In this document: positions 1-64,000 of the stretch, in pieces | Layout: the number at the start of each line of letters is the position of its first letter | Numbering within the stretch: position 1 is the stretch's first letter | DNA from: Escherichia coli | GTDB lineage: Bacteria; Pseudomonadota; Gammaproteobacteria; Enterobacterales; Enterobacteriaceae | Length of the DNA stretch: 64,000 bases | Strand: one strand, 5' to 3' | NCBI RefSeq assembly: GCF_044324875.1 | Contig: NZ_CP172185.1 | Program-made: the position numbers and the translations under genes | The notes under the pieces: generated by a model | Seen by the model: the letters and a program-made list of their open reading frames with translations, nothing else | Told to the model about the DNA's origin: nothing | The model's database searches: none

Positions 1-407
1 TCGGCGTGCCGCACAGTGACGTGACGACCGGTAAGCGACGTCACGAAGCCTACCTGGCGTTCTGCAAAGCGCATAAACTGCATCCCGTTGCCGCCCTGCC
101 AGGCCTTGCTATGAAGCAAGGCTATGAGAACGTAGCAAAAGTGATTACGCCTGAAACTACCGCCTTACTGTGCGCAACCGACACGCTGGCACTTGGTGCA
201 AGTAAATACCTGCAAGAGCAACGCATCGACACCTTGCAACTGGCGAGCGTCGGTAATACACCGTTAATGAAATTCCTCCATCCGGAGATCGTCACCGTAG
301 ATCCCGGTTACGCCGAAGCTGGACGCCAGGCGGCCTGCCAGTTGATCGCGCAGGTAACCGGGCGCAGCGAACCGCAACAAATCATCATCCCCGCCACCCT
401 GTCCTGA
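1..407 (+). CDS. treR: Trehalose operon repressor TreR, C-terminal part (5' end outside window)
   Basis: Open frame from window edge to TGA at 405-407; translated tail ...VGNTPLMKFLHPEIVTVDPGYAEAGRQAACQLIAQVTGRSEPQQIIIPATLS matches LacI-family sugar-binding domain of TreR; sits directly upstream of treB-treC. Confidence 0.9.
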   Translation, partial: GVPHSDVTTGKRRHEAYLAFCKAHKLHPVAALPGLAMKQGYENVAKVITPETTALLCATDTLALGASKYLQEQRIDTLQLASVGNTPLMKFLHPEIVTVDPGYAEAGRQAACQLIAQVTGRSEPQQIIIPATLS

Positions 408-459
408 TCGTTTCCTGAACGATAAATTGTGATCTTCGCTGCGTTTCGGGAACGTTCCC
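407..459 (+). promoter_or_regulatory. Putative TreR operators in treB promoter region (two palindromes: ATCGTTTCCTGAACGAT at 407-423 and GGGAACGTTCCC at 448-459)
   Basis: Two near-perfect inverted repeats read directly in the treR-treB spacer; LacI-family repressors bind such palindromes. Assignment to TreR is inference. Confidence 0.4.
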
Positions 460-525
460 GTTTTTAAATTTTTCCGCGCAATATATTCTGCAGCCAACCA
501 AAAATGTCATCTGCCATGGGGCTTT

Positions 526-1947
526 ATGATGAGCAAAATAAACCAAACGGATATCGATCGGTTGATTGAACTGGTCGGCGGGCGCGGCAATATTGCGACG
601 GTGAGCCACTGTATTACTCGTCTGCGCTTTGTCCTCAACCAACCGGCCAATGCCAGACCGAAAGAAATTGAGCAACTCCCCATGGTGAAAGGCTGTTTCA
701 CCAATGCCGGGCAATTTCAGGTGGTGATTGGCACCAACGTGGGTGATTACTATCAAGCACTGATAGCGTCAACCGGACAGGCGCAGGTTGATAAAGAGCA
801 GGTAAAAAAAGCCGCCCGGCAGAATATGAAATGGCATGAGCAGTTGATCTCTCATTTCGCGGAGATCTTCTTCCCGTTGCTGCCCGCGCTGATTAGCGGC
901 GGTTTGATCCTCGGTTTTCGCAATGTGATCGGCGATTTGCCCATGAGCAACGGTCAGACGCTGGCGCAAATGTACCCTTCCCTGCAAACGATCTACGATT
1001 TTCTGTGGTTGATCGGTGAAGCGATTTTCTTCTACCTGCCGGTCGGGATTTGCTGGTCAGCGGTGAAAAAAATGGGCGGCACGCCGATCCTTGGTATCGT
1101 GCTTGGCGTAACGCTGGTTTCTCCACAGCTGATGAACGCTTATCTGCTCGGGCAGCAGCTGCCGGAAGTGTGGGACTTTGGCATGTTCAGCATCGCCAAA
1201 GTGGGCTATCAGGCGCAGGTGATCCCGGCACTGTTAGCCGGGCTGGCGCTGGGCGTTATTGAAACTCGTCTTAAGCGCATCGTGCCGGATTACCTCTATC
1301 TGGTGGTGGTGCCCGTCTGTTCGCTGATCCTCGCGGTGTTCCTCGCCCATGCGCTGATTGGTCCGTTTGGTCGCATGATTGGCGATGGCGTTGCCTTTGC
1401 GGTACGTCACCTGATGACCGGCAGCTTTGCTCCGATTGGCGCGGCATTGTTTGGCTTCCTGTACGCCCCGCTGGTGATCACCGGCGTACACCAGACCACG
1501 CTTGCTATTGATTTGCAGATGATTCAAAGCATGGGTGGCACGCCAGTGTGGCCGCTGATTGCACTGTCGAATATCGCTCAGGGCTCCGCCGTGATAGGTA
1601 TTATCATTTCCAGCCGCAAGCACAATGAACGCGAGATCTCCGTGCCTGCCGCTATCTCCGCCTGGCTTGGAGTCACTGAGCCTGCTATGTACGGCATCAA
1701 CCTGAAATATCGCTTCCCGATGCTGTGCGCGATGATTGGTTCTGGTCTGGCAGGATTGCTATGCGGCCTGAACGGCGTTATGGCGAATGGCATCGGCGTA
1801 GGCGGCCTGCCGGGAATTCTCTCGATTCAACCGAGCTACTGGCAGGTGTTTGCGCTGGCAATGGCTATCGCCATCATCATCCCGATTGTACTCACCTCGT
1901 TTATCTATCAGCGGAAATACCGCCTGGGCACGCTGGACATTGTTTAA
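526..1947 (+). CDS. treB: PTS trehalose-specific EIIBC component
   Basis: 473-aa ORF, N-terminus MMSKINQTDIDRLIELVGGRGNIATVSHCITRLRF (EIIB Cys motif) followed by polytopic membrane domain; followed by treC. Confidence 0.97.
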   Translation: MMSKINQTDIDRLIELVGGRGNIATVSHCITRLRFVLNQPANARPKEIEQLPMVKGCFTNAGQFQVVIGTNVGDYYQALIASTGQAQVDKEQVKKAARQNMKWHEQLISHFAEIFFPLLPALISGGLILGFRNVIGDLPMSNGQTLAQMYPSLQTIYDFLWLIGEAIFFYLPVGICWSAVKKMGGTPILGIVLGVTLVSPQLMNAYLLGQQLPEVWDFGMFSIAKVGYQAQVIPALLAGLALGVIETRLKRIVPDYLYLVVVPVCSLILAVFLAHALIGPFGRMIGDGVAFAVRHLMTGSFAPIGAALFGFLYAPLVITGVHQTTLAIDLQMIQSMGGTPVWPLIALSNIAQGSAVIGIIISSRKHNEREISVPAAISAWLGVTEPAMYGINLKYRFPMLCAMIGSGLAGLLCGLNGVMANGIGVGGLPGILSIQPSYWQVFALAMAIAIIIPIVLTSFIYQRKYRLGTLDIV

Positions 1948-1996
1948 TTTTCTTCGGGGCGCAATTGCGCCCCCTCGCATTTGCAGGAATAACGTA

Positions 1997-3652
1997 ATGA
2001 CTCATCTTCCCCACTGGTGGCAAAACGGCGTTATCTACCAGATTTATCCAAAGAGTTTTCAGGACACCACGGGTAGCGGCACCGGCGATTTACGTGGCGT
2101 TATCCAACGCCTGGACTATCTGCATAAACTGGGCGTTGATGCCATCTGGCTAACCCCCTTTTATGTCTCTCCCCAGGTCGATAACGGTTACGACGTAGCG
2201 AATTATACGGCGATTGATCCCACCTATGGCACGCTGGACGATTTTGACGAACTGGTGACGCAGGCAAAATCTCGCGGGATTCGTATCATTCTCGATATGG
2301 TGTTTAACCATACCTCTACCCAACATGCCTGGTTTCGCGAGGCGCTGAACAAAGAAAGCCCTTACCGCCAGTTTTATATCTGGCGCGATGGCGAACCAGA
2401 AACGCCACCGAACAACTGGCGTTCAAAATTTGGCGGTAGTGCGTGGCGCTGGCATGCGGAAAGCGAACAGTACTATTTGCATCTCTTTGCACCAGAACAG
2501 GCGGATCTCAACTGGGAGAATCCAGCGGTACGCGCAGAGCTGAAAAAAGTCTGTGAGTTCTGGGCCGATCGTGGGGTCGACGGGTTGCGGCTGGATGTGG
2601 TGAATCTGATCTCCAAAGATCCGCGTTACCCTGAAGACCTGGATGGCGACGGGCGTCGCTTCTACACCGACGGGCCACGAGCACACGAGTTTTTGCACGA
2701 GATGAACCGCGATGTGTTTACGCCACGCGGGTTAATGACCGTAGGTGAAATGTCCTCCACCAGCCTTGAGCATTGCCAGCGATACGCGGCTCTGACAGGC
2801 AGTGAATTGTCGATGACCTTTAATTTTCATCACCTGAAGGTCGATTATCCCGGTGGTGAGAAATGGACGCTGGCTAAACCTGACTTTGTGGCGTTGAAAA
2901 CATTGTTCCGCCACTGGCAACAAGGAATGCACAACGTGGCATGGAATGCCTTGTTCTGGTGTAACCACGATCAGCCGCGCATTGTTTCTCGCTTTGGTGA
3001 TGAAGGTGAATACCGCGTGCCTGCGGCAAAAATGCTGGCGATGGTGCTGCATGGCATGCAGGGAACGCCGTATATCTACCAGGGCGAAGAGATTGGCATG
3101 ACCAACCCGCATTTCACGCGCATTACTGACTATCGCGACGTGGAGAGCCTCAATATGTTTGCCGAGCTGCGCAACGATGGTCGTGATGCCGACGAGTTAT
3201 TGGCAATCCTCGCCAGTAAATCCCGTGACAACAGTCGCACCCCCATGCAATGGAGCAACGGCGATAATGCCGGGTTTACGGCTGGCGAACCGTGGATTAG
3301 CCTGGGCGATAACTATCAGGAAATCAACGTAGAAGCTGCGCTGACCGATGAGTCCTCGGTGTTTTACACCTACCAAAAGTTAATCGCACTGCGTAAGCAA
3401 GAAGCCGTCCTGACATGGGGCGATTACCAGGATCTGCTGCCAAACAGCCCTGTATTGTGGTGCTATCGCCGTGAATGGAAGGGGCAAACCTTGTTGGTCA
3501 TTGCCAACCTTAGCCGTGAGACCCAACCCTGGCAGCCAGGGAAAATGCTCGGCAACTGGCAGCTTGTGATGCATAACTACGAAGAAGCCTCACCACAACC
3601 CTGTGCCATGACTTTACGGCCTTTTGAGGCTGTCTGGTGGTTACAGAAGTAA
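1997..3652 (+). CDS. treC: Trehalose-6-phosphate hydrolase
   Basis: 551-aa product starting MTHLPHWWQNGVIYQIYPKSF (GH13 alpha-amylase family); ATG at 1997 inside longer ORF-track call 1850..3652. Confidence 0.96.
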   Translation: MTHLPHWWQNGVIYQIYPKSFQDTTGSGTGDLRGVIQRLDYLHKLGVDAIWLTPFYVSPQVDNGYDVANYTAIDPTYGTLDDFDELVTQAKSRGIRIILDMVFNHTSTQHAWFREALNKESPYRQFYIWRDGEPETPPNNWRSKFGGSAWRWHAESEQYYLHLFAPEQADLNWENPAVRAELKKVCEFWADRGVDGLRLDVVNLISKDPRYPEDLDGDGRRFYTDGPRAHEFLHEMNRDVFTPRGLMTVGEMSSTSLEHCQRYAALTGSELSMTFNFHHLKVDYPGGEKWTLAKPDFVALKTLFRHWQQGMHNVAWNALFWCNHDQPRIVSRFGDEGEYRVPAAKMLAMVLHGMQGTPYIYQGEEIGMTNPHFTRITDYRDVESLNMFAELRNDGRDADELLAILASKSRDNSRTPMQWSNGDNAGFTAGEPWISLGDNYQEINVEAALTDESSVFYTYQKLIALRKQEAVLTWGDYQDLLPNSPVLWCYRREWKGQTLLVIANLSRETQPWQPGKMLGNWQLVMHNYEEASPQPCAMTLRPFEAVWWLQK

Positions 3653-3663
3653 ATCTTCGCTAA

Positions 3664-3694
3664 GCCCCGGTAATGCCTGTCATTCCGGGGTTTT
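3664..3694 (+). terminator. Rho-independent terminator after treC
   Basis: GC hairpin (CCCCGG...CCGGGG) followed by TTTT immediately 3' of treC stop. Confidence 0.6.
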
Positions 3695-3716
3695 GCCTGT
3701 CAGTATGTTGTTTTTG

Positions 3717-3900
3717 TTGATTTTATAATCAAAAAATTCATTAAAAAATTTACATATCGCTGTAGCGCCCGTCATCCGTACGCTCTGCTTTTTACTTTGA
3801 GCTACATCAAAAAAAGTTCAAACATCCTTGATGCAAAGCACTATATATAGACTTTAAAATGCGTCCCAACCCAATATGTTGTATTAATCGACTATAATTG
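3717..3900 (+). promoter_or_regulatory. nrdDG promoter region: FNR-like half-site palindrome TTGATTTTATAATCAA (3717-3732), two NrdR-box-like AT-rich palindromes (CACTATATATAG at 3839-3850; CAATATGTTGTA near 3872-3883), -10 TATAAT at 3894-3899
   Basis: Motifs read from sequence; nrdDG is known to be FNR-activated and NrdR-repressed; exact site assignment is inference. Confidence 0.4.
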
Positions 3901-4045
3901 CTACTACAGCTCCCCACGAAAAAGGTGCGGCGTTGTGGATAAGCGGATGGCGATTGCGGAAAGCACCGGAAAACGAAACAAAAAAACCGGAAAACGTCTT
4001 TCCCAATTTCTGTGGATAACCTGTTCTTAAAAATATGGAGCGATC

Positions 4046-6184
4046 ATGACACCGCATGTGATGAAACGAGACGGCTGCAAAGTGCCGTTTAAATCAGAGC
4101 GCATCAAAGAAGCGATTCTGCGTGCAGCTAAAGCAGCGGAAGTCGATGATGCCGATTATTGCGCCACTGTTGCTGCGGTTGTCAGCGAGCAGATGCAGGG
4201 CCGCAACCAGGTGGATATCAATGAGATCCAGACCGCAGTTGAAAACCAGCTGATGTCGGGTCCATACAAACAACTGGCTCGTGCTTACATCGAGTACCGT
4301 CACGATCGCGACATTGAACGTGAAAAACGCGGTCGCCTGAACCAGGAGATCCGTGGTCTGGTCGAGCAGACCAACTCCTCGTTACTCAACGAAAACGCCA
4401 ACAAAGACAGCAAGGTGATTCCAACCCAGCGCGACCTGCTGGCCGGGATCGTGGCTAAACACTATGCACGCCAGCACCTGCTGCCGCGTGACGTGGTGCA
4501 GGCACATGAGCGTGGCGATATTCACTATCACGATCTCGATTACTCGCCGTTCTTCCCGATGTTCAACTGCATGTTGATCGACCTGAAAGGCATGCTGACC
4601 CAGGGCTTCAAGATGGGGAATGCCGAGATTGAACCGCCGAAGTCGATCTCTACGGCAACCGCTGTAACTGCGCAGATTATTGCTCAGGTCGCCAGCCATA
4701 TTTATGGCGGCACCACCATTAACCGTATCGATGAAGTGCTGGCACCGTTTGTCACCGCCAGCTACAACAAACATCGCAAGACCGCAGAAGAGTGGAACAT
4801 CCCGGACGCCGAAGGCTACGCTAACTCTCGAACCATCAAAGAGTGCTACGATGCCTTCCAGTCGCTGGAGTACGAAGTAAACACCCTGCACACCGCCAAC
4901 GGTCAAACACCGTTTGTGACCTTTGGTTTTGGTCTGGGCACCAGCTGGGAGTCGCGCCTGATTCAGGAATCTATCCTGCGTAATCGTATCGCAGGCCTCG
5001 GTAAAAACCGTAAAACTGCGGTGTTCCCGAAACTGGTGTTTGCGATTCGCGATGGCCTGAACCATAAAAAAGGCGATCCGAACTACGACATCAAACAGCT
5101 GGCGCTGGAGTGCGCAAGCAAGCGCATGTATCCGGATATCCTGAACTACGATCAGGTAGTGAAAGTCACCGGTTCGTTTAAAACCCCGATGGGCTGCCGC
5201 AGCTTCCTCGGCGTGTGGGAAAATGAAAACGGCGAGCAGATCCACGATGGTCGTAACAACCTCGGCGTGATCAGCCTGAACCTGCCGCGTATTGCTCTGG
5301 AAGCAAAAGGCGATGAAGCCACTTTCTGGAAGCTGCTGGATGAACGTCTGGTGCTGGCACGTAAGGCGCTGATGACCCGTATCGCCCGTCTGGAAGGCGT
5401 GAAGGCACGCGTAGCTCCTATCCTCTATATGGAAGGTGCTTGTGGCGTGCGTCTGAATGCTGACGATGATGTTTCTGAAATCTTCAAAAATGGTCGTGCG
5501 TCTATTTCGCTGGGCTACATCGGCATCCACGAAACCATTAACGCGTTGTTCGGCGGCGAGCATGTTTACGACAACGAGCAGCTTCGCGCGAAAGGTATCG
5601 CGATTGTTGAACGTCTGCGTCAGGCGGTGGATCAGTGGAAAGAAGAAACGGGTTACGGTTTCAGTCTCTACAGCACGCCGAGTGAAAACCTGTGCGACCG
5701 CTTCTGCCGTCTCGATACCGCTGAGTTTGGCGTGGTGCCGGGCGTGACCGATAAAGGTTACTACACCAACAGTTTCCACCTCGATGTGGAGAAGAAGGTG
5801 AATCCGTACGACAAGATCGACTTTGAAGCACCTTACCCGCCACTGGCGAACGGTGGCTTCATTTGCTACGGCGAGTATCCAAACATTCAGCACAACCTGA
5901 AGGCGCTGGAAGATGTCTGGGATTACAGCTATCAGCATGTACCGTATTACGGCACCAATACGCCGATCGATGAGTGCTACGAGTGTGGCTTTACCGGCGA
6001 GTTCGAGTGCACCAGCAAAGGCTTCACTTGTCCGAAATGTGGTAACCATGACGCCTCTCGTGTGTCGGTGACTCGCCGCGTGTGCGGATATTTAGGTAGC
6101 CCGGATGCACGTCCGTTTAACGCTGGTAAGCAGGAAGAAGTTAAGCGCCGCGTTAAACATTTGGGAAATGGGCAGATAGGGTAA
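4046..6184 (+). CDS. nrdD: Anaerobic ribonucleoside-triphosphate reductase (class III RNR)
   Basis: 712-aa ORF, MTPHVMKRDGCKVPFKSERIKEAIL N-terminal ATP-cone; C-terminal glycyl-radical region and Zn-ribbon cysteines (CYECGFTGEFECTSKGFTCPKCG). Confidence 0.97.
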   Translation: MTPHVMKRDGCKVPFKSERIKEAILRAAKAAEVDDADYCATVAAVVSEQMQGRNQVDINEIQTAVENQLMSGPYKQLARAYIEYRHDRDIEREKRGRLNQEIRGLVEQTNSSLLNENANKDSKVIPTQRDLLAGIVAKHYARQHLLPRDVVQAHERGDIHYHDLDYSPFFPMFNCMLIDLKGMLTQGFKMGNAEIEPPKSISTATAVTAQIIAQVASHIYGGTTINRIDEVLAPFVTASYNKHRKTAEEWNIPDAEGYANSRTIKECYDAFQSLEYEVNTLHTANGQTPFVTFGFGLGTSWESRLIQESILRNRIAGLGKNRKTAVFPKLVFAIRDGLNHKKGDPNYDIKQLALECASKRMYPDILNYDQVVKVTGSFKTPMGCRSFLGVWENENGEQIHDGRNNLGVISLNLPRIALEAKGDEATFWKLLDERLVLARKALMTRIARLEGVKARVAPILYMEGACGVRLNADDDVSEIFKNGRASISLGYIGIHETINALFGGEHVYDNEQLRAKGIAIVERLRQAVDQWKEETGYGFSLYSTPSENLCDRFCRLDTAEFGVVPGVTDKGYYTNSFHLDVEKKVNPYDKIDFEAPYPPLANGGFICYGEYPNIQHNLKALEDVWDYSYQHVPYYGTNTPIDECYECGFTGEFECTSKGFTCPKCGNHDASRVSVTRRVCGYLGSPDARPFNAGKQEEVKRRVKHLGNGQIG

Positions 6185-6207
6185 TCTTCACTCTGCGTTA
6201 AGCAAAT

Positions 6208-6320
<113 letters not shown>

Positions 6321-6341
6321 ACTGATAAGCCAGGCGAAATA

Positions 6342-6806
6342 ATGAATTATCATCAGTACTATCCTGTCGACATCGTCAACGGCCCCGGCACTCGCTGTAC
6401 CCTGTTTGTCTCCGGGTGTGTTCATGAATGCCCCGGTTGCTATAACAAAAGCACCTGGCGGGTAAATTCCGGTCAGCCATTTACCAAAGCAATGGAAGAC
6501 CAGATCATTAACGATCTAAATGACACTCGCATCAAACGCCAGGGTATTTCCCTCTCCGGCGGCGATCCGCTGCATCCGCAAAACGTGCCGGATATTCTGA
6601 AACTGGTACAACGCATCCGCGCCGAATGTCCGGGTAAAGACATCTGGGTGTGGACAGGCTATAAACTCGACGAACTCAACGCTGCGCAAATGCAGGTTGT
6701 TGATTTGATTAACGTACTGGTCGACGGCAAATTTGTGCAGGATTTAAAAGACCCTTCCCTGATCTGGCGCGGCAGCAGCAATCAGGTGGTGCATCATTTG
6801 CGATGA
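6342..6806 (+). CDS. nrdG: Anaerobic RNR activating enzyme (radical SAM)
   Basis: 154-aa ORF with CxxxCxxC-like cluster (CVHECPGCYN) directly downstream of nrdD. Confidence 0.95.
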   Translation: MNYHQYYPVDIVNGPGTRCTLFVSGCVHECPGCYNKSTWRVNSGQPFTKAMEDQIINDLNDTRIKRQGISLSGGDPLHPQNVPDILKLVQRIRAECPGKDIWVWTGYKLDELNAAQMQVVDLINVLVDGKFVQDLKDPSLIWRGSSNQVVHHLR

Positions 6807-6850
6807 TAAGTTCCCTGTTACCTGAGTGCAGGCAACAGGGAAATAAGGAA

Positions 6851-7240
<390 letters not shown>

Positions 7241-7420
7241 TCACTTCCTTTTTTATTTACACTTCATCCTTCACACTGCCTCATCGACGGCTACGCTCAT
7301 TCGCCCGAGTCACGTACTACGAGTACGCTCCCCGGCTCTTATTCGCTTTCCGTCTCGATGCAGTGCGAATGATTTTGTGTAATTTTTTAGTTTATAGCGC
7401 GGCAGGTCGCGCCAGTTTTT

Positions 7421-8773
7421 TTACTGCCCGGCGATTTTCATCTCCGGCAACAGCACAGAACCACACTGTATATTACTGCGTGTTTCAATATCGTTACCGA
7501 CGGTGACAATATTGCGCCACATATCTTTTAAATTACCTGCGATGGTGATTTCACTCACCGGATACTGAATTTCGCCATTCTCTACCCAGAAGCCCGCTGC
7601 ACCACGGGAATAATCACCGGTAATGGCACTTACGCCCTGGCCCATCAGCTCCGTCACCACCAGCCCGGTGCCCATCTCTTTGAGCATTTGTTCGAAGCTT
7701 AGCCCTTGTCCGGCAATCCGCCAGTTGTGAATACCGCCCGCATGTCCGGTGCTTTTCAGCCCCAGTTTCCGCGCCGAATAGCTGGTCAGCAGCCACTGAG
7801 TCAGGATGCCATCTTTGACGATATCGCGGCGCTCGGTGCGCACACCTTCGCTGTCGAATGGCGTCGACGCCAGCCCTTTCAGCAGATGCGGATGCTCTTC
7901 AATGGTCAGCCAGTCCGGCAGAATTTGTTTACCCAGCGAATCCAGCAGGAAGGTAGATTTACGGTAAACCGATCCACCCGCTATCGCCCCCACCAGATGC
8001 CCAAAAAGCCCGGTTGCCACTTCATTGGCAAAAATGACCGGCGCTTTCATGGTGGAGAGTTTACGCGGTGACAGGCGCGATAAAGTACGGCGAGCACAGT
8101 CGGCCCCAACCCACTCTGGCGTTTGCAGATCGCTCATCGCACGACCAATGGTGTAGGCGTAATCACGCTCCATATCGCCATTTTCTTCAGCAATTACACA
8201 GCTGGAGAGCGAATGACGCGTTGAGCAGTAACCCTGCAACATGCCGTGGCTGTTGCCAAAAACTTTGACACCGTAGTGGCTGTTAAAGCTGCCACCTTCG
8301 GTATTGGTGATGCGTTTGTCCGCCTGCAATGCTGCCTGTTCTGCGCGGGCCGCCAGTTCAATGGCTTCATCCGGGGAAACTTCCGCAGGGTGGAACAAGT
8401 CGAGATCCGGTGCGTCAAAGGCCAGCAGCTCTTTGTCTGCCACGCCGGCACAGGGATCTGGCGAGGTATAACGGGCAATATCTAGCGCCGCCTGTACGGT
8501 GCGAGCAATGGCCTGCGGGCTTAAATCGGTAGACGATGCGCTACCTTTGCGGTTCTGGTGATAAACAGTGATCCCCAGCGCGCCATCGCTATTGAATTCA
8601 ACATTCTCCACTTCACCATAACGCGTGCTTACGCTAATGCCGGTGGTCTTGCTGACGGCAACTTCCGCACCGTCCGATTTGCCTGAGGCCAACTCCAGCG
8701 CAGTGGAAACTGCTTCTTCCAGAATCTTGCGCTGCGCTTCAACTTGAGAGATTACTTTCATTGCAAGTGCCAT
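7421..8773 (-). CDS. pmbA: Metalloprotease PmbA/TldE
   Basis: 450-aa [32 protein letters not shown]..., TldD/PmbA family. Confidence 0.95.
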
Positions 8774-8866
8774 AATGTAGAGAGTTTCTCTGAAGTCTAA
8801 CAGAGAACCGTTTTTCAGTGCGCATCTTAACTGGTAACATTAGCCTCTTTTTTTAAGGAGCCTGAG

Positions 8867-9418
8867 ATGACTAAGCAGCCCGAAGACTGGCTCGACGACG
8901 TTCCCGGTGATGACATCGAAGACGAAGACGATGAAATTATCTGGGTCAGTAAAAGTGAAATTAAACGCGATGCCGAGGAGCTAAAACGCCTGGGCGCGGA
9001 AATTGTTGATCTGGGGAAAAACGCGCTGGATAAGATCCCGTTAGATGCGGATCTGCGTGCGGCTATTGAGCTCGCCCAGCGTATTAAGATGGAAGGTCGC
9101 CGCCGCCAGTTGCAGCTCATCGGTAAGATGCTGCGCCAGCGCGACGTAGAACCGATCCGTCAGGCGCTGGATAAGCTGAAAAACCGCCACAACCAGCAGG
9201 TGGTGCTGTTCCATAAACTGGAAAACCTGCGCGATCGTCTGATCGACCAGGGTGATGATGCCATCGCTGAAGTATTAAATCTGTGGCCCGATGCCGATCG
9301 TCAGCAACTGCGTACTCTGATCCGCAACGCGAAGAAAGAGAAAGAAGGGAATAAGCCGCCGAAATCCGCACGCCAGATTTTCCAGTATCTGCGCGAGTTA
9401 GCAGAGAACGAAGGGTAA
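8867..9418 (+). CDS. yjgA: Ribosome-associated protein YjgA (DarP), DUF615
   Basis: 183-aa acidic/basic [38 protein letters not shown]...; divergent from pmbA as in E. coli. Confidence 0.93.
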
Positions 9419-9444
9419 TTTTCGTTGTTGATGTGAGTATGGTT

Positions 9445-9550
9445 TGCCGGATACGGTGCACCTGTAGGCCTGATAAGACGCATCAAGCGTCGCATCAGGC
9501 ACTATGCTCAAATGCCGGATGCGGCGTAAACGCCTTATCCGGCATACACA
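9445..9550. repeat. REP/BIME cluster
   Basis: GCCGGATACGG...TGTAGGCCTGATAAGACGC...GCGTCGCATCAGGC...GCCGGATGCGGCGTAAACGCCTTATCCGGC units between yjgA and mpl. Confidence 0.85.
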
Positions 9551-9567
9551 CATGCAAGGCTTCAGAA

Positions 9568-10941
9568 TTACTGCGCGGCTTCCGCTTTCTTCGCCAGACC
9601 ATCCAGCAGTTTCTGATGGATCCCACCAAAACCGCCGTTGCTCATCACCAGAATATGGTCGCCAGGCTGAGCGGTTTTCACCACCATATCTGCCAGCGTA
9701 TCCACATCGCCGCTCCAGTGTGCAGGCTGAACGCAGGCTTCTGCCACTTCTGCCACCTGCCACGGAATATGCGCCGGTTGCAGCAGGAAGACTTCATCGG
9801 CACGACCTAATGAAGGTGCCAGATCGTCTTTGCAGATCCCCATTTTCATGGTATTCGAGCGCGGTTCCAGCACAGCAATAATGCGCGCCGTACCACCAAC
9901 TTTGCCACGCAGCGCCGCCAGCGTTGCCAGAATCGCCGTCGGGTGATGGGCGAAATCGTCATATACCGTCACACCATTCGCTTCACCACGCAACTCCAGA
10001 CGGCGACGAGCATTAATAAACGAACCCAGCGCGTTAGCGGCATCTGCCGGCGCTACACCAACATGGCGAGCCGCCGCAATCGCCATCAGGCCATTGTGCA
10101 TATTATGTTCGCCTACCAGCGACCATTTCACTTCGCCCACTTTTTCGCCATCCAGCAAGACTTCCCATTCGGAAGCATCGGTGGTCTGCTTTTTCGCCTG
10201 CCAGTGACCCTGCTCGCCCACCAGCTCCTGCTCGCTCCAGCAGCCCATCGCCATGGTCTGTTTCAGGTTGATGTCGTTTTCCGGCCAGATAATACGGCCC
10301 TGCCCCGGAACGATACGCACCAGATGGTGGAACTGTTTCTGGATCGCTTTCAGGTCGTCAAAGATATCGGCGTGATCGAACTCAAGGTTGTTGAGGATCA
10401 GCGTACGCGGGCAGTAATGGACAAATTTAGAGCGTTTGTCGAAGAAGGCGCAGTCGTACTCATCCGCTTCGATAACAAAGAAGTCGCTTTCGCCCAGACG
10501 CGCCGAGACCTCAAAGTTCCCCGGCACACCGCCGATCACAAATCCGGGTTTGTAACCGCACTGTTCCAGAATCCAGGTCGCCATTCCCGCCGTGGTGGTT
10601 TTGCCGTGTGTACCAGCAACGGCCAGCACCCAGCGGTCGCGCAGCACAAAATCGTGCAGCCACTGCGGACCTGACATATAAGGGATGTTTTTTTCCAGTA
10701 CCGCTTCCACACACGGATTTCCACGGGTCATGGCGTTGCCAATAATCACCAGATCCGGCTGCGGGTCGAGCTGGCTGGCATCGTAACCCTGAATCAGTTC
10801 AATGCCTTGCTTCTCAAGTAAGGTGCTCATCGGCGGATACACATTGGCGTCCGAACCCGTTACTTCATGGCCTAACTGGCGCGCCAGCATCGCCAGACCG
10901 CCCATAAACGTGCCACAAATTCCTAAAATATGAATGCGCAT
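9568..10941 (-). CDS. mpl: UDP-N-acetylmuramate:L-alanyl-gamma-D-glutamyl-meso-DAP ligase (murein peptide ligase)
   Basis: 457-aa [34 protein letters not shown] (Mur ligase family). Confidence 0.96.
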
Positions 10942-11116
10942 ACGTCACTATCCTTTTTTAATCTGGCGCTCATTTTACGCATATGTCGGGCAAGTGAGAA
11001 ACGCATTTCAGGATAATCCGCAATTTGCTGGCGCGATTCACCTGAGCGAAGCATTGAGATTATTTGTTAAGATTGTTGCGGTCGCTTTACTCCATAAACA
11101 TTGCAGGGAAAGTTTT

Positions 11117-12115
11117 ATGAAAACGTTAGGTGAATTTATTGTCGAAAAGCAGCACGAGTTTTCTCATGCTACCGGTGAGCTCACTGCTTTGCTGTCGGCA
11201 ATAAAACTGGGCGCCAAGATTATCCATCGCGATATCAACAAAGCAGGACTGGTTGATATCCTGGGTGCCAGCGGTGCTGAGAACGTGCAGGGCGAGGTTC
11301 AGCAGAAACTCGACTTGTTCGCTAATGAAAAACTGAAAGCCGCACTGAAAGCACGCGATATCGTTGCGGGCATTGCCTCTGAAGAAGAAGATGAGATTGT
11401 CGTCTTTGAAGGCTGTGAACACGCAAAATACGTGGTGCTGATGGACCCCCTGGATGGCTCGTCCAACATCGATGTTAACGTCTCTGTCGGTACCATTTTC
11501 TCCATCTACCGCCGCGTTACGCCTGTTGGCACGCCGGTAACGGAAGAAGATTTCCTCCAGCCTGGTAACAAACAGGTTGCGGCAGGTTACGTGGTATACG
11601 GCTCCTCTACCATGCTGGTTTACACCACCGGATGCGGTGTTCACGCCTTTACTTACGATCCTTCGCTCGGCGTTTTCTGCCTGTGCCAGGAGCGGATGCG
11701 CTTCCCGGAGAAAGGTAAAACCTACTCCATCAACGAAGGAAACTACATTAAGTTTCCGAACGGGGTGAAGAAGTACATTAAATTCTGCCAGGAAGAAGAT
11801 AAATCCACCAATCGCCCGTATACCTCGCGTTATATCGGTTCACTGGTTGCGGATTTCCACCGTAACCTGCTGAAAGGCGGTATTTATCTCTACCCAAGCA
11901 CCGCCAGCCACCCGGACGGCAAACTGCGTTTGCTGTATGAGTGCAACCCGATGGCATTCCTGGCGGAACAAGCGGGCGGTAAAGCGAGCGATGGCAAAGA
12001 GCGTATTCTGGATATCATCCCGGAAACCCTGCACCAGCGCCGTTCATTCTTTGTCGGCAACGACCATATGGTTGAAGATGTCGAACGCTTTATCCGTGAG
12101 TTCCCGGACGCGTAA
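11117..12115 (+). CDS. fbp: Fructose-1,6-bisphosphatase class I
   Basis: 332-aa product from ATG 11117 ([23 protein letters not shown]...); ORF-track 10934 start is an upstream extension overlapping mpl start region. Confidence 0.96.
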
Positions 12116-12147
12116 TCTCCTGCGCCTCTCCACACGGAGAGGCGTTT

Positions 12148-13143
12148 TTATCGCTGCGCAATATTGACTCTTGTCACAGGCGAACTCTGACGATTCTCCC
12201 ACAGCACCGTTAATCCACGCTGTAATGCTATAAAAATAAACAACAAAATACCGATGGCGATTTTCGTCCACCATGAGCTCAGCGTGCCATCAAAGTTTAT
12301 GTAAGTCTGAATCAGTCCCTGAATCGCCACGCCAAAAAGCGTCCCTAATACCGTTCCAACGCCACCGCTCAAAAGCGTACCACCAATCACCACCGACGCG
12401 ATGGCGTCCAGTTCCACACCTACGCCCGCCAGCGCATATCCTGCCTGGGTATAAATCGAGAAGACAATCCCCGCCAGCGTTGCCAGTCCGGTGGAGAGCA
12501 TATAAATGCGAATAGTGGTGCTGCGAGTGGAAATCCCCATCAGGTTCGCCGACGTTGCGTTGCCGCCAATGGCGTATACCTGATTACCAAAACGGGTACG
12601 ATGCGCGAGGAATATGCCGATAACCACCACCGCCAGCATCAGCAGCCCCATCGTACTTAAGCGACCGCCGCCAGGGATTTTCCATGCAAGGCTTGAGAGC
12701 GTGTCATAAACAGGATGATTTATCGGGATCGACTCTTCCGAAACGAGATAGCTGACGCCACGCAAAAAGAACATTCCCGCCAGAGTAATAATAAACGCCG
12801 GGATCTTCAGGGCGTCGATCAAAAGCCCCATAAATGCGCCGAAGGCACAGCCCATCACCAGCACTAGCGGAAACGCCAGCAACGGCGAGAGGCCGAAATC
12901 GCCAATCACTTTTGCCAGAAACACGCCGGTAAAGGCGATCACCGAACCGACGGAGAGATCGATCCCACCGGAGAGGATCACAAAGGTCATACCAACGGCG
13001 ATTATCCCAAGAAAGGCATTATCAGTCAGGATATTGCAGATCACTCTTGTGGAAGCAAAACCGGGAAACTGGGTCAGACAGTAGATATAACCCAACACAA
13101 AGACGCCGATGGTGATCATCAGTGGCAAATTACGTTTTATCAC
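12148..13143 (-). CDS. yjfF: Sugar (galactofuranose-type) ABC transporter permease
   Basis: 331-aa polytopic membrane ORF, last gene of ytfQRT-yjfF cluster. Confidence 0.93.
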   Translation of the reverse strand: MIKRNLPLMITIGVFVLGYIYCLTQFPGFASTRVICNILTDNAFLGIIAVGMTFVILSGGIDLSVGSVIAFTGVFLAKVIGDFGLSPLLAFPLVLVMGCAFGAFMGLLIDALKIPAFIITLAGMFFLRGVSYLVSEESIPINHPVYDTLSSLAWKIPGGGRLSTMGLLMLAVVVIGIFLAHRTRFGNQVYAIGGNATSANLMGISTRSTTIRIYMLSTGLATLAGIVFSIYTQAGYALAGVGVELDAIASVVIGGTLLSGGVGTVLGTLFGVAIQGLIQTYINFDGTLSSWWTKIAIGILLFIFIALQRGLTVLWENRQSSPVTRVNIAQR

Positions 13144-14152
13144 GGTTACGTACCCCTTTAATCAGACTGATAAAGCGTTGCGACTGGACAATCAGCACGC
13201 AAAGCACCACCACCGCTTTCACCACCTGGTTCATCTCCGGCGGAAAGCCCGAAAGCAAAATTCCGGTGTTCATCCCCTGAATAATCAGCGCCCCCACCAC
13301 CGAAAGCAGTAGGTTAAAACGTCCGCCCATCAGCGAACCACCGCCAATCACCACCGCGAGAATGGCGTCCAGCTCCAGCCATAATCCGGCGTTGTTGGCA
13401 TCGGCACCGCGAATATCCGCCGCCACGATAATGCCCGCAATCGCCGCACATAGCCCGCTCAACACGTAGGTGAGCATGACGATGATTCGCGTGTTTACCC
13501 CGGCATTTTTTGCCGCCCGAATATTGATACCAACGGCTTCGATAAACATCCCCAGTGCCGTTTTGCGGGTCAACAGCCAGAACAGGAGAAGCGTCAGCAC
13601 CGCAATAATGACTGGCGTTGGCAGGAACAACAGCGATCCACTGCCGAACCAGGAGAGATCCGGTGAGTTAAATGTGACGATCTGTCCGGAGGTGATCAGT
13701 TGCGCCACGCCGCGCCCGGCGACCATCAGGATCAGGGTGGCGACAAACGGCTGAATTTTGAGGATCGCTACCAGTATGCCGTTCCACAATCCTGCCAGGA
13801 TGCCAGTGCCCAGGGCGCTTAACAAAACAATTGGCAGGCTGAATCCCGCGACCGTCATCGCAGCCGTTGTGGCTCCGGCGATAGCCATCACCGCCCCTAC
13901 GGAGAGATCAATCCCACCAGTGGCGATAACCAGCGTCATGCCAATCGCCAGTAGCGCAACGGGGGCCGCACGGTTAAGAATGTCGATAGGGCTACCGAAC
14001 AAACGCCCATCCTGAAGCACCACCTGCCAGAAATGCGGGGCCACCAGGCTATCGACCAGCAGCACCAGCAACAGTGCCGCCAGCTGCGGCATTCCTGTTG
14101 GCCAGCGAAAACGCCTTTTCGGCGGCGTAGTGTCCGGGAGAGATTGAGGCAT
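13130..14152 (-). CDS. ytfT: Sugar ABC transporter permease
   Basis: Polytopic permease; ATG at 14150-14152 (MPQSLPDTTPPKRRF...) with AAGGAG 7 nt upstream; ORF track starts at upstream TTG 14176; GTG 14155 is alternative. Confidence 0.9.
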   Translation of the reverse strand: MPQSLPDTTPPKRRFRWPTGMPQLAALLLVLLVDSLVAPHFWQVVLQDGRLFGSPIDILNRAAPVALLAIGMTLVIATGGIDLSVGAVMAIAGATTAAMTVAGFSLPIVLLSALGTGILAGLWNGILVAILKIQPFVATLILMVAGRGVAQLITSGQIVTFNSPDLSWFGSGSLLFLPTPVIIAVLTLLLFWLLTRKTALGMFIEAVGINIRAAKNAGVNTRIIVMLTYVLSGLCAAIAGIIVAADIRGADANNAGLWLELDAILAVVIGGGSLMGGRFNLLLSVVGALIIQGMNTGILLSGFPPEMNQVVKAVVVLCVLIVQSQRFISLIKGVRNRDKT

Positions 14153-14165
14153 CACACTGTTCTCC

Positions 14166-15668
14166 TTACACCGCAATGGCGTTCATGATCGCCGGAACGG
14201 AAAGCTCTGCCAGCGGGATCTCCGCCACCTGTTTGCGATCGCGCATGATAATCACCCGGTCGGCATAGCCCACCAGCTCTTCCAGCTCGGAGGAGATCAC
14301 CAGCAGCGCCAGCCCATCGGCGCACAGCGTTTCAATCAGGCGGATGATCTCGGCGTGGGCACCAACATCAATTCCGCGCGTTGGCTCGTCGAGGATCAGA
14401 AATTGCGGTCGGGTCAGTAGCCAACGTGAAAGCAACACTTTTTGCTGATTGCCGCCGGAGAGAAATTCAATCGGTTGTTCGGTGGAAGGTGTGCGAATGC
14501 CAAGCTGGCGGATAAAGCGTTCGGCAATCTCTTGCTGCTCTTTGCGGGAAATTGGTCGCAGCCAGCCGCGCTGGGCCTGGAGAGCGAGGATGATATTTTC
14601 CCGCACCGAGGCGGCGGCGATAATGCCATCGGTTTTCCTGTCTTCCGGGCAGAAGCCAATGCCCAGTACCGAAGCCTGATGTGGCGATCGCAGGGTTTGC
14701 GGTTTGCCTTTGATCAACGCCGTGCCGCTATCTGCGGGTTTGATACCGAAGATCACTTCGGCGGTTTCGGTACGTCCGGATCCCAGCAGACCTGCCAGAC
14801 CGACGATTTCGCCGGGGCGCACTTCGAGATCAAACGGTGCGATCGTTCCTTTTTTGCCGTAATTTTTGAACGCGGCAACGGGTTTGTCGCTCAGCAATGT
14901 TCGTCCGGCACGCTGTAGCGCGTGGGTGTCCAGCTCGCGCCCCAGCATCATTTTTACCAGTTCGATCTGCGGTAGCTCGCGGGTTTCCCGACAGCCTACG
15001 AAACTGCCGTTGCGTAAGACGGTGATCCGATCGCTGACCTGATAGACCTGATCGAGAAAGTGAGTAACGAAGATCAGGCTGACGCCGCGATCGCGCAACT
15101 GACGCATCAGGCCAAACAGCAACTCTACTTCCTGAGTGTCGAGGCTGGCGGTGGGTTCATCGAGGATCAGCACTTTGGCGGAGAGATCGATGGCCCGGCA
15201 AATGGCGACGATTTGCTGCATCGCCACTGAAAAGCGGTTGAGCGGTTCCCGCACGTCGAGGGAGAAACCGTAAGATGCCATCAGTTCGGTGGCGCGCTTT
15301 TCCATCTCTTTACGGCGTAGAAGGCCGAAACGTTTGGGTTCGCGACCTATGAATAGATTATCAGCGACCGACATATTGGGTAGCAGGTTGACTTCCTGAT
15401 AGACGGTGCCGATGCCGAGTTGTTGTGCATGGGCGGTATTTTTCGGTGAGATAGTCTGGCCTTCCAGCCAGATGGTGCCACGATCGGCGTGGTAGACACC
15501 GGTTAATGCTTTGATTAGCGTTGATTTTCCCGCCCCGTTTTCACCGAGCAGCGCCATGATTTCACCACGGCGCAGGCTGAAATCAACGTTGTCTAACGCT
15601 TTGACGCCGGGGAAAAATTTACTTAATCCTTCGGTGCGGAGGATTTCCTGGTGTTGGTCGGTCGTCAT
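14166..15668 (-). CDS. ytfR: Sugar ABC transporter ATP-binding protein (duplicated ABC domains)
   Basis: 500-aa ORF with two Walker A motifs (GENGAGKST ; GLLGSGRTE) and two signature motifs. Confidence 0.95.
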   Translation of the reverse strand: MTTDQHQEILRTEGLSKFFPGVKALDNVDFSLRRGEIMALLGENGAGKSTLIKALTGVYHADRGTIWLEGQTISPKNTAHAQQLGIGTVYQEVNLLPNMSVADNLFIGREPKRFGLLRRKEMEKRATELMASYGFSLDVREPLNRFSVAMQQIVAICRAIDLSAKVLILDEPTASLDTQEVELLFGLMRQLRDRGVSLIFVTHFLDQVYQVSDRITVLRNGSFVGCRETRELPQIELVKMMLGRELDTHALQRAGRTLLSDKPVAAFKNYGKKGTIAPFDLEVRPGEIVGLAGLLGSGRTETAEVIFGIKPADSGTALIKGKPQTLRSPHQASVLGIGFCPEDRKTDGIIAAASVRENIILALQAQRGWLRPISRKEQQEIAERFIRQLGIRTPSTEQPIEFLSGGNQQKVLLSRWLLTRPQFLILDEPTRGIDVGAHAEIIRLIETLCADGLALLVISSELEELVGYADRVIIMRDRKQVAEIPLAELSVPAIMNAIAV

Positions 15669-15699
15669 GGTTTCTCCCGGTGTAAAGCGTGCTCCCAGT

Positions 15700-15805
15700 A
15701 GGCATGATAAGACGCGGTAAGCGTCGCATCAGGCTTCAGTGCACCATCGCCGGATGCGGCGCGAGCGCCTTATCCGGCCTACGAATCGGCATCAGGCATA
15801 GCAAC
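15700..15805. repeat. REP/BIME cluster
   Basis: GCATGATAAGACGCGGTAAGCGTCGCATCAGGC ... GCCGGATGCGGCGCGAGCGCCTTATCCGGCCTACG units between ytfR and ytfQ. Confidence 0.85.
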
Positions 15806-15807
15806 CC

Positions 15808-16764
15808 TCAATACCCCATATTTTTCTTCTTCTCTAACTCTTCTTTTGCGGTATCAGGCAGGTAAAGGGTGGATTTGGTCAGTGTTAGCTTTTCAGGCAT
15901 GGTGCCGTCTTTTTTGTATTTCTCCAGCGCGTCGAAAGCAGGACCTGCCATGTTCGGCGTCAGTTCAACACTGGCGTTCGCTTCGCCATCAATCATCGCT
16001 TTGTAGATATCCGGTACGCCATCAATGGAACCCGTGAGGATATCTTTACCCGGCTTCAGGCCCGCTTCTTTAATTGCCTGAATTGCGCCAATCACCATGT
16101 CATCGTTATGGGCGTAAACCATGCAGATGTTTTTGCCGTTGTTTTCTGCTTTGATAAAGCTCTCCATGACTTCTTTGCCTTTACTGCGGGTGAAGTCACC
16201 TGACTGCGAGCGGATAATTTTGATGTTTGGCGCATTCTTAATGGCTTCGGCAAAGCCTTTCTTACGGTCAATGGCGACGCTGGCCCCAACAGTGCCCTGC
16301 AACTCCACCACGTTGCATGGTTTGCCATTCACTTCTTTTACCAGCCAGTCACCAATCAACTTGCCTTCGAGGATGTTGTCGGCGGTGACAGTGGTCATAT
16401 AGAGAGATTTGTCTTTCACATCGATGGAACGGTCAAGCAAGAAGACCGGGATTTCGGCATCTTTCGCCTCTTTTAATACCGGCTCCCAACCCGTCGCTAC
16501 CACCGGAGCGATAAAGATCGCATCCACCCCTTGCGCGACGAAGGAACGTACCGCTTTAATCTGGTTTTCCTGCTTTTGCTGACCATCGGCAATTTTCAAC
16601 GTAATTCCGCGCTTTTCGGCTTCACTTTTCGCCACATTGGTTTCTGCGGCGCGCCAGCCGGATTCCGATCCGACCTGCGAAAATCCAACGGTTAATGGAG
16701 CGGCCAACGCCATAGACGACATGGCTGCCGAGACTGCAGAGACTACAAGTAAGCGTTTCCACAT
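15808..16764 (-). CDS. ytfQ: Periplasmic sugar (galactofuranose)-binding protein
   Basis: 318-aa ORF with signal peptide MWKRLLVVSAVSAAMSSMALA and periplasmic-binding-protein fold signature. Confidence 0.95.
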   Translation of the reverse strand: MWKRLLVVSAVSAAMSSMALAAPLTVGFSQVGSESGWRAAETNVAKSEAEKRGITLKIADGQQKQENQIKAVRSFVAQGVDAIFIAPVVATGWEPVLKEAKDAEIPVFLLDRSIDVKDKSLYMTTVTADNILEGKLIGDWLVKEVNGKPCNVVELQGTVGASVAIDRKKGFAEAIKNAPNIKIIRSQSGDFTRSKGKEVMESFIKAENNGKNICMVYAHNDDMVIGAIQAIKEAGLKPGKDILTGSIDGVPDIYKAMIDGEANASVELTPNMAGPAFDALEKYKKDGTMPEKLTLTKSTLYLPDTAKEELEKKKNMGY

Positions 16765-16834
16765 AGGGTTGTCCTCGTCGGGGTAATTATTATTGGTGAA
16801 AAGATGTTCGCGAAAAAACTATAGACAATTCGTT

Positions 16835-16855
16835 ATGTAACGGATTGCGTTACAT
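16835..16855. promoter_or_regulatory. Operator-like palindrome ATGTAACG-GATTG-CGTTACAT upstream of ytfQ
   Basis: Perfect 8-bp inverted repeat with 5-bp spacer about 70-90 bp upstream of ytfQ start; binding protein unknown (inference). Confidence 0.35.
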
Positions 16856-17073
16856 CACACTTCAAAAAAGTAAATAAAACGTTAATCACAAGTTTGTAAT
16901 CGCTTTCATCTCACTATGAAAAATGCGGCTACGGTTATGGATTTTCCTGCTCTTTATACCATCTTAAAACTGGCTAAAAAGGAAAATGAAGAAGAAAACA
17001 AGCGAAGACATTCGGCGCGAGTTGGCTATAATACTCGGCACTTGTTTGCCACATATTTTTAAAGGAAACAGAC

Positions 17074-17604
17074 ATGAGCTTACTCAACGTCCCTGCGGGT
17101 AAAGATCTGCCGGAAGACATCTACGTTGTTATTGAGATCCCGGCTAACGCAGATCCGATCAAATACGAAATCGACAAAGAGAGCGGCGCACTGTTCGTTG
17201 ACCGCTTCATGTCCACCGCGATGTTCTATCCGTGCAACTACGGTTACATCAACCACACCCTGTCTCTGGACGGTGACCCGGTTGACGTACTGGTCCCGAC
17301 TCCGTACCCGCTGCAGCCGGGTTCTGTGATCCGTTGCCGTCCTGTTGGCGTTCTGAAAATGACCGACGAAGCCGGTGAAGATGCGAAACTGGTTGCGGTT
17401 CCGCACAGCAAGCTGAGCAAAGAATACGATCACATTAAAGACGTTAACGATCTGCCTGAACTGCTGAAAGCACAGATCGCTCACTTCTTCGAGCACTACA
17501 AAGACCTCGAAAAAGGCAAGTGGGTGAAAGTTGAAGGCTGGGAAAACGCAGAAGCCGCTAAAGCTGAAATCGTTGCCTCCTTCGAGCGCGCAAAGAATAA
17601 ATAA
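17074..17604 (+). CDS. ppa: Inorganic pyrophosphatase
   Basis: 176-aa [48 protein letters not shown]... (family I PPase). Confidence 0.97.
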
Positions 17605-17682
17605 GTTCTTCTAGCGTAATAACCCTGAACGCCGGGCTTCGGTTAGTAGGGGTTTTTTATGCCCGCGATAAATAAACACACC

Positions 17683-18033
17683 TTATTCCACCACCGCCTG
17701 CAAACGTAATAACGCCTCTTCCACCACCTCACCCGCAGCCAGACCAATACGCTTTGCCAGCCGGGCGCGTAGATCCATCATCCGCACCTGATTCACCAGC
17801 ACCACGCCGTGTACATCGCCTTCTTCGCAATGTAAAGGAACGCTAAATCCGGCATAACGGGCAAAATTTCCGCCCTGCGTAATGGGGGCCACCAGCGTCA
17901 TTCCCAGTTGATTAAAGGCTTGAACGGAGAGCACAAGCGCAGGTCGACCAGCACCTTGCTGTTCATGGCCGCTTGCTGGATCAAAGCCAACCAGCACAAT
18001 GTCTCCCCGTTCAAATTCACTTTTCTTTACCAT
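17683..18033 (-). CDS. chpB: Toxin ChpB (MazF-family endoribonuclease)
   Basis: 116-aa ORF MVKKSEFERGDIVLVGFDPASGHEQQGAGRPALVLS... PemK/MazF fold; overlaps upstream antitoxin gene by 7 nt. Confidence 0.93.
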   Translation of the reverse strand: MVKKSEFERGDIVLVGFDPASGHEQQGAGRPALVLSVQAFNQLGMTLVAPITQGGNFARYAGFSVPLHCEEGDVHGVVLVNQVRMMDLRARLAKRIGLAAGEVVEEALLRLQAVVE

Positions 18034-18278
18034 ATTTCGTCACCCGCAGGGGTGGATTTACCCCAGACATCCTGCTCGCTAAGTTCCGTGGCGTTCATGT
18101 CACACTGTGCCAGCAGTTCATCAATCGAGTAGCGCCTGGAGATGGGTGTCAGAATCAGTTGATTGTTGCTCACTTGCGCCTCCACGCTCTGCCCCGGCCG
18201 TAAGTTAAGTTCTTTCATCACAACATTAGGAATGACCATACCTGAACTGTTCCCCCATTTTTTTATGGTAATACGCAT
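18027..18278 (-). CDS. chpS: Antitoxin ChpS (MazE/AbrB-type)
   Basis: 83-aa product MRITIKKWGNSSGMVIPNVVMKELNL... (SpoVT/AbrB swapped-hairpin); ORF track begins 2 codons upstream. Confidence 0.9.
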   Translation of the reverse strand: MRITIKKWGNSSGMVIPNVVMKELNLRPGQSVEAQVSNNQLILTPISRRYSIDELLAQCDMNATELSEQDVWGKSTPAGDEIW

Positions 18279-18489
18279 CTGCACCTCCTTAAGTTATACA
18301 AAGTATAACTCACGGTGCTACAGGAAACGTTTTACCCCTGCGCATTTGTGAACGCCAGCAGAGTTTTTTATGCGTTAACAGATATGGAAAGCGGCTCGGA
18401 GAGAAAAGCAAAAGGTGAGGGAATTACAAAACAGAATGCGAGTCGTCTCGCAAAAAACAACGCCACCCGAAGGTGGCGTATGCGTATGG

Positions 18490-18831
18490 TTACTTATCCC
18501 TGTCTAACCAGTCGCCGCTTTCAATTAGCTTTAATCCATCGACGGGTCGTTGATAAACGTACATCCATGCACTCCCGTACGGCGTCTGAATCAACTGGCG
18601 CGCGTATTCACCGCCCCTGGTGCGCAAGGCATCAAGTTCGGCCAGCGTGGCGTTGTCAATACGATAAACTTCACCGTGTACTGTTCCGTTCCCCGGAACT
18701 GCGCCTGGATAGTGGCCCAGGCTATACAACTGGTAGTTATCGATACTGAAATCGCCCAGTAACTGGGCATTGGTCATCCAGTGACTGTTGCCTTGTTTGT
18801 GGCGTAAACTGCCGTAGACAAATATTCGCAT
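18490..18831 (-). CDS. ytfP: Gamma-glutamylcyclotransferase-like protein YtfP
   Basis: 113-aa ORF MRIFVYGSLRHKQGNSHWM... (GGCT/AIG2 fold, YGSL motif). Confidence 0.92.
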   Translation of the reverse strand: MRIFVYGSLRHKQGNSHWMTNAQLLGDFSIDNYQLYSLGHYPGAVPGNGTVHGEVYRIDNATLAELDALRTRGGEYARQLIQTPYGSAWMYVYQRPVDGLKLIESGDWLDRDK

Positions 18832-18833
18832 TG

Positions 18834-24385
<5,552 letters not shown>

Positions 24386-24548
24386 TTAAACGGCTTAACA
24401 AAAATCCAGTAATATGGATTAAAAAGCAGACTAAACCCCAAATATTTCTTATGTTTTACTTTAGACCTATTCACAGCGGTTATTGTGTGCAAATACGCCT
24501 CTTGTTACAACCTTAACCCCAATGACCGATTTTCGGGAGAGCGACACC

Positions 24549-25187
24549 ATGAGTTTATTTGATAAAAAGCATCTGGTTTCCCCCGCCGATGCCCTGCCTG
24601 GACGTAACACCCCGATGCCCGTAGCCACACTGCATGCGGTCAACGGTCACTCAATGACCAATGTACCTGACGGAATGGAGATTGCCATTTTTGCGATGGG
24701 TTGTTTCTGGGGTGTGGAGCGTCTGTTCTGGCAGTTACCCGGCGTTTACAGCACCGCCGCAGGCTATACCGGCGGCTAAACGCCAAATCCGACTTATCGG
24801 GAAGTGTGCTCCGGTGATACTGGTCATGCCGAAGCGGTACGCATTGTTTACGATCCTTCCGTCATCAGCTATGAGCAGTTGCTACAGGTATTTTGGGAGA
24901 ATCACGATCCCGCCCAGGGAATGCGTCAGGGCAATGACCACGGCACGCAGTATCGTTCAGCGATTTATCCGCTGACCCCAGAACAGGATGCTGCTGCTCG
25001 CGCCAGTCTGGAACGTTTTCAGGCGGCGATGCTTGCCGCCGATGACGATCGTCGCATCACCACGGAAATTGCTAACGCCACACCGTTTTATTATGCCGAA
25101 GATGACCACCAGCAATATCTGCATAAAAACCCGTATGGTTACTGTGGAATTGGCGGAATTGGCGTCTGTCTGCCGCCGGAAGCATAG
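24549..25187 (+). pseudogene. msrA: Peptide methionine sulfoxide reductase MsrA interrupted by in-frame TAA at codon 77 (24777-24779)
   Basis: Frame from ATG 24549 reads [10 protein letters not shown]...[31 protein letters not shown] then TAA, then continues in the same frame [27 protein letters not shown]... to 25187 (ORF track splits it into 24483..24779 and 24804..25187). MsrA family has a conserved Tyr at this position. Confidence 0.85.
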
Positions 25188-25231
25188 CGTTACGGGTACA
25201 AATGTAGATTGTTGATAAAGTGCTATTTGTC

Positions 25232-25332
25232 TATGCCGGATGCGGCGTAAACGCCTTGCCAGGCCTACAAAATCGTCCAAAATCAATATATTGTGGGGAC
25301 TGCGTAGGCCTGATCGGCATAGCGCATCAGCC
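25232..25332. repeat. REP/BIME cluster
   Basis: TGCCGGATGCGGCGTAAACGCCTTGCCAGGCCTACA ... TGCGTAGGCCTGATCGGCATAGCGCATCAG units after msrA. Confidence 0.85.
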
Positions 25333-25509
25333 AGTATTTCATTTATCAGCAGTCTGAATTTTAACCCTCTGGCGGCTTTACAGTACCTTACGCTATACTA
25401 GCCACTGAAAATGCCGGTTCACTTTCTTCGAATCGGCTTTCAATGTGTATTTCACACAAATTAATCAACTTCCCCTTCCGAGGATCTGGCCTGAAAGGTC
25501 GGATAAGAT

Positions 25510-26853
25510 ATGTTAAACAGTATTTTAGTCATACTCTGTTTGATCGCTGTAAGTGCGTTCTTCTCGATGTCCGAGATCTCGCTTGCCGCTTCACGCAAAA
25601 TCAAACTTAAACTGCTGGCTGATGAAGGCAATATAAATGCCCAACGCGTTCTGAATATGCAGGAAAATCCCGGCATGTTCTTTACCGTGGTCCAAATCGG
25701 TCTGAACGCAGTGGCGATTCTCGGCGGTATCGTCGGTGATGCGGCATTTTCTCCAGCTTTTCACAGCCTGTTCTCCCGCTATATGTCGGCAGAACTCTCT
25801 GAGCAACTGAGCTTTATTCTCTCTTTCTCGTTAGTGACTGGCATGTTTATCCTGTTTGCGGATTTAACCCCGAAACGCATCGGTATGATTGCGCCAGAAG
25901 CGGTGGCTTTGCGTATCATCAACCCGATGCGCTTCTGCCTGTACGTTTGCACCCCGCTGGTGTGGTTCTTCAACGGCCTGGCGAACATAATCTTCCGTAT
26001 TTTCAAACTGCCAATGGTACGTAAAGATGACATCACTTCTGATGACATCTACGCGGTAGTGGAAGCCGGTGCGCTGGCGGGCGTGTTACGTAAACAGGAA
26101 CACGAGCTGATTGAAAACGTCTTTGAGCTGGAATCCCGTACCGTTCCGTCGTCAATGACACCGCGTGAAAACGTGATTTGGTTTGATCTCCACGAAGATG
26201 AGCAAAGTCTGAAGAATAAGGTGGCGGAACATCCGCACTCTAAGTTCCTCGTCTGTAATGAAGATATTGACCACATCATCGGCTATGTCGATTCTAAAGA
26301 CCTGCTGAACCGCGTGCTGGCTAACCAAAGCCTGGCACTGAACAGCGGCGTACAAATTCGCAACACGCTGATTGTGCCGGATACGTTAACCCTTTCAGAA
26401 GCGTTGGAAAGTTTTAAAACCGCAGGTGAAGACTTCGCGGTGATCATGAACGAGTACGCGCTGGTAGTGGGGATCATCACCCTCAACGACGTGATGACCA
26501 CGCTGATGGGCGATCTGGTCGGTCAGGGGCTGGAAGAGCAGATTGTCGCCCGTGATGAGAACTCATGGCTGATTGACGGCGGCACCCCGATTGACGACGT
26601 CATGCGCGTGCTGGATATTGACGAGTTCCCGCAGTCGGGCAACTACGAAACCATCGGCGGCTTTATGATGTTTATGCTGCGTAAGATCCCGAAACGCACC
26701 GATTCGGTGAAATTCGCCGGCTACAAATTTGAAGTGGTGGATATCGATAACTACCGCATCGACCAGCTGCTGGTGACCCGAATCGACAGCAAGGCCACCG
26801 CCCTTTCGCCAAAACTGCCTGACGCTAAAGATAAAGAAGAAAGCGTCGCGTAA
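25510..26853 (+). CDS. ytfL: CNNM/CorC-family membrane protein YtfL (PaeA, polyamine exporter) with CBS pair and CorC_HlyC domain
   Basis: 447-aa ORF MLNSILVILCLIAVSAFFSMSEISLAASRKIKLKLLADEGN... (DUF21-CBS-CorC architecture). Confidence 0.94.
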   Translation: MLNSILVILCLIAVSAFFSMSEISLAASRKIKLKLLADEGNINAQRVLNMQENPGMFFTVVQIGLNAVAILGGIVGDAAFSPAFHSLFSRYMSAELSEQLSFILSFSLVTGMFILFADLTPKRIGMIAPEAVALRIINPMRFCLYVCTPLVWFFNGLANIIFRIFKLPMVRKDDITSDDIYAVVEAGALAGVLRKQEHELIENVFELESRTVPSSMTPRENVIWFDLHEDEQSLKNKVAEHPHSKFLVCNEDIDHIIGYVDSKDLLNRVLANQSLALNSGVQIRNTLIVPDTLTLSEALESFKTAGEDFAVIMNEYALVVGIITLNDVMTTLMGDLVGQGLEEQIVARDENSWLIDGGTPIDDVMRVLDIDEFPQSGNYETIGGFMMFMLRKIPKRTDSVKFAGYKFEVVDIDNYRIDQLLVTRIDSKATALSPKLPDAKDKEESVA

Positions 26854-26869
26854 CCCCCAGAAACATCAA

Positions 26870-26897
26870 CGGCTCCTGAATCAGGAGCCGTCTTATT
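26870..26897. terminator. Bidirectional terminator hairpin between ytfL and ytfK
   Basis: Perfect palindrome CGGCTCCTGAATCAGGAGCCG followed by T-rich tract. Confidence 0.6.
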
Positions 26898-26914
26898 ACT
26901 GCATAGCACTTTGG

Positions 26915-27121
26915 TTAAGCCATCTCTGTTTGCAGACGCATAACCTGACGGTTAACTTCGGACATCACTGACAAATGCAGCTTATCCTTCACTTTTGGGA
27001 TAAGAATCTTACCCTTATCAAATTCAAAAGCGCCAACGTCCTTGATGTATAACCGTCCACGGAACAGGATCTTTACGTACTTCGCCACCTGAAGTGGGTT
27101 GTACCGTTGGAAAATTTTCAT
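26915..27121 (-). CDS. ytfK: Small protein YtfK (DUF1107)
   Basis: 68-aa product [68 protein letters not shown] from ATG 27121 with GGAG RBS; ORF track extends 22 codons upstream. Confidence 0.9.
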
Positions 27122-27445
27122 TGTTATCTCCTGCTGAGTATTACGCCTGTGCGGTGCCACAATCGGCCCAACTATTATGAGGCGCAAATTTTAATGCTTA
27201 GTGACTATAGACTATCCGGGCAATGTTTCCACCGCGTATAACTTTTTTTACCTAAAGGTTACAATTATTCAGAATTATCTTTTTACCGAAGCGCGGTGTT
27301 CAGTATAAGCATTCATTTTTCATATGATTTGTGCGCTTGACCGCAAACTGGCATCACACTTGCGGGAAATTCGATAAATAGCACATATGATTAAAACTCA
27401 GACCCAAGTGGTCGGATCACCTGCATATCATAAGAAGGAAACACC

Positions 27446-28000
27446 ATGACCCTACGCAAGATTCTGGCACTCACCTGCCTGCTGTTGCCGATGATGGCTT
27501 CCGCACATCAGTTCGAAACCGGTCAGCGAGTGCCGCCGATTGGCATTACCGATCGTGGCGAGTTGGTGCTTGATAAAGATCAGTTTAGCTACAAAACCTG
27601 GAACAGCGCGCAGTTAGTGGGAAAAGTGCGAGTACTGCAACATATTGCTGGTCGCACCTCTGCAAAAGAGAAAAACGCGACGCTGATTGAAGCGATTAAA
27701 TCAGCAAAGTTACCGCACGATCGTTACCAGACCACCACCATTGTTAACACCGACGACGCAATTCCGGGTTCCGGCATGTTTGTGCGCAGCAGTCTGGAAA
27801 GTAATAAAAAGCTTTATCCCTGGTCGCAGTTTATTGTCGATAGCAATGGCGTCGCGCGCGGTGCCTGGCAGCTGGATGAAGAAAGTTCCGCTGTAGTGGT
27901 GCTGGATAAAGACGGTCGCGTGCAATGGGCCAAAGACGGGGCGCTCACACAGGAAGAGGTGCAGCAAGTGATGGACCTGCTGCAAAAGTTGCTCAAATAA
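27446..28000 (+). CDS. ytfJ: Periplasmic protein YtfJ (DUF1434)
   Basis: 184-aa ORF with signal peptide MTLRKILALTCLLLPMMASA. Confidence 0.92.
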   Translation: MTLRKILALTCLLLPMMASAHQFETGQRVPPIGITDRGELVLDKDQFSYKTWNSAQLVGKVRVLQHIAGRTSAKEKNATLIEAIKSAKLPHDRYQTTTIVNTDDAIPGSGMFVRSSLESNKKLYPWSQFIVDSNGVARGAWQLDEESSAVVVLDKDGRVQWAKDGALTQEEVQQVMDLLQKLLK

Positions 28001-28020
28001 TGGCAATAACATAAATTCTG

Positions 28021-28051
28021 CAAAATAATTTTCCCCTATCGTTATCTATGG
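28021..28051. terminator. Hairpin between convergent ytfJ and ytfI (10-bp stem TTCCCCTATC / GATAGGGGAA)
   Basis: Inverted repeat read directly; second smaller hairpin GAGTTC..GAACTC at 28061-28079. Confidence 0.5.
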
Positions 28052-28088
28052 GATAGGGGAATTAAGCCTCTGAGTTCTTACGCCGAAC

Positions 28089-29000
28089 TCATACTGGTAA
28101 CGCTAGTTGCTTTTTTTTAAACGCCTCAATGGTCGATTTATATTTCTCGCAAATCTTTTCTTCGGTAATATCACTATCTGCGGCCAGATTCGCACTTACT
28201 ATCGCATCCACTTGTTCGGCTAATTCGACTTGTTGGCAACCTGCATTAACCAGAAAATTATAAATAAGAGAGTAATCTTCATCCTTCAAAAAAACAGAGG
28301 AACCATTACGAAAACGTTCATCCCCTCCATAGATTTTAAGCGCAAAGCCCAAAGATTCTATGACTATGGCAAAATTATCATCAATTATTTTTTCGTAAAT
28401 ATACCATCCATCGCATTCTTTAATTCCACCTCCTGGAATTTGGAGGTCAAATTTACCCCGTTTTAATTTGCTTACTATATCCTCCAATAAGGCATAACCT
28501 AAAGACACGTCACCAATCGCCTGGCGAATATAACCTTTAATCCTTTCCGGTATGTCAGACTGTTTTTTCTGCAGAATATCCCGGGCATACAATCTTCTGT
28601 TTTGTTCTAACGGAAACTCGCGGTTTTTGAAATCCATGAATGAGTTATACTCATTTATTGTTATGGGAATTTCTTCGTATTCAAACCCACTGCCTCGCAA
28701 TGTCATTATATATTCGGCACCGTTATCTTTAATGCTGAAACTGATAAGAAACTTATCCATGGCGTGAACATTTTCATTTTTTGATGAAAGCACCTGATAA
28801 CTACTTTTATCAATCTGAGTTGCGCAACGAAAGAACTCCCGCAAAGTTAACAGGCTATCATAATTCGAAATCCAATCTTTTTTCTTAAATGCATGCTGGA
28901 TATTGTTAAAAAAATTGTTTGAATGTGTTTTTGTATGCGATGATTTTACGAATAACTCCACCGCACCAATAAAATTATTGTGTCTGATCCTGGGTAACAT
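28089..29000 (-). CDS. ytfI: Uncharacterized AT-rich protein YtfI
   Basis: 303-aa ORF MLPRIRHNNFIGAVELFVKSSHTKTHSNNFFNNIQHAFKKK...; markedly AT-rich by eye compared with flanking genes; position between ytfJ and cysQ as in K-12. Confidence 0.85.
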   Translation of the reverse strand: MLPRIRHNNFIGAVELFVKSSHTKTHSNNFFNNIQHAFKKKDWISNYDSLLTLREFFRCATQIDKSSYQVLSSKNENVHAMDKFLISFSIKDNGAEYIMTLRGSGFEYEEIPITINEYNSFMDFKNREFPLEQNRRLYARDILQKKQSDIPERIKGYIRQAIGDVSLGYALLEDIVSKLKRGKFDLQIPGGGIKECDGWYIYEKIIDDNFAIVIESLGFALKIYGGDERFRNGSSVFLKDEDYSLIYNFLVNAGCQQVELAEQVDAIVSANLAADSDITEEKICEKYKSTIEAFKKKQLALPV

Positions 29001-29160
29001 ATGGCTACCTTATTTTATTTGGTTATTTTATGTCGCCATTAAATATCTCATTATAGAAGTATAACTATCAAAAAACGCTCATTATTAAAATGTAACTTAT
29101 TAGCAATTGAATTTTTGCACTTTAAATACAATCTCTTTTTATTTATAACTTTTTAGGTTG

Positions 29161-29207
29161 GGAGAAATCAGGATGGCAGAATCAGGAAATACACTGTTTC
29201 TGCCATC
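29161..29207 (-). terminator. cysQ 3' hairpin (10-bp stem GATGGCAGAA / TTCTGCCATC)
   Basis: Inverted repeat immediately downstream of cysQ stop on the minus strand, followed by T-rich sequence. Confidence 0.5.
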
Positions 29208-29212
29208 TGAAT

Positions 29213-29953
29213 TTAGTAAATAGACACTCTGAATCCCGGATTCAGGAACGACTCGCGCGGAGTGTAATCCAGCGGTTTACCCTGCCAGTCGTGAACGTGC
29301 GCTCCGGCAGCTGCGGCCACAGCATGTCCAGCGGCGGTGTCCCAAATATTCGTTGGTCCGAAGCGCGGGTACAGCTGCGCCTGCCCTTCCGCCACCAGGC
29401 AGAATTTCAGCGAAGAGCCGATGGACGTGGTCTGATGTTCGCCAAGCTGTTGCAGATACTCTTTCAGCTCCGCATCTGCATGGGAACGGCTGATAACCAC
29501 CAGCGGCGGGCGCGCATCACGGACCTGAATCTGCTTGCGCACGCCGCACTCTTCTTTCCACGCTTTGCCTTCTGCCGCGCTGTACATTACGTTCATTACC
29601 GGCGCATACACCACACCTAAAATCGGTTTGCCGTGGTCGATGAGCGCAATGTTAACGGTGAATTCGCCATTGCGTTTAATAAACTCTTTAGTACCATCCA
29701 GCGGGTCTACCAGCCAGTAACGCTGCCAGTGCTGACGGACTTCCCAACCGGGAGGATCTTCTTCAGAAAGCACCGGAATATCCGGTGTCAGCGTACGTAA
29801 ACCGTCCATGATAACGGTGTGAGCGGCAATATCCGCTGCCGTTACCGGAGAATTGTCCGCTTTGCTGACGACGTCCATCGGTTTCGTCCCGTCGTAGACC
29901 TGCATAATGGCATCGCCTGCATTCCGTGCAAGCTGGCATACTTGATCTAACAT
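29213..29953 (-). CDS. cysQ: 3'(2'),5'-bisphosphate nucleotidase (PAP phosphatase)
   Basis: 246-aa [25 protein letters not shown]... with inositol monophosphatase-family motifs (WLVDPLDGT). Confidence 0.96.
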
Positions 29954-30142
29954 TTCTCCACCTCGTCTCTGTGAGCGGTGTTAACTTATTGTTTTACTTA
30001 TACCCTATCGTTAATGAATGCGCCAACTGTGATAGTGTCATCATTTTCAAAGCGTAAAATTGTGGCATTCTTCACTGTTCTATAAGTAAGACGTTTATTC
30101 TCCCTTTTCTTTCGTATTCCCGATGATAAAAGGATGTCCCTG

Positions 30143-32086
30143 ATGATTAAGTTTAGCGCAACGCTCCTGGCCACGCTGATTGCCGCCAGTGTGAATGCAG
30201 CGACGGTCGATCTGCGTATCATGGAAACCACTGATCTGCATAGCAACATGATGGATTTCGATTATTACAAAGACACCGCCACGGAAAAATTCGGACTGGT
30301 ACGTACCGCAAGCCTGATTAACGATGCCCGCAATGAAGTGAAAAACAGCGTACTGGTGGATAACGGCGATTTGATTCAGGGGAGTCCGCTTGCAGATTAC
30401 ATGTCGGCGAAAGGTTTAAAAGCAGGTGATATTCACCCGGTCTATAAGGCATTAAATACGCTGGACTATACCGTCGGCACGCTTGGCAACCACGAGTTTA
30501 ACTACGGTCTGGATTACCTGAAAAATGCGCTGGCGGGAGCGAAATTCCCTTATGTAAATGCCAACGTCATTGACGCCAGAACCAAACAGCCAATGTTTAC
30601 ACCGTATTTAATTAAAGACACCGAAGTGGTCGATAAAGACGGAAAAAAACAGACGCTGAAGATTGGCTATATTGGCGTCGTGCCGCCGCAAATCATGGGC
30701 TGGGATAAAGCTAATTTATCCGGGAAAGTGACGGTGAATGATATTACCGAAACCGTGCGCAAATACGTGCCTGAAATGCGCGAGAAAGGTGCCGATGTTG
30801 TTGTCGTTCTGGCGCATTCCGGGCTGTCTGCCGATCCGTATAAAGTGATGGCGGAAAACTCAGTTTATTACCTCAGTGAAATTCCGGGCGTTAACGCCAT
30901 TATGTTTGGCCATGCCCACGCCGTTTTCCCAGGTAAAGATTTTGCTGATATCGAAGGAGCTGATATCGCCAAAGGCACGCTGAATGGTGTTCCGGCAGTA
31001 ATGCCAGGCATGTGGGGCGATCATCTTGGTGTGGTCGACTTACAACTCAGTAATGACAGCGGTAAATGGCAGGTGACGCAGGCGAAAGCGGAAGCACGGC
31101 CGATTTACGACATCGCTAATAAAAAATCCCTCGCGGCGGAAGACAGCAAGCTGGTAGAAACACTCAAAGCCGATCACGATGCCACACGCCAGTTCGTCAG
31201 CAAGCCAATCGGTAAATCTGCCGACAATATGTATAGCTATCTGGCGCTGGTGCAGGACGATCCGACCGTGCAGGTGGTGAACAACGCGCAAAAAGCGTAT
31301 GTCGAGCATTACATTCAGGGCGATCCGGATCTGGCAAAACTGCCGGTGCTTTCAGCTGCCGCACCGTTTAAAGTTGGTGGTCGCAAAAATGACCCGGCAA
31401 GCTATGTGGAGGTGGAAAAAGGTCAGCTGACTTTCCGTAATGCCGCCGATCTTTATCTCTACCCCAATACGCTGATTGTGGTGAAAGCCAGCGGTAAAGA
31501 GGTGAAAGAGTGGCTGGAGTGCTCCGCCGGACAGTTTAACCAGATTGATCCTAACAGCACGAAACCACAGTCACTCATTAACTGGGATGGTTTCCGCACT
31601 TATAACTTTGATGTGATTGATGGTGTGAATTATCAGATTGATGTTACCCAGCCCGCCCGTTATGACGGCGAGTGCCAGATGATTAATGCCAATGCGGAAA
31701 GGATTAAGAACCTGACCTTTAACGGCAAGCCGATTGATCCGAACGCCATGTTCCTCGTTGCCACCAATAACTATCGCGCTTACGGCGGCAAATTTGCCGG
31801 TACGGGCGACAGCCATATCGCTTTTGCTTCACCGGATGAGAACCGCTCGGTGCTGGCAGCGTGGATTGCTGAAGAGTCGAAACGTGTGGGGAAAATTCAC
31901 CCGGCGGCAGATAACAACTGGCGTTTAGCACCAATAGCTGGCGATAAGAAACTGGATATCCGTTTCGAAACCTCTCCATCAGATAAAGCCGCGGCGTTTA
32001 TTAAAGAGAAAGGGCAATATCCGATGAATAAAGTCGCGACCGATGATATCGGGTTTGCGATTTATCAGGTGGATTTGAGTAAGTAA
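30143..32086 (+). CDS. cpdB: Periplasmic 2',3'-cyclic-nucleotide 2'-phosphodiesterase/3'-nucleotidase
   Basis: 647-aa product [42 protein letters not shown]... (calcineurin-like phosphoesterase + 5'-nucleotidase C domain); ORF track starts 3 codons upstream. Confidence 0.96.
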
Positions 32087-32119
32087 TACACTTCTTTTTC
32101 GGCCTGCAAATCATCAACC

Positions 32120-32200
32120 GCATCCGGCATTTATTGGCGGATGCGATGCTGGCGCATCTTATCCGCCCTACAAGTCATACACCGTAGGCCGCGCATCCTG
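32120..32200. repeat. REP element(s)
   Basis: CATCCGGCATTTATTGGCGGATGCG ... CACCGTAGGCCGCGCATCCTGCAG motifs between cpdB and ytfH. Confidence 0.75.
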
Positions 32201-32203
32201 CAG

Positions 32204-32584
32204 TTACGCCGCACGTTCATCCCGCACCGCCAACACCTCGGGCAAATTCAACTCAATCCAGTCCGCCAGTGCAGCAACCTTTTCGCTCACCTGCTCGCCC
32301 AGCGGCGTGAGGCTATATTCCACATGCGGCGGCACCACCGGATACGCGATACGGTTAAGAAAACCATCCTGCTCTAGCGCCTGTAACGACTGCGCAAGCA
32401 TCTTTTCACTCACCCCGCCCATTTTGCGCCGCAGGTCGCTAAAGCGATGAGTACCTTCGCGTAGCGCCACCAGAATCAACACCCCCCAACGGCTGGTGAC
32501 GTGTTTCAAAACCTCGCGCGACGGACACTGTTCAGCGAAGAGATTTCCCTCTTTCAGTTGTTGCGACAGGCTAACCTGACTCAT
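32204..32584 (-). CDS. ytfH: HxlR-family transcriptional regulator YtfH
   Basis: 126-aa product MSQVSLSQQLKEGNLFAEQCPSREVLKHVTSRWGVLILVALREGTHRFSDLRRKMGGVSEKMLAQSLQALEQDGFLNR... (winged helix); ATG at 32582-32584; ORF track extends 37 codons upstream. Confidence 0.92.
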   Translation of the reverse strand: MSQVSLSQQLKEGNLFAEQCPSREVLKHVTSRWGVLILVALREGTHRFSDLRRKMGGVSEKMLAQSLQALEQDGFLNRIAYPVVPPHVEYSLTPLGEQVSEKVAALADWIELNLPEVLAVRDERAA

Positions 32585-32672
32585 CTCATACTTACCTTTT
32601 TGTACGTACTTACTAAAAGTAAGTTTAGGTGTTAGCGTATTTAAACACAAGACAAAACGATGGAGACTTCCT

Positions 32673-33533
32673 ATGATCGCAATTACTGGTGCCACTGGCC
32701 AACTTGGACACTATGTTATTGAATCCTTGATGAAAACGGTTCCTGCCAGCCAAATAGTGGCTATCGTTCGTAATCCGGCAAAAGCCCAGGCACTGACAGC
32801 ACAAGGCATTACCGTGCGTCAGGCTGACTACGGCGATGAAGCCGCACTGACATCTGCACTTCAGGGAGTGGAAAAACTGCTACTGATCTCTTCCAGCGAA
32901 GTGGGGCAACGTGCCCCGCAGCATCGAAATGTTATTAATGCCGCTAAGGCGGCGGGCGTGAAATTTATCGCTTATACCAGCCTGCTACATGCTGATACCT
33001 CCCCGCTCGGCCTCGCCGATGAGCACATCGAGACGGAGAAAATGCTGGCTGATTCTGGCATTGCTTACACCTTGCTGCGCAACGGCTGGTACACCGAAAA
33101 CTATCTCGCCAGCGCCCCGGCAGCACTGGAGCACGGCGTATTTATCGGTGCCGCGGGCGATGGCAAAATTGCCTCGGCAACGCGGGCAGATTATGCGGCA
33201 GCTGCGGCGCTCGTGATTAGCGAAGCCGGTCACGAAGGCAAGGTTTACGAGCTGGCGGGCGATAGTGCCTGGACGCTGACACAGTTAGCGGCAGAGCTGA
33301 CCAAACAGAGCGGCAAACAGGTTACCTATCAAAATCTGAGCGAAGCCGATTTCGCCGCGGCACTGAAAAGCGTCGGACTGCCCGACGGACTGGCGGATAT
33401 GCTGGCGGATTCTGACGTTGGCGCATCGAAAGGCGGTCTGTTTGATGATAGCAAAACGCTGAGCAAATTGATTGGCCGCCCAACGACAACGTTAGCCGAA
33501 AGCGTAAGCCATCTTTTTAATGTTAATAACTAG
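32673..33533 (+). CDS. qorB: NAD(P)H:quinone oxidoreductase (NmrA-like SDR)
   Basis: 286-aa ORF MIAITGATGQLGHYVIESL... Rossmann GxxGxxG motif; divergent from ytfH. Confidence 0.95.
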   Translation: MIAITGATGQLGHYVIESLMKTVPASQIVAIVRNPAKAQALTAQGITVRQADYGDEAALTSALQGVEKLLLISSSEVGQRAPQHRNVINAAKAAGVKFIAYTSLLHADTSPLGLADEHIETEKMLADSGIAYTLLRNGWYTENYLASAPAALEHGVFIGAAGDGKIASATRADYAAAAALVISEAGHEGKVYELAGDSAWTLTQLAAELTKQSGKQVTYQNLSEADFAAALKSVGLPDGLADMLADSDVGASKGGLFDDSKTLSKLIGRPTTTLAESVSHLFNVNN

Positions 33534-33641
33534 TTAATTAAAGTGGCATCCTCCCGCATCCTCTCTGATAATGACGGGATGCCGGGAGCAATCATGTCTG
33601 CTTCCTGAACGTTTCTTCTGACAGACCAATGGATGCCAGTA

Positions 33642-34607
33642 ATGATTAGCGGCGTGCTGTACGCCCTGTTAGCAGGGTTGATGTGGGGGCTTATTTTTGT
33701 CGGGCCGTTGATCGTGCCGGAATACCCGGCGATGTTGCAGTCTATGGGGCGTTATCTGGCGTTAGGGTTAATTGCGCTGCCCATTGCCTGGCTGGGACGC
33801 GTGCGTCTGCGTCAGTTGGCGCGTCGCGACTGGCTTACCGCCTTGATGCTCACCATGATGGGCAACCTCATCTATTACTTCTGCCTTGCCAGTGCCATTC
33901 AACGTACTGGCGCGCCTGTTTCCACGATGATTATCGGCACCCTGCCGGTGGTGATTCCTGTCCTCGCCAATCTGCTTTATAGCCAGCGTGACGGTAAACT
34001 CGCGTGGGGGAAACTCGCCCCGGCGCTGGTTTGTATTGGCATCGGCCTGGCATGTGTAAATATTGCTGAGTTAGACCACGGACTCCCCGATTTTGACTGG
34101 GCACGTTATACCTCTGGCATCGTGCTGGCGTTAGTTTCCGTGGTCTGCTGGGCGTGGTATGCCTTGCGCAACGCCCGTTGGCTGCGGGAAAACCCAGACA
34201 AACATCCGATGATGTGGGCGACGGCGCAGGCGCTGGTCACGCTGCCGGTTTCGCTCATCGGTTATCTTGTCGCCTGTTACTGGCTGAATACGCAAACGCC
34301 GGACTTCTCCCTACCTTTTGGCCCCCGTCCGCTTGTATTTGTTAGCCTGATGATTGCGATAGCTGTGCTTTGCTCATGGGTCGGCGCACTTTGCTGGAAC
34401 GTCGCCAGCCAGCGATTACCGACCGTGATTCTCGGGCCGCTGATTGTTTTCGAAACGCTGGCAGGTTTGCTGTACACCTTTTTACTCCGCCAGCAAATGC
34501 CGCCGCTGATGACGCTAAGCGGTATCGCGCTGTTAGTGGTTGGCGTGGTCATTGCAGTCAGAGCAAAACCGGAAAAGCCTTTAACTGAATCTGTCTCAGA
34601 AAGTTGA
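33642..34607 (+). CDS. ytfF: DMT-superfamily inner membrane protein YtfF
   Basis: Polytopic ORF (EamA-like repeats); start ambiguous between ATG 33633 (ORF track, 324 aa) and ATG 33642. Confidence 0.88.
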   Translation: MISGVLYALLAGLMWGLIFVGPLIVPEYPAMLQSMGRYLALGLIALPIAWLGRVRLRQLARRDWLTALMLTMMGNLIYYFCLASAIQRTGAPVSTMIIGTLPVVIPVLANLLYSQRDGKLAWGKLAPALVCIGIGLACVNIAELDHGLPDFDWARYTSGIVLALVSVVCWAWYALRNARWLRENPDKHPMMWATAQALVTLPVSLIGYLVACYWLNTQTPDFSLPFGPRPLVFVSLMIAIAVLCSWVGALCWNVASQRLPTVILGPLIVFETLAGLLYTFLLRQQMPPLMTLSGIALLVVGVVIAVRAKPEKPLTESVSES

Positions 34608-34714
34608 CACGCTGGCAGTGAGTTAAATAAGCCTCTGCTACGTAAGGGTTATAGCATTTGCCTTAAAGATGCATTTAAAATACATCTTATATTATTAAGA
34701 ATGAGGTATCAGCT

Positions 34715-35377
34715 ATGGCTTATCGCGACCAACCTTTAGGTGAACTGGCGCTCTCTATTCCTCGCGCTTCGGCTCTGTTTCGTAAATATGATATGGATTA
34801 CTGCTGCGGCGGTAAGCAAACGCTGGCGCGTGCGGCGGCACGTAAAGAGCTGGATGTTGACGTCATTGAAGCTGAACTGGCAAAGCTTGCTGAACAACCG
34901 ATTGAGAAAGACTGGCGCAGCGCCCCGCTGGCTGAAATCATCGACCATATCATCGTGCGCTACCACGATCGCCACCGCGAGCAGCTGCCGGAGCTGATCC
35001 TGCAAGCGACTAAAGTCGAGCGCGTTCACGCCGACAAACCGAGCGTGCCAAAAGGGCTGACAAAATACCTGACCATGCTGCATGAAGAGCTTTCCAGCCA
35101 CATGATGAAAGAAGAGCAGATCCTCTTCCCGATGATCAAACAAGGCATGGGCAGCCAGGCGATGGGGCCAATCAGCGTAATGGAAAGCGAGCACGATGAA
35201 GCGGGCGAACTGCTGGAAGTGATCAAACACACTACCAATAACGTCACACCGCCGCCAGAAGCCTGCACCACCTGGAAAGCGATGTATAACGGCATTAATG
35301 AACTGATTGATGACCTGATGGAGCACATCAGCCTGGAAAATAATGTGCTGTTCCCACGCGCGCTGGCGGGTGAGTGA
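34715..35377 (+). CDS. ytfE: Iron-sulfur cluster repair di-iron protein (RIC / ScdA family)
   Basis: 220-aa [44 protein letters not shown]... with hemerythrin-like HxxxE motifs. Confidence 0.96.
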
Positions 35378-35385
35378 TTTGTTCG

Positions 35386-35418
35386 ATCAACGATCCTGAC
35401 ATGGGCAGGATCGTTGAT
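35386..35418. terminator. Bidirectional hairpin between convergent ytfE and downstream accessory gene (13-bp perfect stem ATCAACGATCCTG / CAGGATCGTTGAT, 7-nt loop)
   Basis: Inverted repeat read directly from sequence 9 bp after ytfE stop and 4 bp before the stop of ORF 35422..36906. Confidence 0.6.
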
Positions 35419-35421
35419 TAT

Positions 35422-36906
35422 TCAGTCATTCAGTGGAAATAATTCATTGTTGTAACTGGTGTACTCACCTTCAACGGTAAGCAAACTGCCGTTTTTATCA
35501 AGATGCGCCGCATCGAGTTGTCGAGTCTCATTACGCCGCTTCGCATCACGTACCAGTCCATCGCCTACGTAATAAATATAGTGGTCATCATGAGCAAAGG
35601 TATCTGATAATTGACCATTGGCGTATTTAAACCACGTCCATTGGCCTTTCAGTTCAAAATGCTCAACCGTGTCTTCATCAATAAAATACGTATAGCGATC
35701 GTCATGTGCTAAATAATTTAATGGTGTGCCATCGGGGCTTTTATACCACTGCCATTGCCCATTAATATCAAAAATAGTCACATCATCGCTCGCAATGAAA
35801 TAAACTTTATCCCCTACAATATTAACACCTTCCTGTAATTCTTGTTGCGGGTCTGGTAAATGAATGACCGACAGCGTTTTTTCGACCGCAGAAACATACT
35901 TCACCAGATAGAGCGAATCTTTATATTGCGCCACATTCTCCGTCAGCGGGCGAAAATATTCCGGATCAACATCAGGAATAGTCGCAACCCGGCAGTCATT
36001 AGCACGCCTGGAAGCATCACGCGTCAACCATGTTACTTTATCCCGCTGCAGGTCAAACGTACTCCGACAATTTTTACCGAACGCATAACGTTTCTCCCCG
36101 TCTTTATCGCGATAAATTAGCAGTGAACCGGCTATCCAGCGCACAATATGAAAGGTATCCGGATCGGCGTTGATGGCATCTCCATTCACAAAGACCTGTG
36201 ATTTAGTCCGCCAGATTGTATCCCAGGGTCCCGGATTACTTTTGCTTTGGCAGCTATTGGGGGAAAATAAAATAATTCGTCGGTCCCAGGATTTAACGCC
36301 AAGAATAGAATACCCTTGCGCACTGCCCAACCAGTGCCCCTGAAAGTAAATATTGTGACGATCTTTCAGCACATCCGCGGAATCACCTGAACCGCCGACT
36401 TGTTGCAACGAATCCATATCGACCTGCTTTTCGTCGCGATTATCATCCGTGCGTTCACCATCAAAATAGAGACTATCTTTATCGGCGGCAAAACGCCCCC
36501 ACGCGCGGAATGTTGCAACATCAACTTTCGGTGTTCCCGGCGGGTTCTGGACTATTTTCCCTGCCCATAAAATATGGCGGCCATCGGTTAACCAGTCGAA
36601 ACGCCAGCCGCCATTTGACCGATAGCCAGAGAAGGGAGCCACCCGCACAAAATCATTATTGATATCATCAGGTGAATCGTATTCACCATCAGTGCCGTTG
36701 GGTACGCGGCGAAGTTGTTTGAACTTTACCTGCGGCAAATGAATATCCGGAAAATCGATACCGTAACCGTCACTATCTTCAACGATATATTTTGTGCCTT
36801 GCCCCCACGGCTGGTAGTAAAACGCAGCATAAGGCACGCCGGAGCAGGCTATCGAAGCGGTTGAAAATAAAGCCAGTGCGAGACAAACGGGTTTAATTGG
36901 CAACAT
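35422..36906 (-). CDS. Secreted hypothetical protein with DKNYY-like repeats (paralog A), 494 aa
   Basis: Long ORF with AGGA RBS 9 nt upstream of ATG 36904-36906; N-terminal signal peptide MLPIKPVCLALALFSTASIAC; repeated D-K-x-x-Y-F/Y motifs (ADKDSLYFDG, KDRHNIYFQG, RDKDGEKRYAFG, YKDSLYLVKY, GDKVYFIASDD) and two C-terminal ~34-aa repeats (GQWQWYK...AHDDRYTYF / GQWTWFK...AHDDHYIYY). Family assignment is by motif eye-match only. Confidence 0.8.
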   Translation of the reverse strand: MLPIKPVCLALALFSTASIACSGVPYAAFYYQPWGQGTKYIVEDSDGYGIDFPDIHLPQVKFKQLRRVPNGTDGEYDSPDDINNDFVRVAPFSGYRSNGGWRFDWLTDGRHILWAGKIVQNPPGTPKVDVATFRAWGRFAADKDSLYFDGERTDDNRDEKQVDMDSLQQVGGSGDSADVLKDRHNIYFQGHWLGSAQGYSILGVKSWDRRIILFSPNSCQSKSNPGPWDTIWRTKSQVFVNGDAINADPDTFHIVRWIAGSLLIYRDKDGEKRYAFGKNCRSTFDLQRDKVTWLTRDASRRANDCRVATIPDVDPEYFRPLTENVAQYKDSLYLVKYVSAVEKTLSVIHLPDPQQELQEGVNIVGDKVYFIASDDVTIFDINGQWQWYKSPDGTPLNYLAHDDRYTYFIDEDTVEHFELKGQWTWFKYANGQLSDTFAHDDHYIYYVGDGLVRDAKRRNETRQLDAAHLDKNGSLLTVEGEYTSYNNELFPLND

Positions 36907-36939
36907 AGCATCATCCTGAAGCTGTTAGCGTGTAAGAGG

Positions 36940-38103
36940 TTATTTAAATAAGGGTTTCAGACCGCTCGGGGGTTGCTTCACCGTAGACCATTCTGCTGAA
37001 ATGGGGTTGTAACGCAGCCATTCAGTTTGCTCGTAGTGTTTTCCGTCGATTGTGGTTAATCCACTAAGTTCGTGACTGTAGAGTTGCCCGTCTGTAGTGA
37101 TATACATGTAGCCAGTTACCATGCTTTCCCTATCTAATAATTCAAAAACATCCTCTGGCTTGGGTGTTATCAGTTCACCTTCACCTAATGCATTGGTTTT
37201 AACCTTATAGAATTGATCTTTGTAATAGCCTACCGACCCGGTAAGTAAGGTAAAATATTCCGGATCAACTCCTTTAAGCGTTTCATAAACACAATCACTG
37301 CCCGCAGGCGTCGCTTCTTGTTTGAGCCTGGACACATTCTTCAAACCGATATTAAATAACGCACAACTGTGACCAATATCTTCCAACGTATAGTCATGCT
37401 CGCCGCTTTTATCGCGATAAACTAACCGTTCGCCAGGCATCCAGCGGATTATCTGAAAGGTTTTGCGATCGGCGGGCAGCGGCTTGCCATTAACAATCAC
37501 CTGCGAATTTGTCATTACAACAAATTGCAGGGATGAATCATGCCGCAGGATTTGAAACCCGTCAGCGCTGCCCAACCAGTGCCCCTTATGCCAAAGACTA
37601 TTTTTATCACGCAGTAAATTCCAGATGTCCGTCTCTTCAAGCGTTGACATATCCACCTGCTTATCACCGCTATTATCATCGGTACGCTGGCCGTCAAAAT
37701 AGATACTGCGTTTATCAGCAGCGAAAGCGCCGAATGCCTTAAAACTGGCGGCATCGACATTAGGTTCACCGGATGGATTTTTCAGGACTTTGCCTGCCCA
37801 AAGGACAGAACGTCCATCGGTGAGCCAGGTATGCTGGCAATCCCCCTCGTCATCACAGTCGAACTTATCGGGATTAAAATCGGAGAGCAGCCGGGTTTCT
37901 TGTTTATTGGCTAAATTGGCAATGCGCCAGAGGCGGGAAAAATTAACGTCTGGTAATTCGGAGAGGATCTCATCTTCTTTTCCCTTCTGTTCGGCAACGT
38001 AAACCGTGCCTTTTTCATGCTGGCGGTAATAAAAATCCGCGCCCCAGGAAGGTGAAATGGAGAGAGGTAATGCGGCGATTAATAACCAACTGCGCTTAAC
38101 CAT
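36940..38103 (-). CDS. Secreted hypothetical protein with DKNYY-like repeats (paralog B), ~387 aa
   Basis: ORF track 36940..38331; I place the start at ATG 38101-38103 where a signal peptide begins (MVKRSWLLIAALPLSISPSWGA), avoiding overlap with cycA; colinear with paralog A (WLTDGRSVLWAGKVLKNPSGEPNVDAASFKAFGAFAADKRSIYFDGQRTDDNSGDKQVDM vs WLTDGRHILWAGKIVQNPPGTPKVDVATFRAWGRFAADKDSLYFDGERTDDNRDEKQVDM). Confidence 0.75.
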   Translation of the reverse strand: MVKRSWLLIAALPLSISPSWGADFYYRQHEKGTVYVAEQKGKEDEILSELPDVNFSRLWRIANLANKQETRLLSDFNPDKFDCDDEGDCQHTWLTDGRSVLWAGKVLKNPSGEPNVDAASFKAFGAFAADKRSIYFDGQRTDDNSGDKQVDMSTLEETDIWNLLRDKNSLWHKGHWLGSADGFQILRHDSSLQFVVMTNSQVIVNGKPLPADRKTFQIIRWMPGERLVYRDKSGEHDYTLEDIGHSCALFNIGLKNVSRLKQEATPAGSDCVYETLKGVDPEYFTLLTGSVGYYKDQFYKVKTNALGEGELITPKPEDVFELLDRESMVTGYMYITTDGQLYSHELSGLTTIDGKHYEQTEWLRYNPISAEWSTVKQPPSGLKPLFK

Positions 38104-38185
38104 AGTGAACTCTGCAACGAGTGGCAAAGATTCACGGTAAGCTCGCGCCTGAGGGCTGTCTATGATGGTAGATATTTTTAAGAAT

Positions 38186-38217
38186 ATATAAAGACAAAGG
38201 CACCCGCAGGTGCCTTT
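38186..38217 (-). terminator. cycA terminator hairpin (9-bp stem AAAGGCACC / GGTGCCTTT)
   Basis: Inverted repeat 20-40 bp downstream of cycA stop on minus strand followed by T-rich tract (TTTGTCTTTATATATTCTT). Confidence 0.55.
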
Positions 38218-38236
38218 CAGAGCTATAAACGCAGCA

Positions 38237-39640
38237 TTACTTCGCCATGCGTTTTTTACCAATAAACAACCAGCCCAGCCCCAGAGCGATAAACCACAGC
38301 GGGGTAACCAGCAGCGCCTGGCGGGTATCATCTTCCAGTGTCAGCAGCACGACCACGAACACAAAGAATGCCATACATACCCAGCACATCAGCTTGCCGA
38401 GCGGCATCTTGTAGATCGACTTATCATGCAGGTGTGGACGCTGTTTGCGGTACACCAGGTACGAGCAAAGGATAATCGTCCAGACGAACATAAACAGAAT
38501 CGCGGAAACGGTTGTAATCATCGTGAACGCGCCAATCACGCTGGGATTCACATACAACATCACCACGCCGCCGAGCAGACAGATACAAGAGAAGGTCAGC
38601 CCTTTCGCGGGTACTGCGCGCTTAGAGAGTTTAGCGAACGCTTTCGGTGCCACACCTTCCTGCGCCAGACCAAACAGCATACGGCTGGTAGAGAAGACAC
38701 CGCTGTTAGCGGAAGACGCCGCAGAGGTCAGCACCACAAAGTTGATCACGCTGGCAGCCGCAGGCAAACCTACCAACACAAACAGCTCAACGAACGGGCT
38801 TTTCTCCGGGACTACCGAACTCCACGGCGTCACGGACATAATCACAATCAACGCGAAGACGTAGAACATAATGATACGGATCGGAATGGAGTTAATCGCG
38901 CGTGGCAGTGATTTCTCTGGATCTTTGGTTTCCGCAGCTGTTGTACCTACCAGCTCAATCCCCACGAAAGCGAAAACCGCTATCTGGAATCCGGCAAAGA
39001 AGCCACTTAAACCTTTCGGGAACCAGCCGCCGTCATTCCACAAATGCGCGAATGACGCTTCTACACCGGTCGGTGACTGAAAGTGCATCGCCACCATGAC
39101 CAGGCCGACGACTATCAGCGACACAATGGCGACGATTTTGATCATCGCAAACCAGAACTCCATCTCACCGAACATTTTCACGGTGGCGAGGTTGAGCGTC
39201 AGCAGCAGCACTATCACCGCCAGCGAGGCGACCCAGTCGGAGAGATCGGGGAACCAGAACTGAGCATAAGCCGTGATCGCCACCACGTCTGCCATACCGG
39301 TTACAACCCAGCAGAACCAGTAAGTCCAGCCGGTGAAATATCCTGCCCACGGCCCGAGTAAATCGGAAGCGAAGTCACTAAAAGATTTGTATTCCAGATT
39401 CGAAAGCAGCAATTCCCCCATTGCCCGCATCACGAAAAAGAGCATAAAACCAATGATCATATAAACAAAAATGATCGACGGCCCGGCAAGGCTAATCGTT
39501 TTGCCGGACCCCATAAACAACCCCGTACCAATGGCACCGCCAATGGCAATAAGCTGAATATGTCGGTTTGTGAGATTGCGCCGTAGCGACTGTTCAGCCG
39601 GAGCCTGATCATCGGCAACGACTTTTACCTGATCTACCAT
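38237..39640 (-). CDS. cycA: D-serine/D-alanine/glycine:H+ symporter (APC family)
   Basis: 467-aa ORF MVDQVKVVADDQAPAEQSLRRNLTNRHIQLIAIGGAIGTGLFMGSG... amino-acid permease signature. Confidence 0.96.
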   Translation of the reverse strand: MVDQVKVVADDQAPAEQSLRRNLTNRHIQLIAIGGAIGTGLFMGSGKTISLAGPSIIFVYMIIGFMLFFVMRAMGELLLSNLEYKSFSDFASDLLGPWAGYFTGWTYWFCWVVTGMADVVAITAYAQFWFPDLSDWVASLAVIVLLLTLNLATVKMFGEMEFWFAMIKIVAIVSLIVVGLVMVAMHFQSPTGVEASFAHLWNDGGWFPKGLSGFFAGFQIAVFAFVGIELVGTTAAETKDPEKSLPRAINSIPIRIIMFYVFALIVIMSVTPWSSVVPEKSPFVELFVLVGLPAAASVINFVVLTSAASSANSGVFSTSRMLFGLAQEGVAPKAFAKLSKRAVPAKGLTFSCICLLGGVVMLYVNPSVIGAFTMITTVSAILFMFVWTIILCSYLVYRKQRPHLHDKSIYKMPLGKLMCWVCMAFFVFVVVLLTLEDDTRQALLVTPLWFIALGLGWLFIGKKRMAK

Positions 39641-39948
39641 GTTTTTTTCTTCCTGTACCTGTCTGTGTTGTTCAGGCTCTACGGCCTTTAGTCAGTCTAT
39701 GATACGACGAATCTGTATCGGGACTCATCGATATTAGGTAACAATACGCGGGATGAATACTAAGATTTAGATCTAATGTTAATGTTATGTTTAAAGTGAG
39801 TGTCATATCACGGTGATAACGCGAAACAGCTCACAAAAATACACGCTTACGGGGTCTTTGCAACACAAAATAGCGCCGTTTGGCAAACTGAAGGGTTTAT
39901 TGCTGAATGCCTGCTCCCCTCTGGCTCGAGGGGAACAGAATGCGCTGC

Positions 39949-40569
39949 TTAGAGGATTTCCAGCAGTTCGACTTCAAACACCAGGGTGCTGAACGGAGGG
40001 ATGGACGCGCCTGCGCCACGCTCACCATATGCCAGTTCCTGCGGGATAGTCAGTTCCCATTTAGAACCTACCGGCATCAGAGTCAGCGCTTCAATCCAGC
40101 CTGGGATCACGCCGTTAACCGGGAATTCAGCTGGCTCGCCGCGAGCAACGGAGCTGTCAAACACGGTGCCGTCGATCAGTTTTCCGGTGTAATGAACACG
40201 AACGCGGTCGGTACGTGCCGGAATTGCGCCTTCGCCCTGGTTGATCACGCGGAATTGCAGGCCAGATTCGGTGCTATTCACACCTTCTTTTTTGGCGTTT
40301 TCTTCCAGGTATTTCACACCTTCAGCAGCCATCGCCTGGAAACGCTGACGACGAACGGCATCGGCGCGTTCGTGGATTTCACGCAGCGCGCGGTGCACCA
40401 CATCAACCGGAACAGCCGGATGTTTGCCTTCCAGCGCATCAGCAATGCCTGCAACCAGTGCTTCTGGCAGCAGCCCTTCCAGGCCAGATTCACTCAGTTG
40501 TTGCCCTACCTGCAAACCAATGCCGTAGCTTGCTTGCGCTTCGATGGTGTCAAAAGTTGGGGTGGTCAT
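39949..40569 (-). CDS. fklB: FKBP-type peptidyl-prolyl cis-trans isomerase
   Basis: 206-aa product [32 protein letters not shown]... from ATG 40567-40569 with AAGGAAA RBS; ORF track extends 53 codons upstream. Confidence 0.95.
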
Positions 40570-40786
40570 CGTATTTCCTTTCTTAGGGTATAAAGTAGCG
40601 GGCAGCATATCAGCCACACTTCTTTGGGTAAAACTTTGTCGCGGGAATGATGACAAATCCCGGGGAAAAAGAAACAATAGCAATATCCCGTATGAATATA
40701 ATAAAGGCGGGTTTACCACGGACATCATAGCGTTAGCTTATTCATAGGCTATGATTGAGGAACAAGACGCGGAGCAGGAGGAAACC

Positions 40787-41425
40787 ATGCCCGGGCGCTT
40801 TGAACTAAAACCAACCCTGGAGAAAGTCTGGCACGCGCCGGACAATTTTCGCTTCATGGACCCGCTGCCGCCGATGCATCGTCGGGGGATCATTATTGCC
40901 GCCATTGTATTGGTGGTCGGATTTCTGCTTCCATCTGATGATACGCCCAACGCGCCAGTGGTGACGCGTGAAGCGCAGTTAGATATTCAGTCGCAATCAC
41001 AACCGCCGACAGAAGAACAGCTGCGGGCGCAGCTAGTTACGCCACAAAATGATCCTGATCAGGTGGCCCCGGTCGCTCCAGAACCTATACAGGAAGGCCA
41101 GCCAGAAGAGCAGCCGCAAACTACCCAAACGCAACCATTCCAGCCAGATAGCGGAATTGATAATCAATGGCGCTCTTACCGTGTCGAACCCGGTAAAACG
41201 ATGGCGCAGCTGTTCCGCGACCACGGACTGCCCGCTACCGATGTCTATGCAATGGCGCAGGTAGAAGGCGCGGGTAAGCCGCTGAGTAATTTGCAAAACG
41301 GGCAGATGGTGAAAATCCGCCAGAACGCCAGCGGCGTGGTGACGGGCTTAACCATTGATACGGGGAATAATCAACAGGTCCTGTTTACCCGCCAGCCGGA
41401 TGGCAGTTTTATTCGTGCGCGGTAG
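40787..41425 (+). CDS. ytfB: OapA-domain cell-division protein YtfB
   Basis: 212-aa product [48 protein letters not shown]... (membrane anchor, Pro/Gln-rich linker, OapA C-terminus). Confidence 0.92.
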
Positions 41426-41499
41426 ATGAAGGGTCAACCAAAAGCCAGCTAAGGATTGTCTCTTTGATGACCTTACGTCTGGCTTCCAGTGCCTGAGGT

Positions 41500-41720
41500 G
41501 AAACCATACTGATATGTTGACATCCTCCACGCCCTGAAGGACGTGGATCCCTGCTACGTTCAGGCTGTCGCCTAAATCATTTCGGGGGGTTCCTGCTTCA
41601 ACGAGCGGCCTGACTGCACCATCTCTCCACAGGCAAGAACGGCGTGCCCCGCCGCTAAAATGTTACGAGCGCCATTTACATCGGCGTTCGCTGTATATCC
41701 ACATGCCTGGCATCTGAATT
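41500..41720 (-). ncRNA. Predicted omega (re)RNA of TnpB, overlapping tnpB 3' end and right end of the IS; putative guide = flank just beyond RE (about 41501-41516)
   Basis: Inference from established TnpB biology (guide RNA derived from tnpB 3' end/RE); presence of RE hairpin at 41527-41546. No transcript evidence. Confidence 0.35.
41527..41546. repeat. IS right-end subterminal hairpin
   Basis: 5-bp + 2-bp stem with single mismatch and TGAA tetraloop; near-identical copy at other end of element. Confidence 0.7.
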
Positions 41721-42768
41721 TACTTTGTGACAGGCGATTTTCTTTCGCTGTATGACCACAGCACGCGCAACGCTGGCTTGTGTACGCTGGCGGAACAGCA
41801 AGCACCTGACCGCCACGCCAGAGCTGCTTGTACTCAAGCTGGCGGCGCATTTCATACCAGCCCTGATCCAGTATCGAACGGTTTAAACCTGATTTTGCCC
41901 GGACATTGCGCCCCGGCTGGCTGACCGTACCCGCTGCTGACTTTGACATGTTGCTGACCTTCAAATCCTCAATGACTATCATTGCGTGGTTTTTGCTGAC
42001 GGTCGTTGTGACTTTGTGAAGGTAGTCCCTGCGGATATTTGCGATACAGGAATGCAGTCGCTGTATTTTGCGTTTCTGCTTCTGCCAGTTATTGCTGAAT
42101 TTGACCTTGCGGCTTAACTGTCGCTGAAGTCTCGCCAGCTTCTTCTGGTTTTTCTGAAAACTGTTTACAGGCTCAAAGACTGTGCCATCTGACAGCGTGG
42201 CGAGTTTAGCCACGCCAGCATCCAGCCCGACCATTGATGCTGAAGGGTGAACCGGAGTTGATACTTCATTTTCAGTCTGAATACTGATGTACCACTTACC
42301 GCAGGACTGGCTGACAGTGACATTTTTCACAACACCCGTGACCTGACGGCTATTCCGGTAGCGCATCCAGCCAAGTTTCGGCAGAAAAATACGGCTGTTT
42401 TCCTGATCGAGCTTAACGCCCTGCGGGTAGCGGAATGCATCATTCTGTCCCCGCTTTTTGAATCGGGGAAAAGCAGCCCGCTTCTGGAAGAAGTTTTTGT
42501 AAGCCCGCTCAAGGTCTTTCAGTGACTGTTGCAATGGCTGTGAGGGCGAATCTTTAAGCCATTGCGTTTCAGTGGCGTTTTTCCACTCAACCAGCCAGGA
42601 AGCCATTTTCCCGTAAGGGATGTATTTATTACCGGCCTCATGATTCTCATTCTGACGTGCCAGAGCACGATTGAAAACGAAACGACATGCGCCTGCGAAG
42701 CGCCTCATTTCACGCTCCTGTTGACCACCGGGTCTTAACTGGAATTTAAATGCCTGTAGTCGTTTCAC
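41572..42768 (-). CDS. tnpB: TnpB (IS605 OrfB) RNA-guided endonuclease, apparently intact
   Basis: 398-aa [39 protein letters not shown]...; RuvC-I D (MVGLDAGV), RuvC-II E (MIVIEDLKV), Zn finger CACCGH...CQACG and RuvC-III D ([10 protein letters not shown]) all present. Confidence 0.92.
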
Positions 42769-42775
42769 AGGCCAA

Positions 42776-43390
42776 ATGATACTTTGGTCTGTGAGAAAAG
42801 AAACCGATATCCGGCGTGGAAGGCATTGTGTTTTCCTGATGCATGTTCACCAGGTCTTTGTCACCAAATACCGACGTCAGATTTTTGACCATGACGCGAC
42901 AGAAAAACTACGCACTTACTTTTCAAATGTATGTGCTGATTTTGAAGCTGAACTGGTTGAAATGGATGGCGAACCAGATCACGTCCATTTGTTAATTAAC
43001 TATCCTCCCAAACTGGCGATATCCAGTCTGGTAAACAGCCTCAAAGGCGTATCGGGTAGGTTACTGCGACGAGATCGACCAGATATTGCAGTCAGGTATT
43101 ACTACAAAGGCGTTTTGTGGAGTCCTGGCTATTTTGCCAGTAGCTGCGGAGGTGCGCCAATATCCGTCATCCGCCAATACATTGAACAACAGCAAACACC
43201 TGATCAGGTGGAAAACCGCGCCTTATATCCCCGCCCTGAAGGACGGGGTTTTACGGCGCACCGGATAAACCAGGCCAAGCGTATGCTGGTTGATCAAATA
43301 ATATCCCCCAAGCGCAGCAATATTAATATTCACCTGCAATGGGTCGATATCTGGCTTAAAAATATTGTGTTTCCTCCCTTCATCCAATAA
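42776..43390 (+). CDS. tnpA: IS200-type Y1 (HuH) transposase TnpA, ORF reading through the IS left end into flanking DNA
   Basis: ORF contains KYRRQIF, HuH motif HVHLLI and catalytic-Tyr region [11 protein letters not shown]...QYIEQQ; typical TnpA ends soon after, but here no stop occurs until 43388-43390, beyond the end hairpin (which encodes [10 protein letters not shown]). Confidence 0.8.
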
Positions 43391-43483
43391 GGATTCCATT
43401 AACTGCAAGTGCGCATGATTAATTTCTAAGAGACACTGTGATTTTGCATAATGCACACCTTTACTTTGGTTTTCACTATGCAC
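43223..43483 (-). pseudogene. ytfA-like ORF, 3' end replaced by IS-end sequence (possible TetR-like C-terminal fragment)
   Basis: 86-codon frame from GTG 43481-43483 ([73 protein letters not shown]...) runs into the IS hairpin ([13 protein letters not shown]). Identity with K-12 ytfA is from position and memory only. Confidence 0.5.
43239..43258. repeat. IS left-end subterminal hairpin
   Basis: CCCCGCCCTGAAGGACGGGG, same architecture as 41527-41546. Confidence 0.7.
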
Positions 43484-43832
43484 AATTTTTAAAAACCAGG
43501 GATTAGCAATATAATAATCCCAGGTAAAATCGATGATTTTTTCAATGGCTTTTTGTGGCTGGTTAACCTGCTGATTAACAAACGCACCGATACCGACAGC
43601 GTAGAATAATTACATACCGCACAACAAGAATGTATGGTGTAAGGCGTTGTCAGTCATCTCCCTCCCTGGGTGCATCGTTATATCCGTGATGAGCGATTTT
43701 TGATATTAATATCTTTCACCATCCGCTATTTTCACTACTTCAGAAAACAAACTTATTTTTATTAATATCGATTCTTTTTCTTTGAGCATTTAACTACGAT
43801 ATTTATAAAAAAATTAAACAGGCAAAAATACA

Positions 43833-44627
43833 ATGACATTACCAACCACTATTTATTCATTTCCTGCATATTCACCCCGTTTTTCGTCCACCGACAAACC
43901 AGTAAAATTAAAATTTCATCAATACGCACGCGCTACATTACTTTCAAATCGTGGAAGAGATCATAATTGCGATGGCAGACATACTGTTGAGATCCACAAA
44001 CTAGATCTCTCAGACTGGCAAGCATTCAATAAACTAGCGATGGCGTGTAATGCTTACGATGGAATAACAATGAATGGTGATAATTCTTTTGGATGGAACC
44101 ATGAGGCTACATTAGATAATATTCACGCCCAGAAATACAATAAAGCTTACGCGGGTGCGAGGTTAACCGCAGAACTGAAATATTTATTGCAAGATGTCGA
44201 ATCCTTCGAACCCAACAGTAAATACACAATACACGAGGTTGTTTTGGGTCCAGGTTATGGTACTCCAGACTATACCGGCCAAACGATAGGATACGTTGTA
44301 ACCCTTCCTGCCCAAATGCCTAATTGCTGGTCATCTGAACTACCAACAATCGATCTTTATATCGACCAACTTCGCACTGTTACAGGCGTTTCTAATGCCC
44401 TCGGATTCATCATTGCTGCATTGCTAAACGCGTATTCTGATTTACCCCATGATTTGAAAATTGGTCTGCGTTCCTTATCAAGTTCAGCAGCAATCTACTC
44501 GGGTTTGGGTTTCGAGCGAGTGCCGCAGGACCGAGACATAAGGTGCGATCATATGCATCTAACGCCAGCAAACCATCCTGAATTATGGACACAAGAGAAT
44601 GGTGAATGGATCTACTTACGAAACTAA
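43833..44627 (+). CDS. yjfZ: Uncharacterized protein YjfZ
   Basis: 264-aa ORF MTLPTTIYSFPAYSPRFSSTDKPVKLKFHQYARATLLSNRGRDHNCDGRH...; AT-rich upstream region. Confidence 0.88.
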   Translation: MTLPTTIYSFPAYSPRFSSTDKPVKLKFHQYARATLLSNRGRDHNCDGRHTVEIHKLDLSDWQAFNKLAMACNAYDGITMNGDNSFGWNHEATLDNIHAQKYNKAYAGARLTAELKYLLQDVESFEPNSKYTIHEVVLGPGYGTPDYTGQTIGYVVTLPAQMPNCWSSELPTIDLYIDQLRTVTGVSNALGFIIAALLNAYSDLPHDLKIGLRSLSSSAAIYSGLGFERVPQDRDIRCDHMHLTPANHPELWTQENGEWIYLRN

Positions 44628-44651
44628 TACCTGACGAAAAATAGAAAGCAA

Positions 44652-44677
44652 AACGCCGACCACTGGTCGGCGTTTTT
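44652..44677. terminator. Bidirectional rho-independent terminator between yjfZ and rplI
   Basis: Hairpin AACGCCGACC-ACT-GGTCGGCGTT flanked by A-run upstream and T-run downstream. Confidence 0.7.
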
Positions 44678-44697
44678 ACGTCTCGTTGAATAACGAA

Positions 44698-45159
<462 letters not shown>

Positions 45160-45188
45160 TCAAAGTCGTATTAATGGACCGTGACCGA

Positions 45189-45735
<547 letters not shown>

Positions 45736-45741
45736 CAGAAA

Positions 45742-46155
<414 letters not shown>

Positions 46156-46463
46156 TTATTCAGCCTCCTGTCTGGGTCAGCCGAATCCCGGGGAGGCAAG
46201 GAACGTGTTAAAGGTCGGCTGAAAAATGACGCGTTATAGTACTGACATACCCCGCTAAACTCAAGGCCAGCCGACAAATAAATCTCATCTTTCACCAAAT
46301 CGTACTAACACGCTGATTTGAAGTTCATCACACTTCATCATGGTGTTTTTTTGAACAACTGCATCAGAAATGGTCACCATCAACTTCTTTATCATTGATT
46401 AAAATTAAATCAGAAGATCATCACAGAGGAGAGCACACAAAGTCAGCCGTTGAGGAGGTATCT

Positions 46464-46739
46464 ATGTTCAGTCGTGTTTTAGCCCTTCTGGCTGTGCTTT
46501 TGCTAAGTGCAAATACATGGGCAGCCATTGAAATTAATAACCACCAGGCCAGAAATATGGACGATGTGCAAAGCTTAGGCGTGATTTATATCAACCATAA
46601 CTTCGCCACTGAAAGTGAAGCACGTCAGGCATTAAATGAAGAGACAGATGCGCAGGGCGCAACGTACTACCATCCGATCCTGATACGGGAACCGGGAAGT
46701 AACGGCAATATGCACGCCAGCGCGGATATTTATCGCTAG
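46464..46739 (+). CDS. yjfY: DUF1471 (YdgH/BhsA/McbA-like) small periplasmic protein YjfY
   Basis: 91-aa product MFSRVLALLAVLLLSANTWA... from ATG 46464 with GAGGAGG RBS; ORF track extends upstream. Confidence 0.9.
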   Translation: MFSRVLALLAVLLLSANTWAAIEINNHQARNMDDVQSLGVIYINHNFATESEARQALNEETDAQGATYYHPILIREPGSNGNMHASADIYR

Positions 46740-46779
46740 CACCAGGTATAACCAACGAAACATTGCCATAGTTTGCTTT

Positions 46780-46805
46780 GCCCCCTTCGCAGGGGGCTTT
46801 TTTTT
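46780..46805. terminator. Bidirectional rho-independent terminator between yjfY and ulaF
   Basis: GCCCCC-TTCGCA-GGGGGC hairpin followed by T8. Confidence 0.75.
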
Positions 46806-46868
46806 GAAAAACGGCTGCGGAATTAGACCAGTTATCTCCCGAAGAAGGAAATTTCCGCAGCGCGTGTT

Positions 46869-47555
46869 TTACTTCTGCCCGTAATAAGCGTTGGGACCAT
46901 GCTTACGCATGAAGTGTTTATTCATCAGGTAGCTGTCGATGTGATTCAGTTGTGGGTTAATGCCGCGGGCAATCCACGCCATTTTTGCCACTTCTTCCAT
47001 CACCACCGCATTATGCACCGCATCGTGGGCATCTTTCCCCCAGGCGAACGGCCCGTGCTGGTACACCACAATCCCCGGTGTATGCAGAGGCTCGGCGTTG
47101 CCCAGCGTTTCGATAATCACTTTGCCGGTGTTCAGTTCATACTCGCCCTGCACCTCTTCTTCGCTTAACCCGCGCGTACACGGGATATCGCCAAAGAAGT
47201 AGTCGGCGTGCGTGGTGCCTAACGCCGGGATCGCCAGCCCCGCCTGCGCCCATGCGGTAGCATGAGTGGAGTGGGTATGGACAATGCCGCCAAGCGACGG
47301 ATAACGACGGTAGAGTTCGAGATGCGTCGCAGTGTCGGAAGACGGACGATACTCCCCTTCCACCACCTTACCGCTCATATCGACCACCACCATATCGTCT
47401 GCTTTCATGGTTTCGTAGGCGACACCGCTGGGCTTGATCACCACCAGCCCGCGTTCGCGGTCAATGGTGCTGACGTTGCCCCAGGTAAAGGTCACCAACC
47501 CATAGCGCGGCAGATCCATGTTGGCTTCAAACACCTGCTGTTTTAGCTTTTGCAT
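46869..47555 (-). CDS. ulaF: L-ribulose-5-phosphate 4-epimerase
   Basis: 228-aa product [29 protein letters not shown]... (class II aldolase/adducin fold); start overlaps ulaE stop (TAATG). Confidence 0.95.
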
Positions 47556-48409
47556 TATGCCGCCTCCACCATGCCTGCTTTGGCCATGCGCGCTTTCACC
47601 CAATCACGCGCTTTCGCCACTTCTGCCGCCGGGTCTTCCGCCGTTTCGCTCCACATCTCAATCAGGTACGGCCCGCAATAGCCACTCTGTTTGAGCGTTT
47701 CGAAGCAACGTTCGAAATCCACTACACCCTCACCAAACGGCACGTTTTTGAAGACGCCCGGTTTGGTGTCTTTCACATGCACCGCGACGATATGCCCGAT
47801 TCCGGCCTGCAACTCCATCTGCACGTCGTTATCCCACGCCGACAGGTTGCCGATATCCGGGTAGAGCTGGAACCACGGGTTGTTGAGATAGTGCGTGTAA
47901 CCCAACGCCTTACTGATGGAGTTCATCAACGGGTAATCCATGATCTCCATCGCCAGCGTCACCTGCGCGCGGCTTGCCATCTCAACGCTCTCTTTCAGCC
48001 CGTCACGGAAACGACGACGCGTTTCGTTATTGGCTTCCTGATAGTAAACGTCATAGCCCGCCAGCTGGATCACGCGAATACCGACGTCCTGGGCGAACTG
48101 GATAGCTTTGCGCATAATCTCCAGCCCCTGCGCCCGTACCGCGTCATCTTCGCTGCCCAGCGGGAAACGACGATGAGCAGAAAGGCACATGGACGGCACG
48201 CGCACGCCAGTTTCAACAATCGCATTCACCAGCGCCAGACGCTGCTCGCGGCTCCAGTCGAGGCGCGACAGGCGATCGTCAGTTTCATCTACCGACATCT
48301 CGACAAAATCGAAGCCTAACGTTTTTGCCAGTTGCAGCCGTTCCAACCAGCACTCCCCGGCGGGGAGCGCTTTTTCATAGATGCCAAGCGGGATTTGTTT
48401 GGACAACAT
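47555..48409 (-). CDS. ulaE: L-ribulose-5-phosphate 3-epimerase
   Basis: 284-aa [45 protein letters not shown]... (xylose isomerase-like TIM barrel). Confidence 0.95.
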
Positions 48410-48418
48410 ATCCGCTCC

Positions 48419-49069
48419 TTAGCCCCACAGTTCGGCGATGGAACGTTTGAACTGACGCGCGGCTTCAACCGGAGAAGCGGCATCACGGATACTGCGACCA
48501 GCGATAAACACGTGAATCGGAATGCCTTTGAACAGCGGCAGATCTTCCAGCGCCAGGCCACCGGTGACGGTCACTTTGAAGCCCATATCGGAAAGACGTT
48601 TGATCGCGGTAATGTCCGCTTCGCCCCACGCCACGCCTGCGGCCTGTGCGTCACGGCTGCGGTGATAAACCACCTGTTGAATGCCTGCGTCGCGCCACTG
48701 TTGCGCCTGTTCCCAGGTCCAGTAGCCGGTCAGCTCGATCTGCACGTCGCCGTTAAACTCTTTTGCCACGTCCAGCGCACCTTTGGCGGTGTTGATATCC
48801 GCACAGCAAATCACGGTCACCCAGTCAGCGTTGGCTTCAAAGCACATACGAGAAAGGATTTTGCCCGCATCGGCAATTTTGGCGTCTGCCAGTACGATTT
48901 TGTGCGGGTAAAGCGCTTTCAGATCGCGAACCGCACGCACGCCTTCGCCCACGCACAGAATGGTGCCCACTTCGATAATGTCGACTTCTTCGGCAATCAG
49001 GCGAGTGGTTTCGTAGGCGCTATCCATAGTCTGGTTGTCCAGCGCGACTTGCAACATTGGTAATGACAT
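48419..49069 (-). CDS. ulaD: 3-keto-L-gulonate-6-phosphate decarboxylase
   Basis: 216-aa product [36 protein letters not shown]... (OMP decarboxylase family). Confidence 0.95.
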
Positions 49070-49082
49070 CTTCAATTCCTTC

Positions 49083-49547
49083 TTAAGCTGCCGCGTTGGT
49101 GCGGTCAATTAAATCCAGTACTTCCTGCTCGGTACGGCAGGCGCGTAAACGGTCGAAATTCTCTTCATCTTCAAACAGGTTAACGATCTGCATGATGCCC
49201 ACTTCCTGGTGGGTGTTGGCATCAACCGCCGCCATGGTGATGAGGATATCCACCGGATCGTTATCTTCGTGGTTGAACTCCAGCGGCTTTTTCAGCGTCA
49301 CCAGCGCAAAACCGGTTTTCTTAACGCCCTCTTCCGGGCGACCGTGCGGCATTGCCAGGCCTGGTGCGAGCACAAAGTACGGACCGTGCTGTTCAACCGC
49401 ATCCAGAATCGCCTGGTAGTAACGCGGCTCGACAACATCCGCCGCCACCAGCAGGTCAACGCCGATTTTTACTGCGTCCTGCCATGTCTCAGCTTCAGCC
49501 TGCAGGCGGATGGATTTATTCTCCGCCAGCGAATCACGTAATTTCAT
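49083..49547 (-). CDS. ulaC: Ascorbate-specific PTS EIIA
   Basis: 154-aa [37 protein letters not shown]... (PTS EIIA type 2 fold, phosphorylatable His in ...AMPHGRP...). Confidence 0.95.
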
Positions 49548-49556
49548 GGCGCGTCC

Positions 49557-49862
49557 TTACTTCACATCCTGCGGGAAATGCTCTTTGATCACTTCCAGCA
49601 GTTTCGGGCCAAAGTCGGCAGGAGAGAGCATGTTGCGCACACCAACCACGTATTTGTTGCCGGTCACGGTGATTTCGCCCGCAATGTGCGTAGAAGCGAT
49701 GATGATATCCGCGCCGCTCAACTCGCTTTTGTATTCGCCAACCGCGCAGCTGTTTACCGTGTGGTCAATGTTTGATTGGGTTAAAAACTGGTCCACTTTC
49801 ATCTTCATGATCATGGAACTGCCTTGTCCGTTGCCACACACAGCCAGAATACGTACGGTCAT
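49557..49862 (-). CDS. ulaB: Ascorbate-specific PTS EIIB
   Basis: 101-aa product [27 protein letters not shown]... (active-site Cys in AVCGNG). Confidence 0.95.
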
Positions 49863-49877
49863 AATCAAAACTCCTTA

Positions 49878-51629
<1,752 letters not shown>

Positions 51630-52694
51630 ATGAGTAAAGTGAAAAGTATCACCCGAGAATCCTGGATCCTGAGCACTTTCCCGGAGTGGGGTAGCTGGCT
51701 GAATGAAGAAATTGAACAAGAACAGGTCGCCCCTGGCACATTTGCGATGTGGTGGCTAGGCTGCACCGGGATCTGGCTGAAATCAGAAGGTGGCACCAAC
51801 GTTTGCGTTGATTTCTGGTGCGGCACTGGCAAACAAAGTCACGGTAACCCGTTAATGAAACAGGGTCACCAGATGCAGCGCATGGCTGGCGTGAAAAAAC
51901 TGCAGCCAAACCTGCGTACCACCCCGTTTGTTCTTGATCCGTTTGCGATTCGCCAGATCGACGCGGTACTGGCGACTCACGATCACAACGATCATATCGA
52001 CGTTAACGTCGCTGCTGCCGTGATGCAGAACTGTGCTGATGACGTACCGTTTATCGGACCGAAAACCTGTGTGGATTTGTGGATTGGCTGGGGCGTACCG
52101 AAAGAGCGTTGCATCGTGGTCAAACCGGGCGATGTTGTAAAAGTGAAAGACATTGAAATTCATGCGCTTGACGCTTTCGACCGTACTGCACTGATCACCC
52201 TACCTGCCGATCAAAAAGCGGCTGGCGTACTGCCAGATGGCATGGACGATCGCGCAGTAAACTACCTGTTCAAAACCCCTGGCGGTTCCCTGTATCACAG
52301 TGGCGATTCCCACTACTCTAACTATTATGCGAAGCACGGTAACGAACATCAGATCGATGTGGCGTTAGGATCGTACGGTGAGAACCCGCGCGGTATTACC
52401 GACAAAATGACCAGCGCCGATATGCTGCGTATGGGTGAAGCCCTGAATGCGAAAGTGGTTATCCCGTTCCACCACGACATCTGGTCAAACTTCCAGGCCG
52501 ATCCGCAAGAAATCCGCGTGCTGTGGGAGATGAAAAAAGATCGTCTGAAGTATGGCTTCAAGCCGTTTATCTGGCAGGTGGGCGGCAAATTTACCTGGCC
52601 GTTGGATAAAGACAACTTCGAGTACCACTATCCGCGTGGTTTCGATGATTGCTTCACTATTGAACCGGATCTGCCGTTCAAGTCATTCCTGTAA
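51630..52694 (+). CDS. ulaG: L-ascorbate-6-phosphate lactonase (metallo-beta-lactamase fold)
   Basis: 354-aa product [47 protein letters not shown]... with HxHxDH motif ([10 protein letters not shown]). Confidence 0.95.
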
Positions 52695-52801
52695 TCTGTC
52701 GTTTATACCGGATAGCGTGGAGTAGTTCGCGCTATCCGGCGTAGTATTTCCTGGCTATTTCAAATATCATCTAAAAAAATCAAATTTTATCGGAATAGCT
52801 C

Positions 52802-53557
52802 ATGACTGAAGCACAAAGACATCAAATCCTCCTGGAAATGCTCGCACAATTGGGCTTTGTGACCGTTGAGAAAGTCGTTGAGCGTCTGGGAATTTCGCCT
52901 GCCACTGCGCGACGCGATATCAATAAACTTGACGAAAGCGGCAAACTGAAAAAAGTGCGCAATGGCGCAGAAGCTATTACCCAGCAGCGCCCGCGCTGGA
53001 CGCCGATGAATCTGCATCAGGCGCAGAATCACGATGAAAAAGTACGTATTGCTAAAGCGGCCTCGCAGCTGGTTAATCCGGGCGAAAGCGTAGTCATCAA
53101 CTGCGGCTCCACCGCGTTTCTGCTTGGGCGGGAAATGTGTGGCAAGCCTGTGCAAATCATCACTAATTATCTACCGCTGGCAAATTACCTGATCGATCAG
53201 GAGCATGACAGTGTGATCATTATGGGCGGACAATACAACAAAAGTCAGTCCATCACTTTAAGCCCGCAAGGCAGCGAAAACAGTCTCTATGCCGGGCACT
53301 GGATGTTTACCAGCGGCAAAGGGCTGACAGCAGAAGGGTTGTATAAAACCGATATGCTGACGGCAATGGCAGAGCAGAAGATGCTAAGCGTGGTAGGGAA
53401 ACTGGTGGTACTGGCTGATAGCAGTAAGATCGGCGAACGCGCGGGAATGCTTTTTAGCCGTGCCGATCAAATCGATATGCTGATCACCGGCAAAAATGCT
53501 AACCCGGAAATCCTGCAACAACTGGAAGCGCAAGGGGTCAGCATTCTGCGTGTTTAA
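52802..53557 (+). CDS. ulaR: DeoR-family repressor of the ula regulon
   Basis: 251-aa [50 protein letters not shown]... (HTH + sugar-phosphate binding domain). Confidence 0.95.
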
Positions 53558-54303
53558 AGATGCTGGCGGAAAAATGTCACGGCAGCATCTAACGCCTCAG
53601 GCGTAATGCGGTGACGCACGCCTGGCTGCCATGAACAGGTTAGCAGTTTATCCCGTCCCGTCTCGCTTAAGGCCTGCTGCAAACGTAGTGATTCGTCGGC
53701 AGGCACGACGTCATCGTCAAGGCCATGCCACAGCAGTAGAGGTCTGTCAGCAAGTTGTTCCAGGTGGTTTGTCGCTTCCCACTCTGCCAGCGGCGCGACA
53801 ATGTTATTGAATTCATTCTGCTGTGCTGCCGTTTCAGGTATCAGCGGTGGAAACAGTGAACGGGCGAGCGATGTAAAATAGCCCGATCCCATCATGCTGG
53901 CGGTACATTTCACCGTGGAGTGGCGAGCGGTAATTCCCAGTGCCGTCATCGCGCCCATCGACGCGCCACCGACTGCCAGACGGTCAGCAAGCAGCCAGTT
54001 TTCTTCGGCTATTGCCGCACGTAACGTAGTGAATTCCTGCATACTTTGTAGCAAGATTTGCCAGAATTGATTTAACCGCCGCGCTGCGTCGCCACTAAAA
54101 CGACTACCGTGATCGGGCGCATCCGGCATGATCACCCGCAAACCAGCCTGCGCCAGCGCAACGGCAAAATAGCTATACACCAGACTGGACGAAGTAAAGC
54201 CGTGATAAAAAATCGCGCACGGTAACGGGGTATCTTTTTGCCCGACAGGATAAGCATGAAGAACGGGAATATCTGCCAGCTCGCGTGATTCTATTTCAAT
54301 CAT
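53554..54303 (-). CDS. yjfP: Alpha/beta-hydrolase esterase YjfP
   Basis: 249-aa [42 protein letters not shown]... with GxSxG nucleophile elbow (GGASMG); 3' end overlaps ulaR stop by 4 nt (convergent). Confidence 0.93.
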
Positions 54304-54484
54304 CTGTCTCTCCTTTTTGTCTGGTATGACATGAAGAAATCCTTAGCACAAGTTTCTGCTGGCGGTATTAGTTCATAATGTTGAGATGTGGGTTACGCTT
54401 TCATCACGTTTTCATTCGAAAATCGCGTACCAGGTAACAATTCGGGAACATTCCCCCAAAGTTAAATTAATAAGGCACTACACT

Positions 54485-54814
54485 ATGGTTAGCAGGAAAC
54501 GTAATAGCGTTATTTACCGGTTTGCCAGTTTATTATTGGTGTTGATGTTAAGTGCCTGTAGCGCACTACAAGGTACGCCACAGCCAGCACCGCCAGTAAC
54601 CGACCATCCGCAAGAGATTCGCCGCGACCAGACGCAAGGGTTACAGCGAATAGGTAGCGTAAGCACGATGGTTCGGGGTTCTCCGGATGACGCATTAGCA
54701 GAAATCAGAGCGAAAGCTGTCGCTGCAAAAGCTGATTATTACGTTGTCGTCATGGTGGACGAAACCATCGTGACAGGACAGTGGTATTCACAAGCCATTT
54801 TGTACCGTAAATAA
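54485..54814 (+). CDS. bsmA: Lipoprotein BsmA (YjfO), DUF1471
   Basis: 109-aa product MVSRKRNSVIYRFASLLLVLMLSAC|SALQGTPQ... lipobox LSAC; ORF track extends 33 codons upstream. Confidence 0.9.
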   Translation: MVSRKRNSVIYRFASLLLVLMLSACSALQGTPQPAPPVTDHPQEIRRDQTQGLQRIGSVSTMVRGSPDDALAEIRAKAVAAKADYYVVVMVDETIVTGQWYSQAILYRK

Positions 54815-54962
54815 ATCAGACAACTTACATAGTCAGCTTTACATTGCTTTGCGTCCCTATGCGTTTACCTGTGCACAATAAATTACCGGCTGGAAGCCTG
54901 GGCGTTTATTACCGCGATGGAATGCCCTGCAACATGTGGGGAAACGAAAAATGGAGCTGACG

Positions 54963-55238
54963 ATGAAACAATTACTTGCCTCACCCTCGCTGCAATTAGT
55001 GACTTATCCTGCGAGCGCCACGGCACAGTCTGCAGAATTCGCCAGTGCTGACTGCGTGACGGGCCTGAATGAAATAGGTCAGATCTCAGTTAGCAATATT
55101 TCAGGGGATCCGCAGGACGTGGAACGTATCGTGGCGTTAAAGGCCGATGAACAAGGTGCGTCATGGTACCGCATTATTACCATGTACGAAGACCAGCAGC
55201 CTGATAACTGGCGCGTACAGGCGATACTGTATGCATGA
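54963..55238 (+). CDS. yjfN: DUF1471 protein YjfN
   Basis: 91-aa product MKQLLASPSLQLVTYPASATAQSAEFASADCVTGLNEIGQISVS... Confidence 0.88.
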   Translation: MKQLLASPSLQLVTYPASATAQSAEFASADCVTGLNEIGQISVSNISGDPQDVERIVALKADEQGASWYRIITMYEDQQPDNWRVQAILYA

Positions 55239-55261
55239 GTGTCATCTACAGCAAATGAACA

Positions 55262-55297
55262 ATGCCGGATGCGGCGCGAGCGCCTTGTCCGGCCTAT
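55262..55297. repeat. REP element
   Basis: AATGCCGGATGCGGCGCGAGCGCCTTGTCCGGCCTATAA unit after yjfN. Confidence 0.8.
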
Positions 55298-55354
55298 AAT
55301 TTTCACATATTTCATTGAGTTAATTGAAACCAGCGTTGCATCAGTCGTATACGC

Positions 55355-56980
55355 TTACACACACACTCCCCCCGTCGCCCGCAGCAATAAATCATTCTGG
55401 ATCTGCTCTGACAACCGTACGCCGCCGCGCGTATCTAACATCACCTGACACCACGCCTGCGCCATTGGCGGAGAGGCATATTTCAACATTTGCGCACCGC
55501 AGCCCAGCAGGAATAGCTGATGAGTAATCTCTCGCCCCAGTTCTTCAGCAGGCTTACGCAGCTGCTGCTGTAAACGACGAACCGCGCGATCAAAATAGCG
55601 ATCCTGCCCTTTCACTTCCACAAATGCTTCCGACAATAAGTCGTATACACCCGCTTGCTTATTGAGAACGCGCAGCACATCCAGGCACATAATATTGCCG
55701 GAACCTTCCCAAATACTGTTTACCGGCATCTCCCGGTAAAGCCGCGGCAGCTCGCTCTCCTCGCAATAACCAATGCCGCCCAGCACCTCCATCGCTTCGG
55801 CCACAAACGGCATACCTCGTTTGCAGATCACAAATTTTGCCGCAGGCGTAAATAAACGCGCCCACAGGGCTTCTTTGGCATCGGCACGCCGGTCCCACGC
55901 TCGCGCAAGACGAAACAGCAACGCCGTTTGCCCTTCAAGCTGAAGTGCCATGCGACTTAAGACATGACGCATAAGGGGCTGTTGGATCAATGGATTACCA
56001 AAAACATGGCGTTGATGTGCATGATAAATCGCCAGCGAAAATGCACGGCGCATCATGGCATGGCTACCCAGGGCGCAATCAAAACGCGTCATCCCCCCCA
56101 TTTTCAGGATCAGACGAATTCCTTCCCCTTCCTGCCCCAACAACCAGCCAATGGCATCCTGAAACTCCACTTCGCAGCTGGCGTTAGAGCGATTACCCAG
56201 CTTATCTTTCAGCCGCTCGAGGCGAATCGCGTTGCGTTGCCCGTCAGGCAAAAAGCGCGGCACAAAAAAGCAGGATAAACCGCCCGTAGTCTGCGCCAGC
56301 ACCAGATGCGCATCGCTTTGCGGCACCGAGAAAAACCATTTATGCCCCACCAGCCGATAAGAGCCATCTTCCAGACGCTCTGCGCGGGTGGTGTTGCTCA
56401 TGACATCGGAACCGCCCTGCTTTTCCGTCATTCCCATGCCAATCAACAAACCGCGTTTTTGCCCACCTGGCAATAAGTGAGAATCGTAGCGATCGCTCAA
56501 CAGCGGCGTGGTCCAGTCCTGAAACGGCGCGGGTAACATCTGTAACAGCAATGGCGTGGCGGCAAAGGTCATCGTTATCGGACATAACGACCCTGCCTCA
56601 ACCTGTGCGTGCAACATAAAACGCGCCGCGCGCGCCACAAATGCGCCGGAGCGAGCGTCTTCTTCCCAGGCAAGATTGTGCACCCGATTGGTACATAGCG
56701 CCTGCATCAGCAAGTGCCAGGCGGGGTGAAAACGCACATCGTCCAGATGGCGTCCTTGCGCATCGTAGCGCAATAATTCAGGCGGATTCACATTCGCCAG
56801 CCGCCCCAGTTCAAGGGATTCAGCCGTCCCTAACTGCTGACCAATACTAGCTAGAAAATCGCTATCCCAGCCAGCACCTTCACGCGTTACCGCTTCGCAG
56901 AGCGCGCCATCAGACAGGTATAAGTTGCTGTTATTTAATGGTATAGGTTGATTAAAAACGGTGTGAGTTTGCCAGTGCAC
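55355..56980 (-). CDS. aidB: Acyl-CoA dehydrogenase-family adaptive-response protein AidB
   Basis: 541-aa product starting at GTG 56978-56980 (HWQTHTVFNQPIPLNNSNLYLSDGALCEAV...), GGAGGGAG RBS upstream; ORF track begins 6 codons earlier. Confidence 0.93.
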   Translation of the reverse strand: MHWQTHTVFNQPIPLNNSNLYLSDGALCEAVTREGAGWDSDFLASIGQQLGTAESLELGRLANVNPPELLRYDAQGRHLDDVRFHPAWHLLMQALCTNRVHNLAWEEDARSGAFVARAARFMLHAQVEAGSLCPITMTFAATPLLLQMLPAPFQDWTTPLLSDRYDSHLLPGGQKRGLLIGMGMTEKQGGSDVMSNTTRAERLEDGSYRLVGHKWFFSVPQSDAHLVLAQTTGGLSCFFVPRFLPDGQRNAIRLERLKDKLGNRSNASCEVEFQDAIGWLLGQEGEGIRLILKMGGMTRFDCALGSHAMMRRAFSLAIYHAHQRHVFGNPLIQQPLMRHVLSRMALQLEGQTALLFRLARAWDRRADAKEALWARLFTPAAKFVICKRGMPFVAEAMEVLGGIGYCEESELPRLYREMPVNSIWEGSGNIMCLDVLRVLNKQAGVYDLLSEAFVEVKGQDRYFDRAVRRLQQQLRKPAEELGREITHQLFLLGCGAQMLKYASPPMAQAWCQVMLDTRGGVRLSEQIQNDLLLRATGGVCV

Positions 56981-57063
56981 TGTGTCTCCCTCCATCAATG
57001 GCAGTCACCCTTAGTATGGTCACTGCCATGGATTCCTGACAGAAAGAGATTGCTAAAACATTC

Positions 57064-58227
57064 TTATCCAGCAATGTAATGCGGAACGAAACGTGAGGTG
57101 TCTTTGGTGATCAGCGTGTTATCTTCACGGATCCCCATTCCGCACGCTTCATCATCGACAATCCAGCTACCGATGAGTGTGTAGCTATCGCCAAATCGCG
57201 GCAGAGGTTGAAGCGCCTGGTAGATCATCGGTTCATCGGCGTAATCACCATCAGCGTGGTCAACGACGTTATTCTGACCGTCGAAAATGGTGACGTTTCC
57301 GCCTTCGCGTGAGTAGATCGGTTTACGCACATAGCTTTCGCCAGCGGCAATCTGCGGTTTTTCGCCCTCAAACCAGGATGCAAGAAGGTTAGGATGACCA
57401 GGAAAGAAACGCCAAAGCAGCGGCATTAACCCTTTGTTGCTCAAGATACTTTTCCATAACGGCTCCACCCATTGCTCGCGACGCTTGCGCAGCAGCGGAC
57501 CGTTATCGTCACGCATCATCCACTCTAGCGGATACAGCTTAAATGCACGCTGGATGACATTATCATCAAGATCGGTCAGTACACCGCCGACGCCCAAACC
57601 GAGATCTTCAATGTAGATAAACCGCGACTCCTGCCCAGCCTGCTGGGCGCAGTCCTGCAAGTACAGCACGGTAGTCCTGTCTTCATCGGTGTCCTGACAG
57701 CAGCAAAAATAAAACGGTTCCCGACTGTAAAGCTCACTAAAGCGCGAAATCAGGCGTTCCTGAATGGCATTGTACTGATCGGCGTCACGTGGAATAACGC
57801 CGCTGCGCCGGGCATCTTCCAGCCACAGCCACTGGAAATAAGCCGATTCATACAACGAGGTTGGCGTATCGGCGTTGTACTCCAGCAGCTTCACCGGCGC
57901 ATTGCCACACCAGGCAAAATCCATCCGGCCATACAGCGAAGGATCGCGTGCGCGCCAGCTTTCGGCGATCACATCCCAGTACAACGGCGGGATCGCCAGT
58001 TGCGTCAGGATCTCTTCGTCTTTAACCGCGCGATCTACCACCTCAAGGCACATCTGATGCAGTTCCGCAGTCGGTTTTTCGATCTGCTCTTCAATCTGGC
58101 GCAGGGTAAAGCGGTAAGCCCGACTCTCATCCCAATAGATTTCATTGTCGATGATATGAAAGTCGAAACCGTTGTCAGCGGCGATCTGGTCCAGATCCCA
58201 CCGTACAGGAACGTTGTGTCTCAGCAT
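57064..58227 (-). CDS. yjfC: Glutathionylspermidine-synthase-like ATP-grasp protein YjfC
   Basis: 387-aa product MLRHNVPVRWDLDQIAADNGFDFHIIDNEIYWDESRAYRF...; last gene of yjfIJKLMC cluster. Confidence 0.92.
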   Translation of the reverse strand: MLRHNVPVRWDLDQIAADNGFDFHIIDNEIYWDESRAYRFTLRQIEEQIEKPTAELHQMCLEVVDRAVKDEEILTQLAIPPLYWDVIAESWRARDPSLYGRMDFAWCGNAPVKLLEYNADTPTSLYESAYFQWLWLEDARRSGVIPRDADQYNAIQERLISRFSELYSREPFYFCCCQDTDEDRTTVLYLQDCAQQAGQESRFIYIEDLGLGVGGVLTDLDDNVIQRAFKLYPLEWMMRDDNGPLLRKRREQWVEPLWKSILSNKGLMPLLWRFFPGHPNLLASWFEGEKPQIAAGESYVRKPIYSREGGNVTIFDGQNNVVDHADGDYADEPMIYQALQPLPRFGDSYTLIGSWIVDDEACGMGIREDNTLITKDTSRFVPHYIAG

Positions 58228-58229
58228 GA

Positions 58230-58868
58230 TTAGCCTCCCCAATGCCCACGGGCGCTGGAAGAACGACCATAGCCGCCGCGAGAAACGGTTGACGCTTTTT
58301 TGGTGGTAAAGCCGCCCGAAGAATAGGACTCTTTTTTGCCAGAACCGGAGCGCCAGGAGTAATCACCGGAAGTGTTGCGCCAGACGGGGCGCGAAGCAAA
58401 AGAGGAACCGCCGCTGTTATACACAAACTGCTCGTCGCGATCTTTACGAATAACCCGGCTTAACAAAAATCCAGAAACAACCGGGATCCAACTCTGTTCA
58501 ACGTTGTCGTAGTAACAATTTTCATACTTAGACTGACAATTCTGCTGAGTCATATTCTTTGGAACATCGGCATAAAACGCCGCTTTGGCGTTGTTCCAGC
58601 CATGAGCACAGATATCTGAATTATTACCGTCATCAATACAATCCTGCACAGTCGAGTAAAACGTTCCGTCGCCGTCGTTATCGACATCGCCACTATCGCC
58701 ACAACCTTTCAATACGAAAAAAGCGGCACCGCCCATTAGCGCCAACGTTAAGTATTTTTGTGCGTAACGATTGCGACGCGGTTCAAAAGGATTATTCGGT
58801 CTACCAATGCGACTGATCGCTCCGTGACCAATTTTACTGTTATTTCTTGATTTGCGTTTTCTGGCCAT
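58230..58868 (-). CDS. yjfM: DUF1190 protein YjfM
   Basis: 212-aa ORF MARKRKSRNNSKIGHGAISRIGRPNNPFEPRRNRYAQKYLTLALMGGAAFFVLKGC... (membrane anchor, Cys/Gly/Ser-rich tail). Confidence 0.9.
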   Translation of the reverse strand: MARKRKSRNNSKIGHGAISRIGRPNNPFEPRRNRYAQKYLTLALMGGAAFFVLKGCGDSGDVDNDGDGTFYSTVQDCIDDGNNSDICAHGWNNAKAAFYADVPKNMTQQNCQSKYENCYYDNVEQSWIPVVSGFLLSRVIRKDRDEQFVYNSGGSSFASRPVWRNTSGDYSWRSGSGKKESYSSGGFTTKKASTVSRGGYGRSSSARGHWGG

Positions 58869-58877
58869 GATCGTCCA

Positions 58878-59276
58878 TTACCATGTCATACAAGCTGCGT
58901 TAAAAATACCGCCAGCCAGTGCGGCGGTTCCCATAAACATTCCTGCTGCGGTATTGTGATTAATAATTTTTTCGCTTAATGCGGGCATATAAAGTCTGAC
59001 GCCAGCAAAAACGAGTAACTGAATCACCAGTGCGATCCCGCCCCAGGCGAAATAGTCTGGAATACTCACCGCATTGATTGCCGCACTGGATAAGGGGATC
59101 ACGTAACCCAACAATGTACCGCTGAACGCCAGTGACGCCGCGGTATTATTGTTTTTGATTAACTGCCATTCGTTGTGCGGTGTAATTTTTGAATAGATAA
59201 ACAGAAAAATAATCACCATAGCCACGCCAATAAAAAAATAGGCACTAAAGGCAAGAAGAGAATCCAGTATATGCAT
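58878..59276 (-). CDS. yjfL: DUF350 inner-membrane protein YjfL
   Basis: 132-aa product MHILDSLLAFSAYFFIGVAMVIIFLFIYSKITPHNEWQLIKNN... from ATG 59274-59276; ORF track extends 27 codons upstream. Confidence 0.9.
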   Translation of the reverse strand: MHILDSLLAFSAYFFIGVAMVIIFLFIYSKITPHNEWQLIKNNNTAASLAFSGTLLGYVIPLSSAAINAVSIPDYFAWGGIALVIQLLVFAGVRLYMPALSEKIINHNTAAGMFMGTAALAGGIFNAACMTW

Positions 59277-59293
59277 TGTAAACGTCCTTGTAA

Positions 59294-59953
59294 TTAACCA
59301 ATAATATGAAGTGATGTCAGCGGGATATCGACACCCAACGCGCGCGAAAATAACCACTCTGGCTCGCCGAGATCGTTAAAAGATTCCTCACCATTTAGCA
59401 GCAAATATTCGTAAGTATCTTCGGTTACTTGCCGTTGGTAGCCCATGGTAAAATTATGTACTTCCCATTTGGCATGGTTTTGATTTTCTACTTTTTCCAG
59501 CATGTAGACGGGTTCGATATTTCCCGGTTCTTCGCTGTTAAAAAATCGCTGCCAGCGTTTTTCCTGCCAGTTTAAGGTCATTGCCCCCATCGCTTTGGCA
59601 TTGATCGTCTCGCGCCAGTGACTCTCTTTACTGATACCGTAGCTCTCTTCATAGACAAAGAGCTTGATATCATCAATGTTATCAATATTTTCGCCGCCGG
59701 TGGTATTGATTTGCAGAAACTCATCGCCTGAAGTGTAGTAGCGGAAAATCTGGCTACCGCCGCCCAGATCGATGTGACTGACAGCGGCTACCGTAAATTC
59801 CTCACCCGGCAGCGCAATCAGCAATTCATCTTCCAGCAAACGAAACGCTAACGTGTCGAGCGTAAAGCCACTATTGAGATGAAGTCCCAGCGGACCGCGA
59901 GCGATAGCAGGCTTATTATCCTTGCCAAACAGACGCTGGAAAAAACCAGACAT
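59294..59953 (-). CDS. yjfK: DUF2491 protein YjfK
   Basis: 219-aa ORF MSGFFQRLFGKDNKPAIARGPLGLHLNSGFTLDTLAFRL... Confidence 0.9.
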   Translation of the reverse strand: MSGFFQRLFGKDNKPAIARGPLGLHLNSGFTLDTLAFRLLEDELLIALPGEEFTVAAVSHIDLGGGSQIFRYYTSGDEFLQINTTGGENIDNIDDIKLFVYEESYGISKESHWRETINAKAMGAMTLNWQEKRWQRFFNSEEPGNIEPVYMLEKVENQNHAKWEVHNFTMGYQRQVTEDTYEYLLLNGEESFNDLGEPEWLFSRALGVDIPLTSLHIIG

Positions 59954-60003
59954 ATTTTATCCTTAAAATAGTTGCCAGCCTTGCAGTGAGGCTGGCAAAA
60001 AAA

Positions 60004-60702
60004 TTACTCGCCCTGTTGGCGTTGCAGTCTTGCTAATACATCCTGGGCGCTACTTTTATTGCTACCGCCTATTCCGGCTTCCGCCAGCTTTTCATCAAGA
60101 TCGCGACCGTCTGCGACTTTTTCCAACTGTGCAGCAGCATCCAGGCGAGCCTGACGTTCGGCCTGACGCGTTTGCAGGCGTTTTAAGGATTCTGCCGCTG
60201 TCGAAACGCTGGAAGATGCGCCAACGGTAGAGGTCGTTACAGCCTGTTGTGCACGCTGCATGGCTTCAGTAGCTTTAACGACTTCCATTTGCTGCTCAAA
60301 CTGAGCGATACGCTGCGCTGTCGCTGTAACTGCTTTTTCCACGCCATCACGAGAGACTTCCAGATTCGACAACACTTGCTCTTCAGCGGTAATGAGATTC
60401 TCAAGGCGCGCGATTTCTTCAGCAACTTCGTTAATCAACGACGGATTAACGTTCTTGCTTAACGCTTCCAGCGCACGGGCTTCCAGACTGGCTTTGCGCT
60501 CACGTAAATCTTTCAGCTTATCGTGACTTAATTTCACCCGCGCCAGCAGATCAACGCGAGATTTTCCGGCTTTATCGAGTTCAGCTTTAGCGTCACGAAT
60601 ATGCTGTTCCAGCATGCGCACGCCCTGGGTTTCTTCAATGGATTCTTCCGCCTGAGAGATAAACGATTTCCCCAGCGTAAATAAACTTTTTAAAATTCCC
60701 AT
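60004..60702 (-). CDS. yjfJ: PspA/IM30 (ESCRT-III-like) family protein YjfJ
   Basis: 232-aa coiled-coil ORF MGILKSLFTLGKSFISQAEESIEETQGVRMLEQHIRDAKAELDKAGK... Confidence 0.92.
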   Translation of the reverse strand: MGILKSLFTLGKSFISQAEESIEETQGVRMLEQHIRDAKAELDKAGKSRVDLLARVKLSHDKLKDLRERKASLEARALEALSKNVNPSLINEVAEEIARLENLITAEEQVLSNLEVSRDGVEKAVTATAQRIAQFEQQMEVVKATEAMQRAQQAVTTSTVGASSSVSTAAESLKRLQTRQAERQARLDAAAQLEKVADGRDLDEKLAEAGIGGSNKSSAQDVLARLQRQQGE

Positions 60703-60720
60703 AAATACCCGTCCTTGTAA

Positions 60721-61122
60721 TTAGTGTGAATATTCTTCTGTAATTTCAGCCAGATCCAATGCGTTATCTACCAGCGAGGTTATCTCAAGCAGGATATCTT
60801 CAAGAGAAGATTTAAGCGATAACGCACCGAAAACAATGTAATACTCTTCATGTTGCACGCTGGAGATCCCTACCGATGACAACGGCATCATCTTCTGATT
60901 TCTTAATAAGAAGGTATTAAATTCATCTGGATTGCTGATACTACTTACCGGACAAATAAAGGTTTCGATAATCATTTGGCGGGAAGTAAATAGAATATTG
61001 ATTTGCAAATCGCCATAATCATTCATTTTAATAATTAATGCGTTCTCGCCATTTGTTACATCAATATTTTGTTCAGGTACAGTTTGCAGCGCCGTCGCCA
61101 GCGCCAACGGATTCCATGTCAT
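60721..61122 (-). CDS. yjfI: DUF2170 protein YjfI
   Basis: 133-aa ORF MTWNPLALATALQTVPEQNIDVTNGENALIIKMNDYGDLQINILFTS... Confidence 0.9.
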   Translation of the reverse strand: MTWNPLALATALQTVPEQNIDVTNGENALIIKMNDYGDLQINILFTSRQMIIETFICPVSSISNPDEFNTFLLRNQKMMPLSSVGISSVQHEEYYIVFGALSLKSSLEDILLEITSLVDNALDLAEITEEYSH

Positions 61123-61201
61123 ATATTATTCCATATAAATTAAGTTTAAATATTAATAAAATGAATATTTGCAGTACGTAATTATCTTACCAGCTATAGA
61201 C

Positions 61202-61228
61202 AAAAAAAAACCATCCAAATCTGGATGG
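61202..61228 (-). terminator. Rho-independent terminator downstream of rnr-rlmB
   Basis: Hairpin CCATCCA-AATC-TGGATGG with A9 on plus strand (T9 after hairpin on minus strand), 20 bp after rlmB stop. Confidence 0.75.
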
Positions 61229-61248
61229 CTTTTCAAAATTCAGAGGAA

Positions 61249-61980
61249 CTAGCTGCGCTGTCGCACCGCTTCAAATAAGCAAATCCCTGTCGCCACAGAA
61301 ACGTTCAGGGAAGAAACGCTTCCTGCCATTGGGATGCTGATCAACTCGTCGCAATGTTCACGAGTCAGGCGACGCATACCTTCACCTTCCGCGCCCATCA
61401 CCAGTGCCAGCCGTCCGGTCATTTTGCTCTGATAAAGTGTATGATCCGCCTCACCTGCCGTACCGACGATCCAGATATTCTCTTCCTGCAACATACGCAT
61501 GGTGCGCGCAAGGTTAGTCACCCGAATCAGCGGAACGCTTTCTGCCGCGCCGCAGGCTACTTTTTTCGCCGTGGCGTTGAGCTGTGCGGAGCGATCTTTC
61601 GGCACAATCACCGCATGAACACCTGCGGCGTCCGCGCTACGCAGGCACGCGCCGAGGTTGTGCGGATCGGTTACGCCGTCGAGGATCAGCAGGAACGGTT
61701 GATCGAGCGAAGCGATCAGATCCGGCAGATCGTTTTCCTGATACTGACGTCCTGGCTTCACACGGGCAATAATGCCCTGATGCACGGCACCGTCGCTTTT
61801 CTCGTCGAGATACTGACGGTTCGCCAACTGGATAACCACGCCCTGGGACTCAAGGGCGTGAATCAGCGGTAACAGACGTTTATCTTCACGGCCTTTTAAA
61901 ATAAAGACTTCCTGAAAACGTTCAGGGGCGCGCTCCAGCAGGGCCTGCACTGCGTGGATGCCGTAAATCATTTCGCTCAT
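61249..61980 (-). CDS. rlmB: 23S rRNA (guanosine2251-2'-O)-methyltransferase (SpoU/TrmH family)
   Basis: 243-aa [51 protein letters not shown]... Confidence 0.96.
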
Positions 61981-62070
61981 TAATGTACTCGTTGTTTACG
62001 TTTTGCCGGGAGCGCCACGCTTGCCCGGCCTACGGATAATTCACCCTCTTCTGTTTGAAGAGGGTTATGA

Positions 62071-64000
62071 TCACTCTGCCACTTTTTTCTTCGCCGCACG
62101 CTTCGCTTTGGTCGCTGCGGCTATTTTCTGCGTTTTAGCCGATAGCTTTTTCGCTTTTCTCGCGTCTTTCTTCGCCGCTTTCGGCTTCGTTTTTTTCTCA
62201 CCGCGGAAGGCGCTGTCTGGCTCAAAGTTTACCTTTTTACCGACCTGACGACGCTTGCCGCCTTTTTTACCTGCATCGCCTTTTTTCGCTTTCTCGCGCG
62301 CCGTTTTACCGACGTTGCGCGGTGCGCGTTCGCTGGAGATCAGGCTAAAGTCGATTTTGCGCTCGTCCATATTAACCGCTTCGACGCGAACTTCTACGCG
62401 ATCGCCCTGGCGATAAGTCTGGCCACTGGATTCACCCATCAGGCGTTGCCCTACCTGGTCAAAGCGATAGTAGTCATTGTCCAGCGAAGAGACATGGACC
62501 AGACCATCAATGAACAAGTCGTCCAGACGGACGAAGAAGCCAAAGCCAGTGACGCTGGAAATTACGCCTTTAAAGACGTTACCTACCTGGTCGAGCATGA
62601 AGTCACACTTCAGCCAGTCAGCTACATCGCGTGTTGCTTCGTCGGCACGACGTTCCGCCATCGAACAGTGCTGACCCAGTTGCAGCATCTCTTCCATCGA
62701 ATAATGGTAACCGCCGGTTTCAGTAGTGTTGCCCTGATGCCCCTGCTCTTTCGCCAGCAGATACTTAATGGCGCGGTGCAGCGTCAGGTCAGGATAACGA
62801 CGAATCGGCGAAGTAAAGTGCGCATAGGACTGCAATGCCAGGCCGAAGTGACCACGGTTTTCCGGATCGTAAATCGCCTGTTTCATCGAGCGCAGCAGCA
62901 TGGTTTGCAGCATTTCTGCATCAGGACGATCGGCAACCGACTCCAGCAGCTCCGCGTAGTCACGCGGTTCCGGCTTGTTACCGCCCGGCAATTCCAGCCC
63001 CAGCTCCGCCAGCACTGAACGGAAAGAGGTAATTGCTTCGGTGCTCGGCTTATCGTGAATACGGAACAGTGCCGGTTCTTTCGCTTTCTCAACGAAACGC
63101 GCCGCCGAGATATTCGCCAGAATCATACACTCTTCAATTAATTTGTGTGCGTCGTTACGCTGGGTCTGTTCGATACGTTCAATACGGCGTTCAGCGTTGA
63201 AAATGAACTTCGCTTCTTCGCTCTCAAATGAGATCCCACCGCGTTCTTCACGGGCTTTATCCAGCACTTTATAGAGGTTATGCAACTCTTCGAGATGCTT
63301 AACCAGCGGGGCGTACTGCTCGCGCAGATCCTGATCGCCCTGCAGAATATGCCAGACTTTGGTGTAGGTCAGACGTGCGTGAGAGCTCATTACCGCTTCA
63401 TAGAATTTGTAGCCAGTCAGGCGGCCTTTCGACGAAACCGTCATCTCGCACACCATACACAGGCGGTCTACCTGCGGGTTAAGCGAACATAGACCGTTAG
63501 AGAGCACTTCCGGCAGCATCGGGATAACCTGCGAAGGGAAGTACACCGACGTACCACGGTTACGCGCTTCTCTGTCCAGCGGCGTTGGAGGGCGCACATA
63601 GTAGCTGACGTCGGCAATCGCGACCCATAAACGCCAGCCGCCGCCGCGTTTTTTCTCGCAGTAAACCGCATCGTCAAAGTCACGGGCGTCTTCGCCATCA
63701 ATGGTGACCAGCGGTAAATCGCGCAGATCAACACGGCCCGCTTTTGCTTCTTCCGGCACTTCTTCTTTCAGCCCGGCAACCTGTTGCTCAACAGCCTGCG
63801 GCCAGATGTACGGAATTTCATGGGTACGCAGAGCAATATCAACCGCCATGCCGGTGCCCATATTGTCGCCCAGCACTTCGACGATTTTACCCACCGCTTT
63901 GGTACGGCGAGTCGGGCGTTGGGTCAGTTCAACAACCACCACAAAGCCCATCCGCGCGCCCATGATCTGATCGGGCGGGATTAAGATATCGAAGCTCAAA
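62071..64000 (-). CDS. rnr: Ribonuclease R, C-terminal ~640 codons (5' end outside window)
   Basis: Open frame to window edge; RNB catalytic region, S1 domain and Lys-rich basic C-terminal tail ([20 protein letters not shown]...[33 protein letters not shown]). Confidence 0.95.

Follow-up and report, generated by a model that had tools for sequence, protein, structure and literature searches.

A conserved stem-loop between the convergent ytfE and DKNYY-family genes of Escherichia coli as a probable bidirectional 3′-end element

Between the convergent stop codons of ytfE and a DKNYY-family gene (DK1) of E. coli lies a perfect 13-bp inverted repeat that, as judged by comparison across genomes, is real, evolutionarily maintained and structurally conserved. 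Our window, the whole 64,000-nt stretch of E. coli DNA analysed in this work, carries qorB, ytfF, ytfE, two DKNYY-family genes and cycA in that order. We propose that the repeat probably forms an RNA stem-loop that would define and protect the 3′ ends of both mRNAs and limit read-through into the opposing gene, making it a U-tract-poor, bidirectional terminator element. As such, the ytfE/DK1 hairpin is an unremarkable example of a class already known.

The inverted repeat and its neighbouring genes

The ytfE gene, which encodes an iron-sulfur cluster repair protein, occupies positions 34715 to 35377 on the plus strand, as annotated in identical RefSeq loci. Convergent to it on the minus strand is DK1 (35422–36906, 494 aa), and the 44-nt gap between the two genes holds the inverted repeat. 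Its left arm (35386–35398, ATCAACGATCCTG) contains a 10-nt core, AACGATCCTG, that is common to a locus from another genus (L116); its loop (35399–35405) reads ACATGGG and differs between lineages in both sequence and length (7–11 nt); and its right arm (35406–35418) is CAGGATCGTTGAT. The plus strand from 35370 to 35424 thus reads gtgagTGAtttgttcg-ATCAACGATCCTG-ACATGGG-CAGGATCGTTGAT-tat-TCA. The ytfE stop codon, TGA, is at 35375–35377, leaving 8 nt before the repeat, which begins at the ninth base; the DK1 stop codon (tca on the plus strand) is at 35422–35424, with 3 nt between it and the repeat.

All 13 positions of the two arms form Watson-Crick pairs. A scan of the whole 64-kb window for perfect inverted repeats (arms ≥13 bp, loops 3–10 nt) found the ytfE/DK1 repeat alone, against 0.01 expected (mean of 100 dinucleotide shuffles). 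The 33-mer has RNA folding energies of -19.4 kcal/mol on the plus strand and -18.8 kcal/mol on the minus strand (z ~ -6), with none of 200 shuffles as stable. Because 6 of the 13 pairs are G-C, the stem is stable without being G+C-rich. These results uphold the perfect 13-bp repeat of a preliminary description of this DNA, which had named the folding energy as a check; its placement of the repeat 9 bp after the ytfE stop and 4 bp before the DKNYY stop is correct as to position, the intervening nucleotides numbering 8 and 3.

The convergent gene is DKNYY-like, as that description had it: DK1 and its paralogue DK2, a second DKNYY-family gene of 387 aa (36940–38103, minus strand), both match the Pfam family DKNYY (PF13644), with scores of 32.3 and 28.0 bits (cut-off 25). 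Both window proteins have signal-peptide-like N-termini. For DK2, a mechanical ORF of 463 aa (36940–38331, minus strand) crosses the cycA terminator upstream into cycA; the start annotated in RefSeq, MVKRSW... at 38103, gives the 387-aa protein with its signal-peptide-like N-terminus. That terminator-like hairpin, AAAGGCACC-TGCG-GGTGCCTTT followed by GTCTTTATAT (38196–38217, minus strand), marks the far end of the variable segment that begins after ytfE. Relatives of DK1 form a narrow family of 43 clusters, and a literature search found no paper on DKNYY proteins in Escherichia or on a ytfE/cycA terminator. NCBIfam and PADLOC searches with DK1, DK2 and a 355-aa protein from another haplotype of this locus returned no matches, so that nothing identifies the segment as a defence island. 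The 355-aa protein (WP_001345317.1; L001 4625–5692, minus strand), whose gene stands in for most of the DKNYY cassette in haplotype B, has no Pfam match either.

Two further features of the repeat were noted. The minimum-free-energy fold of the plus strand adds an outer helix, 35371–35379 with 35425–35433, in which the ytfE stop-codon region (UGAGUGAUU) pairs with the complement of the DK1 stop region (AGUCAUUCA); since it uses G-U pairs, this helix is limited to the plus strand. In addition, three GATC (Dam) sites fall within 28 nt (35385–35388, 35392–35395 and 35409–35412), two of them placed symmetrically in the stem arms. These two are absent from the corresponding stems of haplotype B and Escherichia albertii and hence are not a conserved feature.

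Haplotypes and boundaries of the ytfE-cycA interval

We surveyed 5426 complete E. coli genomes, 5416 of which matched the ytfE query, and found that three haplotypes (exemplified by loci L001, L003 and L004) cover 5414 of these 5416. In type A, the K-12-like arrangement (4786 genomes), ytfE and cycA are 44 nt apart. Type B (~360 genomes) comprises ytfE, a hairpin, a remnant of the DK1 3′ end, the unrelated 355-aa gene, the N-terminal part of DK2 and cycA, with no intact DK1. Type C, that of the window, has two intact DKNYY genes (268 genomes, in which the window repeat occurs at 269 places). The intact DKNYY segment is accordingly present in 5% of E. coli genomes, or 12% with haplotype B added.

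The variable segment extends from the ytfE stop to the cycA stop (35378–38236). K-12-type genomes have 44 nt in its stead, and the slot after their ytfE stop holds another hairpin, GCTGGATGGC-ATTGC-GCCATCCAGC, with a TTTT tail in the cycA sense. Alignment of the window with type A ends at 35375–35378, at the ytfE stop codon, which places the inverted repeat 8 nt inside the variable segment rather than at its ytfE-side boundary, where it had been thought to lie. BLAST homology restarts at 38250, suggesting a right-hand boundary inside cycA; we rejected this as an artefact of alignment, because homology extends through the CycA tails (KKRMANLRK in the DKNYY-bearing contig L111, KKRAAELRK in K-12 and KKRMAK in the window, with a 3-codon deletion), which puts the right boundary at the cycA stop codon. 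The segment therefore runs from stop codon to stop codon, a replacement of the whole intergenic region with no finer junction to resolve, and on these alignments the apparent junction is a conserved coding region meeting a hypervariable intergenic one. CycA is 467 aa long in the Escherichia insert haplotypes and 470 aa in K-12 and L111 (window 38237–38260), such that an in-frame 3-codon deletion at its extreme C-terminus accompanies the insert haplotype.

A perfect palindrome at the ytfE-proximal end of a segment found in this minority of genomes and absent elsewhere might be read as a recombination scar, a possibility raised in the preliminary description, or as an attachment site, from or for insertion of the DKNYY cassette. 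The evidence makes this the least likely of the readings that we weighed. The homology breakpoint is the ytfE stop codon, off the repeat, and no arm or trace of the repeat survives in the ytfE-cycA interval of genomes without the insert (type A). No direct or inverted repeat joins the two ends of the segment, a search for such links having found short chance-level matches only; the repeat is present in one copy per genome; and the segment encodes just two DKNYY-family proteins, with no integrase or transposase.

A resemblance between the two ends of the segment could be counted in favour of a scar. The arms of the cycA-side terminator (AAGGCACCCG / CAGGTGCCTT on the plus strand, 38196–38217) weakly resemble the ytfE-side arms of the type found in haplotype B and E. 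albertii (AACGCACCTG / CAGGTGCGTT; L001 4390–4420), agreeing at 8/10 and 9/10 positions, a match with a chance of ~1e-3 for a random 11-mer in a comparison made post hoc. The likeness is weaker in E. albertii, and the divergent loci L116, L111 and L119 do not show it, so the idea that the cycA terminator and the ytfE hairpin are copies of one ancestral hairpin finds no support in any of these. By these sequences, the likeness is probably chance.

The distribution of the cassette itself also speaks against a scar. At least four genus-level lineages have a DK2-DK1 cassette between cycA and ytfE, the identity of DK1 being 58–80%, whereas most Enterobacteriaceae lack it. Given this spread, and DK1 divergence down to 58–62%, any insertion must be ancient. 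Among 80 species loci in a ytfE scan (a set without E. fergusonii, E. marmotae, E. ruysiae and Salmonella), cycA lies immediately next to ytfE and convergent with it wherever the sequence extends far enough, except in E. albertii, and the intergenic regions of the outgroups are mostly 37–150 nt long. From this sampling, direct adjacency of ytfE and cycA is the common state in the family.

Conservation of the stem across lineages

The stem is retained in relatives in which little around it can be aligned. The type B hairpin is ATCAACGCACCTG-GTTTACACAAT-CAGGTGCGTTTTC, with the same ytfE 3′ flank as the window, and that of the E. albertii type strain is ATCAACGCACCTG-ACTGACACGC-CAGGTGCGTTAAT. Both carry AACGCACCTG...CAGGTGCGTT where the window has AACGATCCTG...CAGGATCGTT, so that two adjacent pairs are swapped on both sides (A-T to C-G and T-A to A-T) with pairing kept. 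At L116, the hairpin AATAAACGATCCTG-AACGTATAGA-CAGGATCGTTTATT has a 14-bp perfect stem whose 10-bp core is identical to that of the window, a further compensated pair (C-G to A-T), and a loop and flanks unrelated to those of the window. The ytfE and cycA genes of L116 are ~85–86% identical to the window in nucleotides, the level of Citrobacter or Enterobacter, indicating a different genus; its DK1 is 58% identical in protein. Overall, the loops ACATGGG, ACTGACACGC, GTTTACACAAT and AACGTATAGA (7–11 nt) and the flanks are unalignable between lineages while the arms are kept. A comparison with E. albertii NBRC 107761 (L010 5001–5660), whose YtfE is 100% identical to that of the window in protein and 95% in nucleotides and whose adjacent DK1 is 79% identical, illustrates that, on the sequences compared, the DKNYY genes change much faster than their neighbours.

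Across 9 distinct stem variants, 91% of cells form standard pairs, compared with 23–53% when the partners are slid, and RNAalifold recovers the same helix independently. Changes on both sides occur in 3 of the 14 pairs and 7 pairs are invariant. The number of covarying pairs is not above chance (3, versus 1.9 in shuffles; 107 of 500 shuffles reach 3). We therefore treat covariation as supportive and not decisive, since the events are few: three pairs, two of them adjacent and possibly changed in a single event. On sequence grounds, the stronger argument is the identity of 10+10 nt across a genus-level distance amid unalignable loops and flanks. A metagenome scan with a pattern joining the ytfE end to the left arm returned 21 contigs, among which no stem variants appeared beyond those of the genomes.

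Template switching within quasi-palindromes is known from E. coli mutagenesis to copy one arm onto the other and so to mimic compensatory change. The perfection of the repeat could have arisen in this way in a palindrome without selected function. The adjacency of the two swapped pairs, the covariation counts and the growth of the C-type stem from 10 to 13 perfect pairs (right flank TTGAT, versus TTTTC or TTAAT), as arm-to-arm copying predicts, are all in keeping with such an origin. Nevertheless, we judge it unlikely. The 10+10-nt core is identical even though ytfE and cycA have diverged by ~15% and loops and flanks cannot be aligned, for which mutational bias alone is insufficient and purifying selection is needed; moreover, other lineages fill the same slot with unrelated hairpins.

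The same invariant core might instead point to the nucleotides themselves. With AACGATCCTG/CAGGATCGTT identical across a genus distance while its surroundings are scrambled, the hairpin could conceivably be recognised in a sequence-specific manner and so do more than form a generic transcript end, whether as a target of an RNA-binding protein, as an RNase site, or as an antisense-overlap element through which expression of ytfE, a nitrosative-stress gene, would be coupled to that of the secreted DKNYY proteins; we regard this as improbable. A DNA-level palindromic operator for a dimeric regulator of ytfE or the DKNYY genes, akin to the protein-binding site raised in the preliminary description, would likewise account for a perfect palindrome with a 10-bp half-site core kept over such a distance. 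This we hold to be very unlikely: the spacing of the half-sites changes between lineages (7, 10, 10 and 11 nt), which a dimer bound rigidly to DNA would not be expected to tolerate, and B and E. albertii have two positions of the half-site swapped symmetrically. In addition, the site lies between two stop codons and distant from either promoter, loci L111 and L119 carry a wholly different GC-rich palindrome in the same gene arrangement, and the segment has no regulator gene.

L111 and L119 belong, with L116, to three contigs bearing divergent DK1 relatives (62, 59 and 58% identity for L111, L119 and L116, respectively) in the same cycA-DK2-DK1 / ytfE arrangement. The unrelated GC-rich hairpins of L111 and L119 (-23.7 and -19.6 kcal/mol) occupy gaps of 38–39 nt between the stops. 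Insert-less loci short enough to be folded (≤160 nt) all have stable hairpins or REP-like units, again of unrelated sequence. Hence the slot after the ytfE stop holds some hairpin in every arrangement examined. Pseudocitrobacter corydidari and Klebsiella spallanzanii (L113, L114) have tandem arrays of 2–4 DKNYY paralogues at unrelated loci. The window hairpin was not found at these DKNYY loci, indicating that it belongs to the ytfE/DK1 convergent junction and is not carried with the DKNYY genes.

The K-12-type hairpin (L003 4381–4405) resembles one in Trabulsiella, GCCCGGTGGC-GCAAT-GCCACCGGGC (L034, L037), with the loop reverse-complemented. In sequence, the difference looks like a hairpin-loop inversion, and the resemblance suggests that the K-12-type intergenic region is old.

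The hairpin as a probable element of two mRNA 3′ ends

The preliminary description took the repeat to be a probable bidirectional terminator, and the comparative evidence fits that part of the claim; the hairpin is not, however, a canonical intrinsic terminator, lacking a U-tract in the DKNYY sense and having a weak one in the ytfE sense. A stable stem-loop is present, but the 7–8-nt U-rich tract that should follow the stem is not, and a terminator consensus scan did not call the hairpin. The downstream tail is TATTCAGT on the plus strand (4 U of 8, interrupted) and CGAACAAA on the minus strand (no U); a U-containing tail thus occurs on the plus strand only, as TATTCAG in the window and TTTTCAAATGCTTT in B. 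With a d'Aubenton-Carafa-type score, in our own implementation with ViennaRNA energies and an approximate threshold, the window hairpin reaches -3.3 on the plus strand (borderline) and -34.4 on the minus strand (clearly negative), and the variants range from -3 to -4 and from -34 to -36, respectively. The type A hairpin scores +33 in the cycA sense.

Searches for other functional elements at the site were negative. Rfam 15 gave no match at gathering score for the hairpin, the nearest being at chance level (MIR161, 16 bits versus 90; sR3, 14 versus 41). A promoter-like match (35414–35443, plus strand, 9/12) overlaps the right arm; we dismissed it, as shuffled sequence yields at least as many such matches as this region does.

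The asymmetry of the two tails raises the question of whether the hairpin serves ytfE alone, as a weak intrinsic terminator or a 3′-end protector, its closeness to the DK1 stop being incidental. Spacing is in keeping with this: the hairpin starts a constant 8 nt from the ytfE stop in haplotype B, haplotype C and E. albertii alike (9 nt in L116), whereas its distance to the DK1 stop varies, from 3 nt in the window and 11 nt in other C-type variants to 19 and ~27 nt, the last value being for E. albertii and coming from our reading of an extended reading frame. Haplotype B keeps the hairpin without an intact DK1, and the U-containing tail and the better score are found on the plus strand alone. 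Furthermore, one stem variant, GF4-3, keeps pairing on the ytfE-sense strand only, through a U-G pair, a sequence change that hints that only one strand may matter. We nonetheless consider a ytfE-only role doubtful, if possible. Pairing in the major stem variants is strictly Watson-Crick whichever strand is read, and in E. albertii it is the minus-strand fold that is the more stable (-21.1 versus -15.7 kcal/mol). Moreover, no second terminator-like structure separates DK1 from ytfE, which leaves the hairpin, or a point past it, as the place where DK1 transcripts must end.

That all major stem variants are Watson-Crick is what we would expect of a bidirectional element, in which both strands must fold. 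In the one-directional cycA terminator, unlike the ytfE/DK1 stem, these haplotypes include a G-U intermediate: the terminator stem is AAGGCACC/GGTGCCTT in the window, AAGGCACC/GGTGTCTT (G-U) in type B and GF4-3, and AAGACACC/GGTGTCTT in the E. albertii type, a stepwise compensatory series of G-C, G-U and A-U (38196–38217, minus strand; equivalents in L001, L009 and L096).

Two described classes of element resemble what we observe. Stable stem-loops without U-tracts define the steady-state 3′ ends of Rho-dependent E. coli transcripts, which end just downstream of them, and shield the transcripts from PNPase and RNase II (Dar and Sorek 2018, PMC6061677). The ytfE/DK1 hairpin is likewise a stable stem-loop with no downstream U-tract, just past the end of a coding region; it differs in that the downstream sequence on each strand is antisense to a coding gene. 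Hairpin-encoding elements between convergent E. coli genes have been described as bidirectional terminators unlike intrinsic ones, which pause polymerases from either side and fix where collisions drive bidirectional termination (Wang et al. 2022, bioRxiv 10.1101/2022.10.23.513370); that study builds on SEnd-seq (Ju et al. 2019, as cited in 10.1101/2022.10.23.513370). The SEnd-seq elements share with ours a short convergent gap, a hairpin on both strands and a departure from the canonical intrinsic form; the ytfE/DK1 element sits in an unusually tight gap, with stops 8 and 3 nt from the stem.

Within the window, a textbook bidirectional intrinsic terminator, AAAACGCCGACC-ACT-GGTCGGCGTTTT (44650–44676), lies between convergent ORFs at 43833–44627 (plus strand) and 44698–45147 (minus strand). 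It too is a perfect palindromic stem between convergent genes, but is G+C-rich and flanked by A4 and T4-5, giving U-tails both ways, and the ytfE/DK1 hairpin has neither of these features. The K-12-type ytfE/cycA hairpin occupies the equivalent slot directly 3′ of the ytfE stop and is of similar stability (-19 to -20.5 kcal/mol); it differs in its unrelated sequence and in its TTTT tail (score +33) in the cycA sense, and it serves cycA. In the insert haplotype, unlike the K-12 type, cycA has its own separate terminator, that at 38196–38217. Finally, REP/BIME elements are also extragenic palindromes at gene 3′ ends. We rejected membership in these or another dispersed palindromic family, for which many copies per genome are expected: the ytfE/DK1 repeat is single-copy, lacks a REP consensus and has no further arm copies in the 64-kb window at up to 2 mismatches. 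Genuine REP-like units do occur in the same intergenic region of other species.

Taken as a bidirectional 3′-end element, the ytfE/DK1 hairpin would work in three steps. The nascent hairpin would pause RNA polymerase arriving from either side; collisions between polymerases, head-on or trailing, or Rho acting farther downstream, could then complete termination; and 3′-5′ exonucleases would trim the transcripts back to the hairpin, leaving them stabilised. A terminating ribosome, by its footprint, should occlude part of a stem when the stop codon is close. With stops only 8 and 3 nt away, co-transcriptional formation of the hairpin may be impaired.

The finding matters little beyond correct annotation of this locus. 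It does add a further comparative case in which a short convergent gap stays occupied by a stem-loop despite wholesale sequence replacement, and it indicates that Watson-Crick pairing of both strands can persist in such stems from one genus to another. The case also cautions, for genome scans, that a palindrome beside an indel need not be a signature of recombination.

Follow-up and report, generated by a model that had tools for sequence, protein, structure and literature searches.

Paralogous DKNYY-type proteins with predicted Sec export signals, encoded between cycA and ytfE in Escherichia coli: a putative non-enzymatic envelope binding pair

Two genes, designated here A and B, occupy the interval between cycA and ytfE on the Escherichia coli contig NZ_CP172185.1 (Table 1; the window analysed is a 64,000-nucleotide stretch of this contig, to which all positions refer). 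They lie on the same strand, as described in a preceding sequence-only reading of this DNA. The open reading frame holding gene A extends over 36940..38331, the ATG at 38103 being the start that is backed by orthologues and by RefSeq. At 35% identity over 380 amino acids (BLASTP, E 2e-65), the similarity of the two products goes far beyond chance, bearing out the paralogy that had been proposed, and the FAADK-S-YFDG-RTDDN block previously picked out as shared is indeed found in both A and B.

Table 1. Features of the cycA-A-B-ytfE interval (positions in the window).
Feature	Coordinates	Strand	Remarks
Gene A	36940..38103	-	387 aa; ORF with RefSeq start; RefSeq WP_000240846.1, 'DKNYY domain-containing protein'
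Gene B	35422..36906	-	494 aa; ORF; RefSeq WP_001586586.1, 'hypothetical protein'
Signal peptide of A, MVKRSWLLIAALPLSISPSWG	38041..38103	-	Signal-peptidase-I type, predicted cleavage before ADFYY; from translation
Signal peptide and lipobox Cys21 of B	36844..36906	-	Pattern match
Conserved block of A, FAADKRSIYFDGQRTDDN	37672..37725	-	Most conserved of the family, with invariant or near-invariant columns; candidate functional site
Equivalent conserved block of B, FAADKDSLYFDGERTDDN	36439..36492	-	Alignment columns, coordinates checked
Variable C-terminal part of A, residues ~250-387	36940..37356	-	Sliding-window identity, dN/dS
Variable C-terminal part of B, residues ~361-494	35422..35826	-	Extra DKNYY-like hairpin units
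A-B spacer, 33 bp, AGGA ribosome-binding site	36907..36939	-	One transcript implied
Region upstream of A, putative own promoter and 5' UTR	38104..38195	-	Near-invariant among E. coli alleles, E. albertii and E. whittamii
cycA intrinsic terminator, AAAGGCACCTGCGGGTGCCTTT then T-run	38196..38217	-	Strong; directly after cycA; insulates A-B
Perfect 13-bp inverted repeat between convergent ytfE and B stops	35386..35418	.	Likely bidirectional terminator

The N-termini of both proteins look like Sec leaders, in keeping with the sequence-only reading. That of B also carries a lipobox, LALFSTASIAC at residues 11-21, which fits the PROSITE-type pattern {DERK}(6)-[LIVMFWSTAG](2)-[LIVMFYSTAGCQ]-[AGS]-C and is accompanied by K5 in the n-region; the pattern finds no match in A. 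The lipobox Cys of B is followed at +2 by Ser, a residue that predicts Lol-dependent sorting to the outer membrane. With these two features B is a predicted outer-membrane lipoprotein, and A, having no lipobox, is predicted to be of a soluble type exported via a signal-peptidase-I type leader. Two Cys residues, C247 and C271 in A and C280 and C305 in B, are unchanged among 10 relatives, which fits a disulfide made outside the cytoplasm.

The AlphaFold model of A is all-beta (pLDDT 84.6, pTM 0.76); that of B has a pLDDT of 83.3 and a pTM of 0.75. It had been suggested that such models be checked for a beta-propeller or a repeat fold. The repeat fold stands, as all-beta hairpin repeats; for a closed beta-propeller, considered here with envelope lipoproteins such as BamB in view, no global structural match to a solved example was obtained. 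The best 50 Foldseek matches in AFDB50 are DKNYY-family proteins, 'lipoproteins' or uncharacterised exported proteins of Enterobacterales, with the single exception of a Dyadobacter DKNYY-domain protein (E 1.6e-9).

The likeness to the DKNYY repeat family noticed earlier holds at the level of the family, and is weak for each protein singly. The Pfam HMM PF13644 scores 20.7 bits against A (i-E 6.9e-4, weak when taken singly) and 16.0 bits against B (i-E 0.019, not significant singly), and is matched at E<=1e-3 by 11 of 51 relatives, the best at 4.5e-22. Matches to the strict motif D[KR]xx[hydrophobic][YFWH] number two in A, against 0.15 expected from shuffles (P 0.008), and three in B, against 0.29 (P 0.002); looser units of the D-K-x-x-Y-Y type are visible in the family alignment. 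Both proteins share with PF13644 a recurring D-K/R-x-x-h-Y/F hairpin motif placed after A/V-D-x-x-T/S-F, together with the all-beta prediction and the N-terminal export signals. Their branch differs from it in being very divergent and enterobacterial, in its specific RTDDN block, in its paired lipoprotein and soluble modules and in having no NCBIfam model. That A and B are divergent homologues of DKNYY is, on this sequence evidence, well supported. Their own family is small, with 57 cluster representatives among 1.84 billion proteins, and almost confined to Enterobacterales; the most distant relatives (P0074 and P0057) lie on contigs of less than 3 kb.

No function has been assigned to these proteins, as the sequence-only reading held: searches of NCBIfam, PADLOC and PHROGs gave no matches to A or B, no PDB sequence came below E 0.5 in a profile search, and no functional literature on either was found. 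Rfam likewise yielded no match, and the Pfam entry PF13644 carries no function that could be transferred. A and B are among the few E. coli envelope proteins that have confident predicted structures and neither a solved homologue, a characterised relative nor a literature.

The 33-bp spacer and its AGGA sequence are exactly as previously described, and imply that A and B share one transcript. Two sources had been offered for that transcript, of which read-through from cycA into A-B is unlikely given the intrinsic terminator directly after cycA. The other, a promoter in the upstream region, stands as a suggestion: about 100 bp upstream of A are kept across Escherichia species, which suggests that the pair has a promoter of its own, and a sigma-70 scan of this region found no credible match. 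The best explanation of the arrangement is an operon of two genes, A being followed by B, that is complete in itself, with its own upstream region and terminator hairpin.

Relatives of A and B occur at a sister locus between lptM (yifL) and cyaY, where modules of two genes, T1 and T2, are found in Escherichia, Salmonella, Citrobacter, Klebsiella spallanzanii, Atlantibacter, Phytobacter and Pseudocitrobacter. Their products are as uncharacterised as A and B, to which they are 30-40% identical, and the modules likewise consist of one Cys-type and one soluble-type gene, which are either in tight linkage or share 4 bp. They differ in having the lipo-type gene first, the reverse of the A/B order, in lying upstream of cyaY on the same strand, in being at times duplicated to four genes, and in forming a separate clade. 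In the family tree, of topology ((T1,T2),(A,B)) with a bootstrap of 99% computed from distances, A and B are sister clades. This upholds the tandem duplication formerly proposed but not the age implied for it: A and B each have a separate orthologue in Pseudocitrobacter and in Klebsiella spallanzanii, making the duplication older.

The lipobox Cys of B is kept in every member of the B and T1 clades, although the strict PROSITE lipobox is not fitted by the T1 clade, and a signal-peptidase-I type leader like that of A is found in all members of the A and T2 clades. Nearly every intact locus consists of tightly linked modules with one Cys/lipobox member and one soluble member, and modules with both types are found in Escherichia, Pseudocitrobacter, Leminorella, Klebsiella spallanzanii, Atlantibacter and Citrobacter. 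Within the intact modules listed the spacers range from -4 to +33 bp; wider gaps, of 45 and 61 bp, were seen only between successive modules of a single locus. Given the tree, the combination of a lipo-type with a soluble-type protein arose, or was retained, twice, in the A/B and in the T1/T2 lineage. In-frame T1::T2 fusions also exist, some of which may be mere products of decay. The two loci share a tendency to decay: T2 is frameshifted in CFT073 and often truncated elsewhere, and A is a pseudogene in about 357 E. coli genomes. Such decay of many modules speaks for dispensability.

The pair is missing from K-12-type genomes, in line with the short spacer that the sequence-only reading gave for K-12: in the three examined, 44 bp separate ytfE from cycA. 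Among complete E. coli genomes about 5% keep the pair, about 7% hold a decayed remnant and about 88% are without it. The sequence-only reading saw here an insertion, and in its strongest form, that of an islet recently acquired by this strain with its low GC as the footprint of a foreign donor, this would account for the widespread absence. Its compositional premise is real. A and B have GC contents of 46.2% and 46.3%, against 52.6-56.4% in five neighbouring genes, and GC3 values of 0.44-0.47 against 0.55-0.65; a GC of 46.3% falls at the 8.6th percentile of the window (median 51.6%) and is thus atypical. Salmonella houtenae, in which cycA adjoins ytfE, and the orthologous or related pairs lying in other genomic contexts in Pseudocitrobacter and Leminorella also favour acquisition. 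The site itself nevertheless argues against a recent event. The arrangement cycA-A-B-ytfE is present at the same place, in the same orientation and with the same conserved upstream region, in E. albertii and E. whittamii, which speaks against an insertion that is recent or specific to one strain. At synonymous sites the pair has diverged from E. albertii to an extent similar to its flanks (dS 0.66 for both A and B, 0.49 for cycA and 0.28 for ytfE).

Signs of mobility are lacking too. As first noted, integrase and IS genes are absent, here from the annotation across the stretch in an identical E. coli genome, and tRNA genes are absent from a search over 28-46 kb; no meaningful direct repeats flank the pair. 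Matches to 'plasmid' or 'phage' sequences consisted of records of 1.0-4.9 Mb labelled as plasmids, too large for ordinary plasmids, and one Salmonella whole-genome contig, leaving no genuine mobile-element copy. HS-type E. coli, moreover, retain decayed ends of both A and B, remnants that indicate loss rather than gain, and repeated loss therefore explains much of the patchiness. Recent acquisition is accordingly very improbable, and the insertion reading was for the most part mistaken. The pair is a genus-old accessory operon of Escherichia that most E. coli have either lost or hold in degraded form, having likely entered the Escherichia ancestor as an ancient insertion after the split from Salmonella.

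For the empty site of K-12-type genomes, two clues as to whether it is ancestral or a deletion oppose each other. A stretch of 65 bp unique to these genomes, which has no match in the island, contains a hairpin resembling part of a REP-like spacer of Salmonella. In genomes that bear the island, on the other hand, CycA has the C-terminus KKRMAK, which is nearer to the KKRMAGMR of Salmonella and Enterobacter than is the KKRAAELRK of K-12.

The sequences of the pair are under purifying selection (dN/dS 0.17-0.25, with no direct sign of positive selection), and divergence is concentrated at the C-termini. A is 91% identical to its E. albertii NBRC 107761 counterpart over residues 1-222 and 69% over residues 219-387 (tblastn); over residues ~270-360 the identity to other Escherichia alleles falls to 46-58%, with synonymous sites saturated. 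Residues ~390-480 of B are identical between two E. coli alleles and about 47% identical to E. albertii. By these comparisons the cores are conserved and the C-terminal hairpin regions are exchanged as divergent cassettes. The C-terminal divergence could reflect relaxed constraint plus recombination, and not a switching of specificity.

Our best guess at the role of the pair is non-enzymatic binding in the envelope. In this proposal B would be anchored in the outer membrane, as the Ser at +2 suggests, and A would be free in the periplasm, the two acting jointly as a binding or scaffold pair; the conserved FAADK..YFDG.RTDDN face would serve both proteins as a site of function or interaction, and specificity for a variable partner would be set by their divergent C-termini. 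What points to co-operation between A and B is their linkage, the conserved composition of the modules and the existence of fusions. We assign a probability of roughly 55% to the overall reading, namely a two-gene operon for paralogous, Sec-exported, all-beta DKNYY-type proteins that form a putative non-enzymatic envelope binding pair. A loose analogy, without shared membership, is provided by LolA and LolB, a soluble periplasmic protein and an outer-membrane lipoprotein of one shared fold. These resemble A and B as soluble and lipid-anchored envelope proteins of a single fold, and differ in having no similarity of sequence or fold to them; LolA and LolB are besides essential, universal in Gram-negative bacteria and encoded by non-adjacent genes, whereas A and B are accessory. 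The present outcome is unsurprising and at the level of annotation, yet it turns a supposedly odd insertion into a defined, testable unit that is genus-old, repeatedly lost and of fixed lipoprotein plus soluble paralogue composition. Should the pair prove to have a defined ligand, whether foreign or part of the envelope, this would be the first function for the DKNYY family.

The same variable C-termini could instead track variants of toxins. A and B would then be orphan immunity or defence proteins against periplasm-acting toxins of competitors (T6SS effectors of Tle/Tae type, colicins, CDI), their paralogues forming an array of the 'acquired interbacterial defence' type. Orphan T6SS immunity arrays, such as those of Tli1/DUF3304 or the AID clusters of Bacteroides, do resemble A and B in that their products are exported or are lipoproteins, their paralogues are divergent and arranged in tandem, and their presence varies between strains. 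Both proteins carry export signals, one of them being of the lipoprotein type like many T6SS immunity proteins; presence/absence polymorphism is combined with divergent allelic C-terminal cassettes; and at the lptM-cyaY locus divergent paralogues stand in tandem arrays. Next to that array some strains have an orphan DUF3304 gene with a weak match to the Tli1a family, DUF3304 being a Tle1-immunity domain (PMC13133936), but this neighbour is limited to the sister locus. Beside none of the about 20 loci inspected was there an effector, VgrG, PAAR, Rhs or CDI gene. At 387-500 amino acids the proteins exceed most immunity proteins in size, their strict composition of one lipo-type and one soluble protein is foreign to immunity arrays, no recombinase accompanies them, and dN/dS is about 0.2. 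Neither A nor B matched an immunity family in NCBIfam or Pfam, or any entry in PADLOC, a library of anti-phage systems only. We consider the immunity reading unlikely.

Immune or phage pressure on the C-termini would be expected were B, alone or with A, an adhesin or antigen exposed at the surface. Variable cassettes atop a conserved core and a patchy distribution across strains from many hosts would suit such a role, and DKNYY genes lie beside those of cell-wall-anchored proteins elsewhere, for example in Parvimonas micra, a very weak indication. This reading is highly doubtful, however, since the majority of lipoproteins in Enterobacteriaceae face the periplasm, no autotransporter, usher or secretion partner is encoded nearby, and A and B have no similarity to known adhesin folds. 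A more far-reaching version of the binding pair, in which A/B and T1/T2 would together constitute an unrecognised two-component class of envelope recognition or defence in Enterobacteriaceae, seems to us a long shot. Its outer-membrane-anchored protein and its soluble beta-repeat protein would jointly trap a foreign molecule of variable kind, for example a bacteriocin, a phage protein or a toxin acting in the periplasm, with specificity conferred by recombining C-terminal cassettes.

A role in iron efflux was considered and rejected. A review cites overexpression of stm3944, a gene adjoining cyaY, as lowering free iron (PMC8264917). In a Salmonella locus that was inspected the family member is a long T1::T2 fusion ORF, and the ORF directly upstream of cyaY, probably STM3944, encodes an unrelated hydrophobic protein of 129 amino acids with no similarity to the A/B family, so that this lead does not apply. 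Both family loci adjoin Fe-S genes, ytfE and cyaY respectively, a proximity that was treated as coincidence because the modules of Pseudocitrobacter and Leminorella have different neighbours.

The tandem pair between ytfE and cycA described in the sequence-only reading is confirmed as an observation. Its two genes, here called A and B, align at 35% identity along 380 residues (E 2e-65) and are clearly paralogous. Both proteins begin with Sec-type leaders, and B fits a PROSITE-style lipobox (LALFSTASIA-C21, with Ser at +2) for which A has no match, in agreement with the export earlier proposed for each. A Cys pair (C247/C271 in A, C280/C305 in B) is invariant in ten relatives and, as expected, would fit a disulfide formed outside the cytoplasm. 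Both proteins are predicted to be all-beta and lack a catalytic family signature. DKNYY (PF13644) was the sole Pfam family matched, weakly by the single sequences (7e-4 for A, 0.019 for B). The strict motif D[KR]xx-hydrophobic-aromatic is enriched relative to shuffled sequences and 11 of 51 relatives match PF13644 at E<=1e-3 (best 4.5e-22); judged from these family-level matches, the likeness first noticed by eye appears convincing. Searches of NCBIfam, PADLOC, PHROGs and PDB sequences, with single sequences and profiles, returned nothing significant, consistent with the lack of characterisation remarked on before. Both genes are already catalogued, A being a "DKNYY domain-containing protein" in RefSeq; they add new and divergent members to a family that is known but has no function assigned. 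A 30-nt stretch encoding GHWLGSA-G is 87% identical between B (36312-36341) and A (37557-37586), and may have been retained, or homogenised by gene conversion, in the two paralogues.

The A start codon is that used by RefSeq and all orthologues, and the 33-bp spacer between A and B places AGGA eight bases 5' of the B ATG. Approximately 100 bp upstream of A are almost invariant among two E. coli alleles, two remnant-type E. coli, E. albertii and E. whittamii. Together with the cycA terminator and the inverted repeat between ytfE and B, this conservation gives the pair the look of a separate transcription unit rather than of a continuation of cycA. Of the two sources of transcription suggested earlier, a promoter between A and cycA fits this picture, and reading from cycA is made unlikely by the terminator. 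The A/B region has no tRNA, as previously stated, and neither flanking direct repeats nor an Rfam match. A REP/BIME-like insertion of ~135 bp lies between cycA and the conserved A upstream region in E. albertii, E. whittamii and E. coli HS, and is absent from the window, from the second E. coli allele and from E166.

Features of the A/B pair, its variants and the sister locus; L-numbers denote loci in other genomes, other positions are in the window
Feature	Position	Strand	Remarks
ytfE (RIC)	34715-35377	plus	flank of pair
Inverted repeat, perfect, 13 bp	35386-35418		between convergent stops of ytfE and B
Gene B	35422-36906	minus	ORF, 494 aa
Gene A	ATG at 38103	minus	387 aa; ORF itself open up to 38331
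Intrinsic terminator, strong	38217..38196		directly past cycA stop; AAAGGCACCTGCGGGTGCCTTT + T-run
cycA	38237-39640	minus	flank of pair
cycA 3' end, compared	38237-38260 vs L003:1623-1655		L003, K-12-type genome
REP/BIME-like insertion	L012:4545-4680, L016, L014		alignment A4, columns 5-165
355-aa replacement ORF	L014:2830-3897 (E. coli HS), L002:1825-2892, L015:2830-3897		
T1/T2 loci	L005:2296-7894, L004:5103-7887 (E. coli); L008, L010, L021-L029		
cyaY (frataxin)	L005:1928-2248		
Orphan DUF3304 gene	L005:8266-8820; L027:263-814		adjoins T1/T2 array, some E. coli
Hydrophobic 129-aa ORF	L035:8899-9288 (Salmonella Infantis SARB27)		between T1::T2 fusion gene and cyaY

The family numbers 57 cluster representatives (E<=1e-3) among 1.84 billion proteins and, in a second survey, 43 clusters among 5.8 billion. 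Across 100,044 species genomes scanned, all confirmed loci lie in Enterobacterales with the exception of a 4-kb contig labelled Collinsella (L027, JAIJJM010000270.1, 'MAG: Collinsella sp.'). This closely resembles the E. coli array, its DUF3304 being 95% identical and its T1/T2 giving near self-match scores against the second module (T3/T4) of the E. coli locus L005, and has almost certainly been mis-binned from an enterobacterium. Examined members sit in tightly linked sets, nearly all intact modules combining one lipoprotein-type member, with Cys at the leader end, and one of signal-peptidase-I type. Soluble A precedes lipo-type B beside cycA and ytfE in Escherichia; Pseudocitrobacter has the same order in a different context. 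In many Enterobacteriaceae the lptM (yifL)-cyaY locus carries one or two sister modules; there lipo-type T1 precedes soluble-type T2 (Escherichia, Salmonella, Citrobacter, K. spallanzanii, Atlantibacter and Pseudocitrobacter). Leminorella has a pair in the order lipo then soluble, and in K. spallanzanii a T1-T2 module adjoins an A-B-like one. Spacers within intact modules range from -4 to +33 bp, wider gaps occurring only between successive modules. Departures include the lipo-type gene found alone in Atlantibacter hermannii (L021), T2 genes often truncated or frameshifted (CFT073) at several other loci, and common in-frame T1::T2 fusions of 590-695 aa; at lptM-cyaY, Phytobacter has such a fusion and Kosakonia only remnants. 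Neighbour-joining gave the tree ((T1,T2),(A,B)) with 99% bootstrap, and A and B therefore descend from a tandem duplication, in agreement with the sequence-only reading. This event predates the Escherichia/Pseudocitrobacter/K. spallanzanii split, and each of the two lineages independently arrived at or retained the composition of one anchored and one soluble member.

Both Escherichia family loci adjoin Fe-S cluster genes, namely ytfE and cyaY, probably by chance, since the modules of other genera lie beside unrelated genes. The 129-aa ORF of the Salmonella Infantis locus, unrelated to the DKNYY-like family, is probably STM3944, whose overexpression is reported to lower free iron (PMC8264917).

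The most conserved block of the family, FAADK-S-YFDG-RTDDN, occupies residues 127-144 of A and 139-156 of B; variability is greatest in the C-terminal parts. Residues 1-240 of the window A are ~90% identical to other Escherichia alleles, and residues ~270-360 only 46-58%, with synonymous sites saturated. Over residues ~390-480 the B proteins of the two E. coli alleles do not differ (dS ~0), but their identity to E. albertii is ~47%. Such saturated dS beside low dS indicates divergent C-terminal cassettes swapped by recombination, not simple positive selection. Extra DKNYY-like hairpin units make up the B C-terminus, and their number varies among genera. The module logic and cassette variation are useful, testable additions, if no surprise to a specialist.

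The pair is an autonomous two-gene unit of fixed module composition, with a history of long purifying selection and frequent loss. Our favoured reading, to which we assign a probability of roughly 0.55, is that B would be tethered to the outer membrane, with A free in the periplasm, and that the two would work jointly in binding or as a scaffold, their variable C-termini tuning specificity. Immunity or defence against periplasm-acting toxins can draw only on the array-like organisation, the variability and the orphan Tli1-like DUF3304 gene adjoining the sister array in some strains; none of the about 20 loci inspected has a linked effector, and we regard this role as unlikely. The orphan gene itself has a weak Tli1a-family match (E 1.9e-4, falling far short of the curated cut-off), and no Tle1 effector was found near it in L005 or L027. 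That the proteins are a surface adhesin or antigen seems less probable again.

We give equally little credence to a recent horizontal islet. The low GC earlier judged by eye is real (46.3%, GC3 0.44-0.47), yet alone is no proof of recent transfer. The cycA-A-B-ytfE arrangement recurs in E. albertii and E. whittamii, and dS of the window against E. albertii is comparable in magnitude for pair and flanks (A 0.66, B 0.66, cycA 0.49, ytfE 0.28); thus the pair is at least as old at this site as the genus Escherichia, and calling it an insertion was wrong in spirit. In the same comparison dN/dS is 0.17-0.25 for A/B against 0.01-0.05 for the flanks, suggesting purifying but relaxed selection. Searching plasmid and phage records by tblastn matched only 1.0-4.9 Mb "plasmid" records and a Salmonella whole-genome contig, so A/B-type sequence is on no genuine plasmid or phage there. 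The former are three chromosome-sized PLSDB records (H71-H73) and the latter is AFYI01000004.1 (H74) of the phage collection; all four are wrongly labelled in their databases, which could lead inferences on mobility astray.

Among 5,426 complete E. coli genomes the whole pair is present in 270, 182 of them >=99% identical to the window and 88 carrying the second allele (~88%). In 357 more, the match (90-95% identity) is confined to the first 430 nt of A, and in all the others A/B sequence is absent at this locus. Remnant-type genomes keep ~120 bp of the B 3' end adjoining ytfE, the interior being replaced by an unrelated 355-aa ORF (WP_001345317.1, WP_001765266.1; about 357 genomes) with neither an export signal nor a match in Pfam, NCBIfam, PADLOC or PHROGs. 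The A remnant of strain HS is an annotated pseudogene, and HS-type genomes prove decay. At empty sites (spot checks of L003, O157:H7 PA20 and strain 268.2) the ytfE-cycA gap is 44 bp, and the short K-12 spacer given in the sequence-only reading is therefore right. CycA has 470 aa (...GKKRAAELRK) in all three and 467 aa (...GKKRMAK) in every checked genome with island or remnant; Salmonella and Enterobacter CycA end in ...KKRMAGMR, and in Salmonella houtenae cycA and ytfE are adjacent, 110 bp apart. The empty site of K-12-type genomes may have arisen by clean deletion or may be an old allele that never held the pair, the clues being in conflict. In strain NMBU-W13E19 (NZ_CP043406.1, 2748800-2752999; match H1) IS5 is inserted into an otherwise 100% identical pair.

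Follow-up and report, generated by a model that had tools for sequence, protein, structure and literature searches.

A two-unit C-terminal repeat in a DKNYY-family predicted lipoprotein of Escherichia coli, probably formed by an old tandem duplication

The A/B segment between cycA and ytfE

We analyzed a 64,000-nucleotide stretch of an E. coli chromosome (hereafter the window). The list of open reading frames and the RefSeq annotation place cpdB, ytfH, qorB, ytfF and ytfE on one side, and cycA and fklB on the other side, of an accessory segment of 2.86 kb (window 35378-38236). This segment carries two minus-strand genes, here called A and B, between the convergent ytfE and cycA. In K-12, by comparison, cycA and ytfE are only 44 bp apart. 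We identified the following features.

35388..35416, no strand: perfect inverted repeat of 11 bp, CAACGATCCTG / CAGGATCGTTG, in the gap separating the stop codons of the convergent ytfE and A (seen in the sequence)
35422..36906, minus: gene A, 494-aa DKNYY-family protein, predicted lipoprotein (open reading frame; RefSeq WP_000936773.1, "hypothetical protein"; Pfam PF13644)
36844..36906, minus: predicted signal peptide and lipobox of A, residues 1-21, ...TASIA then C21-S-G (PROSITE-style lipobox regular expression, ASIAC then SG)
36940..38103, minus: gene B, 387-aa DKNYY-family paralog without the repeat unit (RefSeq WP_000240846.1, "DKNYY domain-containing protein")
38196..38217, minus: terminator-like hairpin 3' of cycA, at the upstream boundary of the cassette (hairpin scan and sequence)

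Gene B is located upstream of A on the same strand, with a gap of 33 nt, behind the terminator-like hairpin of cycA, and from this arrangement we infer a B-to-A operon. The inverted repeat between ytfE and A could serve as a shared bidirectional terminator. It was not listed by the terminator pattern scan, perhaps for want of a T-run. The mechanically called reading frame for B (window 36940-38331, minus strand, 463 aa) has an over-extended N-terminus: the RefSeq ATG at 38103 (MVKRSW...) gives a normal signal peptide, and the extra 76 codons of the longer frame overlap the cycA terminator hairpin.

Both proteins match the Pfam DKNYY model (PF13644) above its gathering threshold of 25 bits, A with 32.3 bits (residues 160-329) and B with 27.0 bits, and the match is confined to the middle of the protein. 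Identity between A and B is 36% over A residues 27-383, where the alignment ends. NCBIfam has no family for A or B, and PADLOC gave no defense-system match.

Protein A is probably an exported, lipid-anchored envelope lipoprotein. The Cys-Ser-Gly of its predicted lipobox is kept in all 15 A-type sequences compared (from the window protein to P0021), and the strict pattern in 12 of them (P0001 and P0003 fail the regular expression owing to Asn at position -4); xLAC-SG is kept in most A-type homologs, and the UniRef name of the Pseudocitrobacter homolog is "Lipoprotein". By the textbook +2 sorting rule, Ser at +2 directs a lipoprotein to the outer membrane, which suggests this location for A. The signal of B is of the signal-peptidase-I type, with no Cys in the signal region. 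B and B-type homologs share a Cys-less signal that ends in WG followed by A, N or K, and B is probably a soluble periplasmic paralog.

Of 5426 complete E. coli genomes, 270 have gene A, as alleles in DNA identity classes of at least 99%, 90-95% and 80-90%; for the two-gene A+B region, query coverage is at least 80% in 268 genomes of this set. Because the cycA-ytfE locus is also occupied in E. albertii and in another enterobacterium (see below), the segment may be an ancestral one that most E. coli have lost. Gene A is broken by IS5 in three strains (H1-H3, e.g., NZ_CP043406.1), and frameshifted forms of 357-364 aa occur in some strains. In strain SCPM-O-B-7615 (locus L008, NZ_CP144926.1, 1746-3604), IS1 truncates the 3' end of A, so that the repeat region described below is gone, and an integrase gene and a tRNA-Leu have taken the place of the ytfE side.

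The repeat units of protein A

A first-pass annotation of this DNA had reported a direct repeat near the C-terminus of A, at the protein level and in this paralog only. The repeat is real, and B ends as quoted there, without units. Both of the approximately 34-aa strings given for it exist: FDINGQW...FIDED is A residues 379-412 (window 35671-35772) and FELKGQW...YVGDG is residues 417-450 (window 35557-35658). They are not directly adjacent, as had been stated, since the four residues TVEH lie between them and set the true period at 38 aa. In the interval proposed for the repeat (35557-35767), the upper coordinate is 5 nt short. The C-terminal part of A is divided as follows.

35668..35781, minus: repeat unit 1, residues 376-413, VTIFDINGQWQWYKSPDGTPLNYLAHDDRYTYFIDEDT (alignment; unit HMM i-E-value 2.4e-23)
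35554..35667, minus: repeat unit 2, residues 414-451, VEHFELKGQWTWFKYANGQLSDTFAHDDHYIYYVGDGL (alignment; unit HMM i-E-value 2.6e-24)
35425..35553, minus: C-terminal tail of A, residues 452-494, ...RRNETRQLDAAHLDKNGSLLTVEGEYTSYNNELFPLND, common to one-unit homologs (alignment A1, columns 520-598)

The motif [FL]AHDDxYxY[FY] is present in each unit. Identity is 13/34 aa between the quoted strings; the full 38-codon units share 14/38 aa and 68/114 nt. Smith-Waterman comparison (BLOSUM62) of the two C-terminal halves of A gives a score of 93, and none of 2000 shuffles reaches this value (24.8 +/- 4.8, maximum 49). At the DNA level, unit 1 shares 68 identities with unit 2, where other in-frame 38-codon windows of gene A share 31.1 +/- 5.2 (maximum 44). 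By Smith-Waterman and the unit HMM, neither unit has a significant partner elsewhere in A or in B.

These tests bear on whether the repeat could be a chance similarity, or the product of recent slippage or of assembly. The amino acid identity is only 37%, the pair was missed by BLASTP run on the C-terminal halves (word size 2, default-like settings), so that Smith-Waterman and shuffles were needed, and TRF identified no tandem repeat at the DNA level. The shuffle and window tests are decisive against chance, however, for both protein and DNA. Moreover, both units are present at full coverage in 268 complete E. coli genomes and also in E. albertii, they are unchanged at nonsynonymous sites between two E. 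coli alleles, and a DNA identity of 60% between the units excludes a recent event or artefact. We regard this explanation as refuted by the shuffles, the DNA windows and the presence across complete genomes, and give it practically no weight. The blank TRF result indicates instead that the duplication is old and diverged.

Unit number and its variation across the family

We sought relatives of A in three ways: by a word-indexed search, by a profile built from the family alignment, and by an exhaustive HMMER search for which the query was the C-terminal 165 aa. The enterobacterial branch is small (46 clusters at 90% identity), and all of its named members are Enterobacterales. In alignment A1, which holds 31 sequences, a clean insertion of 38 columns sets the window protein and P0001-P0003, all from E. 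coli or E. albertii and 494-505 aa long, apart from every other sequence. Exactly one unit is present in all 25 other sequences that have the C-terminal region (e.g., GPLVWFKNPDGSLSDEFAHDDRYLYY in P0007), and none in the two B-type sequences of the alignment. The B-type proteins without a unit are B itself, P0039 and the upstream genes of loci L003 and L010, and the unit is absent in both genera examined for this type. No further multi-unit member was found by the profile and exhaustive searches. Repeat number in homologs thus varies, as the first-pass annotation had proposed to check, between zero (B-type), one (usual for A-type) and two (E. coli and E. albertii). Its suggestion that a module was added to or lost from one copy is also borne out: A-type proteins usually have one unit, a second was gained by tandem duplication in Escherichia, and B-type proteins have none. 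On these sequence comparisons, the second copy is best described as the duplicate of a unit that the family had before, and it is seen only in Escherichia.

The one-unit ortholog P0007 (465 aa) is 62% identical to A. The order of genes at its locus, fklB-cycA-[B-type, 381 aa]-[A-type, 465 aa]-ytfE-ytfF, is the same as in the window, and the flanks of its scaffold are 77-80% identical to the window at the DNA level, which suggests another enterobacterial genus. In E. albertii the two-unit form occupies the same cycA-ytfE locus (L011, 3741-6518), and B is a frameshifted pseudogene there. Over the last 30 residues, unit 2 shares 16-18 with the single unit of P0007, P0009, P0010 and P0012, the closest one-unit homologs, and unit 1 shares 10-13; unit 2 is therefore the nearer copy over this span.

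Identity between the two units within a species is 13-14/38, lower than that of units between E. coli and E. albertii (16-22/38). We conclude that the duplication is older than the split of these species and that the copies have not been homogenized. Concerted evolution of the units is rejected by the same figures.

The window allele and that of strain XDL (locus L007) are 91.7% identical at the DNA level, with a Nei-Gojobori dN/dS of 0.2, which indicates that gene A is under constraint (purifying selection). The divergence between these alleles is a mosaic, with dS of 0.83 in residues 25-110 and 0.02 in the units (residues 375-452), and this suggests intragenic recombination. The pattern is reversed when A of E. 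coli is compared with that of E. albertii: identity is 83-93% over residues 25-374 and only 46-61% over the units and tail (the C-terminal 120 residues). This points to a repeat region that has either evolved fast or been replaced.

A question that follows from the family assignment is how the units relate to the repeats for which the DKNYY family is named. The N-terminal half of A carries the signature of the family, AADKDSLYFDG and LKDRHNIYFQG. Of these, AADKDSLYF (residues 140-148) is nearly invariant in alignment A1 (D142, Y147 and F148 are invariant, and K143 is conserved in at least 90%), and LKDRHNIYF is a second copy of the DKNYY-type motif. The units might be two more copies of this N-terminal repeat, in which case A would be one continuous array with no distinct C-terminal module. 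The AHDDxYxY[FY] motif resembles both N-terminal motifs, although it differs from the DKNYY family in having Asp in place of Lys. The spacing of the motifs is similar (36-41 aa, as seen in the sequence), the best N-terminal match of the unit profile is the canonical DKNYY repeat at residues 112-152, and hhalign makes residues 367-454 colinear with 102-196, with the two AHDD motifs placed on AADKDSLYF and LKDRHNIYF. However, the hhalign E-values (0.06-0.12, for single comparisons) are not significant and the i-E-values of the unit HMM on the N-terminal motifs are 0.045-1.6. The Pfam model also stops short of the repeat-bearing region: its match is limited to residues 160-329, and it gave none at E up to 10 when applied to residues 330-494 or to just the two units. 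(The only Pfam family to match in the scan of the C-terminal fragment, NlpE_N, PF04170, scored 16.6 and 14.7 bits with E of 0.015-0.057, below the cut-off of 22, and was treated as chance.) A shared origin of the units and the N-terminal DKNYY repeats is plausible, and we consider a continuous array a real possibility, if one that we favor slightly less than its negation. It is compatible with, not opposed to, the duplication of a single unit.

The exhaustive search with the C-terminal 165 aa also returned matches outside the family (P0048-P0053; 12 hits in all). These proteins are very large and repetitive (cadherin-like, SpaA, SBBP propeller and DUF5711), their scores are summed over many weak stretches, and they were not accepted as homologs. 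Two of them have a loosely similar blade-like pattern.

Predicted fold and proposed role of the extra unit

The AlphaFold2 (AF2) model of full-length A is all-beta (pLDDT 81, pTM 0.74), with pLDDT of 86-91 in ten-residue blocks across the units. When the C-terminal 183 residues are modeled on their own, pLDDT is 90.5 and pTM is 0.78, with four short strands per unit. Folds were predicted from shallow alignments of 24-31 sequences. The predicted strands are at residues 376-380, 386-389, 395-401 and 405-409 in unit 1, and at 414-418, 424-427, 433-439 and 443-446 in unit 2, joined within each unit by turns of 3-5 residues.

In the model, the units are like the blades of beta-propellers (BamB/PQQ-type, WD40), which likewise consist of approximately 38-40 residues in four short antiparallel strands with tight turns. 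Two consecutive units of A superpose on the two-blade fragments 2yms_D and 6r5x_A at 2.7-3.0 A over 56 residues; superposition on other propellers gives 77-78 residues at 3.4-4.1 A. The model of A thus shows repeats of a four-stranded antiparallel blade of approximately 40 residues, and no ring of blades closed into a toroid that would superpose as a whole on known propellers. Foldseek found no match with TM above 0.17, and a sequence profile search of the PDB gave nothing significant. We read the units as propeller-type blades in a predicted protein that, as a whole, is not a recognizable closed propeller.

The aromatic residues of the units led to the earlier suggestion of a carbohydrate- or surface-binding module. 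The two units would then be an aromatic-rich module added to A, for instance a lectin or a repeat that binds the cell wall. W-x-W and Y-x-Y occur in both units, choline- and glucan-binding beta-hairpin repeats of the CW_binding_1 type are likewise aromatic-rich (Gly/Trp/Tyr), and some beta-propeller and beta-hairpin repeat proteins are lectins. Weak Foldseek matches were to the choline-binding CbpF (2v04, E 9.7e-3) and the glucan-binding region of the dextransucrase DSR-E (3tto, E 2.3e-2). Against this, the structure searches otherwise gave only weak beta-propeller matches, and no curated carbohydrate-binding module (CBM), lectin or cell-wall-binding profile of Pfam matches the C-terminal 165 aa or the 78-aa two-unit segment at E up to 10. 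The two aromatic patterns, W-x-W and Y-x-Y, also lie within predicted beta-strands, and the position of the first Trp is Leu or Met in homologs, which would fit a packing residue better than ligand stacking. A binding module of this kind is unlikely, and the suggestion gained no support from these searches.

We consider it likely that a tandem, in-frame duplication of 114 bp (38 codons), an old event, doubled a single blade-like beta unit of this predicted DKNYY-family lipoprotein, with two copies only in Escherichia. A segment in the 3' part of gene A would have been duplicated in tandem without loss of frame, and this segment is predicted to encode one whole structural unit, a four-stranded antiparallel beta-meander of the beta-propeller-blade kind. 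A single unit is standard in A-type members of this branch, with two in the E. coli and E. albertii orthologs and none in B-type proteins. Propellers classically evolve by gain of blades via tandem duplication. In the model, the extra unit would lengthen an open arc of blade-like repeats by one blade, and the longer arc would enlarge or re-space a protein- or ligand-binding surface with no new domain type. The literature searchable under "DKNYY" and "PF13644" contained nothing on function, so the role of the extra unit in a binding surface is pure inference.

One could go further and regard A and B as an envelope pair, an outer-membrane lipoprotein with its periplasmic paralog, sharing a blade-built fold without a solved relative, in which the C-terminal blades are a variable determinant of specificity with zero, one or two units by paralog and genus. 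If this were true, the variation in unit number and the low identity between E. coli and E. albertii would point to a diversifying interaction with some external partner, for example a phage, bacteriocin or host factor. We regard this proposal as improbable.

The locus provides a clean natural case of a repeat protein that has grown by one structural unit: at the same chromosomal site, A-type proteins have one unit in one enterobacterial genus and two in Escherichia, and the paralog beside them has none. This is ordinary repeat-protein evolution and answers no long-standing question. It is useful mainly for annotation, since WP_000936773.1, a "hypothetical protein" in RefSeq, is a predicted lipoprotein of the DKNYY family, and as an entry point to the study of that family.

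In Enterobacterales, this family, which has no solved structure, forms small tandem arrays of paralogs that are predicted to be exported. DKNYY-like paralogs of this branch always occur as tandem arrays of two to four genes between core genes (L004-L006, 4526-7326; L012, 911-6392; L009, 5001-7863; L003, 4543-7410), and there is no conserved non-family neighbor among the arrays of relatives. Tandem pairs are present in Pseudocitrobacter and Leminorella, and other E. coli have a second pair, flanked by lptM and cyaY. Klebsiella spallanzanii has four family genes in a row at its lptM locus. Five relatives (P0025, P0028, P0030, P0031 and P0034) are 617-695 aa long, about 150-200 residues more than A.

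Follow-up and report, generated by a model that had tools for sequence, protein, structure and literature searches.

IS609 lies inside a ytfA remnant

The window, the whole 64,000-nucleotide stretch of E. coli DNA that was analysed, matches E. coli ECONIH1 at 100%, with the gene order fklB-ytfB-ytfA'-yjfZ-rplI. Within this neighbourhood a 1748-bp insertion sequence, IS609 of the IS200/IS605 family (41517..43264), separates two pieces of ytfA', both on the minus strand; the top strand of the element is likewise the window's minus strand. The 5' fragment of ytfA' (43265..43558) holds 98 codons, equivalent to TetR residues 83-180, and has no helix-turn-helix (HTH) domain; the 3' fragment (41409..41516) holds 35 codons and the stop codon (41409-41411), equivalent to residues 181-215 of the TetR protein of WB61, and supplies the last, C-terminal stretch of the TetR_C_29 domain. 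Beyond the 5' fragment, on the plus strand, lies a relic (43563..43668) derived from the 5' portion of a 3-ketoacyl-ACP reductase gene. No evidence contradicting this arrangement of element and genes was seen.

Empty sites, and TetR homology on either side of the element, bear out an earlier note's observation that an insertion sequence splits a ytfA-like reading frame. The split is real, ordinary and already known, both fragments being annotated in RefSeq: in the ECONIH1 record PGAP annotates insQ and tnpA, the latter flagged as a pseudogene, and labels the 3' flank fragment a TetR/AcrR pseudogene fragment, while the 5' flank fragment, a 'hypothetical protein' there, is labelled in other filled genomes as a further TetR/AcrR fragment. 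We are highly confident of the anatomy as a whole, that is, of a 1748-bp IS609 at 41517..43264 inside an E. coli ytfA pseudogene whose truncation is older than the element.

Ends, length and target of IS609

The ends of IS609 were defined from empty-site genomes and from five copies elsewhere. The HS-02 empty site reads ...CTGATATG|ATAAACC..., with a single mismatch to the window flanks in 1000 bases; its junction, GATATG|ATAAACC, has its equivalent in K-12 and WB61. The five copies, at loci that include yedK, ydcO, DUF3251 and yeaQ/R, have the sequence CCGGTGCG...GGATGTCAA in common, with TTAT before each and varying bases after. Each of the seven IS609 copies that we compared is 1748 bp long, at 97.9-98.5% identity to the window copy, and the tnpA at the same site in O157 is named 'IS609 family transposase' by PGAP. 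Placement of the element at 41516..43263 was considered and rejected: the left flank and the IS both finish in G, leaving a 1-nt ambiguity at the boundary, which is resolved because the base following ...GTCAA varies among the copies at other loci (C, C, T, T, G). IS609 terminates ...GGAGGATGTCAA at 41517.

Directly 5' of the left end is the target tetranucleotide TTAT (43265..43268, minus strand; ATAA on the plus strand), which is ytfA' DNA and not part of the IS. It occurs once in empty sites and abuts the left end in each of the five independent insertions; the filled site carries no duplicated base relative to the empty site, and a target-site duplication is therefore absent. Terminal inverted repeats are absent, as neither end, CCGGTGCG... 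or ...GATGTCAA, is an inverted repeat of the other. The earlier note had given the element as 41517..43277, 1761 bp and a multiple of three; its end at 41517 was right, but the other is 13 bases off. Bases 43265-43277 are found in empty sites and are therefore flank DNA, and the true length of 1748 bp leaves a remainder of 2 on division by three.

Genes and end structures of the element

The larger gene, tnpB/insQ (41572..42768, minus strand), encodes an RNA-guided endonuclease of 398 aa that matches NCBIfam NF040570 at 388.7 bits (cut-off 100) and the ISDra2 TnpB structures 8bf8/8exa at 190 bits (E = 3.7e-55); its C-terminus is 4 codons shorter than in other copies (398 versus 402 aa). On the plus strand, tnpA (42776..43390, of which 42776..43201 is the homologous part) encodes a Y1 HUH transposase that matches NCBIfam NF033573 over residues 13-138 (E = 3.4e-42, 143.7 bits, cut-off 55), matches IS200-type and ISHp608 TnpA in the PDB, and carries HVH and RQY motifs. 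Where the O157 copy has the native tnpA stop TAG, the window has CAG; the ORF therefore runs on through the left end, antisense to ytfA', to a length of 204 aa. Most IS609 copies have a damaged tnpA, with an internal stop, a lost native stop or both.

Both ends fold as single-stranded DNA on the minus strand. At the left end, a 71-nt segment folds at -15.9 kcal/mol (z = -2.5), with a subterminal hairpin whose core, CCCCGTCCTTCAGGGCGGGG, lies at 43229..43248 within an extended imperfect stem (43218..43259); at the right end, a 71-nt segment folds at -12.1 kcal/mol (z = -2.5), with a subterminal hairpin, CCACGTCCTTCAGGGCGTGG, at 41526..41547 that is kept in all copies. The element thus has the IS200/IS605 family features that were tested: a Y1 TnpA, a TnpB, subterminal hairpins on the same strand, and a target without duplication.

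The element next to ydcO in PD007, a K-12-like genome, is also 1748 bp long, is 98.3% identical to the window copy and has the same divergent tnpA/tnpB, ends, hairpins and TTAT target. The window copy differs from it in its site (ytfA), in a tnpB shorter by 4 codons, and in a tnpA that has lost its stop codon and has no internal stop, whereas the PD007 tnpA has an internal stop. The IS609 copy of K-12 is the insQ/tnpA pair adjoining ydcO.

Removal of IS609 restores the K-12 ytfA frame

Removing IS609 joins 43265 to 41516 and gives a 108-codon ORF that begins at GTG 43483 and ends at 41409, within 133 homologous codons; GTG 43481-43483 is the start of the older 108-codon ytfA ORF. The earlier note had expected precise excision to restore a continuous frame, and it does, though the frame is that of K-12 ytfA. 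IS609 cuts TetR_C_29, the ligand-binding/dimerisation domain, after codon 98 of 133, between a Tyr (TAT) and a His (CAT) codon, and the domain, split in the window, is continuous only after in silico removal of 41517..43264. The restored frame is identical to the intact WB61 TetR at 104 of 108 positions, free of gaps. A Pfam search of the restored protein matched positions 1-119 of the 119 of TetR_C_29 (E = 6.5e-30) and no other domain; a TetR_N helix-turn-helix is absent. An NCBIfam search with the 133-aa reconstructed fragment matched no family, because NCBIfam models depend on the missing HTH, and Pfam was needed instead.

The curated K-12 ytfA (b4205) is a 402-nt pseudogene, and 402 = 294 + 108, the lengths of the two fragments here. 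The joined flanks are 97.8% identical in nucleotides to K-12 ytfA across the reconstructed site, with the same fklB-ytfB-ytfA-yjfZ-rplI synteny and the same N-terminal truncation. The 3' ends of ytfA and ytfB converge and share 17 nt (41409..41425); the curated K-12 gene has the same overlap, and the earlier note had foreseen a convergent one for the restored frame. In position and truncated extent, ytfA' agrees with K-12 ytfA, of which it is the orthologue; the difference is that IS609 additionally interrupts it behind codon 98 of 133.

A false frame antisense to ytfB

The earlier note had proposed that excision of its 1761-bp element would restore a gene of about 124 codons ending at 41348. 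The two minus-strand ORFs on which this was built do exist, one of 86 aa with a GTG start (43223..43483) and one of 60 aa (41348..41530). The former does run from the flank into the IS end; its stop (43223-43225), described as lying inside the end hairpin, is 4 nt past the hairpin core and falls within the extended imperfect stem. The arithmetic was correct too, and the codon tracing holds in that a join of 43278 to 41516 is open for 124 codons, but the junction itself is wrong, being ruled out by the empty-site alignments, which read 43265|41516, and by absent homology. An empty-site junction different from the proposed one, or ends not a multiple of three apart, had been named in the note as evidence against its own reading, and the empty sites have both.

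At the true junction the frame differs and continues for 35 codons to the stop at 41409-41411, not for 55 residues. The proposed 55-codon tail (41348..41516) does not share the frame of the homologous continuation and is therefore a chance frame, not ytfA: in BLASTP against the WB61 TetR, the exact identity of the 124-codon reconstruction ends at its proposed junction, the tail is without homology, and the reconstruction matched no NCBIfam family. One part of the 60-aa ORF that supplied this tail runs antisense to ytfB, and the other lies within the right end of the IS. The open run of 55 codons had been thought unlikely to arise by chance, yet of the position/strand pairs across the window 24% have at least 55 open codons, as do 12% of positions in non-gene frames, and open runs antisense to ytfB reach 78-104 codons. 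We consider the 124-codon gene practically out of the question.

The useful outcome is thus a correction: the ends of IS609 are 41517 and 43264, its target is TTAT, and the interrupted frame is that of K-12 ytfA, not of a 124-codon protein. A general trap is seen here: if the ends of an element are picked so that a frame stays open, the resulting ORF may look convincing and yet be false, especially antisense to a real gene.

The truncation of ytfA is probably older than the insertion

The intact homologue in WB61 is a 215-aa protein with TetR_N (residues 19-61) and TetR_C_29, and a 3-ketoacyl-ACP reductase gene is divergent from it. In the window a 545-bp deletion, whose breakpoints we mapped, has taken away the 82 N-terminal codons of ytfA with the TetR_N HTH, its promoter region and also the beginning of the adjacent reductase gene. 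The reductase relic is the far side of this deletion (about 106 nt, 78% identical by blastn against L001). Because the same breakpoint is found in empty genomes (K-12, HS-02) and in filled ones, the truncation is a shared, older state.

In the opposite order, IS609 would have inactivated a functional, full-length TetR regulator, and the N-terminal deletion would have come later, in a gene already disrupted. Some E. coli, WB61 among them, do carry full-length 215-aa copies, and ytfA has been reported as limited to a subset of E. coli strains (PMC6790063), a patchy presence that would fit this order. However, a chimeric query found IS609 within full-length ytfA in 0 of 5426 complete genomes, and the breakpoint is common to empty K-12 and HS-02 and to filled genomes; inactivation by the element is accordingly very improbable. 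The remnant was probably already non-functional as a regulator before IS609 arrived, an order that is the parsimonious one from complete genomes only. The earlier note was right that the IS sits in a pre-existing gene, ytfA, but this was not a working one, its HTH domain and promoter having been lost before. As the remnant already had no DNA-binding domain or promoter, no function was lost by the insertion, and its biological weight is very small.

Filled and empty sites in the population

Among 5426 complete genomes, IS609 occupies the ytfA site in 1699 (31%), and the site is empty in 3282. Single-strand 'peel and paste' transposition would account for the TTAT 5' of the element, the lack of a duplication and the subterminal hairpins; family knowledge suggests such a single-stranded DNA mechanism with the top strand, here the ytfA sense strand, on the lagging-strand template. 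Seamless excision would then join 43265 to 41516 and give exactly the K-12-type ytfA (b4205).

The filled fraction could reflect repeated independent insertion, or TnpB-guided homing at TTAT, together with precise excisions, rather than one old insertion; this would concern the history only and leave the anatomy unchanged. The HS-02 empty site, on a flank haplotype with 1 mismatch in 1000 to the filled window, would fit such recurrence, as would a SNP at 41514, either allele of which is found in filled as well as empty states. Three same-site IS copies differ mutually at 30-37 positions and from copies at other loci at 27-31, with no clustering by site; the distance matrix of the seven copies is star-like and mosaic, and does not separate a single insertion from multiple ones. 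Against recurrence, same-site IS copies have diverged (1.7-2.1%) about as far as their flanks (1.6-3.4%), the pattern to be expected if an old insertion diverged along with its flanks and was shuffled by homologous recombination; most copies have a damaged tnpA; and IS609 made zero moves in K-12 mutation-accumulation lines (PMC5009759). We regard recurrent insertion as possible but rather unlikely.

A putative guide RNA and relation to known elements

The 3' end of tnpB and the right end of the element may encode a TnpB omega-RNA (reRNA; 41497..41690, minus strand). The RNA fold of this region has z = -2.5, and a search for a curated omega-RNA family in Rfam gave sub-threshold matches only (minus strand, 41504..41687: HgcC, 25.2 bits, E = 0.0039; RAGATH-18, 29.5 bits; sot0042, 18.1 bits; all below the gathering score). 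By analogy with the family, its guide would be the ytfA' flank from 41516 downwards (CATATCAGTATGGTTTCACC), and TnpB with an omega-RNA reading into this flank might recognise the TTAT-flanked empty site. A literature search on the TAM of IS609 or TnpB activity at the element yielded nothing beyond routine mobile-element listings and a paper mentioning IS609 TnpB as a candidate that had been purified (PMC12781874), and we found no activity data for IS609 transposition.

The filled/empty polymorphism between ECONIH1 and HS-02, whose haplotypes are almost the same here, might reflect homing or retention of the element: ongoing seamless excision by TnpA, combined with omega-RNA-guided cutting by TnpB at the empty site TTAT-CATATCAGTATGG. 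We regard this as a rather improbable account of the polymorphism; were it true, the ytfA locus would offer a natural setting in E. coli for the study of TnpB-driven IS maintenance.

With ISHp608 and ISDra2, the window element shares homologous Y1 HUH TnpA and TnpB proteins, subterminal hairpins and duplication-free insertion 3' of a tetra- or pentanucleotide. It differs from both in that tnpA and tnpB are divergent in IS609 and co-oriented in ISHp608 and ISDra2, and in its TTAT target, those of ISHp608 and ISDra2 being TTAC and TTGAT, respectively. The right end of ISHp608 finishes in TCAA, as does that of the window IS609.

IS609 interrupts a recoverable ytfA frame

The genome of HS-02 (NZ_CP172818), an empty-site strain, differs from the window at 1 of 1,000 flank bases (41017-41516 plus 43265-43764) and carries the junction ...GAAACCATACTGATATG|ATAAACCAGGCC...; K-12 and WB61, the latter a strain with an intact ytfA homologue, share this junction apart from a G/A SNP at 41514. 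Because of these three empty-site junctions, we place the limits of IS609 at 41517..43264, a length of 1748 bp (1748 mod 3 = 2). Taken on its own, the empty-site alignment leaves the boundary ambiguous by one base; this was settled by the IS609 copies at yedK, ydcO, a DUF3251 gene and yeaQ/yeaR, each of which reads, in the window's minus-strand sense, TTAT|CCGGTGCGCC...GGAGGATGTCAA|N, the base past the right end (the 41517 side) being variable. The length is exactly 1748 bp in each of the seven copies compared.

Removing 41517..43264 in silico lets the frame that starts at GTG 43483 continue to a stop at 41409-41411: 108 codons when read from that GTG, with homology from 43558 onward covering 133. 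Over the 108 codons, the alignment to residues 108-215 of WB61's intact TetR/AcrR protein (215 aa) is gap-free with 104/108 identical, and the restored frame matches Pfam TetR_C_29 (PF17938) over positions 1-119 of 119 (E = 6.5e-30). It is the curated K-12 pseudogene ytfA (b4205; 402 nt, with a 17-nt overlap with ytfB).

An earlier note had proposed that an IS at 41517..43277 splits a ytfA-like gene of about 124 codons, an intuition that was right at its centre and wrong in the specific reconstruction. Both minus-strand ORFs it cited are present among the ORF calls and its right end is correct, but empty sites and other-locus copies put its other end 13 nt too far out. The join of 43278 to 41516 is indeed open for 124 codons, but depends on those assumed limits: in the resulting protein, identity to intact TetR ends exactly at the junction, and no family is matched. 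The 55-codon tail is the +1 frame past the junction; 26 of its codons (41348..41425), about half, run antisense to ytfB, and open runs antisense to that gene reach 78-104 codons. The argument that such a tail is unlikely by chance fails because an open run of 55 codons or more follows 12% of the codon positions that lie in frames outside the window's long ORFs.

The split is already visible in public annotation

E. coli ECONIH1 (NZ_CP009859) is 100% identical to window 40900-44000, and the locus order is fklB, ytfB (40787..41425, plus strand), TetR/AcrR fragment, insQ/tnpB, tnpA, second fragment, yjfZ (43833..44627, plus strand) and rplI. In the ECONIH1 record, PGAP annotates 41409..41516 (minus strand) as a TetR/AcrR family transcriptional regulator with 'missing N-terminus' and 43223..43510 (minus strand) as a 95-aa 'hypothetical protein', WP_230278486.1. 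The latter, in frame with an 86-aa ORF of the earlier note, consists of the 5' ytfA fragment extended into the left end of the IS (the 43264 side) and is an artefact that the insertion has introduced into the annotation; in other genomes with the same insertion, PGAP calls both flanks TetR/AcrR fragments. Element and pseudogene are both known, and RefSeq already annotates the arrangement. ytfA is a TetR-family gene present in only some E. coli (PMC6790063), and that of K-12 is regarded as a pseudogene (bioRxiv 10.64898/2025.12.20.695731).

ytfA was probably truncated before IS609 arrived

The intact WB61 gene encodes TetR_N (residues 19-61) as well as TetR_C_29 and is divergent from a 3-ketoacyl-ACP reductase gene. 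Window homology to WB61 ends at 43559 and restarts at 43563 (WB61 position 2958), marking a 545-bp deletion that took codons 1-82 together with the promoter region between the two genes and the beginning of the reductase gene. Comparison with WB61 also locates a relic of the 5' part of the reductase gene at 43563..43668 (~106 nt, 78% identical), making the ytfA-yjfZ interval a scar left by the decay of a regulator/operon pair. The same ytfA truncation is found in empty-site genomes (K-12, HS-02) and in filled ones, and a chimeric query of IS left end, ytfA and N-terminal region, for which a match had to cover all three parts, found none in 5426 genomes. The parsimonious order is therefore truncation first and IS609 second, a pseudogene being what the IS hit.

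Distribution and history of the insertion

The IS occupies the ytfA site in 1699 of 5426 complete E. coli genomes, O157:H7 among them, and the site is uninterrupted in 3282; roughly a third of sequenced E. coli have IS609 in ytfA. Split flanks in genomes such as O104:H4, O145:H28 and O55:H7 are consistent with an occupied site. No IS609 transposition was seen in K-12 mutation-accumulation lines (PMC5009759).

In a comparison of seven IS609 copies, among them 41517-43264, same-site pairs showed 30-37 differences and same-site copies showed 27-31 to copies at other loci, so there is no same-site cluster. At 41514, each SNP allele is found with the IS present as well as with the site empty. These two observations fit an old insertion that recombination has reshuffled, and also occasional precise excision or re-insertion. 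The HS-02 empty site, on a near-identical haplotype (1/1000), points to a seamless excision or an insertion, either of them recent, or else to an allele swapped in by recombination. The three ytfA copies resemble one another no more than they resemble the yedK, ydcO, DUF3251 and yeaQ/R copies, and variants are shared in a mosaic pattern, suggesting that recombination or gene conversion has acted among IS609 copies.

Genes and ends of IS609

tnpA begins at 42776 (plus strand) and matches an IS200/IS605 transposase model over residues 13-138, as well as solved Y1 transposases. Its native stop, which the O157:H7 same-site copy retains as TAG, reads CAG in the window; therefore, over 43198-43390 (plus strand), the ORF runs past the left-end hairpin into flanking DNA and reaches 204 aa. 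PGAP flags tnpA as a pseudogene; the window tnpA has no internal stop. Most of the other E. coli IS609 copies examined also have CAG at this position, and a TGA at codon 96 is found in three other-locus copies (yedK; ydcO in the K-12-like PD007; DUF3251) and in same-site RIVM_C039205.

The minus strand has a subterminal hairpin at either end of the element. TTAT targeting, absence of a duplication and hairpins together mark the single-strand 'peel and paste' transposition known in the IS200/IS605 family from ISHp608 and ISDra2, a signature that IS609 at ytfA appears to bear. The ytfA sense strand is the IS top strand and the K-12 plus strand at 4.43 Mb; given the known position of oriC, this top strand presumably lies on the lagging-strand template, which the IS200/IS605 family prefers.

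tnpB (insQ; 41572..42768, minus strand) scores 388.7 bits against the NCBIfam TnpB model and 190 bits against ISDra2 TnpB structures. Sub-threshold Rfam matches to HgcC (RF00062), RAGATH-18 (RF03064) and sot0042 (RF02656), RNA families linked to IS605-type tnpB 3' ends, lie at 41504..41687 (minus strand), over the tnpB 3' end and the right end; as a lead, they suggest the usual TnpB omega-RNA, for which the ytfA flank CATATCAGTATGG... would serve as guide. The window TnpB has 398 residues and ends in PPEMI (41560-41575, minus strand), and six other IS609 copies encode 402 residues ending in PTEMIQATA, a change that falls where the putative omega-RNA scaffold would also be encoded.

Follow-up and report, generated by a model that had tools for sequence, protein, structure and literature searches.

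The window, by which we mean the whole 64,000-nucleotide stretch of DNA that was analysed, carries the E. coli gene order cycA, fklB, ytfB, then yjfZ, rplI, rpsR and priB. The gap between ytfB and yjfZ holds a 1748-bp unit that we assign, from its sequence, to IS609, a member of the IS200/IS605 family with the divergent tnpA/tnpB arrangement of the IS605 type. The initial annotation had already placed it in this family, as an element of the TnpB/omega-RNA nuclease type, and profile scores, homologue alignment and the conserved ends confirm the assignment. Its placement between ytfB and yjfZ names the right gap, but the element in fact interrupts ytfA, a TetR-family pseudogene. The features of the locus are given below in order of position, with the basis for each in parentheses.

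41412-41516, minus strand: C-terminal fragment of the ytfA (TetR/AcrR) pseudogene (annotation and empty-site reconstruction).
41501-41516, minus strand: predicted guide flank 5'-CATATCAGTATGGTTT-3' (directly 3' of the invariant ...GTCAA; a lineage SNP lies at 41514).
41517-43264, minus strand as the top (active) strand: complete IS609 copy, 1748 bp (empty site, four insertion sites, ytfA frame).
41517-41663, minus strand: predicted omega-RNA scaffold of seven helices including the right-end hairpin (covariation), overlapping the tnpB 3' end and the right end.
41526-41547, minus strand: right-end subterminal hairpin TCCACGTCC-TTCA-GGGCGTGGA with one T.G pair (motif search and fold).
41572-42768, minus strand: tnpB (insQ), 398 aa, GTG start (ORF listing, NCBIfam, ISDra2 structures).
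42776-43390, plus strand: read-through tnpA ORF, 204 aa, which runs past the left end into what remains of ytfA (NCBIfam).
43218-43264, minus strand: left end, with hairpin CCCCGTCC-TTCA-GGGCGGGG at 43229-43248 and an outer GCGCC/GGCGC stem.
43265-43268, minus strand: TTAT next to the left end, the target and TAM tetranucleotide (read as ATAA on the plus strand).
43265-43558, minus strand: middle fragment of the ytfA pseudogene (tblastn; K-12 and 536 annotation).

We delimited the element by comparing the occupied site with K-12 MG1655, where the site is empty (TTTAT/CACATC, against TTTAT[IS]CATATC in the window), and with copies inserted elsewhere. The initial annotation had suggested that K-12 carries no element here and had proposed a comparison with an uninterrupted region; the MG1655 site shows that the suggestion was correct. 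Alignment with K-12 alone leaves an ambiguity of one nucleotide at the ends (G at 41516 or at 43264), which was settled by the other three insertion sites. The four sites compared, in ytfA, yedK, ydcO and a DUF3251 gene, are independent E. coli insertions with unrelated flanks, and all hold the 1748-bp unit, one copy being 1747 bp long through a 1-nt deletion. Read on the plus strand, every compared copy runs from TTGACATCC to TTTTACGGCGCACCGG and is always followed by ATAA next to the left end, and the sequence before the unit is unrelated. The layout on the minus strand is 5'-TTAT/CCGGTGCG...GGAGGATGTCAA/CATATCAG-3' or, with more of the right terminus written out, 5'-TTAT/CCGGTG...GATGTCAA/CATATCAG-3'. 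The interval first annotated (41517-43277, about 1.76 kb) thus starts at the exact base and ends 13 bp too late.

The comparison of the empty K-12 site with the occupied site revealed no target-site duplication, and insertion 3' of a specific tetranucleotide without duplication is as expected of an IS200/IS605 element. Deleting 41517-43264 in silico restored a continuous ytfA frame (96% identity to the E. coli 536 protein in tblastn on the reconstructed empty site), and because this frame is that of a TetR/AcrR regulator, we conclude that IS609 lies inside the ytfA pseudogene. In E. coli 536 this TetR/AcrR regulator is intact, and the two ytfA fragments jointly cover its residues 83-215; like K-12, the window lacks the 82 N-terminal codons.

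Both ends carry the same imperfect hairpin, as the initial annotation had described. A search of all 64 kb for CCNCGCCCTGAAGGACGNGG gave exactly two occurrences, one near each end of the element (41527-41546 and 43229-43248), against an expectation of 0.06. On the minus strand, GGAT (41547-41550) stands before the right-end hairpin (DNA fold -7.7 kcal/mol, z -2.7) and TCAA (41517-41520) after it; the latter, which had been noted earlier as IS608-like, makes up the final four bases of the element. The left end, which is conserved among relatives, folds at -14.1 kcal/mol (z about -2.7), with AAAA (43249-43252) directly 5' of its hairpin on the top strand. The two hairpins are subterminal, lie in the same orientation and are not accompanied by terminal inverted repeats, which is the end structure of the IS200/IS605 family. 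They are more stable in their minus-strand form, in which T.G replaces C.A and G.T or G.U pairs become possible.

To place these ends among relatives, we used 79 related loci from a scan of one genome per species. Searching them for GGA[CT]GTCAA returned 58 distinct right ends, all of which terminate in ...GGAGGATGTCAA (one with GGAGGACGTCAA) and have unrelated flanks from the next base onward; TCAA is invariant among them and G(A/G)AT stands 5' of the right-end hairpin. At the left end, relatives are flanked by either TTAT or TTAC. Those with TTAT have AAAA 5' of the left-end hairpin, and those with TTAC have AAAG in four of five cases. Judged by these sequences, the pairing of TTAT with AAAA and of TTAC with AAAG matches the guide/cleavage-site rule of IS608 from Helicobacter pylori, in which GAAT reportedly lies 5' of the right hairpin and the TTAC target is said to pair with AAAG 5' of the left-end hairpin. 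The window element shares with IS608 a Y1/HUH TnpA with equivalent residues, subterminal imperfect hairpins on one strand, and a right end in TCAA; the tetranucleotide 5' of the right hairpin is GGAT here and GAAT in many relatives. It differs in its target (TTAT rather than TTAC, with AAAA rather than AAAG), in a distant TnpA match (E=4.6e-19), and in gene order, tnpA and tnpB being co-directional in IS608 and divergent, as in IS605, here. With its defined ends, TTAT target, target/guide covariation and well-supported omega-RNA structure, the locus cleanly illustrates how an IS200/IS605 element is built.

The plus-strand GC skew is negative throughout the window and the rpsF-rplI ribosomal-protein operon lies on the minus strand, which together indicate that the minus (top) strand of the element is the lagging-strand template. 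This is the orientation reportedly expected for IS200/IS605 elements, for which a single locus gives weak support.

The tnpB gene encodes a protein with the fold and catalytic residues of an RNA-guided nuclease. Its product scored 388.7 bits against the NCBIfam profile guided_TnpB (NF040570, cutoff 100), and residues 3-376 matched the ISDra2 TnpB structures (8BF8/8EXA/8H1J) with E=3.7e-55. In this alignment, the RuvC triad D183/E267/D363 falls on D191/E278/D361 of ISDra2, and the zinc-finger cysteines C334/C337/C353/C356 form two CxxC pairs, so that the D-E-D triad and the CxxC...CxxC finger of the TnpB fold are both present. These results uphold the earlier description of a 398-aa TnpB with RuvC residues and zinc finger, and the frameshifts that would have spoken against it are absent, each of the six compared E. 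coli copies having an open tnpB. A lineage-specific change of CAG to TAG at 41572-41574 (Q399*) removes the last four codons, giving 398 aa against 402 aa in the five other E. coli copies and in ten relatives with a translated tnpB. The truncating allele was found in 186 of 5426 genomes at 186 places, always once per genome. Both the lost residues and a T393P substitution lie past the structure-aligned region, which stops at residue 376, and ISDra2 TnpB itself has a disordered C-terminal tail. The TnpB of this copy is probably functional as far as its sequence can tell, and it is plausible that TnpB and its omega RNA form a potentially active programmable nuclease.

A guide-RNA scaffold is predicted at the 3' end of tnpB and the right end, as in ISDra2, whose TnpB-omega-RNA system was reportedly described in 2021. 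The predicted scaffold takes in the right end together with the final ~150 nt of tnpB, and we obtained an RNAalifold structure over the final ~147 nt from a subset of 31 distinct IS609-like sequences. We used this subset in place of the heterogeneous set of 58 right ends, on which RNAalifold gave a poorer structure, as two right-end subfamilies differ by insertions. Across the 31 relatives, 97.9% of the cells of the 44 pairs are paired, with compensatory changes in 17 of the 44; the right-end hairpin forms helix 7 and contributes five compensatory pairs. None of 500 shuffles was as good, and sliding the partners by 1-3 columns reduced pairing to 41-50%. Several pairs are G.U and exist on the minus strand only, which argues for a role as a strand-specific RNA or ssDNA. 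The variants of the window copy keep the pairing: positions 41624/41604 form an A-U pair here and A.C in the O157 copy, and the nonsense change at 41574 turns a scaffold C-G pair into U.G. ISDra2 differs in its TAM (TTGAT rather than TTAT), and the two scaffolds are unrelated in nucleotide sequence.

The guide would be read from the flank directly beyond the right end, and we infer its length and use from the ISDra2 paradigm. Within the window, the sole exact match of the predicted guide is the flank itself, and no other target with fewer than three mismatches was found in these 64 kb. An Rfam E-value search of 41000-44000 returned nothing at gathering score; sub-threshold matches to HgcC, sot0042 and RAGATH-18 fell on the omega-RNA stretch and strand, and we regard them as positional hints, not as membership. 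In a consensus promoter and terminator scan of the element, promoters were no better than in shuffles, and no convincing tnpB or tnpA promoter was seen.

The divergent tnpA ORF starts at 42776, 7 bp from the start of tnpB. Codons 1-143 (42776-43204) encode the Y1/HUH transposase, and the ORF scored 143.7 bits against the NCBIfam profile transpos_IS200 (NF033573, cutoff 55). TnpA residues H69/H71, Y135 and Q139 align to H64/H66, Y127 and Q131 of IS608, so that the HUH motif and catalytic tyrosine of the family are in place, as the initial annotation had it; the ORF is, however, not intact. The stop codon has been lost through a change of TAG to CAG at 43205-43207 (codon 144), which adds 61 residues. 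In relatives, TnpA is 138-143 aa long, compared with 204 aa here, and the stop follows TPG or TPS both in O157 and in relatives from other genera with an intact tnpA ORF. The copy therefore lacks the intact transposase ORF of normal length that an autonomous IS would have. In addition, residue 26, which aligns to I21 of IS608, is glutamine. All homologues examined have a hydrophobic residue at this position: solved homologues show I, F or L, and leucine is found both in the five other E. coli copies and in those relatives whose tnpA can be read. Because the stop codon is lost and L26Q falls in the first beta-strand, TnpA of this copy is probably defective, and because of that the element is most likely stranded. 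A 100%-identical tnpA sequence in strain ECONIH1 is called a pseudogene by PGAP. The locus warns that a tnpA ORF may look intact and yet be a stop-loss pseudogene. On the other hand, TnpA still has its HUH motif, Tyr135 and Q139, and a longer C terminus does not necessarily make the protein inactive.

We next consider how widespread the element is. The copies most similar to it are themselves labelled IS609. Elements labelled IS609 or InsQ/TnpB with 97-100% nucleotide identity occur in thousands of E. coli genomes, and copies whose tnpA is labelled IS609 by NCBI are 97-98% identical, with the same length and termini. O157:H7 has a copy at the same position in ytfA; over 4 kb the two are 97.4% identical, and the O157:H7 copy is annotated as "IS200/IS605-like element IS609 family transposase" and "RNA-guided endonuclease InsQ/TnpB". 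On this near-identity to labelled copies, including that at the same site in O157:H7, we identify the element as IS609. Unit, ends, hairpins, TTAT target and divergent gene order are the same; compared with the O157 copy, the window copy has L26Q and no tnpA stop (TAG in O157) and a TnpB of 398 rather than 402 aa, and compared with other IS609 copies it has a few scaffold SNPs that preserve pairing. K-12 has a remnant of IS609 (an ISfinder name), insP/insQ or ydcM, adjoining ydcO, and O157:H7 an intact copy.

We surveyed 5426 complete E. coli genomes by megablast, using the interval as first reported (41517-43277) as query. IS609-like matches were present in 5015 of the 5426 (~92%), with a median of two places per genome. 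A 4-kb region including the flanks was fully covered in 1699 genomes, from which we conclude that ~31% of E. coli carry IS609 at this very site. On these numbers, the element is not unusual for the core-genome context that the initial annotation named. The same sites, in ytfA, ydcO and yedK, are occupied through much of E. coli. The Q26 allele was found in 188 of the 5426 genomes at 194 places (median one per genome), and the window haplotype in ~3.4%. ECONIH1 carries a sequence 100% identical to the window element, and a strain with the whole 4-kb region identical has a single IS609 place, so that no second IS609 tnpA would be available there to act in trans. The window copy is a polymorphism that is common and inherited vertically. 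Both the element and the TnpB/omega-RNA mechanism have been described before, and what lies at this locus is known, not new; as a discovery it carries little weight, since this IS is familiar and its site commonly polymorphic. The insertion (31% of E. coli) and the window haplotype (3.4%) may serve as phylogenetic markers.

The two genes of the element have evolved under different regimes. Among the six E. coli copies, pN/pS is 0.2-0.4 for tnpB, with one pair at 0.72, and scatters around 1 for tnpA; these values rest on small counts, yet the two genes differ consistently. In comparisons with other genera, which also took in loci without tnpA, tnpB dN/dS is 0.04-0.20. The other E. coli tnpA copies have a TGA stop at codon 96 or a frameshift, and an allele with the TAG stop is found in 1411 genomes. 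Across E. coli copies, these comparisons point to purifying selection on tnpB and drift in tnpA. This contrast between a conserved tnpB and a decaying tnpA is the only aspect of the locus that might merit population-scale follow-up.

Taken together, we consider it very likely that the locus holds a vertically inherited copy of the known IS609 whose TnpA is probably defective, leaving the element stranded, and whose tnpB and omega-RNA scaffold look functional. Judging from its sequence, this copy has probably lost its own movement and kept a functional TnpB. The initial annotation had leaned instead towards a copy that is fully autonomous and active now; in that case the 204-aa TnpA would still excise and insert it, and TnpB would provide homing. 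We regard this as unlikely. Such activity would be compatible with the intact H69/H71, Tyr135 and Q139, with the absence of the codon-96 stop seen in other E. coli copies, and with the intact end hairpins, TCAA end and AAAA guide tetranucleotide, but it is at odds with L26Q at a site that is I, L or F in solved homologues and L in the other copies and readable relatives, with the 61 residues added by stop loss, and with the neutral evolution of tnpA among E. coli copies. The alleles of this lineage also occur almost always (Q26, 194 places in 188 genomes) or always (Q399*, 186 in 186) as single copies, a pattern of vertical inheritance and not of recent transposition. Given the stop loss, L26Q, the pseudogene call and the one IS609 place in the identical strain, the unit is probably not an autonomous transposon.

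That both genes are non-functional, with tnpB open merely for lack of time, is a reading to which we give still less credence. The decayed tnpA, the premature stop Q399* and lineage-specific substitutions in tnpB, and the promoter scan that detected no promoter in the element would suit it; yet tnpB is open in six E. coli copies (pN/pS 0.2-0.4), whereas tnpA, a third as long, has acquired a premature stop, a frameshift and the loss of a stop codon. Moreover, the truncation removes only four residues outside the structure-aligned region, and compensatory or wobble changes preserve RNA pairings in the window copy itself. The least probable alternative is that the host has co-opted TnpB and keeps the fixed chromosomal copies for an RNA-guided function apart from transposition: the largely species-wide occupation of the ytfA, ydcO and yedK sites, the conserved tnpB beside a decayed tnpA, and intact solo tnpB copies in Citrobacter and Serratia fit it, but the nuclease triad is intact, unlike in the known domesticated TldR proteins, the guide is merely the adjacent flank, conservation could equally stem from occasional TnpA acting in trans (from the TAG-stop allele of 1411 genomes) or from recent activity, and we know of no host phenotype.

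The reading that we favour, of a stranded copy with a functional TnpB, suggests the following sequence of events. The element would have inserted directly 3' of TTAT in the ytfA pseudogene by single-strand "peel-and-paste" transposition. Transcription past the TCAA end would copy the guide from the flank (CATATCAGTATGG...), and the cognate TnpB target of the predicted guide would be TTAT-CATATCAGTATGGTTT. Upon excision, the rejoined donor site (TTAT followed by CATATCAG...) would be cut by TnpB-omega-RNA, as in the ISDra2 and Geobacillus models, and repair from the sister chromosome would put the element back in place and promote its retention. We refer to this scheme, which was worked out on elements of those two kinds, as the homing model.

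Should TnpA be dead, TnpB would have no task here under the homing model, and the constraint on tnpB is then not fully explained. One might speculate that tnpB is under purifying selection at fixed sites despite the decay of tnpA either through regular trans-mobilisation by a rare intact TnpA or through a role of TnpB-omega-RNA independent of transposition, a proposal that, on the sequences compared, we think has a small chance of being right. Were it true, roles independent of transposition could include guarding the element's own locus or acting on other TTAT-flanked targets.

IS609 is a long-known named IS that is mentioned in the genome-survey literature. For functional work on the E. coli IS609/insQ TnpB, our literature search found those survey mentions and one purification and trans-cleavage screen, and nothing more. 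The proteins purified and screened for trans-cleavage in that study (PMC12781874, NAR 2026) included an IS609-type TnpB, for which TTAT was used as the TAM (Table S2); it did not perform best, and it is 86% identical to the TnpB of the window.

The tnpB gene, which encodes the RuvC RNA-guided nuclease, is open in all six E. coli copies of IS609 that were compared and has a pN/pS of 0.2-0.4, as determined by comparing window 41572-43204 with the other copies (L003-L007). In the same comparison, the pN/pS of the transposase gene tnpA is approximately 1, and its lesions across the six copies are of three kinds: premature stop, frameshift and loss of the stop codon. According to the homing model, TnpB and its omega RNA would cut the rejoined donor site after excision, so that IS609 is restored by repair. 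This model does not readily account for tnpB being constrained where TnpA is not functional.

The third base of the flank predicted to serve as the omega-RNA guide, window position 41514, is a lineage-specific A where K-12 and O157 carry G. The predicted guide still matches its own donor joint because it is copied from the flank; it would, with A at 41514, be mismatched to the empty site of other strains. Three Rfam families, HgcC (RF00062), sot0042 (RF02656) and RAGATH-18 (RF03064), gave sub-threshold matches, all of which fell on the predicted omega-RNA scaffold (window 41504-41687, minus strand). These families may be kin of TnpB guide RNAs.

At the left end of relatives, AAAG lies 5' of the hairpin where the flank is TTAC, and AAAA where it is TTAT (L018, L020, L022 and L049 compared with window 43249-43268); the sole exception is L009, which combines TTAC with AAAA. 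This natural covariation is consistent with the DNA-guide rule of IS608. An open reading frame also spans this end:

43223-43483, minus strand, 86-aa ORF, a ytfA fragment fused to the IS left end, listed as "hypothetical protein" in the ECONIH1 strain annotation

E. coli 536 (L008) has an undisrupted gene for a 215-aa TetR regulator and, after it, genes for a 3-ketoacyl-ACP reductase and a sugar-phosphate isomerase, in place of which the window (43265-44630) and K-12 carry a 5'-truncated ytfA and yjfZ. This difference in gene content is a separate replacement polymorphism adjoining IS609.

Outside E. coli, a related locus of Photorhabdus bodei (L061, 2902-3091) has two 3'-end changes in common with the window: CCCACC has become CCCCCC, and a CAG codon has become TAG, which creates the early tnpB stop. 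The match reflects either parallel change or an old common polymorphism. IS609-like tnpB genes of enterobacterial type (83-87% amino acid identity) were also found on tiny contigs of two actinobacterial assemblies, Streptomyces mutabilis (L021, 2057 bp) and Herbiconiux daphne (L062, 672 bp), and probably represent contamination rather than horizontal transfer.

Elsewhere in the window, GC content is 0.48-0.49 at approximately 24000-36000, lower than the 0.51-0.54 of the remainder, and this stretch may be an island.

Follow-up and report, generated by a model that had tools for sequence, protein, structure and literature searches.

The right end of an IS609 copy in Escherichia coli ytfA and the predicted omega RNA and guide of its TnpB

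IS608 and IS605 of Helicobacter pylori serve as the model for the "peel-and-paste" transposition carried out by TnpA. In IS608, the left cleavage site, TTAC, is recognised by the tetranucleotide AAAG situated just 5′ of the left hairpin (PMC3201880). For the second protein of such elements, TnpB, a characterised relative is that of ISDra2 from Deinococcus radiodurans, whose omega RNA overlaps the 3′ end of tnpB together with the right end of the element, stops at the ...UCAA boundary and is followed by a guide derived from the flank (PMC8612924). A role of IS605-family TnpB in homing has also been described (10.1101/2023.03.14.532601, 10.1101/2023.11.20.567912). Closest of all to the locus considered here is the "IS609" TnpB purified in a recent study (PMC12781874, Nucleic Acids Research, 2026), for which Table S2 gives the motif TTAT and Table S3 a 206-nt omega RNA scaffold with the 3′ end GGAGGAUGUCAA; its text reports no activity for this TnpB and does not single it out as active. 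In the literature on IS609 TnpB (insQ), we found no experimental description of a native E. coli omega RNA.

The window, by which we mean the whole 64-kb stretch of E. coli DNA analysed, contains a copy of the same element that is catalogued as IS609 in ISfinder and whose nuclease RefSeq names "RNA-guided endonuclease InsQ/TnpB". The interval 41500-41720 is the right end of this ordinary, catalogued IS609 copy. With a probability of roughly nine in ten, this right end encodes the omega (right-end) RNA of the TnpB nuclease of the element. Such an assignment is suggested by the TnpB motifs in the translated sequence, a conserved structured RNA that reaches the element boundary, a putative guide taken from the flank, and a motif that coincides with the transposon target site and is absent beside the resident guide.

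How does the locus compare with the described systems? With ISDra2 it shares a TnpB homologous over its whole length, the placement of the RNA and the identity of the motif with the transposon target site. On the other hand, the ISDra2 motif is TTGAT whereas that of the window copy is TTAT, the two scaffolds have only short motifs in common (for example, GAAUC before the last hairpin), and tnpA and tnpB, co-oriented in ISDra2, are divergent in the window, the gene order of IS605 from H. pylori. The window TnpB is 86% identical to the IS609 TnpB sequence given in PMC12781874, and the scaffold aligns with the published one over 206 nt with no gaps and has the same 3′ end. Compared with that IS609, the window copy has its own guide from the ytfA flank, a tnpB stop that comes four codons too soon and a few base changes in the scaffold, several of which are compensatory.

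An IS609 copy within ytfA and its ends

The window is E. coli chromosome, and the open reading frames around the element are those of cycA, fklB and ytfB to one side and of yjfZ, rplI, rpsR and priB to the other. Judged against the uninterrupted site of strain Nissle and five independent copies, the element is a complete IS609 (IS200/IS605 family) of 1,748 bp at 41517-43264. Its "top" strand corresponds to the minus strand of the window, so that the left end is at 43264 and the right end at 41517. The insertion sits inside ytfA, a gene for a TetR/AcrR-family regulator, and splits it. Remnants of ytfA flank the element at 41426-41516 and 43265-43483; in Nissle, the gene is intact and encodes 215 aa. 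The 2.2 kb around the right end are 100% identical to strain 118UI, in which RefSeq annotates, at the same place and within a split TetR/AcrR gene, an "RNA-guided endonuclease InsQ/TnpB family protein" and an "IS200/IS605 family transposase". The corresponding position in O157:H7 carries, in RefSeq, an "IS200/IS605-like element IS609 family transposase", and the DNA is 98% identical to other E. coli copies whose tnpA is annotated as "IS609 family transposase". Assignment to the IS200/IS605 family follows from a Y1/HUH TnpA, subterminal hairpins on the same strand, a fixed target and near-identity to IS609. The two hairpins (41527-41546 and 43229-43248) have one orientation, and terminal inverted repeats are absent.

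Alignment of both window flanks to the Nissle empty site (...CATACTGATGTG/ATAAACCAGG..., starting ATAAACC after the junction, here marked by a slash) delimited a 1,748-bp insert with a one-base ambiguity, G41516 or G43264, and revealed no target duplication. We compared five copies of IS609, each at an unrelated locus (ytfA, yedK, ydcO/ydcL, sadB and yeaQ/DUF1869). On the tnpB strand, all five read 5′-(T or C)TTAT/CCGGTGCGCCGTAAAACCCCGTCCTTCAGGG ... CCACGTCCTTCAGGGCGTGGAGGATGTCAA/ followed by unrelated flank, with a shared terminal ...GGAGGATGTCAA; the window copy on this (minus) strand reads 5′-TTAT/CCGGTG...GGATGTCAA/flank. Since the base after TCAA varies (C, T or G) while the C after TTAT is constant, IS609 occupies 41517-43264 and its target is TTAT; the same observation rules out ends shifted by one base (G41516/G43264). 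The target, which is also the candidate transposon-adjacent motif, lies at 43265-43268 on the minus strand (TTTAT if 43269 is included). TTAT precedes the left end at five of the five independent insertion sites, the base before it being T or C, and it is retained in the empty site. A reading of this DNA made from its sequence alone had placed the right end at 41517 and the hairpin at 41527-41546; the former is borne out by the Nissle site and the five insertions and the latter by the sequence itself. The same sequence-only reading had proposed TTTAT as a possible motif, rightly, but had located it at about 43275-43279, where the tnpB strand reads CTTGG; TTTAT on that strand is 10 bases away, at 43265-43269, where the plus strand reads ATAAA.

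The ends resemble those of IS608 in several ways. Both elements have a TCAA right end that is cut 10 nt 3′ of the hairpin foot (41517-41520, minus strand, in the window), and in both the target is a tetranucleotide that lies 5′ of the left end and is not duplicated, although the target here is TTAT, 16 nt from the foot of the left hairpin, and in IS608 TTAC, at 19 nt. The left-end subterminal hairpin (43229-43248, minus strand) scores 15.5 bits on the minus strand versus 8.7 on the plus strand as a partial match to the covariance model described below. Directly 5′ of its foot lies AAAA (43249-43252, minus strand), the likely counterpart of the left guide tetranucleotide of IS608: a change from AAAG to AAAA would parallel that from TTAC to TTAT, in agreement with the five insertion sites.

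The right-end hairpin reads CCACGCCCTGAAGGACGTGG on the plus strand at 41527-41546. The minus strand gives CCACGUCC-UUCA-GGGCGUGG, a stem that includes one G-U pair; the plus strand has a C-A mismatch at that position, as would be expected if the minus strand is active and transcribed. One base near this hairpin varies. The chromosomal IS609 copies of E. coli carry G at 41549 (GGGAUCC on the minus strand), but A (GGAAUCC) is found in a plasmid copy, in the published scaffold and in over 90% of homologues. The base is part of the tetranucleotide on the 5′ side of the right hairpin, the counterpart of which in IS608 guides right-end cleavage.

Scaffold and guide of the predicted omega RNA

Homologues of the right end were sought in one genome per species with the pattern GCAGGAACCCNCCGA-N(45-75)-GGAGGATGTCAA. 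At least 120 loci with related RNA modules turned up in Proteobacteria, Acidobacteria, Verrucomicrobia, Chlamydiae, Nitrospira, Bacteroidia and Rhodococcus. Among the 120 modules listed, 35 adjoin the 3′ end of a near-full tnpB, 30-64% identical to the window TnpB (median 61%); upstream of nine there is no tnpB, and the others either are cut by contig ends or have a tnpB fragment only. Each of the nine is preceded by at least 600 nt without TnpB similarity; these could be right ends standing alone, or miniature derivatives in which the RNA module is all that is kept. The right-end hairpin of four acidobacterial loci has an insertion of about 25 nt; the insert resembles a nested hairpin and makes the last RNA stem longer.

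A covariance model, R1, was built from 48 homologues of other bacteria, the window being excluded. This kind of search had been proposed by the sequence-only reading, and across the 64 kb it returned a single full-length match, 41517-41660 on the minus strand, with 128.2 bits (E=7.9e-32), a score that is partly circular because the homologues were collected with two motifs derived from the window, which for that reason have no covariation power themselves. The helices between and upstream of the two search motifs are free from this circularity. At the left-end hairpin the match was only partial, with 15.5 bits. The best Rfam matches obtained at a permissive threshold in 3.2 kb around the element, RAGATH-18, HgcC and sot0042, are likewise all on the minus strand and all inside 41504-41687. 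All three families are RNAs associated with TnpB that overlap tnpB 3′ ends. Together, the R1 match, the covariation and the three sub-threshold Rfam matches uphold the earlier expectation of an RNA on the tnpB strand that crosses the tnpB 3′ end and the right-end hairpin. RAGATH-18 (RF03064; 41590-41633) reached 29.5 bits against a gathering score of 44.9, HgcC (RF00062) 25.2 against 50 and sot0042 (RF02656) 18.1 against 88, and we dropped assignment to any of them, every score being below its gathering threshold. The class has the invariant motifs GCAGGAACCCNCCGA and GGAGGAUGUCAA, and no Rfam family matches it at threshold.

The well-supported core of the scaffold is about 144 nt long (41517-41660, minus strand) and ends in GGAGGAUGUCAA; it is backed by the R1 match, covariation and the fold. 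Folded as a single sequence, the core has an energy of -60.8 kcal/mol (z=-2.1). RNAalifold, applied to 61 non-redundant sequences, predicted 21 pairs, 17 of them compensatory. We also wrote out a structure from the window fold plus the RAGATH-18-like stem and used as a control the same helices with their 3′ partners slid along. In the 61 sequences, the tested structure had 87.3% paired cells versus 42-48% with shifted partners, and its covariation score of 0.372 (0.06-0.10 shifted) was reached by none of 500 shuffles. The signal is carried by three helices. The first (helix 1; CGGCG/CGCCG, 41640-41654, minus strand) lies in the tnpB coding region and has four of its five pairs changed on both sides, with 89.8% of cells paired. 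The second (helix 8; 41555-41580, minus strand) runs across the tnpB stop codon (AUGAUUUAGGC...GCCUGAACGU), and in the 61 sequences all 10 of its pairs change on both sides. The third is the right-end subterminal hairpin (helix 9; 41526-41547, minus strand), with 95.1% of cells paired and five of nine pairs changed on both sides. Between the first two lies a RAGATH-18-like element (helices 2-3; 41592-41633, minus strand), consisting of a CCUGU/GCAGG stem around GAG..CUC and an inner stem; its outer stem is neither supported nor contradicted by covariation because it is almost invariant.

Might the hairpin and the stems near it be nothing but single-stranded DNA signals for cleavage and strand transfer by TnpA, with no functional RNA involved? 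IS608 TnpA uses the same DNA elements, namely the right hairpin, a TCAA 10 nt beyond it and the tetranucleotide on its 5′ side; the left end, for which an RNA is not expected, has a nearly identical hairpin, and the covariation of the right-end hairpin is explained equally well by TnpA-DNA binding. However, strong covariation extends to the helices at 41640-41654 and 41555-41580, reported as more than 100 nt inside the element and beyond the approximately 45-56 nt that IS608 TnpA needs at the right end. G-U pairs are tolerated on the minus strand, which argues against a purely DNA role too. So do the ISDra2 TnpB-RNA structures (8EXA/8H1J), in which the homologous region is an RNA scaffold. We therefore give an explanation by DNA signals alone almost no credence. 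Under the omega RNA reading, the right-end hairpin would have two roles, as the TnpA binding site in single-stranded DNA and as the last stem of the omega RNA.

On its 5′ side, the scaffold may continue into the tnpB coding sequence (41661-41722, minus strand), as suggested by the gapless alignment of this segment with the 5′ part of the 206-nt scaffold in Table S3 of PMC12781874; the extension to about 41722 would follow from that published construct, and RNAalifold and the covariation test found no covarying helix upstream of 41654. Two features of the single-sequence fold deserve mention. The stem GUUCUUGC/GCAGGAAC was rejected, as its 5′ side is not conserved whereas CCUGU, pairing with the same GCAGG, is nearly invariant. 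A long-range pairing, ACAUUU/GGAUGU, has its 3′ side fixed by the search pattern and its 5′ side in coding sequence. A scan for consensus promoters near the scaffold yielded no promoter-like site, the counts being no better than those in shuffles, and downstream of the guide the scan detected no terminator.

Directly 3′ of the right-end TCAA lies the predicted guide segment CAUAUCAGUAUGGUUU (41501-41516, minus strand), copied from the ytfA remnant. The 16-base guide proposed earlier, CATATCAGTATGGTTT (41516 to 41501), agrees with the bases that follow the end on the tnpB strand. A guide length of 16 nt is taken by analogy with ISDra2, and the guide could reach about 41497. As expected of a guide derived from the flank, the bases after TCAA are unrelated among the five insertion sites. 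In the 64-kb window, the 16-mer CATATCAGTATGGTTT has no second exact match and only two near matches, with three mismatches each and neither preceded by TTAT, so that a second target is absent there. At the occupied site, the resident guide match is preceded by ...GTCAA and TTAT is absent. The guide itself differs slightly between copies of the insertion. At 41514 the window has A, giving the guide CAUAUC..., but the base is G in the O157 copy and in the Nissle empty site (guide CACAUC...). Consequently, the guide of O157 is a perfect match to the Nissle empty site, and the window guide mismatches the Nissle-type target (CACATCAG...) at guide position 3.

Integrity of TnpB and TnpA

The tnpB gene (41572-42768, minus strand) has a GTG start and encodes 398 aa. 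The protein scores 388.7 bits with NCBIfam guided_TnpB (cut-off 100), and residues 3-376 align to the ISDra2 TnpB structures 8EXA/8H1J with E=3.7e-55. The RuvC catalytic D/E/D and the zinc-finger CxxC...CxxC motifs are recognisable by eye in the translation. Between E. coli copies, dN/dS of tnpB is 0.13-0.35, which indicates that the gene is under purifying selection. It is intact in five of six copies examined, the copy L003 being frameshifted. A change at 41574, private to the window among the copies compared, introduces TAG four codons ahead of the usual stop, so that the product has 398 aa against 402 in other copies; the helix at 41555-41580 is nevertheless kept because a C-G pair becomes U-G. 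There is a second private substitution at 41586, the sole variable base of the otherwise invariant GCAGGAACCCNCCGA.

The tnpA frame (42776-43390, plus strand; 204 aa) encodes a Y1/HUH transposase and continues beyond the left end into flanking sequence. Residues 13-138 cover the full NCBIfam transpos_IS200 profile with 143.7 bits (cut-off 55), and the translation carries the motifs HVHLL and RQYIEQQ. In the window and in two other copies, there is no stop codon within the element and the frame runs past the left-end hairpin. The O157 tnpA, with a TAG stop after ...QQQTPG, is the sole one with a normal stop (five further copies, L003, L004, L005, L006 and L008, compared). The copies at ydcO/ydcL (the K-12 locus) and sadB have internal stops in tnpA, and RefSeq flags tnpA in 118UI as a pseudogene. 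These defects imply that the excision that TnpB would counter may be rare or absent. The start codons of the two divergent genes are 7 bp apart (42768-42776), so each promoter must fall in the coding sequence of the other gene; the consensus scan at 42768-42776 found no convincing promoter.

Such decay raises the question of whether the locus is a fossil, that is, a sequence with the form of an omega RNA gene but no working TnpB-RNA complex, whose conservation merely reflects recent shared ancestry within E. coli. The pseudogene flag and internal stops of tnpA fit this view, as do the frameshifted tnpB of L003, the loss of four residues from the window TnpB, the changes in the scaffold, and the screen of PMC12781874, which did not single out IS609 TnpB as active. 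Furthermore, 1,745 of 5,426 genomes have the insertion fixed at one and the same site, which does not require mobility. Yet the remaining tnpB copies are intact and show the low dN/dS given above, the premature stop preserves its helix, and the window sequence reaches 128 bits with a model of distant homologues without a single broken helix. We therefore regard a decaying fossil as quite improbable and retain the reading of the right end as an omega RNA gene serving an intact TnpB.

Possible mode of action and its meaning for E. coli

For the ytfA copy, the steps from transcription and processing to cleavage and the outcome of homing, as well as the guide length, can be outlined by analogy with characterised relatives. 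The omega RNA would have minus-strand sequence and be either the 3′ portion of the tnpB transcript or a product derived from it. It would fold into the conserved scaffold, which measures at least some 144 nt (41660 to 41517) and ends in GGAGGAUGUCAA, and continue into the flank to provide the guide of about 16 nt, CAUAUCAGUAUGGUUU. The TnpB-RNA complex would then recognise double-stranded DNA in which 5′-TTAT is followed by a match to the guide, CATATCAGTATGGTTT, and cut it with its RuvC site. TTAT and the guide match should be adjacent only where the element is missing, since the donor joint left after excision by TnpA would be the same as the ancestral empty ytfA allele. The resident copy would be spared because its guide match is preceded by ...GTCAA instead of TTAT. 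Cutting of a vacated site, followed by recombinational repair from the sister copy, would restore the element.

Of 5,426 complete E. coli genomes, 1,745 (about a third) contain the junction between the right end and the flank. The O157 copy at the same site differs by 1.5% in tnpB, and for this reason the insertion in ytfA looks old. If TnpB and its RNA are active, the element could in principle act as a natural allele drive, the empty alleles of the other two thirds, to which the guide of the O157 copy corresponds exactly and that of the window copy with one mismatch, being cut and converted when they meet occupied ones upon conjugation or transduction. We consider this rather unlikely; if true, it could explain the long retention of the element despite the decay of tnpA.

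The TnpB-omega RNA system at this locus is already known, a textbook locus in a catalogued insertion sequence, and knowledge of TnpB systems is unchanged by our finding. The omega RNA and its guide could be placed correctly by a reader working from the sequence alone. What the analysis provides for this TnpB system resident in E. coli is base-exact ends and motif together with the predicted guide and scaffold, mainly of value for annotation. With these at hand, native TnpB homing in E. coli could be studied without heterologous parts.

Follow-up and report, generated by a model that had tools for sequence, protein, structure and literature searches.

The tnpB-tnpA junction of IS609 as a candidate compact bidirectional promoter

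An IS609 copy inserted in ytfA

The window analysed here is a stretch of 64,000 nt of an Escherichia coli chromosome, in which an insert lies between ytfB and yjfZ in the gene order fklB-ytfB-yjfZ-rplI. The insert is IS609, an IS605-type element of the IS200/IS605 family; its DNA is about 98% identical to the IS609 copies named as such in RefSeq and to the mobile_element IS609 of MG1655, which is also 1748 bp long. The element and its main features are the following:

41517-43264, minus strand: complete IS609 (IS200/IS605 family, 1748 bp), in ytfA, its top strand being the minus strand of the window
41517-41690, minus strand: candidate omega-RNA scaffold, overlapping the tnpB 3' end and the right end of the element
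41527-41546, minus strand: right-end subterminal hairpin CCACGTCC-TTCA-GGGCGTGG, the element terminus being ...GATGTCAA(C)
41572-42768, minus strand: tnpB (insQ-type RNA-guided nuclease), 398 aa, with a GTG start at 42766-42768
42791-43390, plus strand: tnpA (Y1 HUH transposase) from the family-conserved start, GTG here and ATG in relatives
43229-43248, minus strand: left-end subterminal hairpin CCCCGTCC-TTCA-GGGCGGGG, preceded by the target TTTAT in the flank

Aligned with an empty site (L004), the insertion proves precise and follows TTTAT (minus strand), with a 1-nt boundary ambiguity and no target duplication, and other IS609 copies are likewise preceded by ...TTAT. The hallmark of the IS200/IS605 family, subterminal imperfect hairpins at the two ends without terminal inverted repeats, is present: the two hairpins are near-identical, each with an 8-bp stem, one T.G mismatch and a TTCA loop. 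IS609 is carried by about 4,900 of 5,426 complete E. coli genomes; it occupies the ytfA site in about 1,700 genomes and leaves it uninterrupted in about 3,200. Since it is also found at several chromosomal sites and on plasmids, the element has been mobile in the past. In the window, ytfA, a TetR/AcrR-family gene, is split into two pieces (41409-41516 and about 43265-43591, both minus strand), which PGAP names partial regulator and hypothetical protein.

The TnpB protein contains the RuvC motifs LDAG, IEDL and NADVN and the zinc-finger cysteines, together with the Pfam domains OrfB_IS605, Cas12f1-like_TNB and HTH_OrfB_IS605, and it matches the NCBIfam model guided_TnpB with an E value of 3.5e-116. 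It is 398 aa long here and 402 aa long both in a copy at the ytfA site (L002) and in one at the K-12 site (L003), the C-terminus (41572-41586, minus strand), beside the guide-RNA region, being the part that differs. TnpA matches Pfam Y1_Tnp (E 3e-41) and NCBIfam transpos_IS200 (E 3e-42), and its HUH motif (DHVHLL) and tyrosine (RQYIEQQ) are conserved in an alignment of relatives (A1). The tnpA stop codon is TAG in relatives and CAG in E. coli IS609, so that the ORF ends at 43388-43390, within ytfA DNA. Over 43197-43390 (plus strand) tnpA thus reads through the left-end hairpin, and its C-terminal tail varies by insertion site.

By analogy with known TnpB elements, the tnpB 3' end and the right end of IS609 probably encode an omega-RNA scaffold that is not captured by any Rfam family. 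No Rfam family reached its threshold inside IS609, and the matches at 41504-41687 (minus strand) were sub-threshold: HgcC (25 bits against a threshold of 50), sot0042 (18 bits against 88) and RAGATH-18. Elsewhere in the window, above-threshold Rfam matches correspond to ES239 sRNA, the RpsF leader, two naRNA4 copies and STnc450, at 30020-30142 (minus), 46135-46219 (minus), 9467-9544 (minus), 15701-15779 (minus) and 25391-25448 (plus).

Start codons of tnpB and tnpA

A sequence-only reading of this DNA had described tnpB and tnpA as divergent genes with ATG starts only 7 bp apart. For tnpB, the start codon is in fact GTG, which appears as CAC at 42766-42768 on the plus strand, and it is the earliest possible start 3' of the upstream stop. 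Judging from the protein alignments we consider this start secure, because Pfam HTH_OrfB_IS605 aligns TnpB residues 1-48 with profile positions 1-47 and the NCBIfam TnpB models begin at residues 4-7. In tblastn alignments, TnpB residue 1 pairs with an ATG start codon in all relatives.

The situation of tnpA is different. On the plus strand, the CAC triplet is followed by AGGCCAA (42769-42775), ATG (42776-42778), ATACTTTGGTCT and GTG (42791-42793), and the ORF that runs from 42776 to 43390 holds the Y1 transposase domain. The 7-bp gap between the two longest ORFs is real: in records of identical E. coli sequences PGAP draws the boundaries at these positions, and the gap recurs in the curated record of MG1655, with yncK starting at 1503649 and insQ at 1503657. 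The ATG at 42776 exists as had been claimed, but it is not the start used by the family, the conserved start lying 15 nt downstream at 42791-42793:

42776-42778, plus strand: annotated tnpA ATG, specific to the E. coli lineage, where a T-to-G change in the promoter core turned ATTATACT into ATGATACT

Evidence for the downstream start comes from 80 related loci, collected from a species-representative genome set and analysed with tblastn and scripts, among which about 65 distinct elements, with TnpA proteins 60-93% identical, share it. The codon equivalent to 42776 is ATT, TTA, TGA, AAT, TCA or AGT in relatives, and at the equivalent of 42791 nearly all loci have an ATG, GTG being confined to Escherichia. 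Homologous TnpA proteins of Proteus, Photorhabdus, Klebsiella, Yersinia and others are 138 aa long, their first residue corresponding to codon 6 of the E. coli ORF, and translation from the conserved ATG gives 137-138 aa in 64 of 70 loci. In many loci the five extra codons lose the frame, the spacers being 21, 22 or 23 nt long, or contain a stop (TGA). Calls of a 146-aa tnpA from an upstream ATG within CATG were set aside as an artefact of the palindromic CATG at the tnpB start.

The suspicion that one of the two starts is internal was thus well founded, homologues placing the tnpA start five codons downstream. The same alignments do not restore a conventional intergenic region, the gap between the conserved starts being only 22 nt, and the remark that there is no room for such a regulatory region between tnpB and tnpA stands.

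The 22-nt spacer and the sequences around it

The spacer between the conserved start codons, with the sequences that flank it, contains the following elements:

42769-42790, no strand assigned: spacer between the conserved start codons, 22 nt, proposed bidirectional promoter core
42776-42781, minus strand: predicted tnpB -10 box, TATCAT, 7 nt from the tnpB GTG
42778-42783, plus strand: predicted tnpA -10 box, GATACT (TATACT or TATAGT in relatives), 7 nt from the canonical start
42784-42790, plus strand: TTGGTCT, a non-coding heptamer adjoining the tnpA start and invariant as TTGG(T/C)CT in all related junctions
42754-42759, plus strand: tnpA -35-like hexamer, CTGTAG (TTGnAG in relatives), in tnpB codons 4-6, 17-18 bp from the -10
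42766-42793, no strand assigned: 11-bp inverted repeat found only in IS609, CACAGGCCAAA-TGATAC-TTTGGTCTGTG, enclosing both GTG codons

Measured from the tnpB CAT to the tnpA ATG, the spacer is 21 nt long in 16 distinct junctions, 22 nt in 27 and 23 nt in 20, which makes 63 of 67, counts that represent non-independent events since the loci share ancestry. Being this recurrent, the head-to-head layout is not due to chance, and prophage-borne copies have it as well. Hosts in which the module is intact include Pusillimonas sp. T2, Janthinobacterium sp. CG3, Serratia plymuthica and Proteus mirabilis. The family arrangement can be written CAT-N7-ANTATANT-TTGGYCT-ATG or, from an alignment of 53 junctions (A2), CAT-N7-A.TATA.T-(C)TTGG(T/C)CT-ATG. 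In relatives, the N7 next to the tnpB start varies freely. The core 8-mer, A-N-T-A-T-A-N-T, forms a -10 hexamer on each strand, 6-8 nt from the start codons, with the TATA common to both. Among 59 distinct spacers, the minus strand reads TATAAT in 30 and is one mismatch away from it in the others, 6-7 nt before the tnpB ATG, and the plus strand reads TATACT or TATAGT 7-8 nt before the tnpA ATG. In A2, the core columns that do not vary, or hardly do, are exactly positions 2 and 6 of both hexamers, the positions that are most critical for -10 function (bioRxiv 10.1101/2020.01.31.928960).

A minority variant class with a spacer of 45-46 nt (L075, L084, L101, L109, L110, L112, L115) has separated rather than overlapping promoters: these loci keep the tnpA-side TATACT-(C)TTGGYCT-ATG and have a distinct -10-like box beside the tnpB ATG. 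One junction, on a 2-kb contig labelled 'Streptomyces mutabilis' (L012, NZ_BMTT01000064.1), is almost identical to that of Proteus mirabilis L031, and this contig is probably an assembly contaminant.

The sequence-only reading had further placed the promoter and the ribosome-binding site of each gene inside the other gene. For the promoters this is borne out in that parts of them reach into the neighbouring gene, -35-like hexamers lying in tnpB codons 4-6 and tnpA codons 3-5. No ribosome-binding site is found inside the opposite gene, both starts lacking a Shine-Dalgarno sequence and having -10 boxes 6-8 nt away. The tnpB -35, a TTGTCA-like hexamer on the minus strand 17-18 bp from its -10, is found only in non-enterobacterial relatives, enterobacterial ones matching at just 2-3 of 6 positions. 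On the tnpA side, the TTG is TnpB codon 5 read on the other strand, a glutamine codon that is CAA in 60 of 64 junctions; CAA accounts for only 29% (404/1,387) of the other glutamine codons of these genes. The bias reflects a constraint at the DNA level.

Promoters were also sought with a blind generic scan over 1.5 kb in three relatives, which returned exactly two sites in each, both at the junction, where shuffled sequences lead one to expect 0.4-0.6. The tnpB-ward site, TTGTCA-17/18-TATAAT, has 11 of 12 matches and the tnpA-ward site, TTGAAG or TGGAGA-17-TATACT, has 9 of 12. Applied to 65 loci, the same rule found correctly placed sites in 33 on the tnpB side and in 24 on the tnpA side, for a background of 0.18 sites per kb and strand. 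In IS609 itself the scan found no promoter at the junction, because the -35 boxes of this element are poor.

In the MG1655 genome, 1503657 is the first position of the insQ GTG, and TATCAT ends 7 nt before it. The thrL start site, which we use as a point of reference, is presumably position 148. Among its entries, Supplementary Data 2 of a SMRT-Cappable-seq study, a method based on 5'-triphosphate ends, gives position 1503656 on the forward strand as the start site of the b1432 (insQ) operon and position 147 as that of thrL (PMC6131387); judging from thrL the table may be 0-based, and under both conventions the insQ leader is 0-1 nt long. The same data list a read-through ydcL-insQ transcript in K-12 (PMC6131387). 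For the tnpA direction (yncK), the supplements of the Cappable-seq and SMRT-Cappable-seq studies and of the Warman preprint, as far as they were searched, list no start site. The position of the insQ 5' end, the -10 boxes 6-8 nt from the start codons and the lack of Shine-Dalgarno sequences all point to leaderless mRNAs. The IS609 tnpB mRNA is thus leaderless, starting where the predicted -10 box would place it, and its translation would be leaderless as well; from the spacing of its own -10 box, the tnpA mRNA would be leaderless too.

Set against the family consensus, the copy in the window is a degraded version of the module. Both tnpB and tnpA begin with GTG where the consensus has ATG; the core reads ATGATACT in place of ATTATACT, the T-to-G change resulting in GATACT and TATCAT and weakening both -10 boxes; the tnpA -35 begins with CTG, not TTG; and tnpA has lost its stop, TAG having become CAG. 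Two Escherichia sp. loci (L005, L006) represent intermediate states of this decay. The 7-bp gap is therefore a consequence, for annotation, of decay in the IS609 lineage and not an ancestral design. Leaderless GUG starts are poorly translated in E. coli, which makes protein output doubtful: for the copy in the window it is probably low, whereas transcription of tnpB and its putative guide RNA is documented.

Two other hairpins were noted near the junction. RNAalifold finds a 3-4 bp hairpin, GACC-N4-GGTC, in tnpB codons 12-15 (42721-42735, columns 4-13 of A2), with GC/AU covariation at one pair (24 versus 18 sequences), which may be a by-product of the coding sequence. A terminator-like hairpin at 42752-42772 was rejected, being an unconserved, E. 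coli-specific sequence without a T tract.

A proposed bidirectional promoter, its alternatives and known systems

We propose, with a probability of about 0.65, that a compact bidirectional promoter, its -10 boxes overlapping, occupies the junction and produces two leaderless mRNAs, and that this promoter is conserved in the family and degraded in IS609; the tnpA half of this model we infer. The junction would be the regulatory centre of the element: sigma-70 -10 hexamers on opposite strands would share the TATA, the -35 hexamers would be supplied by the first codons of the opposite gene, and RNA polymerase would bind in one orientation at a time, the two orientations excluding each other because the -10 boxes have four base pairs in common. 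Transcription would begin at each start codon or at most 1 nt from it, giving two leaderless mRNAs, and if start sites and start codons coincide in this way neither gene would need a Shine-Dalgarno sequence, a design that would suit an element present in many bacterial classes. The tnpA start site, leaderless translation of both mRNAs and competition between orientations are predictions of the model. As the two boxes overlap by 4 bp, mutual interference of tnpA and tnpB expression, already suggested by the sequence-only reading, is plausible. Bidirectional promoters whose -10 elements overlap form an established class that is enriched in horizontally acquired DNA and in which the orientations of RNA polymerase are mutually exclusive (bioRxiv 10.1101/2020.01.31.928960; PMC12825309), and competition between orientations matters only if one direction is strongly activated (PMC12825309).

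The invariant TTGGYCT heptamer lies outside this simple promoter model. By inspection, it is not a Shine-Dalgarno sequence, its GG being just 3 nt from the ATG and the heptamer not being complementary to the 16S 3' end, and it offers no consistent match to an IHF site, a LexA site, a TnpB target-adjacent motif with protospacer or a second -35. It is tempting to speculate that the 22-nt module is a conserved orientation switch that directs the element either to mobility (TnpA) or to retention or homing (TnpB with its guide RNA), in which TTGGYCT would be the site of a factor or an element that sets the start site and biases RNA polymerase; in IS609, where the heptamer would have been copied to the tnpB side, the switch would be mutationally locked down. 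We regard this extension of the model as improbable.

The reading closest to the annotation, in which tnpA would start at the ATG at 42776, with a true gap of 7 bp and with conventional promoters and leaders deep in the opposite gene, is in our opinion very unlikely. This ATG is the choice of PGAP as well as of the curated MG1655 record, and it is the only in-frame one near the tnpA 5' end, the canonical codon being GTG here; it arose after the canonical ATG had become GTG (L005 combines ATT with GTG) and could be a compensatory new start, and the K-12 read-through from ydcL to insQ means that the junction is crossed by transcripts. However, the ATG is missing from nearly all relatives, where broken frames and TGA codons make the five extra codons non-coding. 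It also lies inside both -10 boxes, and would thus be absent from the transcripts that these would start; a weak AGG, 4 nt away, is all that precedes it; and the mapped primary 5' end of tnpB is at the start codon and not within tnpA. A more serious contender, to which we give somewhat less than even odds, is that the junction is a relic: tnpA would be a pseudogene whose start is irrelevant, only tnpB and the guide RNA being expressed, from the half of the promoter that is left or by read-through from ytfA, whose strand is also that of tnpB. In all the IS609 copies examined, tnpA carries a pseudogene flag from PGAP, and decay of its stop, with an ORF that leaves the element, of its start and of its -10 and -35 hexamers goes in the same direction, as does the presence of IS609 at the identical ytfA site in about 1700 genomes; the copy in K-12, which is interrupted by an internal stop, did not transpose once in mutation-accumulation lines (PMC2891674, PMC5009759). 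On the other hand, the copy in the window has an intact HUH motif and catalytic tyrosine and no internal stop, a C-terminal extension need not inactivate TnpA, and the distribution of IS609 over chromosomal sites and plasmids testifies to past movement. Moreover, a relic in IS609 is compatible with a bidirectional promoter in the family rather than opposed to it.

The inverted repeat at 42766-42793 could itself be functional, either as a hairpin that hides the start codons in transcripts coming from outside or as a symmetric operator for a dimeric repressor; we consider this doubtful, the odds being well against it. Its RNA folds better than shuffled sequences, with -20.4 kcal/mol on the plus strand (z -4.1, 0 of 200 shuffles as good) and -13.9 kcal/mol on the minus strand (z -2.6), and its tnpB-side arm has become steadily more complementary to the heptamer, from AGGTTAA in the Escherichia sp. 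loci L005 and L006 to AGGTCAA in K-12 and AGGCCAA in this copy. Read-through transcripts do exist in K-12, and transcripts begun at the start codons would be without the 5' arm of the repeat. Yet the repeat was noticed post hoc and is not conserved: with RNAalifold, 53 plus-strand and 31 minus-strand sequences gave no conserved RNA structure at the junction, and the z score is about 0 in L008 and L045. Moreover, the repeat could have arisen by a single quasi-palindrome template-switch mutation, or through the tnpB discriminator converging on TTGGYCT. Convergence on a favoured discriminator, a fold-back hairpin, a repressor operator and a template-switch mutation are the candidate readings of the repeat.

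TnpB elements, the ancestors of Cas12, are the object of intensive study. The literature searched on IS609, on insQ/ydcM and on leaderless or divergent promoters in IS605 elements nevertheless contained nothing on a promoter at this junction, and nothing was found in it on the balance between transposase and nuclease/guide RNA expression in divergent IS605-type elements. The element, the promoter type and leaderless mRNAs are each of a known kind; their combination as a conserved control module of an IS clade appears to be undescribed in that literature. If the proposed promoter is real, 22 nt without a ribosome-binding site would explain expression in hosts of different phyla as well as the inconsistent annotated N-termini of TnpA (138, 143 and 146 aa), and would show where mutation could uncouple tnpA from tnpB expression. 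In practice, what the window gains is a corrected tnpA start, together with evidence of decay in this copy.

The closest known system is the K-12 copy of IS609 (yncK/insQ), which shares with the copy in the window about 98% nucleotide identity, the length of 1748 bp, the 7-bp annotated gap, the GTG starts, the end hairpins and a TTAT-type target. The K-12 copy lies at ydcL-ydcO and the other in ytfA; unlike in K-12, tnpA in the window has no internal stop; the spacers are one base apart (AGGCCAA in the window, AGGTCAA in K-12), the window having the better inverted repeat; and TnpB has 398 aa rather than the 402 aa of K-12. A parallel can also be drawn with IS200 and IS10, in which RNA hairpins limit transposase expression by sequestering the start site and by protecting against outside transcription. 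By analogy, the IS609 inverted repeat could sequester the start codons in read-through RNA. Unlike those hairpins, it is not conserved in its family, and neither an antisense RNA nor a sequestered ribosome-binding site is evident.

The promoters described by Warman et al. (Grainger laboratory) resemble the IS609 junction in having pseudo-symmetric -10 hexamers on opposite strands with bases in common. The predicted start sites of the IS609 family are about 21-24 bp apart, which falls within the published definition of 7-25 bp (bioRxiv 10.1101/2020.01.31.928960; PMC12825309); the hexamer offset of 2 that corresponds to 21-24 bp is near, though not equal to, the commonest published classes of 18 and 23 bp. 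Unlike in those promoters, the predicted start sites coincide with start codons, which would make both mRNAs leaderless; bacteria of different classes share the module as a conserved unit within a mobile element, and it includes an additional invariant heptamer not foreseen by the published model; and start-site evidence concerns one direction only, that of tnpB. Finally, insQ resembles classical leaderless mRNAs such as lambda cI transcribed from PRM and Tn1721 tetR, which start at the initiation codon or 1 nt before it, have no Shine-Dalgarno sequence and have a -10 about 7 nt upstream. Where IS609 differs from lambda cI and Tn1721 tetR is in its GTG starts and in what would be two leaderless genes placed back to back on a single core promoter.
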